Positions 1 through 64,000 of a DNA stretch of 64,000 nt are shown here, piece after piece (the stretch's first letter is position 1; each line of letters begins with the position of its first letter). The notes below the pieces were generated by a model. That model did not search any database. It saw only the letters and a program-made list of their open reading frames with translations, and had not been told where the DNA came from. A program made the position numbers and the translations under genes. The stretch spans positions 416,001 through 480,000 of the forward strand of contig CAWFAK010000009.1 of the NCBI GenBank assembly GCA_963813715.1, in the 5' to 3' direction. Source of the DNA: an uncultured Planctomycetaceae bacterium (lineage in GTDB: Bacteria > Planctomycetota > Planctomycetia > Planctomycetales > Planctomycetaceae).

Positions 1-727
1 CGGCCAGTTCATGGATCTCGTCTTCCACAAGCTGACCGGCAAATGCCACGCCAGCGGCCCCGGCCAGCTCCGTGTCTGGCGGCACAACGAGCACGGGCAG
101 TCGGGCATTGCCTCGGTGATGAATGTGCAATCAAACGCCCCTCCCAAGGCGCACAAGTCGAGCGCTTGGGAATTCAACCAGGTCAATTTCCAGGGCACGA
201 TGGATGGGGACTTCAGCGACTTGATGGCCGGCCGTTCGCGGCCCAAGTCGACATCCGCGCCGAAGATTCAGCCGACTGCGGCCAGCAGCTCGATCCTGGC
301 GACCAACGGCGCGTGGTCCACGAACTTCTATGTTCGCGTCGAAGTGATTTACGGGCCGGTCGACCTGCCAATGGAACTCGTCAGCCGCGACGACCTTTCG
401 GAAGACTCGGGCTGCCTGCTCTGCGACTCGCTGCAGGTGACCCAGCATCCGCAAGCGGGAACGGTCCCTCAGCACATCGAAATGCTGGCGCGGGGCAATT
501 CGCGGATCGAGGGCAAAACTTTCTGGGGCGAATCCGGCACCATCACCTACGACGGCTCGAAATCGCAGTACGTGCTGATCGGCAACAGCGCGGGATTGGC
601 GCGGCTGTGGCGGCAGCTCAAAATCGGCGCGACCCCCAACACCAACGCGGCGTACAAGATCTATTTCAATCCGATCACGCACACGGTGAAGGAAGACGCC
701 GCTCAGATCTTCGATATCGCGCAGTAG
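1..727 (+). CDS. C-terminal part of a large hypothetical protein (possibly OstA/LptA-like beta-jellyroll repeats); 5' end lies outside the window
   Basis: The frame of ORF 11..727 is open to the window edge, with GC3-biased codons. Beta-strand-like segments such as IEMLARGNSRIEGKTFWGESGTITYDGSKSQYVLIG. The family assignment is tentative. Confidence 0.55.
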   Translation, partial: GQFMDLVFHKLTGKCHASGPGQLRVWRHNEHGQSGIASVMNVQSNAPPKAHKSSAWEFNQVNFQGTMDGDFSDLMAGRSRPKSTSAPKIQPTAASSSILATNGAWSTNFYVRVEVIYGPVDLPMELVSRDDLSEDSGCLLCDSLQVTQHPQAGTVPQHIEMLARGNSRIEGKTFWGESGTITYDGSKSQYVLIGNSAGLARLWRQLKIGATPNTNAAYKIYFNPITHTVKEDAAQIFDIAQ

Positions 728-763
728 TCCCGCTCACAATCCCGAGACATTTGGCGGCGCCGG

Positions 764-1762
764 TTACTGCTCGTCGAGGCTCACCTGCTGCCCGTCCGAG
801 CGCCCGCCCAAGGCCCGCCAGGTCGACAGGTCGATCGAGTTGCCGATCGTGTGGCCCGATCCGTCCATGAACAGCACGTTGACGCTCATCGGGTGATAAC
901 TTCGCGACGTTGACGCGTACCGCACCGGTCCCGTGCAGTTGGCCGCTTCGTCCTCGCGGCACGAGCAATAGTCTCCGTCCGGAGCCGACAGCGGAGCATC
1001 CCCCGTTGCGCCGGCAATCGGCGTCACCGAGTTCGGCGTGAACGTGGTCGTGAATCCGCTCTGATACAGCAGGCCGTCCATCCACTCGGTGTGATCGAAC
1101 AGGTTCCTGAACTGACCCGCGCTGTACGCGGTGAGCGACGTTGGCGGAGCGGTCGGCGAATCGTTGCCGTTGCGCACGAGCGGCATGAAGGCTTTGACCT
1201 CGGCAAAGGCCAGCGTTTGGCTCAAGCCGTCGGTAAACCAGCTCGGCGAGGCCTTCGAGTTCGGATAGAAGGCGCCGTCGCCCCCCGTTTTCGTCGCCGG
1301 GTCGTAATACTGCCACGTGCCGCCGTTGTAACCGTAATTGGTCGGCCAGGTCGTGCCGTGCGGCTTGGCGTTGATCTCATCCGGGCAAATGTAGAGGGTC
1401 ATCTTGTCGGGCAATACGGGATTGCCGGTGAGGTAATTGTTGTTGTGTGTGTTGGCGGCCGTAAAGGCGGCGTTCTGCTCGACGTAAGGAAGCAGCCGCA
1501 CCAGGATGCCCCACAGTCCACCCGACGTCGTAGTCACGCTATTGATGCACATACTGGGCGGAAAGACACGGCACGCCTCTTGATAGTTGTGCAGCGCCAG
1601 CCCGATCTGCTTGAGATTGTTGCGACACGTCGTGCGTCGAGCGGCTTCACGCGCCCCCTGCACGGCGGGCAACAGCAGCGAGATCAACATCGAAATGATG
1701 GCGATGACGACCAGCAGTTCGATCAATGTGAAGCCGCGACGCGGTTGCGAAATCGGGAACAT
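764..1762 (-). CDS. DUF1559 (SBP_bac_10) protein with prepilin-type N-terminal cleavage/methylation motif
   Basis: [53 protein letters not shown] and C-terminal H-x9-DG motif ([15 protein letters not shown]), typical of planctomycetes. Confidence 0.93.
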
Positions 1763-1891
1763 GGTCAGCCTCCTCAGGTGGGAATCGACAACTGGAAAAC
1801 GGAGGAAGGCGGACGACCGCTTCCTTCCGAGCTCCCGAGGCAGGCTGGCAGAGGCTGGCTGGCCGGAGCGTGATTACTCAGCCCAATTAAT

Positions 1892-1906
1892 TGAGATTGA
1901 GTCTCA
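1892..1906. promoter_or_regulatory. Fur-box-like 7-1-7 palindrome upstream of the DUF1559 gene
   Basis: TGAGATT-G-AGTCTCA (6/7 inverted match) in an AT-rich patch ~130 bp upstream of the start; resembles TGA(T/G)AAT-n-ATT(A/C)TCA. Confidence 0.45.
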
Positions 1907-2292
1907 CTTGCAACAAGTTAGCTCCGCCTACTCCCATTTGCAAGCGTTCGGCTGAAAGAAACGATCCGGATTCTGCGAAAACTGATCTTGGACGGATCAC
2001 GGTTTTGTGGCTGAATGGAGAGAGCGGATTCGGCGCGAGCGGCTTTGTGCGCATGGATGGCGCCCCGCGGCGAGACGAAAAAGCATCCCCGCGTGCCGGG
2101 ACCAAGTTGTCCCGCCGGGTCCGCCAGAAGTGGTCCCGCCGGGACGGGTCCCTCACAATTGATATAAGGGGGGTGGACCCACCGCTGGGAGTCCCACCGG
2201 TCAGCGGCTATCCGGCCCGGACAAGTTGTACTAAGGAGCCGCGCACGCCAGTAAGCGGTGCCTTTGCCCGGGCCGGGACACGTTCGGTTCGA

Positions 2293-2357
2293 GTCCAAGG
2301 TCCAAGGTCGAAAATCATCGGCTCGCAATCCTGACTTTGGACTGCGGGACTTTGGAC
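2293..2357. repeat. Inverted array of 7-bp GTCCAAR units (short copy)
   Basis: GTCCAAG GTCCAAG GTCGAAA ... TTTGGAC TGCGGGAC TTTGGAC. Confidence 0.65.
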
Positions 2358-2702
2358 CAACCTCGGGACGGGACACGTTGTTTCATCGAGCATACCCCCG
2401 CGAATTTCGTTCTCTCCCACACGACCGAGCTGGCTGACGTTCATCCGGCAAAGCGGGGTGGCGAGGGCGAAGAGTGGGACGGGACTCGAACGACACACCG
2501 GGCGGACAAGCGAAACGGGAGGGTGGAAAGAGATTGGCCGGTGGGTCGGGACTTCTTGATTCACTCGGTAGTTGACCCACGCCCTCTCGACCGGGACGGG
2601 ACACGCGCGCGATCGGAGAACTGCGAAACCCGCCGGCGCCGCCTGGAACGTCATTCAGCCTGAGCGGCGACAGAGAGGAAGAAAACCGCCGCGCGGCGCG
2701 AT

Positions 2703-3534
2703 TCAGTTCGTCACCAACTCGCTCTTGGCCCCGGTGCCCCATTCGTGGGCCGTCATCTCGACGTTGGTCTGCGTCAGCGCTTTGTAGCTCTGCCGGGGCT
2801 GCGTGCTGTCTTTGCGTTCGAGCAGCGTCTTGACGGTCCATTTCACCAGGCCGAACGGAATCGTGGTGCCGTCACTGCGCCAGACCTCGGCTTCGTTCGT
2901 GCTCCGTTCGATGTCGCTTTCGATCGAACGTTTGGCCTTGAACTTCTGCGTTTTGATCGGGGCCGCGCATCCCGGCAGCGAGATATCCTCGCTGTCGTTG
3001 CCATTCACTTCGACGGCCTCGTAATGCATCACCGGGGCGACCAGCGGAAATACCTGCAAGGCTGCCGGCCGGCAGCGGGCTCACCTGGCCGCCGGTTTTG
3101 CGGAAACCCTTGATGACGTCGAGAAACGAGAAGGGAATCTTGCCCCCGTCGGCCAGCTGACCGACCACGCGTTCCTCCGGCACCAGCACTTTATAGATCC
3201 GCTCGCCGACAGGACCGGCCTCGATCCCCGACTCGCTCGGCTTGCCAGTGACGACCTTGATTTCGATCCACCGGCAGGGGACCTGCTTGCCACGAAAGGC
3301 GGCCGTCTCGGTGCCGACCGATTTCACTGTCAGCTGCTGAATCCATTCCATGGTGATGTCGCCTTCCGCCGCGTCGGGCCGGAACTCGACCTGCTTGACC
3401 GTCCCTTCAAAGCGCACCCAGGCGCCGTCTTGCTTGGGCAGGGTCAGGATCACACCCTGGGCGGTCGCCGATCGCAGCGAACCCAGGATCACCAACCCGG
3501 CCAGCGACAGCATCCAAACACGATTGCGACCCAT
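2703..3534 (-). CDS. Hypothetical secreted protein (one indel near 3060)
   Basis: Signal-peptide-like [27 protein letters not shown] in ORF 2872..3630. The coding-like sequence continues in ORF 2703..3059 (QVFPLVAPVMHYEAVEVNG...GAKSELVTN). Confidence 0.7.
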
Positions 3535-3560
3535 GGGCTGACTCCGAGGCATTTTTTTTG

Positions 3561-3663
3561 GTCCAAAGTCCAAGGTCCAAAGTCCAGGGTCGGAAGGCGA
3601 TCCAAGTCGGCGGGACCTGAATTTCGACATTGGACCTTGGACTTTGGACCTTCAACTTTCGAG
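3561..3663. repeat. Inverted array of 7-bp GTCCAAR units (long copy)
   Basis: GTCCAAA GTCCAAG GTCCAAA GTCCAGG GTCGGAA, a spacer, then the reverse complements TTTCGAC ATTGGAC CTTGGAC TTTGGAC CTTCAAC TTTCGAG. Confidence 0.8.
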
Positions 3664-3725
3664 CTACTTAGAGTCTGTCACAGCGCGGGGGTCCAGGCAA
3701 GCGGCGATAGTCAGGATACCGCTTC

Positions 3726-3754
3726 TTGACCCGGGTAATCGGGGGACCTATTCT
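3726..3754 (+). promoter_or_regulatory. Putative sigma70-type promoter of sppA
   Basis: TTGACC-17 bp-TATTCT, ~110 bp upstream of the ATG. Confidence 0.4.
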
Positions 3755-3863
3755 GAACCTCGGATGCGCCGGGGGCTGCAAATTAGCGATTGTGCCGTTT
3801 TCCCCGCGCTGTCCTTCATGGAATGAACGTCCGAACCGCGAGCTGCCGGGGAGATTTGAAACG

Positions 3864-5681
3864 ATGCGAGAATGCCGGTCCTTGGTTGTAGCGTGCTTTG
3901 CCTCCCTGTTGCTCGCTGGCACCGCGTGCCAGGCCGCGAAGGCCGACAAGGATGCCAAGAAAGAAGTCAAACCCCTCCGCTTCGGCGAGATCGAGCTGAA
4001 GGGGGCCTATCCGGAAGGGGCCGCCGCGTCGGGCCTGTTCAGCGCGAACGTCGAAACCTTGGCCGAACTGATCACCCGCATCGACAAGGCCACCGCGGAC
4101 GAGAAGATCGACGGCGTCGTGCTGAAGATCAACGGCGCGACGCTCGGCTGGGCCAAAGTCAACGAGTTGCGGCAGGCCATCGCCCATCTGCGGGCCAAAG
4201 GGAAGACGGCAATTGCCTACTTCGACTCGGCCGAGACGCACGACTATCTCTTGGCGTGCGCTTGCAACCAGATCGTGATGCCCGAATCGGGCGAATTGGC
4301 CATGCTGGGCCTCCGCGCCGAAGTCATGTTCTACAAGAACCTGCTCGACTGGCTGCACGTGAAGGCCGAGATGCTCCGCGTCGGCGAGTTCAAGTCGGCC
4401 GCCGAGCCTTTCGACCGCACCGAAATGAGCAAAGAGTTCCGGCTGGAGATGGAAGCCATCCTGGACGACTACGTGCGGCAGATCGTCGACGGCGTGGGCG
4501 AATCGCGGAAGATGCCCGGCAAGCAGGTAATGGAGATCATCGACAACGGCCCTTACTCGGCCAAGCAGGCCTATGCCCACGGTCTGATCGACCACGTCGG
4601 ATACGAGGACCAGGTCGAAGGCTTCATCAAGGCGGCCGCCCAGGACGAAAAACGTCCCGTCGAGATCACCAAGAACTACGGCAAGAAGAAGTCGGACAAC
4701 GATTTCAGCGGCTTCGCCGGCATGATGAAGATGATGAATCTGCTGATGGGAGGCGAATCGCAAAAGCGAATCGGCTCCAAGCCCAAGGTGGCGGTCGTGC
4801 ACGCGGTGGGCACCATCGTCAGCGGCAAGAGCACGGCCAGCTTCTTCGGCGGCGAGTCGCTCGGATCAGAAACGTTCATCAAAGCGATCAAGCAGGCCGC
4901 CGAGGAAAAGAGCGTCAAGGCGATCGTGCTGCGCGTCGATAGCCCCGGCGGCAGCGCACTGGCCAGCGACCTGATGTGGCGTGCTCTGCAGAAGGCGGGC
5001 AAGCCAATCGTCGTCAGCATGGGCGACGTGGCGGCCAGCGGCGGCTACTACATCTCGATGGGCGCCAATCACATCTTCGCCGAGCCAGGCACGCTCACCG
5101 GATCGATCGGCGTCGTCGGCGGCAAAGTGGCGATCGGCGGACTGTTGGACAAGGTCGGCATTACCACCAGCGTGATCAGCCGCGGCAAGAACAGCGGCAT
5201 CATGAGCATGGTCTCCGGCTTCACGCCGACCGAGCGGCTGTCGATGCAGCACATGCTCGACGAAATCTACGGCCAGTTCACCCGCAAGGCGGCCGAGGGT
5301 CGCAAGATGGAATACAGCCAGCTGGAAAAACTGGCCCGCGGCCGCGTCTACACCGGTGCGATGGCGCTCAAGCTGAACCTGGTTGACGAACTGGGCACGC
5401 TCGACGACGCCGTGCGTTATGCGGCGAAGCTCGGCGGACTGCCGGCAGGCGAAAAGATCGATCGCTGGCTGCTGCCGCCGCCGGTGAGCCCGCTCGAGGC
5501 CATTTTCGGCTCGATGGACAGCGACGCCGAGTCGTCGGTGGCACTCAATCGCGGCGTCGCGCAGGCGCTGCGTCAGTTCTCCCCCGAGCTGGCTGAGTCG
5601 CTACAGGGGGCCTGGCTCATCAATTTGCTGGCTCGTGAGCCCCGGCTGACATTGATGCCCTTCCGGATTCGCGTACACTAG
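3864..5681 (+). CDS. sppA: Signal peptide peptidase SppA (long, two-domain S49 family)
   Basis: RVGEFKSAAEPF, VLRVDSPGGSALAS, SMGDVAASGGYY, TLTGSIGV and ARGRVYTG motifs. Start set at ATG 3864 (signal peptide MRECRSLVVACFASLLLAG). Confidence 0.93.
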   Translation: MRECRSLVVACFASLLLAGTACQAAKADKDAKKEVKPLRFGEIELKGAYPEGAAASGLFSANVETLAELITRIDKATADEKIDGVVLKINGATLGWAKVNELRQAIAHLRAKGKTAIAYFDSAETHDYLLACACNQIVMPESGELAMLGLRAEVMFYKNLLDWLHVKAEMLRVGEFKSAAEPFDRTEMSKEFRLEMEAILDDYVRQIVDGVGESRKMPGKQVMEIIDNGPYSAKQAYAHGLIDHVGYEDQVEGFIKAAAQDEKRPVEITKNYGKKKSDNDFSGFAGMMKMMNLLMGGESQKRIGSKPKVAVVHAVGTIVSGKSTASFFGGESLGSETFIKAIKQAAEEKSVKAIVLRVDSPGGSALASDLMWRALQKAGKPIVVSMGDVAASGGYYISMGANHIFAEPGTLTGSIGVVGGKVAIGGLLDKVGITTSVISRGKNSGIMSMVSGFTPTERLSMQHMLDEIYGQFTRKAAEGRKMEYSQLEKLARGRVYTGAMALKLNLVDELGTLDDAVRYAAKLGGLPAGEKIDRWLLPPPVSPLEAIFGSMDSDAESSVALNRGVAQALRQFSPELAESLQGAWLINLLAREPRLTLMPFRIRVH

Positions 5682-5858
5682 ACGTCGTCGGACATCGAAT
5701 CTGCGTTTCGCGTGCACTGAGGCGAATGCGCTTTCTCGCCTCAGTGTTTCGCGAATCACGCAGGTGCCGAACACACACCGCCTCAGCGGAGCGCACCGGC
5801 TCCCCCCAGCCGGTCCCCGCGGACAACGTCCATCCCGCCTGACAGCCGAGGAGTCGGC

Positions 5859-8022
5859 ATGTTCTCGTTGCTCGGAGAGAGCGGCCGGCTGTGCGACGGC
5901 ATCAGCCGTCGCGAGCTGCTGCGAATCGGTGGGCTCAGCGCGCTGGGACTGTCGCTCCCCGACCTGCTGCGTGCGTCGCAGACCGCCGGGCCGCCCAAGG
6001 GCATCATCAACGATCCGACGTTCGGCCGCGCGAAAAACATTCTCTACATTTGGCTGCAAGGCGGCCCGCCGCAGCACGAAACCTTCGACCCTAAGCCCGA
6101 CGCGCCGATCGAAATCCGTGGCCCGTTCAAACCGATCCAGACAAATGTCCCCGGCATTCAGTTCAGCGAGCTGTTGCCGCGAATCTCCCGGATCGCCGAC
6201 AAGCTGGCCGTCGTCCGCTCGCTGCACACCGACAACGACCTGCACGATGCCAGCGGCTACGAGGTGCTCACCGGTTATCGGTACACGGGGACGAACTCAC
6301 GGCAAATCAGCCCCACCGATTGGCCCTACTTCGGCTCGGTGGTCAAGCTGCTCAAGCCGAGCCAGAAGCTACCGCCCCTGACGACGGTGTGGCTGCCCGA
6401 CATTATGCGGCTCAACGAAAACGTGACGCCCGCCGGCCAGACGGGTGGCATCTTGGGCCGGCAGTGGGATCCGGACCGATTCATCGGCGACCCCTCGCGA
6501 CCCGACTACAAGGTCGAGGGCCTCCGCGTGACGGACATCGCGCCCTTGCGACTCAACCAGCGGATCTCGCTGTTGGAACAAGTCGAGCGGCACTTCAAGT
6601 CCGAGGCGATCACTCGCAACGTCGGCCTGTACGACACGTTTCAGGGGCAGGCGTTTGACCTGCTGACATCGGGCCGCGTGCAGCGGGCCTTCAACGTGCA
6701 GGAAGAGTCGGCCAAAGTCCGCGACCGCTACACCCGCACGCAGTGGGGCCAGACGCTTCTCCTGGCCCGGCGGCTGATCGAGACGGGGGTGCGGCTCGTG
6801 CATGTCAACTGGTGCCGCGAGCCGGGCGACTCGGCCGTCGACAATCCGATGTGGGACACGCACGCACAAAATGCCGACCGCCTGGAAGACGTGCTCTGCC
6901 CACTCTTCGACACGGGCTTCACCGCCCTGATGGAAGACCTCGCGGTGCGCGGCCTGTTGCACGAAACGCTCGTCGTGGTCATCGGCGAGTTTGGTCGCAC
7001 GCCCAAGATCAACGGAGCGGGCGGGCGCGACCACTGGGGTCACGTCTTCAGTTTCGCACTGGCCGGGGCCGGGATCTGCACAGGCCAGGTTTATGGCTCG
7101 AGTGACCGCGACGGAGCATACCCCGCCCGCGACGCGGTGACTGCCGCCGACCTGACCGCCACGCTCTTTCATTCGTTGGGCATCGATCACGAATCGACGT
7201 TCCGCGACGCGGAGGGACGCGAACACCGGCTGACGCTCGGCTCGCCGATCCGCGCGCTGTTGGGTGGCGGAGTGGCAACGGCCGACCGCACCCTGCCCGA
7301 CGGCAGCGTGCTCGGCGCTTCCTTCGACACGAGTCTGTTGCTGAATCCCGACTTCGCCCAACCGACCGGTTTGTACCCGGTCGATCGCGGTTCCCGACCG
7401 AAGGGCTGGCGTGCCGCTCCGCTGCCGAGCGACGAGGATCATGGCTTCGGCGTGCGGCTGAGTCCTCGCTCCGACGCGCCGAACGCGGGCACGAAGTTCG
7501 GGGCCAAGCGCCACGCCCTGATCGGTGTCGGGACGAACGGCGGCGCCGCGACAGTCCGTGTCGCCAGGGGCGAACGGGCGATCCTCGCCCAGGAGATGCG
7601 GAACCCGCGAGCCGGCCGCTTCACTTTCACGGTTGAGGCCTGCATCGCCGGTCGGTCGCGGGCCGCCTGCGAGCTCTTTCAAAAGAACTTCGCCTGCCGG
7701 CTGGTGATCTATCGCTTCACGACACCCGACAAAAATCCGCTCCAGCGACAGGAGTTCGGCTCGCTCGCGATCGATCCGCCACTCGTCGTCGGGGACGCAC
7801 CGGCCTGCGCGACTTTCGAGTTCTCACGCGTGCTCGACGGGGCAGGTCCGGGGCAGAACTTCAGCATCGGCCTGGGCCTGGGCGTCTCGATCGAAGTCGA
7901 AAAGACGTCGGAGGGGACGTGGGAAGTCGGCGGCGCAGGCACCGGCGCCCGCCGCGCTCTACATCGCCGCCGCCCGTCTCACCTTCGCCAGCCGCACGAT
8001 CAACGACAAGGTCGTCGCCTGA
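5859..8022 (+). CDS. DUF1501 domain protein with ~250-aa C-terminal extension (probable indel near 7950)
   Basis: SRRELLRIG, WLQGGPPQHETFDPKP, WDTH, GEFGRTPKINGAGGRDHW. A shifted frame gives the plausible end ALYIAAARLTFASRTINDKVVA* at 8022. Confidence 0.88.
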
Positions 8023-8034
8023 TCCCGCTGTTCG

Positions 8035-8609
8035 CTCAGGGCCGTCAGGCTGCCGCCAGCGAGTGATTGCCTGCATGTCGAGCGCCGCATCGGCCGCCAT
8101 CTGCTCGCTGAGCGTGCGTTTCTGTTCCGGCGTGGCAAGCGAGAGCAGCTTCTGCAGCATGAGGGGCCGCGCGCTGCTCTTCGAATCTCCCTCGACGACT
8201 TCGCCGAGAAAGACCGTGCGATCACCAATGTCCATCCGAGTTTCGACCCGGCAGTCGAGCCAGGCCAACGCATCGCGAAGAATCGGGCTGCCGGTCGCGG
8301 CGTGTGCCGACGTCGAGACCGGCGAACTTATCGACGTCGCGGCTCGATTGCAGGCCGAACCGCCAAACCAAATCGGACTGCGATTCGTCGAGCAAGATGC
8401 ACCGCAAACGCGCCCGAGGCGTCGATCAACTTCCAGGTCGCGTGCGTCTTGGCAATGCCCGCGATCACGCGGGGCATCTCCGGGACGATGGACGCCGGCG
8501 CGACAAACGTCGCCACCAGGCCGGCCCGCTCGCCGTCGTGGGCGGCCGTCACGATCCAGACCTCGCGGTCGACCCGCTCGAACAGGCTGGCGACCTTTTT
8601 GAGGTCCAT
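8035..8609 (-). CDS. Flavin reductase (DIM6/NTAB) family protein, broken by indels; 3' end approximate
   Basis: REVWIVTAAHDGERAGLVATFV...GAFAVHL / LVWRFGLQSSRDVDKFAG / GSPILRDALAWLDCRVETRMDIGDRTVFLGEVVEG across three frames. Confidence 0.8.
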
Positions 8610-8642
8610 GAAAATGGTCGCAGTGCGGCGGAGCGGTGCCGC

Positions 8643-8972
8643 TCAGTTCGCGTTGCAGTCGAACACCCGCACCTGGGCCCACGTTTCCTTGTTTTCGGCG
8701 ATGAATCGCAGGTGCGTCTCGCTAACCTGGTAATCGTCGTGGGCTTGGCGGCCGTCAAAGATGATGTGCAGCCCGACGTGGAAGTCGGTCACGTTCACCC
8801 CCCGGGTCAGGTCGGGCACGCGCGGGCCAGCCGCGAAATAAAGAATGCCCGGGGCCACCTTCAGATATTTGTGACAGTCGGCCAGCAGCTTGTCCTGTGC
8901 CGCCGGCGACGGATCCTTCAGCGTGAAATAGACCATGTGGGCGATGACGGGGCGGGTCGACGGTGCGGACAT
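8643..8972 (-). CDS. Dabb family stress-responsive alpha/beta-barrel protein
   Basis: AHMVYFTLKD...FHVGLHIIFDGRQAHDDYQVSETHLRFI...VRVFD. Confidence 0.88.
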   Translation of the reverse strand: MSAPSTRPVIAHMVYFTLKDPSPAAQDKLLADCHKYLKVAPGILYFAAGPRVPDLTRGVNVTDFHVGLHIIFDGRQAHDDYQVSETHLRFIAENKETWAQVRVFDCNAN

Positions 8973-9116
8973 TGCGGTGTTTCCTTGCGACGGCACGGAC
9001 GAGGCTGGGCCGGCCGGACAATTTCCGGCGCTGGTCACGAGCGATTCTGACGGCGGCTCCCCGGGCCCGCAAGCAGCGGGCTCCCGGCGCGGGCGTCGGC
9101 GGACAAAAGCGACAAG

Positions 9117-9146
9117 TTGACACGCTTCAAACGCGCGGATTAGACT
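9117..9146 (+). promoter_or_regulatory. Putative sigma70-type promoter of the exbB operon
   Basis: TTGACA-18 bp-TAGACT in the divergent intergenic region. Confidence 0.4.
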
Positions 9147-9361
9147 TCGAAAGGGGCCCGCCAACCGCGTGTTGCGCGCATTTTTCCGGGAATTCCGGCG
9201 GCTTTTTCTGCCAGCCGTGTGGAATCTGGCGAACGCAAAGCGGTATTAATTGAAGAGGCCGAACGGTCTGTCAGTCTTTCGCGTTTCAAATCGAGTGCCG
9301 GCCCCGCAAACTTTGATCTTTCCACCAAGGAAGCAGGCTGCGCCCCTAGGCGAGGACGAAC

Positions 9362-10224
9362 ATGAAGCGACAACCGGATTGGAAGCGCAGCTGGTGGTGC
9401 CTGGCCGCGATGCTGGCCGTGTGGGGCTACTGCTGGGCGATTGGCCCGATCGCAGTCGACGCCCAGGAGGCCAAAGGCAAGGCGGCCGCTCCGGCGCCCG
9501 CCGCCGCCCCCCTGCCGCCGCGCCGACCTCGACCTCGGAACCCGAAGCGGCTCCGCCCCCGAGCAAAAGCGTGCTCGTGTGGTTGATCGAAACGTCGGGG
9601 TGGATCGGGGCCGTCCTGCTGGTCCTCTCGATCTACTTCGTCGCCAAGATCGTGCACCTTTATTACGACATGCGGATGGAGGTCGCCGCCCCGCCCGAAA
9701 TCCTGCAGCAGTGCGAGACCCTGCTGAAGGCCAAAGACTTTATGGGCGTCTACAAGCTGGTGAAGGGGGACGACTCGTTCTTCAGCACCGTGCTGACGGC
9801 CGGCCTGGCCGAATTGCCCCAAGGCCTGGTCGAAGCCCGCGACGCCATGGAACGCGTGGGCGAAACGCTCGTTGTCGAAATGGAAACCAAGATCAGCATG
9901 CTCGCCGTCGTCGGCACGCTGGGGCCGATGATCGGTCTGTTGGGAACGCTCAAGGGCATGATCGCCAGCTTCAGCGCGATCGCCATGTCGGATACGCAGC
10001 TCAAGGCCAGCCAGGTGGCCGGCGGAATTTCCGAAGCACTCGTGCTCACCTTTGAAGGAGTCGGGCTCGCCGTGCCCGCGATCTTCTTCTTTGCCGTATT
10101 TCGCAACAAGGTCTCGTCGATCAGCACGGCCACCATGCTGGCGGCCGACGAATTTATCCGCCGCACGAACGCCCTCTTGCGAGCCAAGCCAACGACGGGG
10201 CCGATGGGGCCGACGACCGGCTGA
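9362..10224 (+). CDS. exbB: MotA/TolQ/ExbB proton channel family protein (indel near 9510)
   Basis: Signal peptide and Pro/Ala linker in ORF 9362; core LAVVGTLGPMIGLLGTLKGMIASF...AGGISEALVLTFEGVGLAVPAI in ORF 9250..10224. Confidence 0.88.
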
Positions 10225-10305
10225 CGGAATTCCCGCGAGACGACTGCAGGCAGCCCGGCGGCGGACTGCTCCACGGTTCACGGACGATCGATTCGGAAGA
10301 TCGGT

Positions 10306-10770
10306 ATGGCTCACTCCCCCCTGGATATGTCCACGGCGCAGCCGAACCTGACGCCGCTGTTGGACATGGTCTTTCAGCTGATCACGTTCTTCATGCTCGT
10401 GATCAACTTCAAGGATGCGGCCCTCGATCAATCGCTGCAGCTTCCGGTGTTGGGATCGGCCCGCCCGCTCGACACCAAGGGGCAGGAAGACCTGCTGGTC
10501 CTCAACATCGACGCCGAGGGACGGCTGAAGGTCTACGGCGTTCCGCGGGAGGTGCAGTCCTACATCGCCGACGAAGCGCGGCAGGAAGAAGCCCGCCTCA
10601 AGACCAAGGGGACGCCGCTTAAGGCGGGCGAAGAGCTGCCGACGATGGTGGTGATCCGCGCTGACCGGACGACTCCGTTCAAACTGCTCAACGACATCAT
10701 CAAGACGTGTCAGAAGCACAACTATCGCAAGTTCGCGCTCAAGGCCATGAATCGGCGGGAGGGACCCTGA
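10306..10770 (+). CDS. exbD: Biopolymer transporter ExbD/TolR
   Basis: PNLTPLLDMVFQLITFFML and VVIRADRTT motifs. Confidence 0.9.
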   Translation: MAHSPLDMSTAQPNLTPLLDMVFQLITFFMLVINFKDAALDQSLQLPVLGSARPLDTKGQEDLLVLNIDAEGRLKVYGVPREVQSYIADEARQEEARLKTKGTPLKAGEELPTMVVIRADRTTPFKLLNDIIKTCQKHNYRKFALKAMNRREGP

Positions 10771-10771
10771 C

Positions 10772-11308
10772 ATGCGTCGTCGCCGCCGCCTCTCGCGCGC
10801 CCTGACCGACGTCGAGCTGAACCTGGCATCGATGCTCGATATGGCCTTTCAGCTGCTGGCGTTTTTCATCCTCACATTTCGGCCCTCGCCGATCGAAGGA
10901 CAGCTTTCGCTGCATCTGCCGCCGGCAGTCCCGGTCACCAACGTGCAGACCGAGCGCCCCGACGTCACCGAGGCGGCCGACGCCGGCGGCACGATCGCCA
11001 AGACGCTCGAAGTCAGCGTGTTCGCCGACAACAGCGGCAACGTGTTGAAGGTGCAGGTCGGGCTGCGGACCGCTTTTCTGGGTTCGGCGGACACCGCCAA
11101 TCTCCATAAGCTCGACCAGAAGCTGCACGAGGCTTTCGCTTTCGAGGGGAGTCCGTTCGAGCAGATTGTGATCCGCGTCGCTGCGAACCTAAAGTACGAA
11201 GAGCTGATGAAAGTGATCGACGTTTGCACGCGGCAGAAAACGGCCGACGGGCAGATGCTGCACAAAATCAGCTTTGTCGAAATGTCCGGGTCCGAACAGG
11301 CCAAGTGA
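10772..11308 (+). CDS. exbD: Biopolymer transporter ExbD/TolR (second copy)
   Basis: ELNLASMLDMAFQLLAFFIL and IVIRVAANLKYEELMKVIDVC. Confidence 0.88.
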   Translation: MRRRRRLSRALTDVELNLASMLDMAFQLLAFFILTFRPSPIEGQLSLHLPPAVPVTNVQTERPDVTEAADAGGTIAKTLEVSVFADNSGNVLKVQVGLRTAFLGSADTANLHKLDQKLHEAFAFEGSPFEQIVIRVAANLKYEELMKVIDVCTRQKTADGQMLHKISFVEMSGSEQAK

Positions 11309-11316
11309 GCCGAACG

Positions 11317-12309
11317 ATGCGCCGCCGACGCAGTCGCACACGAGCCTTCGGTCCGTTCGCCTCCAATCCGACGTCGGCCCTCATGCGGCTCGGCACGCTC
11401 TTGATCGTGCTGGGGCTGATTTACTCGTGGGCCAGCAAGCCCCAGTCGTGGCGCTGGCTGGAAGACAACGCCCCGGGCGCGGCCGACGGTCAGATGGCGC
11501 TGGCCGAAATGGGGCCGTCGAGCGGCGGCCCGTCAACCGAAGGCACGCCGGTCGCCAAGCCGGCTGTAGACGAAACAGTCGTCGCCGCGCCGACCGACGT
11601 CGACCCGGCCGAGCGGGAGCAGGCACAACATCTCTTCGAGGCAGTCTCGGACAAAACCGTGCTTGCCCCGGAAGAAATGGCCGCGTACTGGCGGCTAATG
11701 AAATGGACCCGCGCACAGACGTTCGCCGCGATGGACCATCGCGCGGCCCGCGACGTGCCCCGCCTGGGGCTTCTCGAACAGCCGGAACGTTATCGGGGCC
11801 ACTTGCTGCGGCTGCGGCTGCACATCCTGCGAATTCTGGATTGGGAAGCGCCGAAGAATTCGGCCGACGTGAAGCGGGTGTACGAGGCCTGGGGCTGGAC
11901 CGATCAGTCGAACTCGCTCTATGTTTGCGCGTTCACCGAACTGCCTGCCGGCATGAAAACAGGTGAGTCGCAGCACGAAGAGGGCGTCTTCGTCGGCTAC
12001 TTCCTCAAGGACCTCGGCTTCCAGGCCCTCATGCGCAATCATGCGGCCCCATTGTTGGTGGGACGGATGCAGCGCGCGGAGTCGTCTGCCCCGGCTCCGC
12101 TGGTCGCCGAGTCCGACTGGCACTGGCTGTGGATGGGAGCCCTCGTGTTTGTCGCGATCGGTTTCGTGTTCGCGTGGCTGCGTCTGCGCCGCGTTCGCCC
12201 GGCGACCGTCGCCGCTCCGACCGCAGCCGACGAAGCCGAGATGGAGGATTGGTTCCGTAGCGAAGGAACCGCCGATCCGGCCAACCCTGCCCACCATCGC
12301 GATTTGTGA
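11317..12309 (+). CDS. Hypothetical membrane protein (N- and C-terminal TM helices, periplasmic core)
   Basis: Two hydrophobic segments flank a soluble domain (LLEQPERYRGHLLRLR...GVFVGYFLK...APLLVG); spacing to exbD suggests an operon. Confidence 0.75.
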   Translation: MRRRRSRTRAFGPFASNPTSALMRLGTLLIVLGLIYSWASKPQSWRWLEDNAPGAADGQMALAEMGPSSGGPSTEGTPVAKPAVDETVVAAPTDVDPAEREQAQHLFEAVSDKTVLAPEEMAAYWRLMKWTRAQTFAAMDHRAARDVPRLGLLEQPERYRGHLLRLRLHILRILDWEAPKNSADVKRVYEAWGWTDQSNSLYVCAFTELPAGMKTGESQHEEGVFVGYFLKDLGFQALMRNHAAPLLVGRMQRAESSAPAPLVAESDWHWLWMGALVFVAIGFVFAWLRLRRVRPATVAAPTAADEAEMEDWFRSEGTADPANPAHHRDL

Positions 12310-12366
12310 CAAGTCCCGTCCGCCCCTCATTCCCTTCCACGAAGAAAACGCCGCAAAGAAAGCCCA

Positions 12367-13974
12367 ATGTCCGCCTCCGAAGTCCGTCCCACCGTCGCCG
12401 GAGTCGAAGTTCGCGGTCTTCTCTCGGCCGAAGCGTCCCGCATCCTCACACCCGCCGCGCTCGAGTTCATTGCTACGCTCGAGCGGCAGACACGCGCCAG
12501 GCGCCGTGTGCTCCTCGCTGCGCGGGCCGAGCGGCAACAAGCTCTCGACGCCGGCGAGCTGCCCGACTTTCTGTCGGAAACGGCCGCGCTGCGCCGCGAC
12601 GATTGGCAGATCGCGCCGATCCCCGCGGCGCTCGCCGATCGGCGCGTCGAAATCACCGGTCCGGTCGATCGCAAAATGATCATCAACGCGCTCAACTCGG
12701 GCGCGAACATGTTCATGGCCGACTTCGAGGACTCGCATTCCCCCACCTGGAGCGGCACGCTCGAAGGTCAGGCCAACCTGCAGGATGCGATCGCCGGCAC
12801 CATTGACTTCGTCAATCCGCAGGGGAAGGCGTATCGGCTCGCCGATAAAACGGCGACGTTGCTCGTACGTCCACGCGGCTGGCACCTGGACGAGAAGCAC
12901 ATGCTGGTCGACGGTCAGCGGATGTCGGCCAGCCTGTTCGACTTCGGCCTCTACTTCTTCCACAACGCCCGCGCCCTGGTTGCCAAGGGACGGGGGCCCT
13001 ACTTCTATCTCCCCAAAATGGAGAGCCACCGCGAGGCCCGCTTGTGGAACGACGTCTTCGTGTCGGCCCAAGAAGCGCTCGGTCTGCCACCGCGCACCAT
13101 CAAGGCGACCGTGCTGATCGAGACGATCCTGGCCTCCTTCGAGATGGACGAGATTCTTTACGAGCTGCGAGACCACATCGCCGGACTCAACTGCGGACGG
13201 TGGGACTACATCTTCAGCTTCATCAAGAAGTTTCGGAACCGGCCCGACTTTGTGCTGCCCGATCGGGCCCTCGTGACCATGACCACGCATTTCCTGCGTT
13301 CTTACTCGCGGCTTTTGATCGAGACCTGCCATCGCCGGGGGGCTCACGCGATGGGCGGCATGGCCGCGCAAATTCCCATCAAGGACAATCCGGCCGCCAA
13401 CCAGCAGGCGCTCGACAAGGTTCGGGCTGACAAGGAACGGGAAGTGAACGACGGTCACGACGGCACGTGGGTGGCGCACCCGGGCCTGGTCGGCATCGCG
13501 AAGGACGTCTTCGACGCGCGGATGGGTGCGCCGAATCAAGTCGGCCGACGTCTGCCCGAATTGAAAATCACCGCGGCCGACCTGCTGGCCGTCCCCGAAG
13601 GGTCGATCACGGCCGACGGATTGCGAGTGAACGTGGCGGTCGGCGTGCGCTATCTGGAATCGTGGCTGCGGGGCAATGGCTGCGTGCCCATCTTCAACCT
13701 GATGGAGGACGCCGCCACTGCCGAGATTTCGCGGGCCCAGATTTGGCAGTGGATTCGCCATCCGCGCGGCCAGATGAGCAATGGAACCAAGATCACGCCG
13801 GCGGTGGTGCAGGAAGTGCTCGACAGCGAGTTGGCGGCCCTGCGCGAGAAACTCGGCCCGGCCGATTACGCGCAGACGAGGTTCGACGAGGCGGGCGATT
13901 TGTTCCTGTCGGTGAGCACGACCGAAGAATTCGTCGATTTTCTGACACTGCCCGCTTACGAGCGAATCGATTGA
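12367..13974 (+). CDS. aceB: Malate synthase A
   Basis: DRRVEITGPVDRKMIINALNSGA, LVRPRGWHL, GPYFYLPKME, GLNCGRWDYIFS, LMEDAATAEISR. Confidence 0.96.
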   Translation: MSASEVRPTVAGVEVRGLLSAEASRILTPAALEFIATLERQTRARRRVLLAARAERQQALDAGELPDFLSETAALRRDDWQIAPIPAALADRRVEITGPVDRKMIINALNSGANMFMADFEDSHSPTWSGTLEGQANLQDAIAGTIDFVNPQGKAYRLADKTATLLVRPRGWHLDEKHMLVDGQRMSASLFDFGLYFFHNARALVAKGRGPYFYLPKMESHREARLWNDVFVSAQEALGLPPRTIKATVLIETILASFEMDEILYELRDHIAGLNCGRWDYIFSFIKKFRNRPDFVLPDRALVTMTTHFLRSYSRLLIETCHRRGAHAMGGMAAQIPIKDNPAANQQALDKVRADKEREVNDGHDGTWVAHPGLVGIAKDVFDARMGAPNQVGRRLPELKITAADLLAVPEGSITADGLRVNVAVGVRYLESWLRGNGCVPIFNLMEDAATAEISRAQIWQWIRHPRGQMSNGTKITPAVVQEVLDSELAALREKLGPADYAQTRFDEAGDLFLSVSTTEEFVDFLTLPAYERID

Positions 13975-14016
13975 CGTGAATCGATCGCCCCGCCCCCATC
14001 ACGCGGTTCGGCGCCG

Positions 14017-14445
14017 TCAGTTCTCGTCGGCGCGACGCGGCAGCGTGTGCAGAATCTTCGCCAGGTCGGACAGAGCGACCGGCTTTTTGAGCACGCGATC
14101 GAAGCCCGCCTCGTATGCCCGACGCTCGTGGTCCGAGCCTTCCCAACCGCTGACGGCAACGATGCACAAATCGCGGGACGTCTCTTCCTGGCGGGCCGCC
14201 TTCGCAAACGCATAGCCCGACATTTCGCCCGGCAGCGTGATGTCGCAGAGCACGACTTCGGGCTGAAACTCGCGTGTGGCGGCCATGCCGCTCTCGCCGT
14301 CTTCTGCCTCGCGGGCTTCGTGCCCCAGCTTGGTCAGGAGCAATTTGAGGATAGTCCGCGCGTCGCGGGAGTCGTCCACGATCAACACGCGTCGTCGGGG
14401 AGCATTAGTGCCGGCGCCGTTCGCTTCGTGGCAGAGGCCGGTCAT
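14017..14445 (-). CDS. Single-domain response regulator (CheY-like receiver)
   Basis: RRVLIVDDS...PEVVLCDITLPGEMSGY...VAVSGW...AGFDRVLKKPV. Confidence 0.9.
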   Translation of the reverse strand: MTGLCHEANGAGTNAPRRRVLIVDDSRDARTILKLLLTKLGHEAREAEDGESGMAATREFQPEVVLCDITLPGEMSGYAFAKAARQEETSRDLCIVAVSGWEGSDHERRAYEAGFDRVLKKPVALSDLAKILHTLPRRADEN

Positions 14446-14712
14446 AAAGAAAGTCCGCTTACCTGGCTCTGAGAGATCGGGGCGTCGTGATCGGCGTTGC
14501 GATGAGGCGAAACTGATTCGCAATGCAGAGACAAATCACTCGAAGGCCGAGCCGTGTGGCTGCCCTGGCTCTCGCCTCTAATGATACCCCACGGACGCTT
14601 CAGGGGCAGGCGCCACTTCCAAGAAAAAATCGCGTGAACGAAAAGCCACGTCGCAAAATCCGCCGGAAATTACCCAAACGGCCCGGCCGCAAGAGGCGAC
14701 TTCACGCGACAT

Positions 14713-17700
14713 TCAGCTTCCGAGGGCCGTTGCTGCCAGCCGCCGCGCGGTCCGCCGCAGGATGCCGGACCAATCGCCCGACGGGCCGGACCGCCAGAGT
14801 CGCATCGACGGGTACCAGGGCGTTGCGTCGCCGTTTTGCATCCACCGCCAATCGCAGCAGAACGGCAGCAGCGTCCAGACGGGTCGTCCGAGCGCCCCCG
14901 CGAGGTGCACCGTGGAGTTGTCGACCGAGATCACCAGATCGAGCGCGGCAATCTTGGCGCAGAAATCGTCGAGGTCGCTCATTGGATCACAATCGGCGCC
15001 GTCGTCGAGGGTTACGCCGAAGCGCTGGCGGGCGATCAGGGCATCGGCGGCTGCGGGCCCGTGCTGCAGATTGACGAAGCGAACTCCGGGCACTGCGAAG
15101 AGTGGCCCCCACTCGGCGAGCGGAATCGATCGTTTGAGTTCCGTCTCGCGGTCTTTGCCCCCCTTCCAGGCAATGCCCACCTTGAACCCGCTGCCCCCGC
15201 GGCTAAGTCGTGCCCGCCACGCCGCCACCCGCGACGCGTCGGCTTGGAGATAGCCGGCCGTCGTCGGAAAGTCCTCGATGCGCCGCCGGGTGTGGCGGGG
15301 TAACGATCCGATGAACTCGACGAGCGTTTCCTCGGTCCGCGGATCGTCCTTTGCCGGCTGGGAAATCGAATTCGGTTTGGCGACGAAACGGATGGCCGGA
15401 AACGAGCGGGCAAACAGTGACACGAGCCGGGAATCGCACTCGACCGTGCAATCGCCGGCCGTTCGTGTGGAGTCTCCTAAGCACGACCCGAACATCACCT
15501 GGTCGCCGATCCCCTGCTCGGCCAGTATGTGCACGGGACGGCCGCTCCTTGATGCCCTTTCCTTGTCCGGTAAGCGGTGGTCGACGCGCGGCCCGCTTTT
15601 GAGTCGCCACTCGTATTCGTCCCAACCGTCGGCCAGCTTGCCCTGCGACAACCAGATTAACGAGCGATCGAACCGTGCCTCGGGCAATTCGGGGTTTTCG
15701 GCCAATACCCGCTCGAGGCATTCGAGGGCTTCGGGAAATCGCCGCAGGTCTTTCAAAGCCACGGCCAGGTTGACCAGGATTTTTTGGACCTCGTTAGGAG
15801 CATTGACGTCGATCGGCCGCTGCCGCGGTTCGTCGCGGTGACATGCTTCGGCCACGCCAAGGGCTTCCCGATAGCAGCGTACGGCCTCTTCGAGACGATT
15901 TTCCTCGCGGTGGGAGTTGCCGAGATTGAACCAGACGGCCGACGAGCGAGGATCAGCCGCCACAGCCGCGCGATAGGCGGCCACTGCGAGGTCGGTGCGG
16001 CCCGCCTCTTTCCACGCGGCGCCCAGATTGTTGAGCGTTTGCGCATTGCCCGGCTCGAGCGCGGCCGCCCGCCGGTAAGCGTCGATCGCCTCGGCTAGCC
16101 TGCCTGAGTCGTGAAAGTGCGTGCCCCGCGCGAAATCGCTCGCCGCCTTCGTCCGGGCGAGTTCGACGAGTTGTCCGGCGACCTCCCGTAATAGCTCGTT
16201 CCATTTCTCCTCAAGCGGACCCTCGGCGGACGAATGGCGGAGGAGCCGCATGCTCGGATACCAGGGCGTGTCGCTGCGATCGGTGAACCAGCGCCAGTCG
16301 CCGGCGAATGGAAGCAGTGTCCAGACCGGGACGTTGAGCGCTCCGGCCAGGTGCACACTCGCGTTATCGACCGAGATCACCAAGTCGAGCGCGGCGATTT
16401 GTGCGGCCGGACCGTCGAGATCGCCCAACGGGTCGGCCTCCGGCCAATCGTGTAATGCCACACCCAGCTCTCGCCGCGCCTGCTCAAGCTCCGCCGCACA
16501 GTCGCCGTACTGCAGGTTCACGAACGCGACGCCCGGAATGCGGAAGAGCGGAGCCCACTGTGCGAGCGTCGTCGAGCGACGGCGGCGCGTTGCCGGGTCC
16601 TTCCCCCCGCGCCACGCCACGCCGACGACTAGTCCGGCCCCCAATCGCTCGAACCGTTCCCGCCACTGACTGACTTGCACGGGGTCGGGAACCAGATAGC
16701 CGGAGTGTCGTGGGAACGCCTCGAAACGCGGGCGCACGCAGCCGCGGCAAAGTGCCGGCTGCGATTTGCGCATCCCACGGCGGCACGCCGGCCGCCCGCG
16801 GGTCGATTTGCCCAGTTCGGGGAAAGAATGTCGCCGACGGAAACGACCGCGAAAACAATCGCAACAGCCGCGGTTCGCACTCGATGAGGCAGCGGCCCGA
16901 GCGTGCGATCACTTCGCCGAAGCACGAGGCGAACATCACCTCGTCGCCGACTCCCTGCTCGCTGTAAACCAAAACCGTGCTGTTCGGATCGTGCCCGCCG
17001 TCCCACTCCGGCTCGCTGAATATCCGCGGCTTGCCGTTGTACCGCCAGCGCCATTCGTACTCGCGCCAGCCGCGCTCGAGGTGGCCCTGCCGTAGCAACG
17101 GCCAAAGCTCGATTGAATTGAACGATCGGCGAATCGGGTTTCAGCCGCAGGCGCGAGCGAACGCCGCCTCTGCTTGCGGAAAGTGGCCGAGGTCCTCATA
17201 GGCGTTGGCCAGATTGACGTGCGCGTCGAAGAAATCGGGCCGCAGGGAGACGGTCCGCATGAAGCAGTCGACGGCCGCCGACAGCCTGTCCCTCGTGTCT
17301 TAGCGTCAGGCCCAGGCCGTAGTGCGCGTCGGCCGAACGGGGAGCCAACTCGACGGCCCGCTCGTGGCAGCGCCGCGCTTCGCCGCATTCGTCTAAGCCG
17401 CGGAGCGCTTCCCCCAGCCCACTCCACGCCTCGCCGGAGCCCGGATCCTGCTCGATGACGCGTCGAAACTCGACGGCAGCCGCCGCAAAGTCCGACCCGT
17501 CTTTGAGCACGTTCCCCAAGTTGAGCCGAATGCCGGACGAATCGGGAGACAGCTCGATTGCCCGGCGGAGCGCGGCCAGCGCCTCGGCCGTGCGGCCCAG
17601 CGACCGATAGGCCACACCCAGATTGCTGTGGTAGGCTGCGTTCGCCTCGTCGAGCGACAAGGCCCGCCGAATTCGTTCGACGGCCGTGACATGATCACCA

Positions 17701-17865
17701 CGTTGATGGGCGATTACACCCAGCAAGTGGTGGGCGTCAGCCTCGGACGGTTCGGCTTCGAGCGCTTGCTCGATAAAGCCGGGCCGCCCGATCGAGCATC
17801 CCCCGCCGGTGATGCTCGATCCCCTCGCGCAAGAGTTGAGCTGGTTCGCCCGCGAGCACTCCCAT
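14713..17865 (-). CDS. TPR-repeat protein with two GT-B (GT9-like) glycosyltransferase modules; several indels
   Basis: TPRs (ADAHHLLGVIAHQRG, AYHSNLGVAYRSLG, TLNNLGAAWKEAG). The block GW.EYEWR...EQG.GD.VMF...VGIAW.GG...LDLVISVDN..VHLAGAL..PVWTLLP...WRW...PWYPSMRL occurs twice, spread over ORFs 17196..17963, 16484..17098 and 14713..16773. Confidence 0.82.
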
Positions 17866-17976
17866 GCCTGGCCCCCGCCCGGCGGCCGACGTTCAAGCGT
17901 CGGCGCCGGCCTCGTGCTCCAGTTTCCCGGCTCGCTCCCGTTCGCTTCGCAAGGTTCTCTCACTGTTTCCGTCCAA

Positions 17977-20156
17977 TTATGGCGTCGCGTTCGTCGGCTT
18001 CATCACTGGAGCCGGAGAAGGCAGAACGGGCGGGATCGACGGTGACGGAGCAGGCGTGGGCGCCGGCATCATCGCCGGAGACGCAGGCGGAGCCGGCGGC
18101 GGAGCCGTTGCCGGTGCTGCCGTGGCCGCGGGCGTCGTTCCTACCGGAGCCGGCGGCACCGGAGCCCCCGCACCAGCCGGACCCGTGGCCGGTTGCGTCG
18201 ACGGCGGCTGCAGCGTCTCCACTCCCTGACGGCAGCTGATTCTCCTCGGGCTCGGTGCAGAGGAAGTTCACAGGAATCGCGTGGCTTCGCGCCCAGGCGT
18301 TGCGCACGGCGTCCTTGTAAGCTTCGGGCGTCCAGTCCGATTCGGCCAGCGTCACGTTGTGGTAATCGAGCAGCGTGCCCTTGCGGAAGTTGAGGTCCAT
18401 GATGGCCTCGGCATAGTTGACGAGGCTCGTGTAATAGCTCTGCTCGGCCGACGCCAGGTTCGATTGGGCCGTAAGCACGAACGACAGAGTCGTGGTGCCG
18501 ACCTCGTATTGATACTGGTACAGCGCGAGTTCGCGCTCGGTCGCCAGCCGTCGATTGAAGTACGACTGCGCCGTCTGGTAGTTGACGGCAACGTTCTGGA
18601 ACGCGACGGCCAATTCCTGGGCAATTTCCATCTCGTCCACGGCCAAGCCTTCGCGGGCCTTGGCAACACGGATCTCGTATTGGCGCACCTGTGACCAAGC
18701 CGCACGGAAGCCGATGGGCATCGAGAATTGGAACCCTGCCGACCACCCGGTCTGCCCGGCTTCGGCCAGCGACGCGAAGGCACTCGAATAGGGTTGTGCG
18801 AGTTGCGACTGCTGGCTGATCAGATCGTTGCCGAACGCGTTAACCTGATACGAACTGACGAAGGCGAGCTGCGGATGCACCAGGCTCTTGGCCGCCCGCA
18901 ATTGCAGTTCGAGGCTCTTGATCTGCCATTTCTGCGTGCGCAACTCAGGCCGTCGCGTGAGCGCTTCGCTGAGCGAGCTGTACCAGTCGGGAACAAATTT
19001 CGCGATGGGCGGCTCGTCGACTGGGCGAATGATCCGCCCGTCGTTGACCGGCAGACCGAGCAATCGTCGCAAACTCGTTTCGGCGTTGTAGAGATTGTTC
19101 AGCGTCGTTTCGGCCGTGGCTCGCGTGTTGTAGAGCTGATCGCGGGCCGTCGCTTCATCGACCGGCGTAAAGCCGGCGGCACCGCCGATGTCGAGCTTGG
19201 CCTTGGCCTCGCGCCATGACCGCAGTGCGCTGTTATGAGCGACGACCGCGGTGTGATAGAGGCGGTATTGCAGATACAGATTCCAATACGTGTTCTCGGT
19301 GTCGCGCAAGAGGATCAGAGCTGACAGTTCGAAGGCCCCCAAGCTGATGTCGTCGTTGATCCGCGGCGATGGCCACACCTTGGCTCACGCCCGTGACGGC
19401 CGCAAACTGGTTGTTGACCACGCCGGCGATTCGTGTGAATTCGACGCCCGACCCGGCCCACAACGGCTGCGTGTAAGACACCTTCGCGAAACCGGTGTAC
19501 GACGAGGGAAACAAGAGGCCCGGCGCGTTGACGTTGAGGTAGTTCCATGTGTCCTGAAACTGGATCTGGCCGCCGTTCGCAAAGGTTTTGGTTAAGGTGG
19601 CGTTGAAGGCGTCGGTGTTCTGCTGGAGCACGCTACCGGCTCCGGCCCCGACGTTTTGCACGGGCGAGTTGACAATGTTCTGGTTGAAGCCAAATTGGTT
19701 GGAGACGGCAAACTGCGCGTCGAAGTCCGACAGGGCCGCTTCCACACCACGCGCGCCAAACAACACGCCCGATTCCTGGATCGCCGGATCGTAGACCGAT
19801 TCGACTCCGTTGGGGTTGGTCAACAGTGCGTTGCCCGGCGTCGTGAACGAGCCGGCCGAGCGGATGATCTTGTTGTTGGCCAGCGCCAACTCCAGCGCCT
19901 GCGACAGCGTCATGTCCCAGACCTGGTCCTTCTGGCGATTGGCGATGGTGTGCGGCCCGTTGGTGGTCGTGACCTGTTCGGGGCGCTGTTCTTCCGTCGT
20001 CGGGAACTCGATCGACGTGGCCACGTCTTTGTAGTAGTCGGGGCCGTCCGAACCGAGGTAGTGCAGCTCGTCGGGTCCCTTGCGATAGAAGCAGCCGGCC
20101 AACACGACGACGGCGGCACAGACGACCAACGCGAGTTTCAGCCGCTGAAACCTCAT
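17977..20156 (-). CDS. TolC/outer-membrane efflux family lipoprotein with Pro/Ala-rich C-terminal tail (indels near 19370 and 18225)
   Basis: Lipobox VLAGC; MTLSQALELALANN; ENTYWNLY; EALTRRPEL; FSMPIGFR; YEVGTTT. The tail corresponds to ORF 17977..18222. Confidence 0.85.
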
Positions 20157-20641
20157 GTCTTCCCCCTTGCCCCGGCCCGTATTTGCCGCGATCTGCGATT
20201 CGATTCCCGTCGAGCCCGCCCCTGATCGCGTACGCCCGCTCTGCGGCAAACAATCCGATCGGCCGATCGCGCGGACGGCCGCGCAATCCCGACAACCCTC
20301 AGGACCGTCACAGCTAGTATCGGCCGAAGATCCGTTAGGATGTGACTGTATTCATGGTGGAGGCGGGATTTGCGACGGCGGCGGACGTTAGGGCAGTGAA
20401 GGCACGTAAGATTTGCGTTCCGAAACCGGCACAACCAGAACCGATGCACACCGCTTTGACGCCCTGTGCAAGGGCCGGAAGCTTGCGCGAATCATGAACG
20501 TCCCAAGCGGATCGCCGTTTGTTGCGGGCAAACCGGCCGCCTCGCCGCTGCTTGCAAACCCCGAATTCATTTGCTACGGTCGCGCCCGCTCCTTCGGCTT
20601 ATTTCCAGCGGATTTTTCGCGGTTTTTGAGAGGCAGTCGGC

Positions 20642-21820
<1,179 letters not shown>

Positions 21821-21830
21821 CGCTCGACGC

Positions 21831-22889
21831 GTGAGCTTCCCCCGCCACCGCGACTTGATCACCGGCCGCTCGCGCGGGCTGCTGGCAGACGCCTCGCGGG
21901 GCGGGCTGGCGTTCGCTACTCTCTTTTACGGCGCGGCGGTTCGAGCGCGTAACGCGGCCTTCGACGTCGGCGTGCTCCGAGCGCACCAGGCACCGGTCCC
22001 CGTCGTCAGCGTCGGCAACCTGACCACTGGGGGCACCGGCAAGACGCCCATTGTCGCGGCCATTGTCGAGTGGTTCACGTCGCACGGCGTGCGTCCGGCC
22101 ATCCTGAGCCGTGGCTATCGGCCGCACGCCGGCGCCGCGAACGACGAAAAGCTCGTCCTCGATCAACTCTGCCCGGGCGTGCCGCATCTGCAAGGAGCCA
22201 ATCGAGTCGAGTCCGCGGACGTCGCATGCGAGCGACACGGTGCGCAGGTGCTGGTGCTGGATGACGGCTTTCAGCACCGGCGACTGGCTCGCGACCTCGA
22301 CCTAGTGCTTATTGACGCGCTCGATCCCTGGGGTTCGGACCACCTGTTGCCTCGCGGTCTGCTCCGCGAACCTCGCTCGGCGCTACGGCGTGCCGACGCC
22401 GTGATTCTCACTCGCGCCGATCTGTGCCAACCGGAGCAAAAGGCCCGCATCATCGACGACATTCGACGCTTCGGCTCCGACGAGCCGCCGATCGAAGCCG
22501 CGTTTCGTCCGACGGGGCTAATCAACGCAGTTGGGGAGCAGGCCGCGGCCGACTCGCTCGCGACCGTGGCCGCTTTCTGCGGCATCGGCAACCCGGACGG
22601 ATTTCTCCGGACGCTCGCCGACGCAGGTCTGAAGCACGTCGCCTTTCGCCCATTTCGCGACCATCACCACTATTCGGCTGCCGACCTGGACGATCTGGCG
22701 CGCTGGGCCGTCGAACAGAATGCCGCCGCGCTCGTCACCACCCAGAAGGACCTCGTCAAGATCCCGCAGACTCGGCTCGGCGAGCTGCCGCTGTGGGCAC
22801 TCACCGTACGGGCAAAGTTCACCGCCGGCGCCGAGCGATTCTCTTCGCTCCTTCAAGACTTGGTGATGAGCAAGTCCGCGCCGAATTGA
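21831..22889 (+). CDS. lpxK: Tetraacyldisaccharide 4'-kinase
   Basis: PVVSVGNLTTGGTGKTP, ILSRGY, LVLDDGFQHRRL, LLPRGLLRE, FCGIGNP, DHHHY, TTQKDLVK. Confidence 0.95.
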   Translation: MSFPRHRDLITGRSRGLLADASRGGLAFATLFYGAAVRARNAAFDVGVLRAHQAPVPVVSVGNLTTGGTGKTPIVAAIVEWFTSHGVRPAILSRGYRPHAGAANDEKLVLDQLCPGVPHLQGANRVESADVACERHGAQVLVLDDGFQHRRLARDLDLVLIDALDPWGSDHLLPRGLLREPRSALRRADAVILTRADLCQPEQKARIIDDIRRFGSDEPPIEAAFRPTGLINAVGEQAAADSLATVAAFCGIGNPDGFLRTLADAGLKHVAFRPFRDHHHYSAADLDDLARWAVEQNAAALVTTQKDLVKIPQTRLGELPLWALTVRAKFTAGAERFSSLLQDLVMSKSAPN

Positions 22890-24990
22890 AGCAAATTCCA
22901 GTAATACAGAAACCAGGCGAAGCCGAGCCCAGCAAACGCGACCAGCGAGTAGTGCACGCGGCCGGAAAACCGCCAATAGCCGCGGGACCATGCGACGATC
23001 GAACCCAAGAGCGCGATGGCCGCCAGTCCGACGCACACCTGCGGAACCAGGAGCGCGTACTCCAGCTCGCGCGGCGTGCCGTAGACCACTTGTTCCGGCT
23101 CGCGCAGCCCCCACGCTAGCGCGCCCATGAAAACCAGTGCAGCCGCCGACAACAGCCAGCCGAAGAACGAAATCAGCCCGGACAGGAACGAGCGGCGGAA
23201 GCGAGTCGATTTGGTGCCGCGACGTGCGAACGCCAGCACGGGCCAAAACAAGAAACGCCGAAAGAAAGACCAGCCCGCAAGCCGCGGCGAGCCCCTGGTG
23301 ATAGCGAGGCTGGTTCACGCCCGTTTCGCGGATCATGGCCGCGGCCGGCACGTCGGCCATATAAACCTGCGAGATGTTACCCTGTTCGTCCTCGTGGAAG
23401 ATCAGCTTGCGGCGCCCATCCAGCTCGCGAAAGACGAGCGGCCCCTCGGGCACATAACGCCGCGGCTCGCCGCTGAACCCGGCCGTCAGCGTGCCATTGT
23501 CGTTGGCGTGGACGGTGAATGGCTGCAGCAACAGGACCAGCTTGGCATAAGTCGTTTCGGAATGTCGCGAGCCGCTGTATTCCCCCTCGAATCGCTTGAG
23601 CGAGGCGACGTCAGCTGTCGTCGTTCGCGAGCGCGGCTCCGGCGGGCCGGGGAAGTAGCGGTCGAGAAACGCATCGAGGACTTCTTCCCGCGCCCCGCCT
23701 GCCCGATCGGTGTTATACGACAGGAATAGGCCAACCTTCTGCTCCGGGATCATCGCAAACAGCGTATGAAACAGCAGGGTGTCGCCGCCGTGATGAAGGA
23801 TTCGCTGGCCATTCCGGTTGAGCTCCCAAAAGCCATAACACATCGCGTCGACTTTCGGGTCGTGGGCAAAAAGACGCTCTCGCATGCGACGAGCCGTCTC
23901 CGGCTTGAGGATCCGCACGTCGCCATACTTGCCGTCGTTTAAATGGGCGATCAGAAAGTGGGACATGTCGGCGGCGGAGGCGCTGATCGCTCCGGCGGGC
24001 GATAGCGGCACGTACTCGAAGCTCTCTTCTTTGAAACGGCCGTCGGACCACTTGTAGGCCTTCGATACCGTTGCCGGGAGCTTCAGTGCGTCCGGTTGCC
24101 GCGCGAGCGTGTATTTCATGCCCAGGGGAACGAGCAGCCGCTCCTCGACAACGTCTTCCCATGTTTTGCCGGCGACCGTGGCCACCGCCAACCCGGCCAG
24201 CGCGGAACCATAATTCGAGTATGACGCGACGACTCCCGGCGGCCGCACGCGGGCCGGCATGTCGCTCTTGAGGACTTCGGCCAGCGGCTTCATCTCGGCC
24301 GCGCGATGGGCAAACAGGCCGACCGGCCGATCCTCGAAGCCCGGCGTGTGCGTCATCAGGTCCTTGAGCGTGATCGGCTTGCCGAATGCCGCGGGGATTT
24401 GCACGCCGGTCCCCTTGAGATACGTATTGATGTCGGCATCAGGATCGAGTTTCCCCTCTTCGACCAGCTGCATGGCGCTCGTCCAAGTGAAGAGCTTGGT
24501 GACCGAGGCGATGCGGAACATCGTGGTTTGCGGATCGACGGGCAGCTGTTTCTCAACGTCCGCGTAGCCGTACCCCTTCGTGAAGACCAACTTGTCGCCA
24601 ACGACGACGGCCACCACAGCTCCGGCGATGTGCTTCGATTCGAGTTGCACGCGCAGTGCGCCGTCGAAGAAGGCTTCGAGATCCTCGGCATTCCCGACTG
24701 GATGGGGCTTGGCGGCCGCTTGGGCTGCCACCGTCGGCGCGCTTGCGCGGCGGCGAAACGGGCTCGACGTGCGTTGCCGGCGGAGTGGCGGACGGCTGAG
24801 CTGCGGCGGGCTTGCCGGTCGGCGGCGAATTGGACTCGGGGGCCGGCTTGTCGGCCGCTTTCACCGCCACAGCCGGTGCCGGATGGGTGGGCAGCTTTGG
24901 GGCGGGCGGCTCGGGAGCGGTTGCAGAAATTGCTGAACCGGCCGCCGCTATCAGGCTGCAAAAAATCGCGCAACAGGTGAGCGAACGCAT
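22853..24990 (-). CDS. Serine hydrolase (beta-lactamase/AmpC-like family) with C-terminal TM segments; indels near 24740 and 23250
   Basis: FRIASVTKLFT (SxxK), YSNYG, LMTHTPG and HGGD motifs. Signal peptide MRSLTCCAIFCSLIAAA; TM tail in ORF 22853..23251. Confidence 0.85.
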
Positions 24991-25140
24991 CGAAGTCTGC
25001 CTTGCCAGAGATGTCTCGGGAGCGATCCCCTTCAGTTTAATAGCCGGCTGCTGAGGAATTCGATCCGCGCGGGCATTTCTTGACTTGGGCGGGCTTTACC
25101 TACGCTTCAGATTGGGCACGTCAGGCCCTCACAGACTCGG

Positions 25141-25169
25141 TTGACACTCTTCGGCGACAGGGGTCTAAT
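25141..25169 (+). promoter_or_regulatory. Putative sigma70-type promoter of the CXXCH gene
   Basis: TTGACA-17 bp-TCTAAT; GGAGG RBS just upstream of ATG 25316. Confidence 0.5.
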
Positions 25170-25315
25170 CGTTGCCTGATAAAGCCCGATCTCGGCAGAT
25201 CTTGCGATCGCCGTGCCATGATGTTCGTCCGATGTTTCGCTGGTTCGAATCGCAGCCGGTGGGACGTGACGTTGAGCGTCGGGCTGTGTGGTTCCCGAAC
25301 CGGAGGAAATCGTCA

Positions 25316-25690
25316 ATGTTGAAGTTGTCGCTGAAGGCTGTCACGGGGTTGGCGCTGGCGCTTGCCGCGTTGGTGTGGTTGATGTCGGCCCGTCCGGCTG
25401 AAGCCCGCCCCCAATACCTGGGTGTCTGGATCAAGACGTATCCCGATGTTGCGGCAAAGAACAACGTAAAGACGGCCGTGAAGTGCAACGTCTGTCACTT
25501 CGGCGCCACGAAGAAAAACCGTAACGACTACGGCAAGGCTATTACGAAGGCCCTCGGCGAGAAGAACGTCAAGGACAAGGACAAGGTCGAAGACGCGCTG
25601 AAGACGGCCGCCAAAGAGAAAAACGCGGACGGCAAGACCTTCGATGAACTGCTCCAGGCCAACGAGCTTCCCGGTTCCAAGGAGAAGTAG
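25316..25690 (+). CDS. Small secreted Lys-rich protein with a single CXXCH heme-binding motif (putative c-type cytochrome)
   Basis: Sec signal MLKLSLKAVTGLALALAALVWLMSARPAEA; KCNVCHFG...RNDYGKAI; GGAGG RBS. Confidence 0.8.
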   Translation: MLKLSLKAVTGLALALAALVWLMSARPAEARPQYLGVWIKTYPDVAAKNNVKTAVKCNVCHFGATKKNRNDYGKAITKALGEKNVKDKDKVEDALKTAAKEKNADGKTFDELLQANELPGSKEK

Positions 25691-25768
25691 GGACCTCCAC
25701 ACAACGCCCGGTGCAGTCGCCGTCCTTTCGGACCGTGGCTCCGGCACTGTGGCGCGGCACGGATTCGC

Positions 25769-25804
25769 AGAAAGACCGCCGACTTCGGCGGTCTTTCTCT
25801 TTTC
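25769..25804 (+). terminator. Intrinsic (likely bidirectional) terminator
   Basis: AGAAAGACCGCCG-ACTT-CGGCGGTCTTTCT followed by CTTTTT, between convergent genes. Confidence 0.8.
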
Positions 25805-25825
25805 CAGCTGCCCAAACGCTTTGTT

Positions 25826-26581
25826 TCAGCCGCGCGCCGCACCGTTCTCCGGCGGCGGCACGTGCGGGCTGCGAAGATGAAAATCGATGACCAGCGGCAA
25901 GTGATCGGAGGCGATTCGCGCCAGCCGGCTGCGCACGATCCTCGCTTGCCGGATGGAAATGTCGCCGCGAATGAACGCCTTGTCGAGCGAACCCATGGCC
26001 AGGTACGACGGAAACGTGCGAAAGCGGGAGATCGGCGCGGTCACCTGGTGAAAGCCGTACGCCCCGAGCACGGCCTCGCCCAGCCGGTTCCGCCAATCGT
26101 TCGAGTCGCCGATCAGCAGCGTGGGCAGCGTCTCGGCCGACCGAAAAAGGGAGTGCTCCAGCACGTGTCGGACCTGCCAGCGCCGCTCCTGCTCGGCGAG
26201 TCCCAAGTGCCAGTGGACGATGTGCAAGAGCCCTTCGGGCGTCTCCAGGACAGCCAACTGGGCGCCGCGCGGCTTTCGCTCTTCGTGACGCAGCGAAATC
26301 TGATGGTGGTTGCGCAGCGGCCAGCGCGTCAGCAGCAGGTTGCCATAGCCCCCTTCCTTGAGACGCACGTTCATCTGGTACAGGGGCTGCCGATCGCCGA
26401 AATAATCGACCAAAAGCTGCGGCTGGTCGTGATAGCGTGAGCGACGAACGTTCCGATCGACTTCTTGCAGACAAACGATGTCTGGGTTGGCCGCTTCGAT
26501 GACAGCCAGGACGCGACCGAACCGGTAGCGCCGGTCGCGGCCGCCGATGCCTTTGTGAATGTTGTAACTGAGGATCCGCAT
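25826..26581 (-). CDS. Endonuclease/exonuclease/phosphatase family protein (YbhP/ElsH-like)
   Basis: MRILSYNIHKG, DIVCLQEVD, GDSNDW, SLDKAF, ASDHLPL. Confidence 0.92.
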   Translation of the reverse strand: MRILSYNIHKGIGGRDRRYRFGRVLAVIEAANPDIVCLQEVDRNVRRSRYHDQPQLLVDYFGDRQPLYQMNVRLKEGGYGNLLLTRWPLRNHHQISLRHEERKPRGAQLAVLETPEGLLHIVHWHLGLAEQERRWQVRHVLEHSLFRSAETLPTLLIGDSNDWRNRLGEAVLGAYGFHQVTAPISRFRTFPSYLAMGSLDKAFIRGDISIRQARIVRSRLARIASDHLPLVIDFHLRSPHVPPPENGAARG

Positions 26582-26721
26582 ACCTGTGGCTTTTTAGTCA
26601 GCTCCTCGAATGTCTCTCGCCCCTGCGGCTTTCGTTCCGTTCGTCGGCCACGCGACTCCCTCTGCGGCCCACGCTATTATGGCGAGACCAACTCCGACCG
26701 TGCTTCTTGGGAACTACAGCG

Positions 26722-27180
26722 ATGCAATTCATGGATCTCGTCGACTACGCCTCGCGCTGGCTGCATGTTTCCACGGCGATCGTGTTGGTGGGCGGGACGG
26801 TGTTCATTCGCTTCGTGCTGACGCCCAATGCCGAGCAGCTCTCTCAAAACGAGCACGACCGTCTGCGCGAGCTAGTCACGGCAACGTGGCGCAAGTTTGT
26901 CAGGGCCGGAATTCTCCTGTTTCTGTTAACGGGCCTCTACAATTACTTTGCCGTGGCGGTTCCGAAGCATCATGGCGACGGGCTGTACCACGCGTTGATG
27001 GGGACCAAGATCCTGCTGGCGTTCGGCGTCTTCTTCCTGGCGGAAGCGCTCGTGGGCCGCTCCGCCGCGTTCGCCCCCTTGCGAGCGAAGCGAAAACTTT
27101 GGCTGATGGTGCTGATCCTCTTAGCATTCGTTATCGTGGCGATCTCCAGCGTGCTCCGCGTCCGGGGCGTCGTGGTCTAA
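26722..27180 (+). CDS. Four-TM membrane protein (CopD/DUF4149-like)
   Basis: SRWLHVSTAIVLVGGTVF...LTGLYNY...YHALMGTKILLA; four hydrophobic segments. Confidence 0.75.
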   Translation: MQFMDLVDYASRWLHVSTAIVLVGGTVFIRFVLTPNAEQLSQNEHDRLRELVTATWRKFVRAGILLFLLTGLYNYFAVAVPKHHGDGLYHALMGTKILLAFGVFFLAEALVGRSAAFAPLRAKRKLWLMVLILLAFVIVAISSVLRVRGVVV

Positions 27181-27771
27181 GTCGCAAGAGTGAGTGCGTC
27201 GCCGCCCCTCGAACGCTTCGTCGTGATAATCCTTCTGATCGGTAGATTCCCGGCTCACCTCCGGCGGTGATTCGCCGAATTCCGCGGACGACCGCGCGCT
27301 TTTCTGAGATCAATCGCGCGCTTTTCTGCGTCTTAATTATTTGGACTGTCTCAATTACTGGGCAGCCAACCGGACACGTCCTTGATCCCGCCCGACAAAG
27401 TCCCTCCGGACGGGCGACCAAGCCTCCGCATCCCCTGTCGTGGCACGCCCCATGCCGCCTCTCAGAAGAGTGGGGCAAAAAACGCGTGGAGCCTCGACAC
27501 CCCTTGACCCGATATGATACATTTGTACATTACTCGACAGCTTGTATTTTTGAAAATTCGTTTGCATGCGAACTTTTTTGTTCAAGCTACATCTAATCCC
27601 TGCGTAATTACAGCTAGGGCCACGGAGCGTCGGTTATTGGGCTGTCCCGACGTCCGTTTGATGTCGTGGTTTTTGCAGTTCGTCATAAGTCGCAAACCGT
27701 TTGAGCCATTCAATTTGCACCTTGTGATGCTAAAGCTCAGGCGAGTCAAAGGTTAGCAATGGGGGGAGGGC

Positions 27772-29445
27772 GTGATGAAAGCTTCGCGATATTGCCACCC
27801 CGTCATGAAACAGTTGACGGATCAACAAGTCCGATACGCGCCGCGCGATGTGCGGCTGACGCAGATTCGGCGAGCTGAGCGACTGGTCCGCGAGCTCGAT
27901 CCGGGCAAGTCCTATCCGTATCACGAGATCTGTGAGCGGGTTACCACGTTTCGCCCGGAGCTGTACCCAGACCTGGTCATTCAAGGGAACGATGCGGTCC
28001 ACGATTTGCGGTGTTTTGTTGAGGATCTGTCCGACAGCACGGACCTGGACGTCTCAAACGTCGACGAGCCCGTGCTGACCGTGGACGAGATCAGTCGGCG
28101 GTTCAACGTCTCCACAAAGACGGTGGATCGATGGCGGGATCGGGGGCTGATCAGCCGCCGGTTCAAGTTCGGCAAACGGAAACGCATCGGATTTTTGAAG
28201 TCGAGCGTCGAAACGTTTGTCTCACGCCATGCCGACGAGGTGCGGCGGAGCAGCCGGTTCAGCCAGCTGTCGCCGTGGGAGCGGGAAGAAATCGTAGAGC
28301 GGGCTCGACGGTTGGCTCGGTACGGCGGATGTCCGTCCGAGGTTGCCCGTCGATTGGCACGAAAACTGAGACGTTCACCCGAGACGATTCGTTACACGCT
28401 CAAAAATCACGATCGCGAGCACCCGGAGAGCGCCGTGTTCCCCTTTGCTTCGACACCGTTGTCCGATGAGCAGAAGAAGGAAATCTACCGGAGCAGCCGT
28501 CGAGGCGTTCCGGCCGCTCGGCTAGCGCGCACATATTGTCGCACGAAGGCGAGCGTTTACCGCATTATCTCGGAAATGCGGGCACACCGTCTGATCGACC
28601 AGCCGGTCGAGTTCATGGACAGCCCCGAGTTCCACAAGCCGCACGCGGAAGCGATGATCCTCGGTCCGCCGCCGGAGACGAGCCGGTTCGAAGGGCGCGT
28701 CAAGGCACCGCCGGGACTGCCTCCGTACCTGGCCAGTCTGTACTCGATTCCGCTGTTGACCCGCGAGCAGGAGGCCTACTACTTCCGGAAGATGAACTTC
28801 CTCAAGTTCAAGGCATCGCGCCTGCGGGACAAGCTCAACAAGGCGCGGCCGCACACGAAGGACATGGACGCGATCGAGGGCTTGCTGGACCAAGCCGTGG
28901 AGATCAAGAACTTCCTGATCCGCAGCAACCTGCGGCTGGTGGTCTCGATCGCCAAACGGCACATCAAGCCGACGAGCAACTTCTTCGAGATGGTCAGCGA
29001 CGGGAACATGTCCTTGATTCGGGCAATCGAGAAATTCGATTACACGAAGGGGAACAAGTTCTCGACCTACGCCACGTGGGCCATCATGAAGAACTTTGCC
29101 CGGTCGATCCCGGCCGAGCACAGCCTGCTTGAGCGGTTTCGCACGGGTAAGGACGAGGTCTTCCAGCATTCGACCGAGCACCGGGGCGATCAGTTCCGCG
29201 AGGAGTTGGTCAACCAGCGGCAGCGGCAGATGATCCTGGAAATCCTCGATCAGCTCGACAATCGGGAGAAGGACATCATCATGTTCCGCTACGGCCTCAC
29301 GCAGGGGACGGAGCCGCAAACGCTCGAACAGGTGGGCTCGAAACTGGGCGTCACCAAGGAGCGAATCCGTCAGCTGGAAGCACGGGCGCTGCGGAAGCTG
29401 CGAAAGATCGCCCAAGACGACAAGTTGGAGATCCCGGGCGAATAA
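27772..29445 (+). CDS. Sigma-70 family factor with long N-terminal multi-HTH extension
   Basis: Region 1.2-like [16 protein letters not shown]; region 2 [14 protein letters not shown]...[28 protein letters not shown]; region 4 [28 protein letters not shown]. Confidence 0.92.
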
Positions 29446-29680
29446 TGCCCTTTGATCGCAGGTGCTGATCCGCCAGCCCGTGGGAACGCCTGATCGCGAG
29501 CCGACCAGGCGGGAGCCCCGGTGGAAGCCGGCGGGAAGTCGCCGCGGCAAAAGGCGACGATTCGGCCAAACCGGCGACTGGTGCGGGCAATCTGCGACCA
29601 GCCGCCGGTTGGATTTTCTGCGGGTGGCTGCCGCTGAGAAACGCTCTCCCCAGCGGGGCTTTGGGGGCGTCCTTTCTCCC

Positions 29681-29708
29681 TTGCAACACACATGTTGCAT
29701 GCTATATT
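29681..29708 (+). promoter_or_regulatory. Putative promoter of the tRNA-tuf operon, overlapped by a palindrome
   Basis: TTGCAA-16 bp-TATATT with extended -10 TGn; TGCAACA-CACA-TGTTGCA at 29682-29699. Confidence 0.5.
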
Positions 29709-29735
29709 GAGCAGCTTGTCGCAGGAGCCAGGCCC

Positions 29736-29808
29736 GCTAGCGTAGCTCAATTGGTAGAGCCCCGGTTTTGTAAACCGGTGGTTGTGGGTTCAAGTCCCTC
29801 CGCTAGCT
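29736..29808 (+). tRNA. tRNA-Thr(TGT)
   Basis: Acceptor GCTAGCG/CGCTAGC; anticodon arm CCGGT-TTTGTAA-ACCGG; T-loop TTCAAGT. Confidence 0.96.
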
Positions 29809-29946
29809 TCGGGACGATTCAGGCGATCTTCGCTCCAGCAGGCCCCCATTTAATTTGTGATCGTTCAGGTTTTGTGATCGTTCAGGGAGGCGCAACGCAA
29901 CGAACGGGCGATCGGTTCGCTGGAAGTTGGTCACATGCAGGTTACT

Positions 29947-30028
29947 GGGGGAATTCCCGAGCGGTCAAAGGGGCCAGACTGTAAATCTGGTGGCATAGCC
30001 TTCGAAGGTTCGAATCCTTCTTCCCCCA
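29947..30028 (+). tRNA. tRNA-Tyr(GTA)
   Basis: Acceptor GGGGGAA/TTCCCCC; CCAGA-CTGTAAA-TCTGG; long variable arm; GAAGG-TTCGAAT-CCTTC. Confidence 0.97.
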
Positions 30029-30237
30029 CTGCGTGGCGGGTGAGCCGCGCGATCCAGCGAAGAAGTTGCCAAGAACCTGAGGGGGGCCGGCGCGGACAAG
30101 ACGACGTCGAACAGGGCGTAGGGAGACGTTGGCATGCCGAGTCGAGCCAAAGCCGGTTGTCAGAGTGTCATTCATCGTCAGGGTGTCATTCCGGGAAATG
30201 TCCTCGCGTGGAGTGTCGTTGACGGGGGGAGAACATC

Positions 30238-30308
<71 letters not shown>

Positions 30309-30336
30309 TTCCAGCGGAGGTGAAGACCGTTTGGTT

Positions 30337-30412
<76 letters not shown>

Positions 30413-30544
30413 GGCGGCGGAGTTCTCCGCCGTCCGCCTCGCAGGCGTCACGCGAAGTTTGATCATCGGTCTACAATTAATCGGTAAACAATCAATCGGG
30501 TTTTGCAGTTGTAAACAGGTTGAAGAGAGGGAAAAGGACGAGAC

Positions 30545-31742
<1,198 letters not shown>

Positions 31743-31766
31743 AAGATTCGATCGATTGAATTAAGG

Positions 31767-31811
31767 AACGGCTCAGCGGGGGCTTTAGCTCCCGCGAGCC
31801 GCTCTTTCGTT
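31767..31811 (+). terminator. Hairpin after tuf (possible terminator)
   Basis: CGGCTC(A)GCGGGGGC-TTTA-GCTCCCGCGAGCCG followed by CTCTTTCGTT. Confidence 0.5.
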
Positions 31812-31833
31812 GGGTTCCAAAAGAGGTGTCGTC

Positions 31834-31989
31834 GTGCCTCGCGAGTATGTCTGGTTGGAATGCACCGAAACCGGGATGCGAAACTATCGCGTTCCGAAAG
31901 AGACTCGGGGCACGGAGCGTCTCGAGCTGATGAAATACTGCCCGAAGCTGCGTCGCCACACGCTGCACAAAGAATCAAGGAAGAAGTAG
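31834..31989 (+). CDS. rpmG: 50S ribosomal protein L33 (not in the ORF track, 51 aa)
   Basis: Manual translation from GTG with GAGG RBS: MPREYVWLECTETGMRNYRVPKETRGTERLELMKYCPKLRRHTLHKESRKK*; tuf-rpmG-trnW-secE synteny. Confidence 0.93.
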   Translation: MPREYVWLECTETGMRNYRVPKETRGTERLELMKYCPKLRRHTLHKESRKK

Positions 31990-32064
31990 AGATTCCCGGT
32001 TCCGTTCCGGCGTTTGGCGAAAGCCGGGGGCCGGCTGGCCGAGTTTGAGCGAACGCGAACGGTT

Positions 32065-32140
<76 letters not shown>

Positions 32141-32305
32141 GACGATGCCCGCATTTGCCAGGGGCATCTGACGCAGGGGCAGCCGAGGCAAGGGCTGACG
32201 GCGGCACAAGCGGGCTGGCAAATGGAGCGGCCAAGGCCGAATCGCAAGGCGGCAATTCGGGGTTTGGACGCGATTTGAGATTCGAGAAACGCGAAACGAG
32301 GCGTC

Positions 32306-32737
32306 ATGGCCAAGAACGAAGCGCTCAGTAGCTTTTGGGTATCCCTGCTCTCGCCGGCGATCTACAAGCGCACGCAAGGGAAGCGGGTGCGGCAGACGAC
32401 GGCCGGACTGGTGATCGTTTGGGTCGCCTACGGTTGTTACACGCTGGCGAACGGCCCGCTGCTGGACTCCAGCCGCGAAGTTCGCCTGGTTGTACCGACC
32501 GTGATCGGTGTGATCCTGTCGTGGATGGCCTATCGGGCGGTCAACGTCCCGCAGTTTGCGGACTTTTTGATCGCCGTCGAAGTGGAGATGAAAAAGATCT
32601 CCTGGCCGAGCATGCAGCGGTGCTTCCGGGCGAGCGCGGTGGTGATCGTGACCATGTTTTTCATGGCCGCCATGCTGTTTTTATACGACCAGGTGTGGAT
32701 GCGGTTCTTCGTCTGGATCGGGGTCCTGAAGGTCTGA
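32306..32737 (+). CDS. secE: Preprotein translocase subunit SecE (3-TM)
   Basis: YKRTQGKRVRQ...FADFLIAVEVEMKKISWPS; synteny. Confidence 0.92.
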   Translation: MAKNEALSSFWVSLLSPAIYKRTQGKRVRQTTAGLVIVWVAYGCYTLANGPLLDSSREVRLVVPTVIGVILSWMAYRAVNVPQFADFLIAVEVEMKKISWPSMQRCFRASAVVIVTMFFMAAMLFLYDQVWMRFFVWIGVLKV

Positions 32738-33066
32738 TCAGGCTGGTGCCGCGACGGTTGGCGGTCGGCTTGACGGCGTCGTCGGCGTGAATCTGACGGG
32801 TTGAGGAAAGGCGTGAGGGGGCGTCGGCCGGGGTGCGGAATGCGACTTGACGGGGTCGCGGACTGCGGATTGCGGCTGACCTAAGTTTCGAGTCCCCGGG
32901 TGGATGCTCTTCCGGGGGGCGGGAGGGCCTGATCCTTGCAAAATTGGCGGCGCGCGCCCATGATGCAAGTTCCGCCATTTCACTCCTGCGGGGAGATTGT
33001 TGTCTTTTAACCGTGCCGATGACCGTGCCCCATCAACTACTTGCGGACCCGCCCAGGGAATTGGAA

Positions 33067-33645
33067 ATGGACGAAGAATCCCCGTCTGGCGATGCTCATG
33101 CCGCCGTGCAGGAGGGCATGCGCTGGTACGTGCTGAAGGTCCAGAGCAACCGCGAAAAGTCAATCCGTGACTCGCTGGTGCGGCGGCTCAAGCGCGAAGG
33201 GCTCGAGGACAAGTTCGGCGAGATCATCATTCCCACCGAAAAGGTCAAGGAAGCCAAAGGGGGCAAGACCCGGGTCACCGAGCGCAAGCTCTATCCCGGC
33301 TACATCATGGTCCAGATGATCCTCAACGACGAAACCTGGTATCTCGTGCGAGACACCAGCGGCGTCGGGGACTTCACCGGTTCGGCGGGCAAGCCGAGCC
33401 CGATGGACCAGTCGGAAATCGATCAGATGCTCGGCAAGAAAGTGAGTGCCGAGGCTGAGCCGCAGAAGATCAAGATCAACCTGGCCCGCGGCGACGCGGT
33501 GAAGATCAAGGAAGGGACGTTCGAGAGCTTCGAGGGGACGGTCGAGGCGATCGACGAAGAGCACGGCAAGATCACGGTGCTGATCGAAATCTTCGGCCGC
33601 TCGACGCCCGTGGAACTCGAATACTGGCAGGCCGAGAAAGTGTGA
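33067..33645 (+). CDS. nusG: Transcription termination/antitermination factor NusG
   Basis: [40 protein letters not shown] domain [18 protein letters not shown]...[10 protein letters not shown]. Confidence 0.96.
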
Positions 33646-33690
33646 GTGGCTGGACCCATCGCTTTCGGGACCGATTTTCAGGGTCGCCGG

Positions 33691-33868
33691 ATGGGGATCG
33701 AGTTCCTCGCGTGGGCGACGCGGCGAGTGATAGACGGAGCATTTGAGAGTTTCGAGGGGACGGTTGAACTGATCGACGAGGAACGCGGGAAGATCACGAT
33801 CAAGATCGAGATTTTTCGTCGTGCGACTCCGGTTGAAGTGGAATTCTGGCAGGTCAAAAAAAATCTGA
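33691..33868 (+). CDS. Stand-alone NusG C-terminal (KOW) domain paralog (frame also open from GTG 33646; reconstructed end ...WQVKKI*)
   Basis: [45 protein letters not shown] aligns with the NusG CTD immediately upstream. If the 8-A run at 33856-33863 is 7 A, TGA 33866-33868 falls at the homologous stop position. Confidence 0.7.
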
Positions 33869-33883
33869 CCTGCGGGGCAAGTC

Positions 33884-34315
33884 ATGGCAAAGAAAAAACA
33901 AGTCACGGCGGTCGTTAAGCTGCAGGCCACCGGGGGTCAGGCGACTCCCGCGCCTCCAGTCGGTACCGCGCTCGGTCCGCACGGCGTCAATATCGGCCAG
34001 TTTGTCCAGCAGTTCAACGAGAAGACGCGGGACCTGATGGGGACGACCGTCCCTGTGATCGTCACGATCTACAGCGACCGCAGCTTCGAGTTCATCCTCA
34101 AGAGCCCGCCGGCCTCCGTGCTGCTCAAGCAGATCGCGCAGATCGCCAAGGGCTCGGCGAACCCGAAGGCGGAAAAAGTCGGCGTGGTGACGCAGAAACA
34201 ATTACAAGAAATTGCCAAGCGGAAGTTCGAGGATCTGAATTCTCCCGATCTCGACCACGCGGCCCGCATCATAGCGGGCACCGCGCGGAGCATGGGGCTC
34301 GAAGTCGTCGATTAA
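33884..34315 (+). CDS. rplK: 50S ribosomal protein L11
   Basis: [28 protein letters not shown]. Confidence 0.97.
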
Positions 34316-34370
34316 CGACCGCAGGGCAAAAAGACAGAGACAAAAAAGACCGGACAGGATAGGGCGAGCG

Positions 34371-35078
34371 ATGGCCAAGCATTCCAAGCGATTCGAGTTT
34401 TTGTTCAAGAAGGTCGAGGGCATGGCTGCGGTCGACGTGGCCACGGCCGTGAAGACGCTCAAATCGCTCGAACCCAGCTTGCCGTCGAACATCAAGCCCG
34501 TGAAATTCGATCAGACCGTGCAGCTGGCCGTCCAACTGGGCATCGACCCAAAGCAGGACGACCAGGCGGTCCGCGGCTCGATCGTGCTGCCGCACGGCAT
34601 CGGCAAATCGAAGCGGGTGCTGGTCTTCGCCCAGGGCAACAACGCCGACCTGGCGAAGGCGGCCGGAGCCCAACACGTGGGGGGCAAGGACCTCGCCGAC
34701 AAAATCAAAGAAGGCTGGACCGATTTCGACGTCGCCATCGCCACGCCCGACATGATGGGCGTGGTTGGCCCGCTCGGTAAGGTGCTCGGTCCCCGCGGAC
34801 TGATGCCCTCGCCGCGTGCCGGCACCGTCACGCAGGACGTGACAACCGCCGTCCGCGAATACAAGGCGGGCAAGGTCGAATTCCGCTCGAAAGACAAGGG
34901 GGGCGGCGTCCACTGCGTTGTCGGCAAGCTGTCGTTTTCCGAGCAGCAGCTGGTCGAAAACATCGAAGCCATGCTCAAATACATCCACACGATCAAGCCG
35001 CCGTCCTCGAAGGGGATCTACATGAAGAGCATCTCCCTCTCGGCGACGATGATGCCCGGCATCAACATCGTGGCCTGA
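34371..35078 (+). CDS. rplA: 50S ribosomal protein L1
   Basis: [39 protein letters not shown]. Confidence 0.97.
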
Positions 35079-35191
35079 GAAAGAGTTAGGGCCTCAGAGA
35101 AGTAAGGTTTGCGGCGGCCGTAGAAATTGGCCTCGGGAAAACCGGGGCCTGACGAAATTGCGACGTCACGAGAAAACAGGCGAAGCGAGTC

Positions 35192-35728
35192 ATGAGCAGG
35201 CGCGTAAAGGAAATGCTGATCGAAGACCTCGGTGCCCGACTCAAGGGAGTCAAGGACATCGTGGTCGTCGATGCCTCCAAGCTCGACGGCGTGACGGCCA
35301 ACAAGCTCCGCCTCTCGATGCGCAAGAAAAAAATCTCCGCGCTCGCCGTGCGGAACAAGCTGGGCCGGGTGGCGCTCAAGAACGTCGGCGTGACGTCGCT
35401 CGATCCGCTCCTGGAAGGGCCTTCGACGCTGGTCTGGGGGGGCGAGGACATTGTCGCGCTCTCCAAAGAGATCGCCAAATGGGCCAAGGAGATCGAGCCC
35501 CTTCAGATCAAGGGGGGCACGACCGAAGGAGCGACGCTCAGCAAAGAAACCGTCGATGAGCTGGCCAAGAGCCCGGGTCGCAAGGAGCTCATCGGCCAGA
35601 TCGTCGCCGCCATGATGAGCCCGGGCGGCCAGCTTGCTGGAGCATTGCTGGGGCCGGGTCGCAAGCTGGCGAGTCAAATCGAGAAGATTTCCGAGAAGGA
35701 AGAAGCCGCGGCGCCCGCCGCGAGCTGA
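35192..35728 (+). CDS. rplJ: 50S ribosomal protein L10
   Basis: LRLSMRK...VRNKL...LEGPSTLVWG...LAKSPGRKELIGQIV; synteny. Confidence 0.93.
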   Translation: MSRRVKEMLIEDLGARLKGVKDIVVVDASKLDGVTANKLRLSMRKKKISALAVRNKLGRVALKNVGVTSLDPLLEGPSTLVWGGEDIVALSKEIAKWAKEIEPLQIKGGTTEGATLSKETVDELAKSPGRKELIGQIVAAMMSPGGQLAGALLGPGRKLASQIEKISEKEEAAAPAAS

Positions 35729-35887
35729 GTTGGGTCAAGCGAGCAAGCACACAAACGAGAATCCAATCGGGGCCGAATCGCGGGAAGATCCCCACTCGAT
35801 TCGGAGTGTTGAAGCCGACACAAAATGGGGTTGTGAGTCCGATCAGTCGCATCGGCGCGAGAAACGAGCGAGAAAGGGAACGAGACG

Positions 35888-36293
35888 ATGTCCACGGTGG
35901 CGGAATTCGATCAGACGACGAAAGAGCTTGGGGACAAGATTGCCGGCCTGACCCTGCTGCAGGCCAAGCAGGTCGTCTCCTATCTCAAGGATGTTCACGG
36001 TATTGAGCCGGCGGCCGGCGGCGCGATCATGATGGCACCCGGCGGCGGTGGCGGCGGTGCGGCCGCTCCGGTGGAAGAGAAGACCGAATTCGACGTGATC
36101 CTGGCCGCGGTGGGCGACAACAAGATCAACGTCATCAAGGTGGTCCGGAGCGCCGACCAGCCTCGGCCTGAAAGAAGCCAAGGATCTCGTGGAAGGCGCT
36201 CCCAAGCCGGTGAAGACCGGGTTGCCCAAGGCCGACGCCGACAAGCTCAAGGCGGAGCTCGAAGCGGCCGGAGCAAAAGTCGAGATCAAGTAA
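35888..36293 (+). CDS. rplL: 50S ribosomal protein L7/L12 (indel near 36153)
   Basis: [10 protein letters not shown]...KINVIKVVR, then shifted frame [19 protein letters not shown]...[11 protein letters not shown] ending at TAA 36291-36293. Confidence 0.95.
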
Positions 36294-36738
36294 GTTCGCA
36301 GCGAAGCAGTCGGCCGGGGGGGGTTCCCGTGGCGAGCCACGGGACCGGCCGGCGAGGCTTCATCGTTACGGCGTTCGAGACTCGTGGTGGCGCGCGCCGC
36401 AGGTGTTGTGATTTCCAGGTTCGATCTTGCGCCCGAGCGCGTCCGTCTCCGTCTTAGCGGAGACGCCACGGAGAATGTGCCCCGCGCGCATCCTCCGGCA
36501 GCCGTGTTGCGTGCTGCGCGGGTCGGATACCGCTTACCCCGTGCCCATGCCCCGCGTCGATTTCGCCCGCTTCGATTCTGCCCCGCGTCGTCCTTCACCT
36601 GTGGCAGTCGCGCGTCCGCGCCGGGTTTTGTTCGGTCCCCGGATCACGCCGTACATCGCGTCCGGCCCCGCACAGGACGCCATTTGCACACGACTGCACA
36701 ACGAGCTCGGAACCAGAGCCCAATAAAGAGAGCCCAGT

Positions 36739-40489
<3,751 letters not shown>

Positions 40490-40502
40490 AACCGACGAAT
40501 CC

Positions 40503-40570
40503 GAAGCCACGAATGACGAGGATCGAATGACCTATGCTCGAGGCAATCGTCATTCGTGCTTCGTGCTTCT
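40503..40570. repeat. Imperfect inverted repeat built of ~7-bp units in the rpoB-rpoC spacer
   Basis: GAAGCCACGAATGACGA (40503-40519) versus TCGTCATTCGTGCTTC (40548-40563); extra CGAATGAC and CGTGCTT units. Confidence 0.7.
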
Positions 40571-40634
40571 TTAGCATCGACTTACAAGCACCATCTCGAA
40601 CAGTCAACCACTTCCTTAACAAAGGGGTGAACCA

Positions 40635-44928
<4,294 letters not shown>

Positions 44929-44954
44929 TCGTTAACCTGTCGAAAGCAATTTAC

Positions 44955-44992
44955 GTGGGGCAGGCGTCTTTGGCGTCTGCCCCACTTTTTTC
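44955..44992 (+). terminator. Intrinsic terminator after rpoC
   Basis: GTGGGGCAGGCG...CGTCTGCCCAC followed by TTTTTT. Confidence 0.75.
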
Positions 44993-45087
44993 CCGTGCCG
45001 AGGCACAATCGACGCCCCCATGACCGGAGCACGGCGCCAGTCTTGCGCGAATGAGTCCCGCCAAGTAATTCTCGCCAGGGCCCGTCG

Positions 45088-45620
45088 ATGATCCGCTGCC
45101 CGTTCTGCGATCACAAAAACCCGACGGGCGCGACGCACTGCGCCGAGTGCAAAGCCGAGTTGTTCGATCCGGACGCTGCCGCTGCCGACGTCGGTGCGGT
45201 GCCGGTGCGCCCAGTGCGGAAGCGAACTCTCTCGACGGCCGCGTGCTGGCGCTGGTCCGCGGCGGGCGCAAGATCGAGGCCATCAAGCTGTATCGGGACG
45301 TCACCGGAGCCGGACTGAAGGAGGCCAAGGACGCCGTCGAAGCCCTCGAACGTGATGGCACTGTGCCACCTAAGCGTGCGGGGGCGGCGGGGTCCGGCGT
45401 CGACAATGCGGAGATCCGAGACCTGTTGCGGGCCGGCCAGAAGATCCGAGCGATCAAGCTCTATCGAGAGCGGACAGGCACCGGCCTGGCCGATTCGAAG
45501 AACGCCGTCGAAGCGATGGCTCGCGCGGAAGGTCTGCCCGTCGGCGGGTCCGGCTGCAGCAGTGCCGTCCTGTCCCTCTTGGTGATCGCCTTCGTCCTGG
45601 GCTATCTGGCCGCTCGCTAG
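45088..45620 (+). CDS. Zinc-ribbon + two ribosomal bL12-CTD-like repeats + C-terminal TM protein (indel near 45200)
   Basis: MIRCPFCDHKNPTGATHCAECKAEL (ORF 45088) joined to KIEAIKLYRDVTGAGLKEAKDAVE / KIRAIKLYRERTGTGLADSKNAVE / AVLSLLVIAFVLGYLAAR (ORF 45147). Confidence 0.8.
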
Positions 45621-45710
45621 CAGAGGCACCCGCAGCCGGGCTCTCCTCAAGTGCTGGGGGCGGCGAGGACACCGACCCAGCCACTCGGACCGTCAGAGGG
45701 AGACGCACCA

Positions 45711-47114
45711 CTAGCGCTGCGCCGATTGGATGGCTGAGGGCTGTTTCGCTCCGTCCTGCCTGGCGATGTCGTAGCAGAGCAGGTCGTCCTGGTCGCGGAG
45801 GAAAAGCTGCTTGTCGACGATCACGGGATGCGGCCAACCTTCCTTGTTCTGGGTCGCCGTCGAGAAGCGGCCCTTGAGTTCGTATTTTTCGGGCGTGGCC
45901 CCGATTAACGCGACGACGCCGTTCTCGTAGCGGAAAAATAGCTTGCCGTCCGCTTCCAGGACGGCGGCCGACCCACCGCCCGGCCCGCGGCCGCCTTCCC
46001 ACTTGATCTTGCCGGTTTTCAGCTCGACGCAGACCGGGAAACCGGCGCTGTGCCCGCGGCCGCAATACAGATAATCACCGTAAAGTACGACGCCTCCGTG
46101 GTGGTTCTGCAAAACGCCGCCGTTGAGGAAGTAGACTTCCTTCGCTTCCACGCCGTCGCCCGCTTTGAAGAGCTGCAGGAGTGCCGAACCGGCGCCGTAC
46201 CCGCTCGAGCCAAAGACATAATCGTCCTTGACGATGGGCGTGGGAATGTTGGCCGTCGCGTTGGCGATACGGTCGTAGTTCCACAGGAATTTGCCGTCGG
46301 ACGCGCGAAACGAAACCAGTCCGCGGCCGGTCAGTTGCACGTATTGCTTTACGCCCGCGCCGTTGCTGACAACGATCGACGAATAGCCCCCGGCATCGTC
46401 CGCTCCATGCGAACCAGACTCTTCGGGGGCGGCGGCCGTCCAAATCGTCGCGCCCGTCTTCTTATCGAGGGCGGCCAGCATCGCGGTCTTCGAGCCGGGC
46501 GTGCACACGACCCGGTCGCCATCGATCAGCACCGACTCGCTGTAACCCCACTTCGGGGTCGTGCCGCCGAAATCGGTATTCAGCGATTTGCTCCAGAGAA
46601 TTTTCCCGTCGGCGACGTTGAGACACGTCAGACCGCCGTTGCGTGTGAGGCCATAGACGCGGTCGCCATCGACCGTCGGCGTGGAATTCGCGTCGCCCTT
46701 GCCGATCGACACGGCCCAAATTCGGTGGCCGTTCGCATAGTTGAGGGCCAAGAGCTGGCAATCGCCGCCCACGCTCCCCAACGTGAAAATCCGGCCGGCG
46801 TCGATGGCCACGCTCGAGTAACCGGCGCCCAGGCCGTTGACGTGCCATTTGATCGGCGGGCCGAGGGTGGGGAAGGTGTCGACGAGGCCCGTCTCGGTCG
46901 AGACGGCGTCGCGGTTCGGACCGCGCCAGCTGGGCCAGGACCCCGAATGGACCAGCTCGCCCGGTGCTTGAATCGAGCTATCCGCCTTCGACTCGGCGCG
47001 GGGCGGCACCGTCAGGGCTCCTGCGGAATCCCTCCCGCCGATCCAGTCGCAGCCAGCCGTGCCGAGCAAGCCGACGCAGACGACGCCAAAAAGCGATGAC
47101 TTTGTCCGGTTCAT
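45711..47114 (-). CDS. PQQ-binding-like beta-propeller repeat lipoprotein (BamB-like, planctomycete-expanded family)
   Basis: Lipobox-like GTAGC; WPSWRGPNRD; GYSSVAI; STPTVDGDRVY; ALDKKTGATIW; WPHPVIVDKQLFLRDQ. Confidence 0.9.
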   Translation of the reverse strand: MNRTKSSLFGVVCVGLLGTAGCDWIGGRDSAGALTVPPRAESKADSSIQAPGELVHSGSWPSWRGPNRDAVSTETGLVDTFPTLGPPIKWHVNGLGAGYSSVAIDAGRIFTLGSVGGDCQLLALNYANGHRIWAVSIGKGDANSTPTVDGDRVYGLTRNGGLTCLNVADGKILWSKSLNTDFGGTTPKWGYSESVLIDGDRVVCTPGSKTAMLAALDKKTGATIWTAAAPEESGSHGADDAGGYSSIVVSNGAGVKQYVQLTGRGLVSFRASDGKFLWNYDRIANATANIPTPIVKDDYVFGSSGYGAGSALLQLFKAGDGVEAKEVYFLNGGVLQNHHGGVVLYGDYLYCGRGHSAGFPVCVELKTGKIKWEGGRGPGGGSAAVLEADGKLFFRYENGVVALIGATPEKYELKGRFSTATQNKEGWPHPVIVDKQLFLRDQDDLLCYDIARQDGAKQPSAIQSAQR

Positions 47115-47322
47115 GGCGGCCTCCGTAAGACTGCGGCTGCCGGCAAATCGCAAAAAATTAACAGGCCGGCCTTCCCATTCGACCATTTGCCCGTCGGCGA
47201 TGCTACCCCAGTCGGGCCAATCCGCAGAGCCGGAGCCCGGGCCGCGCGCCAGGTGGGTCGTTCGTGGTCGGGGAATGCGAATTTGTGGCAGAATCCACGA
47301 GAAATCCTCGCGAGCGGCTCCC

Positions 47323-47351
47323 TTGACGCCCTTGGCAGCCACCGATAGATT
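47323..47351 (+). promoter_or_regulatory. Putative sigma70-type promoter of the str operon
   Basis: TTGACG-17 bp-TAGATT, 65 bp upstream of rpsL. Confidence 0.55.
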
Positions 47352-47416
47352 TCAAGGTCCCCGTCCCGGAGCGGTCTCTCTCTGGGTGTTCCGTATTGTC
47401 CGGGAAGAGCCAGCGA

Positions 47417-47788
47417 ATGCCAACGATCAATCAGCTCATCCGCAAGCCCCGCCGGGTCCAGCACTCGAAGACCAAAACTCCTGTGCTGGAAGGCTGTCCG
47501 CAAAAGCGCGGCGTCTGTTTGCTGGTCAAAACGGTGACTCCCAAGAAGCCGAACTCGGCCCTTCGAAAAGTGGCCCGTGTCCGGCTCTCCAACGGCAAAG
47601 AAGTCACGGCGTATATCCCGGGCGAAGGACACAACCTGCAGGAACACTCGATCGTGCTGGTCCGCGGCGGCCGTGTCCGCGACCTGCCCGGTATTCGCTA
47701 CAAGATCGTTCGCGGCGTGCTCGACACCCTGGGCGTCAGCGATCGTAAACAGGCCCGCAGCCGCTACGGAGCCAAGAAGCCTAAATAG
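47417..47788 (+). CDS. rpsL: 30S ribosomal protein S12
   Basis: [44 protein letters not shown]. Confidence 0.98.
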
Positions 47789-47951
47789 CGAGGCCCATTC
47801 GCCGCTCCCAAGCGCGACTCAAGCCGCGACACGCCGACAAACGCGAGCGGCAACCTCCTCCGGAACGGCCGGCGGGCGAAGTGGCAAGACGGGTGCCCGC
47901 GGATTGCCAAGCCGACAAACGAACTTTTCAGCAAACATTTGAAGCAGAACC

Positions 47952-48418
47952 ATGGCCGATAAATTCACCGCCAGCAAGAGCCAGCTTAAGGCCGACCACC
48001 GCACGAACTCGGTGCTGGCGTCGAAGTTCATCAACTGCCTGATGCACGACGGAAAGAAGAGCGTTGCGATCGGCCTGTTCTACGGGGCCATGGACATCAT
48101 CGTCAAAAAGATGCCCAACGAGGACCCCGTCCGCGTCTTCACCGAAGCGGTGGAGAATGTGCGGCCTTCGATCGAAGTCCGCTCGAAGCGCGTCGGCGGT
48201 GCCACTTACCAGGTGCCCACGCCGGTCAACTCGCGACGACAGCAGACACTCGCCATCCGCTGGCTCATCGAGGCCGTCCGCGAAAAGAAGGGACGCCCGG
48301 CGCACGTCAGCCTCGCTGATGAGTTGATGGCCGCTTTCCGCCGTGAAGGCACCGCCATGACCAAGCGCGAAAACGTCCACCGCATGGCGGACGCGAATAA
48401 GGCGTTCGCCCACTTCGC

Positions 48419-48425
<7 letters not shown>
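47952..48425 (+). CDS. rpsG: 30S ribosomal protein S7
   Basis: [45 protein letters not shown]. Confidence 0.98.
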
Positions 48426-50525
<2,100 letters not shown>

Positions 50526-50806
50526 ATCGGTCGTTTCAAACGGCTAAGACCGCTTCCTGGTCGAACCTTGACCGCGGGCCCAGGTGTCATTTTCCACCCC
50601 TGTGGGCGAAAAACGGCAGCAGCGACGCCATTCTCTCGGGCTGGGGCTCGTGTTACAATTTTTGATGGTTGGCTGGGCCTAGCGTGTTGGGGTGCGCGAG
50701 GAAGCTGCGTCACTCGACTACGATTCTACTGCTGGCCAGTCTTGTCCCCGCGTCAATCCTAACGTTGCTTCGATGCTCGAGCGGCATCCGTCCGTTGTTC
50801 GCGCCT

Positions 50807-52363
<1,557 letters not shown>

Positions 52364-52384
52364 GCGTCAGCCGACGGCCGCCGC

Positions 52385-54352
52385 CTACCAATTCCACGAC
52401 GCACCGACCGACCAGTTCTCCGTCCACCAGCTGCCACGGTCCACGACGATTCGCGGAACGAGTCCCGCCATGGGGTCGCCCTGGTAGTCGATGCTCTGGT
52501 TGGTCTGAATCACGTCGCCGACCCAGATGAAGGTGTAACCCGCACGCAAGTTGGCATTGGCGAACGGCCACATCTTGCCGAGCACCGGCACGTACTTGAA
52601 GACTGGGGCCTCCGCGATGAGCGATTGCTCGATCATCGGCGAAATGTGCGAGTGCTGGGCCGAGCTGTCGAACTCGTTCGGGTTCGGGTCTCCCGGCGAC
52701 GGGATGAACAAGTCCTGCTGCGTTTCGGCCTGCGGATTTCCGCGGGCACCGGTCAGCTCCGCCGGGAACGTGACGATGTTGCCATTGACTCGGGTGGTGC
52801 TGCCGATGTTGTTGCCGCTCACCTCGATCGTTTCGATGTTGGCCATCAGGCCGAACTTGGTCTCGCCGATAATATGGAACGAATCGCCGCCGATCAGGTA
52901 CCGGATGCCGGCCGTGGGACCAACCAGGTTGGTGTTGGCGGTCACGTCGATCGATGCTGGCAGCAAGGCAAAGGGACTGGGGAACGAGAATAAGAGAGCC
53001 GTCGAGGTGCTGGCCGGTGCCGGTCCCGGCTCGGGAGTCCCTGCGTTGTCGATGATGCCGTCCTGATTGTCGTCGATGCCGTTGGGCAGCGACTGGGCCT
53101 TGTAGTCCCGGTCCAGGGTGCCGCCGACGCCGGACGTGCTGCTGCTGCTCGTTGCCGGCGCCCCGTACAACATGCCGCTGTCGATGCCGAGGAAGCTGAC
53201 GGTCTCGCGAATGTTGAGGTATTCGACGCCGACCCCGGCGCTGACCGTGATCCACTTCCGCTCGAGGAACGGCGTGAAGTAATAGTCGAGGTGCGTGCCG
53301 ATCTGGGCACTGGTCACACGGACGTCGAAGTAGATGTCATAGGGAATGGTCTGGCCGCGGGGCGTGCCGTCGGCCACGGGAAGTCCGCGGAGGTTGAGCA
53401 GATCCATCTGAATGATCTGGCTGGCCGTCAGGTCCTTCTTGCCGACGCCGCCCAGGGCCACGTCGATGTCATCCGGGCTCGTGATGGTGGACAACGTTTG
53501 CGGACTGGCATTCTGCAGGAAGCGGATGATCTGCTCCAACCGGGCCGTGTCTTCGGGATGCTGAGTGAAGCCGTCCGAATCCGCCGCATTGAAGTCGGCG
53601 ACGGCCGTGCCGCCGAACCAGAAGGTCCAGGCCCAACCCGATTTGTCGGGGTTCCATTCCCCCAGGCTGAAGCGGGCACCTTGAGTAGCCGGATCGCCCA
53701 GGTTGTTGAGGTTGACCGCGTTGTAGTTGTTGAAGTACCCGGCGATTTGGTCGGGCGAATTGACGATGAAGCCCTTGTTGATCAGCAGCTGGTCGCCGGC
53801 GTTGGGGTTTGAACCTGAGCCCGAGCCCGTGCCGCCGCTCCCGCCACTGCTGCTCGTGGAGCTCGAGCCGTCGATGAAGTCGCGGACCTGCCGTGTATAG
53901 GTCTGGGCACCCGGATTTCCGAAGATGCCCTGCGTGGCCCGGGTGGACATGAAGAGCAGATCGGAATTGAAGTACCACTTACGATCCGTGTTGCGCTGAA
54001 TGCGGTCCCAGATGCCGCCCAGATTCATGAAGCTCTGGTAGCCATTGTCGTACGGCGAGGTCGTTGGCCAGGGCTGAACGGTGGAGCCATCAACGCCGTT
54101 CGGCCCGATTGCCGGGGGAACGGGAGGAATCATCTCCGGATAGCCGCCCCCGTATTCGGGACCCGTCAGGGACGCATTGTAGGACGTCGGCGGGCCGGCC
54201 GGTGCAACAGGGGGGCCCGGCGCGACCTGCCCGTATTGCGGGGGTGCGATTCGGTACGATCCGGCCTGATCCTGGGCGAACAGTCCATGCTGTACGCCCA
54301 CGAGCAGACCGCTCGCGCCAACTAAAGTCGCCAACCAGTGCTGAACCCGCAT
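52385..54352 (-). CDS. Outer-membrane beta-barrel protein (BBP7-like)
   Basis: Signal peptide, Pro-rich N-terminus, LVGPTAGIRY, KFGLMAN, NLRAGYTFIWVGDV and C-terminal WWTENWSVGASWNW (terminal aromatic barrel signal). Confidence 0.75.
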   Translation of the reverse strand: MRVQHWLATLVGASGLLVGVQHGLFAQDQAGSYRIAPPQYGQVAPGPPVAPAGPPTSYNASLTGPEYGGGYPEMIPPVPPAIGPNGVDGSTVQPWPTTSPYDNGYQSFMNLGGIWDRIQRNTDRKWYFNSDLLFMSTRATQGIFGNPGAQTYTRQVRDFIDGSSSTSSSGGSGGTGSGSGSNPNAGDQLLINKGFIVNSPDQIAGYFNNYNAVNLNNLGDPATQGARFSLGEWNPDKSGWAWTFWFGGTAVADFNAADSDGFTQHPEDTARLEQIIRFLQNASPQTLSTITSPDDIDVALGGVGKKDLTASQIIQMDLLNLRGLPVADGTPRGQTIPYDIYFDVRVTSAQIGTHLDYYFTPFLERKWITVSAGVGVEYLNIRETVSFLGIDSGMLYGAPATSSSSTSGVGGTLDRDYKAQSLPNGIDDNQDGIIDNAGTPEPGPAPASTSTALLFSFPSPFALLPASIDVTANTNLVGPTAGIRYLIGGDSFHIIGETKFGLMANIETIEVSGNNIGSTTRVNGNIVTFPAELTGARGNPQAETQQDLFIPSPGDPNPNEFDSSAQHSHISPMIEQSLIAEAPVFKYVPVLGKMWPFANANLRAGYTFIWVGDVIQTNQSIDYQGDPMAGLVPRIVVDRGSWWTENWSVGASWNW

Positions 54353-54765
54353 CAGGAAATCCCTTCCTAATCGCGTCATTCCGACGGTGCCACACCTTCC
54401 CGCGTCCGCCAATGGGGGCGCAGGGGTGCGGTCATGCGGGTAATATCGGTTGGGTAAGTTGGTAAACTGTAGCGGTTGTTCGGAGAATTCGGGTTTTTTC
54501 GGACCTTCCGAATTTGCCGATTCTGACGCCGCGAACAGTCGCCGCGCGCTCCAGTGATTTGCCGTAAGCTCCCTCGCGGCAAGCAGGTCGAGGCGACGGT
54601 CCTTTCCGCCGCCCGAGTCGCGTTTCGGTCGCAAAGTCGGCGAGAACGGGCCGCTTTTCGCCGGCTCTCAGTGGGTCGAGAGTCGCCGGCGAACGCCTCC
54701 TTGGGGCAAACTTCCTAGAATGCCGCGCCCCGCTCGACTGCTGGGACTGTCCGTCCCGCCTGTCT

Positions 54766-56340
54766 TTAGAGAGTGGGGCCGATGCTCCAGGGGCAGAACT
54801 CGTCGTCACCGATGCCCTGCAGCTCGCTCTTGGTGTGCTCGCCGCTGGCGACCGATACGATCTTCTCGAAAATCTCCTGGCCTACCTCTTGCACTGAAGC
54901 CCCCTCAAGGATGCGGCCCGCGTTGATGTCCATATCCTCGATCATGTGTTCGTAAAGCGGCGTGTTCGTCGCCACCTTGATTGACGGAACCGGTTTGCAG
55001 CCGAAGCAACTCCCCCGCCCGGTCGTGAACACCACGACGTTGGCCCCGCCGGCGATCAGGCCCGTAACCGACGCTGGGTCAAACCCGGGCGTATCCATGA
55101 AGACGAAGCCTTTTTCCGTCACCGGTTCCGCATAGCCGTAAACGGCCCGCAGCGCGGTCGTCCCCCCCTTGGCGATGGCTCCGAGCGACTTTTCGTAAAT
55201 CGTCGTCAGGCCCCCCTTTTTGTTGCCGACCGAAGGATTGTTGTTTATCTCCGCGCCGAAGAAGGCCGTATAACGCTCCCACCATTTGATGAGGTCAACC
55301 AGCTTCTGACCGACCTCCGGCGAGACGGCCCGCCGCGTGAGCAAGTGCTCGCCCCCATAAATCTCCGGAGTCTCGGCCAGGATCGACGTGGCTCCGTGGG
55401 CCACCAGCAGATCGCTGGCGTAACCCAGCGCCGGGTTGGCGGTCACGCCGCTCGAGCCGTCGCTGCCACCGCAATTGGTGCCCAGCATGATTTCGGAGAC
55501 GGGGATCGGCTCGCGTTGGGCTCGATTGACCTCGGGCAACATCTCTTTCAAGAGGCCGGTGGCCCGCTCGACCGTGCGACGCACTCCGCCGACTTCTTGA
55601 ATGTTCATCACCAGCCGCGAGCGACCCGCTGATTGATTCGCCGGCTGTCCGGGAATGTCGAGCTGAGTGAGGCCGTAGTTGTCGACCAGGAACGACGCCT
55701 GCCCCGTCTCGCATCCCAGACCAATCACCAGGTACGCGGCAATGTTCGGGTGCTTGGCAAAGCCGCTCAGCACCCGCGCCAATTGCTGATGATCGTCGCC
55801 GCCATACTGCATCGCGCAGCCCGCCTTGTGTACGAGGGGCACCACGCCGTCGATGTTGGGATACTCGTCCAGGATGCGCTGATCGAACCGCTGCGCGACG
55901 AATCGCGAAGTGGCGGCCGAACAATTGACCGTGCTGACGATGCCGATGTAGTTCCGCGTGGCTGCCCGGCCGTCCGCGCGGCGGTAGCCCATGAACGTGC
56001 GGCCGGCAATCGGCGCGGGCGCCGGCGGGACGTCGCTGGCAAACGCGTAATCGAGACTGAGCGTTCCTGCCTCGACGTTGTGCGTGTGCACCCATTGCCC
56101 AGGGGCAATGTCGGCCGTGGCGAAGCCGATGATCTGCCCGTACTTTCGCACGGCCGCACCGCGGGCGATAGGCAGCACGGCCACTTTGTGCCCGATCTCC
56201 ACGCGCTCGCCGACGGTGATCGGCCCAGGCGTGCCCTCGACGTCGATCTCCGTGCCGGGACGGATGGTGCGCTTGGCGATCGCAATGTTGTCGTCGCGAT
56301 GCAAACGCAAAACGGGCGATTCGGCCAGCGCAGTTGCCAT
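54766..56340 (-). CDS. uxaA: Altronate dehydratase / UxaA family hydrolase (SAF + UxaA domains)
   Basis: GHKVAV...VRKYGQIIG...WVHTHNV, RNYIGIVSTVNCS, CGGSDGSSGVTANPALG, NNPSVGNKKGGLTTIYEKSLG, FTTGRGS. Confidence 0.9.
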   Translation of the reverse strand: MATALAESPVLRLHRDDNIAIAKRTIRPGTEIDVEGTPGPITVGERVEIGHKVAVLPIARGAAVRKYGQIIGFATADIAPGQWVHTHNVEAGTLSLDYAFASDVPPAPAPIAGRTFMGYRRADGRAATRNYIGIVSTVNCSAATSRFVAQRFDQRILDEYPNIDGVVPLVHKAGCAMQYGGDDHQQLARVLSGFAKHPNIAAYLVIGLGCETGQASFLVDNYGLTQLDIPGQPANQSAGRSRLVMNIQEVGGVRRTVERATGLLKEMLPEVNRAQREPIPVSEIMLGTNCGGSDGSSGVTANPALGYASDLLVAHGATSILAETPEIYGGEHLLTRRAVSPEVGQKLVDLIKWWERYTAFFGAEINNNPSVGNKKGGLTTIYEKSLGAIAKGGTTALRAVYGYAEPVTEKGFVFMDTPGFDPASVTGLIAGGANVVVFTTGRGSCFGCKPVPSIKVATNTPLYEHMIEDMDINAGRILEGASVQEVGQEIFEKIVSVASGEHTKSELQGIGDDEFCPWSIGPTL

Positions 56341-56485
56341 TTTCAAAACCTCTCGGATTCTGTCGCTTCCCATCGTCAGCGTAATGCGGCCCGCTGCCGG
56401 CTGCAAACGGCCCGCAAGTCGCGATGGGTCGCGAGCCGTGCTACATTACAAGCGACCTCGTTCGACGCCGCAGCGAAGGCCCTTG

Positions 56486-57883
56486 ATGGCGAAAAACTCC
56501 ACAATAATCGACCGCGCCGAGCTCAAGCAACGCGCCGCGGCCGGTGAAATCGAGACCGTGCTGGCCGTCTTCCCCGACCTCTACGGCCGGCTGATGGGCA
56601 AACGCTTCGACGCGGAGCACTTCCTCGCCCGCATTGCCGAGGGTGGCACGCATGCCTGCAATTACCTGCTCACCGTCGACATGGAAATGGAGCCGGTCGC
56701 TGGCTACGAGTTCGCCAACTGGCAAAAAGGCTACGGCGACTTTCACCTGGTGCCCGACTTCCGCACGCTACGGCAGGCAAGCTGGCTCGACCGAACGGCC
56801 GTCGTGCTCTGCGACCTGCAATCCGAACACGACCACGCGCTGATCGAACCGGCACCCGCACGATGCTGCTCAAGCAGATCGAGGCGGCCTCCAAGCTCGG
56901 CTACGACGCGATGGCCGCCTCAGAGCTCGAGTATTACTTCTTTCGCAATTCGTATCGCGATGCGGCCGCGGCCGAGTACCGCAATCTCGAGCCCGCCGGC
57001 TGGTATCTCGAGGATTATCACGCGCTGCAGGGGACTCGCGAGGAGGATTACAACGGCCTCCTCCGCCGGCATCTCAAGCAGTCGGGCATTGCCGTCGAAT
57101 CGACGAAAGGCGAATGGGGCAAGGGCCAGCATGAGGTGAACGTCGAGTACACCGACGTCCTCTCGATGGCTGACAATCACACAATCTTGAAGCAGTGTGC
57201 CAAGGAGATCGCCGACCGGCTCGGCGTCAGCGTCACCTTCATGGCCAAGCTGTCGGACAAGCAGGCGGGCTCGAGCTGCCACGTGCACTTGAGCCTGTGG
57301 AAAGACGGACGCAACGCGTTCGCCGGCCGCCAGAAGCTGGGCGCGGGCGAAGCGGGCGGCGGCATCGAAGGGTCGGGAATCTTCCTCAAGTTTCTCGCCG
57401 GCTGGCTGGCCCACGCGCCGGAGGTGATGGTCTTTTACGCTCCGAACGTGAATTCGTATAAGCGCTATCAATCGGGCTCATGGGCGCCTACGCATCTGGC
57501 CTGGAGCCGCGACAACCGCACGGCCGGCTTCCGCGTTGTCGGCTCGGGTGAGAGCCTGCGGATCGAGTGCCGCATCCCCGGCGCCGACTGCAATCCGTAC
57601 CTGGTTTACGCGGCCGCCCTGGCATCGGGACTCGACGGCATCGCCAACGATCTGCGGCCGCCGGCCGAATTTCGCGGCGACGCCTATCACGCGTCCGAAC
57701 TTGCCGCACGTCCCCAAAACACTGGCCGAGGCAATCGAGCGATTTGAGCAAAGCGAATTCTGCCGGCGGGCGTTCGGCGCCGACGTGGTGCAACACTACG
57801 CCCACTATTTCCGCACCGAGCAGACATCGTACGATCGGGCGGTTACCGACTGGGAACGCGGCCGTTATTTCGAGCGGATTTGA
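56486..57883 (+). CDS. Glutamine synthetase-like gamma-glutamyl ligase (PuuA/GlnA4-like); indels near 56860 and 57705
   Basis: FPDLYGRLMGK, GYGDF, ASELEYY, GEWGKGQHE, VTFMAK...GSSCHVHLSLW, PNVNSYKR, DNRT, RIECRIPGADCNPY, VTDWERGRYFERI. Confidence 0.88.
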
Positions 57884-57928
57884 GCGGCGGAGTCATTCGG
57901 AAAAATTGGAGCGGGGGAAGCGGAGGTC

Positions 57929-58660
57929 ATGCGGCGTCCCATCATCGGCATCACCACTTATGGCCGCGACGAAGACGGCCGCTTTCGACTGCCGGACGTT
58001 TACGTCGACGCAGTCCGTCGGGCCGGCGGCATCGCCGTCATGATTCCGCCCGGCGACGATCCGTGGGACGAACTCTTCGAGCTGATCGACGGACTGATTT
58101 TCGCCGGCGGCGGCGACGTCGAGCCAACGCTCTATGGCGGCCACTTGCACGAGGCGATTTACGGCGTCGATTCCGAACGCGACCGCAGCGAGCTGGCGCT
58201 GGCCCGGCGAGTGGCGACGTCCGAGCTGCCGACGCTCGGCATCTGCCGCGGCCATCAATTGGTGAACGTGGCCCTTGGCGGGACGCTGCACGAGCACCTG
58301 CCCGACGTCGTGGGCGACGCGGTGGTCCATCGCCTGCCGCCGCGCGAGCCGTCCGAGCACGCCATCACGGTCGACGCCAAATCGCGGCTGGCCGGCATTC
58401 TCGGCGAGTCGAATTTCGCGGCCTCCTCCTGGCATCACCAGGCCATTCGCGAGCCGGCGCAAGGACTCGTCGCCGTCGCCCGCGCTCCGGACGGCACCAT
58501 CGAAGGCTGCGAACTGAAGACGCACCCCTGGCTCTTCACCGTGCAGTGGCACCCGGAACTCACCGCCCACGCCAGCGCGACGCAGCAGCGACTGTTCGAC
58601 GCGCTGGTCGATGCGTGCCGCCAACGGATCGCGGCCGCAAGCCACACGCCGACCAAGTAA
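57929..58660 (+). CDS. Gamma-glutamyl-gamma-aminobutyrate hydrolase family protein (peptidase C26, PuuD-like)
   Basis: RPIIGIT, DGLIFAGGGDV, PTLGICRGHQLVNVALGGTL, SWHHQAI, VQWHPE. Confidence 0.92.
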   Translation: MRRPIIGITTYGRDEDGRFRLPDVYVDAVRRAGGIAVMIPPGDDPWDELFELIDGLIFAGGGDVEPTLYGGHLHEAIYGVDSERDRSELALARRVATSELPTLGICRGHQLVNVALGGTLHEHLPDVVGDAVVHRLPPREPSEHAITVDAKSRLAGILGESNFAASSWHHQAIREPAQGLVAVARAPDGTIEGCELKTHPWLFTVQWHPELTAHASATQQRLFDALVDACRQRIAAASHTPTK

Positions 58661-58717
58661 CGCACGAAGCCTGACGAGGTCGTCCGGCACGGCCTGTCGT
58701 CGCGACAACCGCGGCCG

Positions 58718-59910
58718 TCAGAATTCGCTCAAGATCGGGACGACAGCCGTTCTGGATCGGTCCGCCCGTCACGTGAACTTTGCTGCCGCCGTCGATGTAG
58801 ACGTTCACTTCGCTGCGGATGCCGAACTCGGGCAGGTAGATGCCCGGCTCGATCGAGAAGCAGGTCCGCGGCAGGAGCCGGCGAGTGTCGTGCGTTTCCA
58901 GATCGTCGATGTTGGCGCCGTTGCCGTGCGTCTCCTGGCCGATGCTGTGCCCCGTGCGATGGACGAAGCGATCGCCGTAGCCGGCCGTCTCGATCACCTG
59001 CCGGCACGCCCGGTCGACTTCGCAGCCGGCAATCGGCCGCTTCTCGGCAAAGGCGGCGCGCACCGTTTCGATGGCCGTGTCGCGGGCCTTGGCCACGATC
59101 TGGAAGATTTCGGTGTATGCGCGGCGGCACCGACTTCCCCACGAAGCCGACGCGGGTCAGGTCGCTGTAGACCGCGCGCGGCTTCTGGAGCTTGGCCCAC
59201 AGATCGATGAGCACGAAGTCGCCCTCGCGGATCTCGCTCCCCGGGCCGCTCGAAGTCTCGTGATGCGGATTGCCCGCGTGCGGCCCGACCGCGACGATCG
59301 GCGGGTGCTCGGTCTCCAGGCCGTTCTCGGCAAAATGCTTGAGAATCTCGGCCTGCACCGCGACTTCATCGATGATCGTGCCGCGACGGACGGCGTCCGC
59401 AATGAATCGCCAGGCCCGGCTGTACGCGGCATCGGTGTGCACGGCCGCGTCGAAGTGCGAGCGTTCCTGCTCGTCATCCCAGGCGGCCTCGAAGACCTGG
59501 ATCAGGTCGCCGGAGGAAACGATCTCCACGCCGAGCCGCTTGATCAGCTCGACGGTCCCCGCGTCGACGCGCGAGACGTAAGGGATGGCGTTGTGCGGCG
59601 AATACTCCAGCGCAACCCGCTTCAGGCCGGACAGCAGCCGGCCGAGCCCCGCCTCGAATTCCTGCCACTTGAGATAGACGGTCTTCGACCCGGGCAGGCC
59701 GGCGAGCGCCCCCTCTTCGATGCGATGAACGAGCTTGCGCGGCTCGCCCTTCGCCGGAATGCAATAAGCGTAGCGACGGCTGCCAACGTCCGACGGGGCC
59801 AGGCCCAGCACGCGCTGAGCCAACAGGTTGCTGCCCCGAAAGTCGTAGAGCAGCCAGCCGTCGATACCGAACTCGCCGAGCGCGGACTGAATCGCGGGGA
59901 TGTCGATCAT
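58718..59910 (-). CDS. M24 family Xaa-Pro aminopeptidase (indels near 59120 and 58752)
   Basis: DGWLLYDFRGSN, HAGNPHH, LIDLWAK...YSDLTR, FVHRTGHSIG, CFSIEPGIYLPEFGIRSE; reconstructed end AVVPILSEF*. Confidence 0.88.
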
Positions 59911-60014
59911 TGGGCCCTCGTCTGCCGGTACCAGCGTTCGCGCCGACCGTATCCGCCGCAGCGCCGGACGGCGGCAGCATTCGCGCCGACAAACGGGAGC
60001 GTCTGCCCCGCGTG

Positions 60015-61282
60015 CTACTTAAGGAAGAAGAATCGCTCGGCCTCGCGCACAGTGCGCGGGTCGCGCTGACGCAGTTCCTGCAGATACTTTTTGCCGCGGG
60101 CCGCCGCGTCGGACGCGGATTCGGCCGGCACGTTGCCGCTGGCGGCACCGCCCGTCGACTGCGCGCCCGAGGCCGTTCCCGGCGGCGTCGTCGCGCCGCT
60201 GCCATCGGCCTTGGGATCGGTGCTGGCCAGCATGTAGCGGATGATCGACCGCTTGATCGACGGGATGTTGTAATCACCCTTGCCGTAGAGCGACATCAAC
60301 CGCTCCTGCACGCTCCAGTCTCTCCAGCGGGCCAGGTCGGCGATCACCAGGTCGGCCAGCTCCGGCTGGTCGAGCAACAGCCGCATCGATTGCTGCAGCC
60401 GCTCGTTGGAGATCTTGCCGCCCGCGTACTGCCACATGAACCGCAGCCCCATCATGGCGGCGTACGTTTCGCTGAAGGCGGCCTTCTTGCCGTCGTGGAT
60501 TTTGAACTTCCAGTCGTCGAGGTTGTCGAGACCCGTGTTGCCCGTCAGCAGCAGGTAGCCCGAAATCATCCCGTCCAAGCCAATGCGGAACTCTTCGGCG
60601 TTGGGCTCGATCTTATGGGCGAGCATGGCCGCATCGTCGTTGTTGCCGCACAGGCCGATGAGCATGCCGTAGAGTCCAAGCCGCGTCTGCGGAGTCTCGG
60701 GACTCAAGAGCCAGTGCCGGATCTTGTCCCGAGGCAACAAGGGGGCGACCGCCGCGATATCTTTATAGGGAGCGTTGGCCAGCTCGCCGTACGCATCGTT
60801 TGCGACGAGCTGATCCGGGAATTCCAGAAACTTGATGAAGTACTTGAGCCGCTTGGCGGTGGCCACCTCGGGCGCGGCGCCTGGGCGACGTAGCCGAAGG
60901 CCGGCTCGGTGATTTCAGTCGGGCTGCCCCACTCGACGGCGTTCTCTTTGCCGGCCCGCGTCCCCATCACCAGGAACAAATCGCCGGCTTTGCCCGCGCG
61001 GTAACGGGCCAGATTGATATGGTCCCCCTTCTTCACGGAGTTGTTGGGGGACTTTACCACCTGCAGAACTTCGTACGTGCTGGTGCCCGGATCCTGGTCC
61101 CTGGCCGGCTCCCCTTTGACGAATTGCACCAGGCACACGCCGTCGGCTTGGGCGACCTGCTCGGCCAAAGTCTGCGACGGAGCCGAGCAGAATGGACAGG
61201 CAAGGACCTGGGTGATCGCCCCCGATCCGGCGAAAAGACATCCCGCGGCCAGGAGCCAGAAAACTCGGTGAGAGAGGCGCAT
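60015..61282 (-). CDS. Secreted hypothetical protein with N-terminal CPFC motif and helical C-terminal domain (indel near 60870)
   Basis: Signal peptide followed by ACPFCSAPSQTL (ORF 60704..61366), joined to KRLKYFIKFLE...VANDAYGE...ADLVIADLARWRDW (ORF 60015..60866). Confidence 0.75.
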
Positions 61283-61401
61283 GTGAACAGCTCCTATTCG
61301 CGGCAGGAGGGCGTGCAAAGAGAGGGCTTCAGCACGATTTATTCGGCATTTTGTCGTTATCGTCAAGCCATCGGGCGGGTTGCGGGGTTTCCCGGCGGGG
61401 A

Positions 61402-62208
61402 TTACTTGGAAATGACGGCCGCGTCGTCCATCTCGTACAGGCGATAAAGCTTTCCATCCTCGGCCTCGGGACGGATGTGGAACACGCCCACCACGTCGAA
61501 CGGCCGGTTGGGGATGTAGTTGGTCGTCGTCCCCTCGCGGAGCACCACGTCGAACACGTCATAGATTTTTGGATTGCGCCCGAAGCAACAAATCTGGTTG
61601 TCGCGGGCCAGCCCAAACGCATGGACGCCCGTCTGCTGAAACGTCGGATACATGAAGCCCCGGATGCGAACGCGACGACCGTCGAGCGACTTGAGCCAGG
61701 CCGGCATGTAGTTCTGCGGGTCGGGCAGAACCGGGTCCATGTTGAGCACTTTGAGCAGATCAATGTCGTCGTAGCTCACCCGCAGCGACTCTCCCTCGTT
61801 GCGGAATGTCTTGTTGGGGACTAAGACCTGCACCCTGCGGGACTCCGACGACGCACCGGCCTGCGGGCCCTTGGCGGTCATCTTGACTGAGCCCGGGACA
61901 GAACTGGGGGGCGCGCTGGCGAGCAGTTTCCCTGGGGCCGACGAATTCGGATTCTTCAAGTCGGCCGACGCAGGCTTGTGGGTCGCGGCCGGAGCCGGAT
62001 CTTTGGCCGATGCCTTCGCTGCGGCGACCGCCGTCGCGTTCGGCGCGGCTGGCTCTTTGGCGGCGTCTTTGCCCGCTGCCCGTCCCTCCGCGCGCGTCGA
62101 CCCCTCGTAGGCGTGAAACTGGGAGCCGGAGTTCTGCGTGCAACCGGCGGCGAGCGTCAGGAGGGCGGGAAAGAGCGCGATGACAAAGCATCGTCCCAAA
62201 GAGTGCAT
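61402..62208 (-). CDS. DUF3299-like lipoprotein
   Basis: Lipobox AAGC; low-complexity linker; [17 protein letters not shown]...[11 protein letters not shown]...VVGVFHI. Confidence 0.75.
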
Positions 62209-62352
62209 ATCAAGTTCCGGTGTGCGTGATCGGAGCGACGTCAAAAGAGGCCCCGCGGACCTTATAGGTTACCGGGCAACTGCGCGGTTCGGACCAGCCC
62301 AGAGGGCAATCCGGAAGGCGCGCTTGCGACGTCGGCTTGCGCACGGCCGACA

Positions 62353-63081
62353 TTAAAACATCGTGCGAGAGTTTTCGGCCAGGGTCCCGTCGATGGAGTA
62401 GACAGGCGTCAATCCGGCCGGACCGCTCGACTTCTGGCAATGGAAGACCCCGCCCACCGACATCATAATCCCCTGGTGGTAGTCGACGCCGCGGCCCGTT
62501 TTCAGCGTGACCATGATCATGTCGTTGATCTTGGGATTGCCGCCAAAGCAGCACTGGGCGTTGTCTTTCACCAGGAGGAACGACTTCAAGCCGCGGGTCT
62601 CGTTCGTGGGATACATGTATCCCTTGATAAACACTTGCTTGCCGTCGAGGGCCTTGACGTCGGGATTGAAGATGTCGGTCTTCCCCTTCTCAAGGATGAA
62701 GCCCTTGTTGGAAATGTCTTCGGTGAAATTCAGCCGTCGAAAGCCCTCGGGGACTTCTGTGCGATAGCCGTTGGCCCAGATGCCCGCACTGGCGCTGAAA
62801 AAGATCAGCGACATCAAAAACCCGCTGACGGCCAGCCACATGCCGCCGTACTCGCCGCGAAACTTGCGCAGGCGGACGATGCAGATGCCGGCCACCACGA
62901 AACCGACGAGGCCGATCGGCACCATGAGCAGTCCGAGAAATCCCAGGGCGGAGAGCAGCCCCAATAGGAAACTGATCGGAGCCAGAATCGGCACCGGCCG
63001 GTAACCGAATTCGTTGGACCGACTTTGGACAGGCAGCGATTGCGCTTCGACGACAGGTTGCGAGACGATCGACTGGGACAT
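62353..63081 (-). CDS. Membrane protein with N-terminal TM (DUF4190-like) and DUF3299-like domain
   Basis: Three hydrophobic segments, then VKALDGKQVFIKGYMYP...FLLVKDNAQCCFGGNP...VGGVFH. Confidence 0.78.
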   Translation of the reverse strand: MSQSIVSQPVVEAQSLPVQSRSNEFGYRPVPILAPISFLLGLLSALGFLGLLMVPIGLVGFVVAGICIVRLRKFRGEYGGMWLAVSGFLMSLIFFSASAGIWANGYRTEVPEGFRRLNFTEDISNKGFILEKGKTDIFNPDVKALDGKQVFIKGYMYPTNETRGLKSFLLVKDNAQCCFGGNPKINDMIMVTLKTGRGVDYHQGIMMSVGGVFHCQKSSGPAGLTPVYSIDGTLAENSRTMF

Positions 63082-63523
63082 CCGAAAATCACCTCGAAAA
63101 CCGACAAAACGCCATAGCGGAATGAAGTTCGAGAATCCGAATCAGCCGGACAAAGAATGAGGCGCCAGAATCAATTGCAGCGGGAGAAAACCCAGCGGCG
63201 GGAGCACCGGCTGGCAGCTTTTCCATCATACCAATCGAGTCTACCTCCGCCACCCCCGCACCCCGCAGTTTTTGTTCCCCGTGCCTTTCCGCACTGCTGA
63301 TCTAACGTGAATGCCGATCGTGCGTTAGGCGAGGGCTTTCGAGCCGGCCGAGCACCCCGTGCACGCGCTCTGGCCTGCTTGCCAACCTGGGTCATCACTT
63401 AAGACGCTTCTCGGCAGCGCAGCGTTGGACTGGTTCTGGCAAAAAATGATGCCCAACCCCCACCTGGCCCAGAAACAGCCGCCCTTAACACTCGGCTAGG
63501 GAGAGCCGGTCAAGGAGCGCCGG

Positions 63524-64000
63524 TTAGGGAGCGCCGTAGAACACCGGGGCCGGTAGCGACGTGCGGTCGCGGACAGTTTGGGCGATGGCGTCTAGCTCGG
63601 CATCGGTCAGCGGCTCGACAAAGTTTTCGGCGGGCTGGCGGGCCACGGTGTACACCTGCACGCTCTTGAGCTGCCCCCCGGCGGCGACGATCTCGTTCAG
63701 CCGATCGCAGAAGGCGGCGATCTCACTCGCAGGGGTCGCCTCGCCCCGAATCCGCATGAACAGGCTTTGGATGACGAGGGGTCGCTTGCAGGCGGCAGCC
63801 GCGATGTTGTCGAGCACCTGACGGAACGGAATCTTCGTCCGCTCGACGAGTTGGTAATACGCCTCGCTTCCCGTTTCGAGCTTCGCCCAGATCTCGCCGT
63901 TGTTGGCGTCCAGAATCTCCAGACCCGCGCTCGACGGCCGGCCGATGGAACATCGTGGCGTTGGTGATCAGCACGAGCTTGACGTCGCCGAGTCCGCGAC
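63524..64000 (-). CDS. C-terminal part of a radical SAM family protein (5' end outside the window; indel near 63925)
   Basis: KLVLITNATMFHRP.../ILDANNGEIWAKLETG...VLDNIAAA...LVIQSLFM...VQVYTVARQPAE. The CxxxCxxC motif would lie outside the window. Confidence 0.65.

Follow-up and report, generated by a model that had tools for sequence, protein, structure and literature searches.

As a hub, the KOW domain of NusG connects RNA polymerase both with Rho and with the ribosome; in E. coli the NusG tip (IFGR) and FxxF loop contact S10 and Rho, and isolated KOW domains serve experimenters as artificial tools. The structures solved for the housekeeping C-terminal domain (1NZ9, 2JVV, 2KVQ with S10 and 6DUQ with Rho) all show a five-stranded barrel. 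According to the portion of a NusG review used here (PMC7819879), the KOW domain binds Rho and S10 by the same region, and the specialised paralogues RfaH, LoaP, UpxY, ActX and TaA all retain the NGN domain and act while riding on RNA polymerase. A literature search including that portion of the review returned no description of a natural NusG paralogue lacking the NGN domain. The small gene considered here, which lies between nusG and rplK in a group of Planctomycetaceae and is named KOW2, resembles these paralogues in being a lineage-specific duplicate within the NusG family that could re-wire KOW contacts, but differs from all five in consisting of a KOW domain only.

The window, that is, the whole stretch of 64,000 nucleotides analysed here (G000:C9:416001-480000), belongs to a 7.49-Mb genome in 18 contigs with an estimated completeness of 82.6%. 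Its gene order reads tuf, a tRNA, a secE-like ORF, nusG, the interval with KOW2, rplK, rplA, rplJ, rplL, rpoB and rpoC (Table 1). When intact, KOW2 encodes 72-77 amino acids. We consider it probable (roughly 0.6) that the 3' end of nusG was duplicated in part and gave rise to a selected, KOW-only gene that is coupled to nusG and whose product would bind partners in trans.

Table 1. Features of the nusG-rplK region, private single-base insertions and two distant small KOW ORFs. Positions are those of the window unless a locus is named.
Feature	Position	Strand	Remarks
nusG	33067..33645	+	ATG 33067, stop TGA 33643-33645; NGN and C-terminal KOW; Pfam PF02357 (E=9e-26) and KOW
GTGA overlap, KOW2 GTG start (-1 frame) on nusG stop	33642..33645	+	sequence comparison
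KOW2 5' part as assembled, 34 codons and stop	33642..33746	+	RFRDRF 33660-33677, VGDAA 33711-33725, TGA 33744-33746
2-nt deletion site, GAGAG to GAG	33724..33728	+	comparison with G002 and G009; splits the ORF
KOW core (VIDGAFESFEG to FWQVKK)	33727..33861	+	in the nusG frame here, inside the as-assembled ORF 33646-33918
8-A run	33856..33863	+	one base more than G002
Short spacer with imperfect hairpin, KOW2 stop to rplK ATG	33866..33884	+	same spacer directly after nusG in G006
rplK (ribosomal protein L11)	33884..34315	+	Pfam Ribosomal_L11_N and Ribosomal_L11
Private insertion in tuf	31279-31280		versus G009, G002
Private insertion in rplL	36153-36154		versus G009, G002
Private insertions in rpoB	38589, 38683-4, 39509-10, 39589		versus G009, G002
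Private insertions in rpoC	41016, 41194-6, 41246, 44013-16		versus G009, G002
Small NGN-less KOW ORF, G094	L117:2093-2278		between an IscA/HesB-like gene and a short-chain dehydrogenase
Small NGN-less KOW ORF, G155	L118:1934-2128	minus	

That a copy of the NusG C-terminal KOW domain separates nusG from rplK had been proposed in an earlier note on this DNA, and BLASTP bears it out (31/46 identities, E=2e-20, against the ORF 33646-33915). The codon-by-codon count given there for 33511-33642 against 33733-33864 was reproduced exactly, with identity at 31 of 44 residues, of which 15 are specified by a different codon; at the nucleotide level 95 of 132 positions agree, and the differences are distributed 9/6/22 over the three codon positions. 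These two adjacent KOW matches are the only significant ones in the window's genome, where the next best has E=0.7. An assembly duplication, against which the same note had argued, is rejected because the insert recurs in three further species genomes and is covered by contigs of four soil runs, each from a different study. In a tree of the KOW core, all KOW2 sequences form one clade (support 98, or 94 without the converted G009 copy), which joins the genus's own, nearly invariant cluster of NusG C-terminal domains and not the C-terminal domains of other genera, and in which the branches are much longer than those of the C-terminal domains. As judged from this tree, KOW2 is of single origin.

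The encoded product is a NusG-type C-terminal KOW barrel by profile, predicted structure and structural search. The family profile matches the solved domains 1NZ9, 2KVQ and 6DUQ with E ~1e-14 to 1e-15 (best 1.5e-15), AF2 with the family alignment yields a five-stranded KOW barrel (pLDDT 74-83), and the top 18 Foldseek matches are all NusG, with an rmsd of 1.1-1.6 A over ~53 residues for most of the top ten. The short Pfam KOW model (PF00467) is a weak test, its gathering cut-off of 22.3 bits lying above the scores of the KOW2 protein P0001 (21.9), the window ORF (16.4) and the window's NusG itself (20.0). Pfam searches of the window ORF and P0001 gave KOW-type matches only and no NGN domain (PF02357), which is found in the upstream nusG alone; KOW2 is therefore not a full-length NusG/Spt5 factor. 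With the housekeeping domain it shares, besides the barrel, the motif positions GD..V..G.F..F.G.V and IFGR.TPVE. Of 20 aligned members, 19 have FESF (P0067 has FETF instead) and 14 have IFGR or VFGR (15 with the SFGR of P0003), while the window, P0074, P0076 and P0077 read IFRR; the aligned E. coli NusG tip also reads IFGR, and the KOW2 tip is more variable than that of NusG. Unlike the NusG C-terminal domain, KOW2 is a separate polypeptide with neither an NGN domain nor a linker to RNA polymerase, carries a conserved N-terminal leader and has evolved much faster than the nearly invariant domain of the genus. In intact members this leader reads V-(S/N/T)-(D/G)-[WTH]-RFRDRF and is followed by a short Gly/Asp/Arg-rich linker and by a core of the form VGDxVxVxxGxFESFxGTV...IDEE.GK...IE.FGR.TPVE.E.WQ. 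AF2 places a helix at residues 3-13 of the leader with low confidence (pLDDT ~52), in which W4, F8 and F12 would lie on one face.

The junction between the two genes is distinctive. All four KOW2-bearing loci, as well as a relic locus described below, have GTGTGA at the end of nusG, whereas in genus members of the same subclade that lack KOW2 the bases there are GTCTGA or ATCTGA. The start codon of KOW2 thereby overlaps the upstream stop (GTGA) in 4/4 KOW2 loci, the arrangement of a translationally coupled operon gene, and the distance from the KOW2 stop to the rplK ATG is 15 nt, or 13 nt in G010a. We infer initiation at this GTG from the codon-level conservation of the leader, rather than from direct observation, since shorter database calls begin at the Val codon of VGD (seven) or at MRVGD (P0071 and P0074). 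The interval contains no sigma-70-like promoter and no plus-strand intrinsic terminator; its sole hairpin with a T-run lies on the minus strand and is the 8-A run itself. This tight packing, with no promoter or terminator in between, would also suit an ORF whose translation matters and whose product does not, handing ribosomes from nusG to rplK and so setting L11 synthesis, but coupling of this kind has no need of a leader motif or of a whole KOW fold conserved at the amino-acid level, and in G006 and other species the short spacer alone connects nusG with rplK; we regard this explanation as quite improbable. The spacer contains an imperfect hairpin, TGACCTGCGGGGCAAGTCA, directly before the rplK ATG. 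This hairpin is conserved whether or not a species has KOW2, and it may be part of the rplK translation-initiation region.

Two further explanations concern how the interval is read. Programmed -1 frameshifting at a GAAAAAG near the end of nusG would produce a NusG with tandem KOW domains, and it draws on the position of KOW2 in the -1 frame of nusG, which is open upstream, and on the GAA AAA G found just before the stop in G002, G009 and G010a. The same string, however, occurs in G001 and G011, which lack KOW2, the window has GAGAAAG in its place, GAAAAAG is not a canonical in-frame X XXY YYZ heptamer, and every locus offers a GTG start that overlaps the stop, all of which leaves frameshifting hardly probable at all. 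The leader could also be a cis-acting RNA element of the L11 operon, with only a 52-aa KOW made from the GTG of VGD, as the shorter database calls would have it. Against such an element, the interval matches no known RNA family in Rfam, its RNAalifold consensus has 1 compensatory pair in 21 and an unfavourable covariation term, that is, no conserved RNA structure, and variation in the leader is restricted to synonymous third positions of a single frame, which argues for coding and makes an RNA element very unlikely. Independent coding from the GTGA start remains our preferred reading of the junction.

The occurrence of KOW2 was followed in 61 related genomes and then in all 12 species genomes of the genus. 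A second KOW lies between nusG and rplK in four of the 12 (G000, G002, G009 and, on contig C47, G010), and the ORF is intact at 73-77 aa in G002, G009 and G010a. The G010 bin holds two different nusG-rplK loci, L036 (G010:C47) with an intact KOW2 and L008 (G010:C509) with a relic, so that the bin probably mixes two strains or species; at the end of contig C47 there is an inverted repeat of the rplK start, which looks like an assembly artefact. The relic, G010b, is 5'-truncated and bears several indels, and its score is reached by none of 300 shuffles. The same shuffle test found no significant relic in the spacers of G003, G004, G005, G007, G008, G001 and G011, and a leader remnant spotted by eye in G003 failed it. 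In 386 other family genomes, no KOW2 was detected beside nusG. A scan of 398 family genomes gave leader and KOW matches together only in G002, G009 and G010, and in none of the 14 other genomes with two KOW matches does the second adjoin nusG.

In a search of a 5.8-billion-protein collection, ten distinct full-length proteins with the leader were found (P0001, which is that of G009, the G002 ORF, P0068, which is that of G010a, P0002-P0005, P0067, P0069 and P0070), together with eight distinct proteins called shorter, from VGD or MRVGD (P0007, P0018, P0071-P0074, P0076 and P0077). Public data thus hold at least 18 distinct intact KOW2 proteins with an open frame and the same stop, named 'hypothetical protein' or, automatically, 'NusG'. 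A scan of metagenome contigs with the family alignment kept 80 loci, all of them ordinary NusG C-terminal ends, with a second KOW or the leader motif in none of the 80, and the ESM Atlas offered generic small 'KOW motif' clusters only. In a two-gene species tree, weak at depth, the KOW2-less G006 is the partner of G009 (support 90), and G010b that of the intact G010a locus (98). The short spacer behind KOW2 in G009 is also what joins nusG to rplK in G006, an arrangement that fits loss by recombination between the two KOW copies, although it may instead be the ancestral state. KOW2 has been lost repeatedly within the genus, and it is dispensable, given its absence from eight of the 12 genomes, the relic locus and the frame-breaking alleles in the window's lineage.

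Several lines of evidence bear on whether the copies that persist are maintained. Nei-Gojobori dN/dS over the whole ORF, calculated for the three orthologues with DNA (G002, G009 and G010a), is 0.21, 0.28 and 0.19, and the corresponding binomial probabilities of the synonymous excess under neutrality are 5e-5, 6e-4 and 2e-5. These ratios, far from a value near 1, uphold the purifying selection that had been claimed for the locus, as do the intact frames in the three genomes and among the database proteins. Variable sites of the ORF are distributed 19/20/41 over the codon positions, and position 33741 is A, G or C depending on the strain and always the third base of an Ala codon. Gene conversion by nusG could make the core, but not the leader, look more constrained than it is. 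The KOW2 of G009 differs from the C-terminal domain of its own nusG by 7.5 synonymous and 1.5 non-synonymous differences, and its core was evidently converted by that domain before those differences arose. The leader is the cleanest test of selection because nusG offers no template for its conversion: no significant similarity to nusG was found, on which ground an origin from the nusG linker read in another frame was also rejected.

These data can be set against a functionless tandem duplicate heading for loss, which would look conserved merely through youth and gene conversion by nusG. Such a duplicate would readily explain the patchy distribution within the genus, the truncated relic of G010b, the near identity of the G009 core to its own C-terminal domain, the long KOW2 branches and the lesions in the window's lineage (the 2-nt deletion and, in one RNA contig, a 1-nt deletion at 33703). 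It would not explain why, in a leader that has no donor in nusG, all six variable sites in the RFRDRF codons of G002, G009 and G010a are third positions and all are synonymous, or why leader length differences between proteins are whole codons. The low whole-ORF dN/dS and the 18 or more distinct sequences sharing an open frame and a stop speak against it as well, and so do the derived residues ISIE and VKRI, common to most KOW2 members and absent from the C-terminal domain. A decaying duplicate is, on balance, unlikely. By its substitution patterns KOW2 is under purifying selection, yet evolves faster than the NusG C-terminal domain.

The copy in the window departs from this picture of a maintained gene. 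Its start and leader are as in relatives, after which 2 nt are missing relative to both G002 and G009, so that the frame beginning at GTGA, to which the VGDAA start of the KOW belongs in canonical KOW2 (the -1 frame), runs into a stop at 33744. The KOW core itself goes on in the frame of nusG, hence the longest listed ORF is 33646-33918. The earlier note had reconstructed the KOW start with two compensating 2-nt indels, which comparison with intact orthologues replaces by one 2-nt deletion and one extra A in the 8-A run. The deletion is real and not an assembly error: two contigs from different studies, one of 463 nt in run X2 and one of 137 nt in run X1, carry it with 0 differences and 0 gaps against the window (either run could be the source sample of the window), and P0081, a 58-aa JGI protein, has the deleted frame (MGIEFLAWATRR...) on a G002-like core. 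In runs X3 (an RNA library, two contigs) and X4 (one contig), the extra GA is present and the end reads AAACGAA. The contigs and P0081 therefore indicate that intact and deleted alleles coexist in the G000/G002 species complex. Independent contigs, in place of the read mapping envisaged earlier, thus confirm both the locus and the 2-nt deletion, whereas none of the four runs covers the A-run in its 8-A form.

Compared with intact orthologues the window copy accordingly has a disrupted frame, which data other than the assembly confirm, and in this it resembles a pseudogene, although a 58-aa leaderless ORF remains. The earlier proposal of a free KOW mini-protein of ~58 aa from ATG 33691 holds as regards a maintained coding sequence, for which intact ORFs and dN/dS speak, but not as regards its product: the canonical protein has 72-77 aa from GTGA, and the ~58-aa ORF, although called by a gene caller (P0081), exists solely in the 2-nt-deleted allele and omits the conserved leader WTHRFRDRF. 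The deletion separates a 34-aa leader peptide from the KOW core. For the 57-58-aa form AF2 returns three strands only, with the first strand missing and the first 16 residues at pLDDT below 50, a slight hint that the window allele may be structurally impaired. The gene is split and possibly inactive here, and the window KOW2 is most likely a null or leaderless allele segregating in the population. The private substitutions of the window also occur in proteins whose frame is intact, T to I and G to R in both P0076 and P0077 and S to K in P0076 alone, so the change from IFGR to IFRR and the other private changes are not decay that followed the break. The base missing at 33703 in one X3 RNA contig reflects a sequencing error or else a third allele.

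The extra A is probably an assembly error, being of the same class as ten single-base insertions private to the window relative to G009 and G002, which break essential genes (tuf, rplL, rpoB and rpoC; Table 1). Such +1 insertions are a systematic error of the assembly, occurring roughly every 1.3 kb in the affected genes, and fit its completeness of 82.6%. No contig of the four runs covers the site in the 8-A form; relatives have AAACGAA there, and seven As are deduced from the protein P0073 alone, which ends in VKKI. With seven As the window ORF would end in ...WQVKKI at the stop TGA 33866-33868, like P0073, while P0079 has the same C-terminal extension as the 8-A form. RNA-library contigs cover the KOW2 locus, coverage that by itself is not proof of transcription or translation. 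In one RNA contig 33645 is followed directly by 33884, without the KOW2 insert; this contig is probably from another organism, since one of its sides spans only 27 letters.

KOW2 would be made together with NusG by translational coupling, and its product may bind S10 and Rho, given that most members keep the IFGR tip region. Since NusG contacts both partners by the same region, FESF and IFGR are kept, and rho and rpsJ are present in the window's genome, KOW2 could occupy the Rho and S10 sites while untethered from RNA polymerase, on which, lacking an NGN domain, it cannot sit. Besides the main rho on contig C5, that genome has a second and weaker Rho_RNA_bind match at G000:C8:635506-635727 (locus L128; E=8.7e-14, in an open frame of 258 aa). 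Acting in trans, KOW2 would compete with or modulate NusG-mediated Rho activation and ribosome coupling; alternatively, its leader might tether it to a new partner or bring the KOW elsewhere. The decoy that would titrate Rho or S10, as hypothesised in the earlier note, is suggested by the likeness to the NusG C-terminal domain and by the IFGR tip of most members, in whose place the lineage of the window's genome has IFRR.

KOW2 is not the only free KOW of NusG C-terminal type in the family. Four genomes encode Zn-ribbon-KOW proteins of ~125-170 aa (L121 in G088, L122 in G087, L123 in G209 and L126 in G153; P0040-P0066), in which an N-terminal Zn-ribbon module, MNISSRTPEG..CPxC..PTGDAxCPHCGxLLWF, is fused to a NusG-C-terminal-like KOW. 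In other proteins the same module is fused to acyl-carrier-protein (PF00550) or STAS (PF01740) domains, and it looks like a modular adaptor domain. Small NGN-less KOW ORFs of ~60-105 aa also occur far from nusG (L119 in G030, L120 in G084, L125 in G024 and L124 in G205, besides those of G094 and G155 in Table 1), and several have an Arg/Phe-rich stretch just upstream of the KOW that is reminiscent of the KOW2 leader. The Zn-ribbon-KOW proteins (for example P0040, annotated 'KOW motif-containing protein') and the 60-70-aa ORFs of G094, G155 and G030 resemble KOW2 as free KOW domains akin to the NusG C-terminal domain, and the other NGN-less KOW ORFs match the KOW2 profile with E from 1e-7 to 1e-20. 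Unlike KOW2, however, they do not lie beside nusG and their similarity is lower; their N-terminal parts differ, that of the former being a CPxC...CPHCG zinc ribbon, and the likeness may go no further than the KOW fold. It is conceivable, if rather doubtful, that the NGN-less NusG-tail proteins of the Planctomycetaceae are new trans-acting regulators in which an N-terminal adaptor places a Rho/S10-binding KOW off RNA polymerase. The Arg/Phe-rich helix of KOW2 and the zinc ribbon of the Zn-ribbon-KOW proteins would then be such adaptors, with the NGN domain of NusG, a specific RNA or the ribosome as candidate sites, and the proteins would tune Rho termination or transcription-translation coupling as a natural 'split NusG' or anti-NusG.

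KOW2 is known from one genus of soil Planctomycetes, where it shows the birth of a gene by domain duplication and a frame-shifted leader, already lost again in some lineages. If it is indeed a natural, selected KOW-only protein encoded behind nusG, it amounts to an evolved experiment in uncoupling the NusG hub, and it would offer a direct handle on the balance between Rho and the ribosome in a phylum whose transcription control has hardly been studied.
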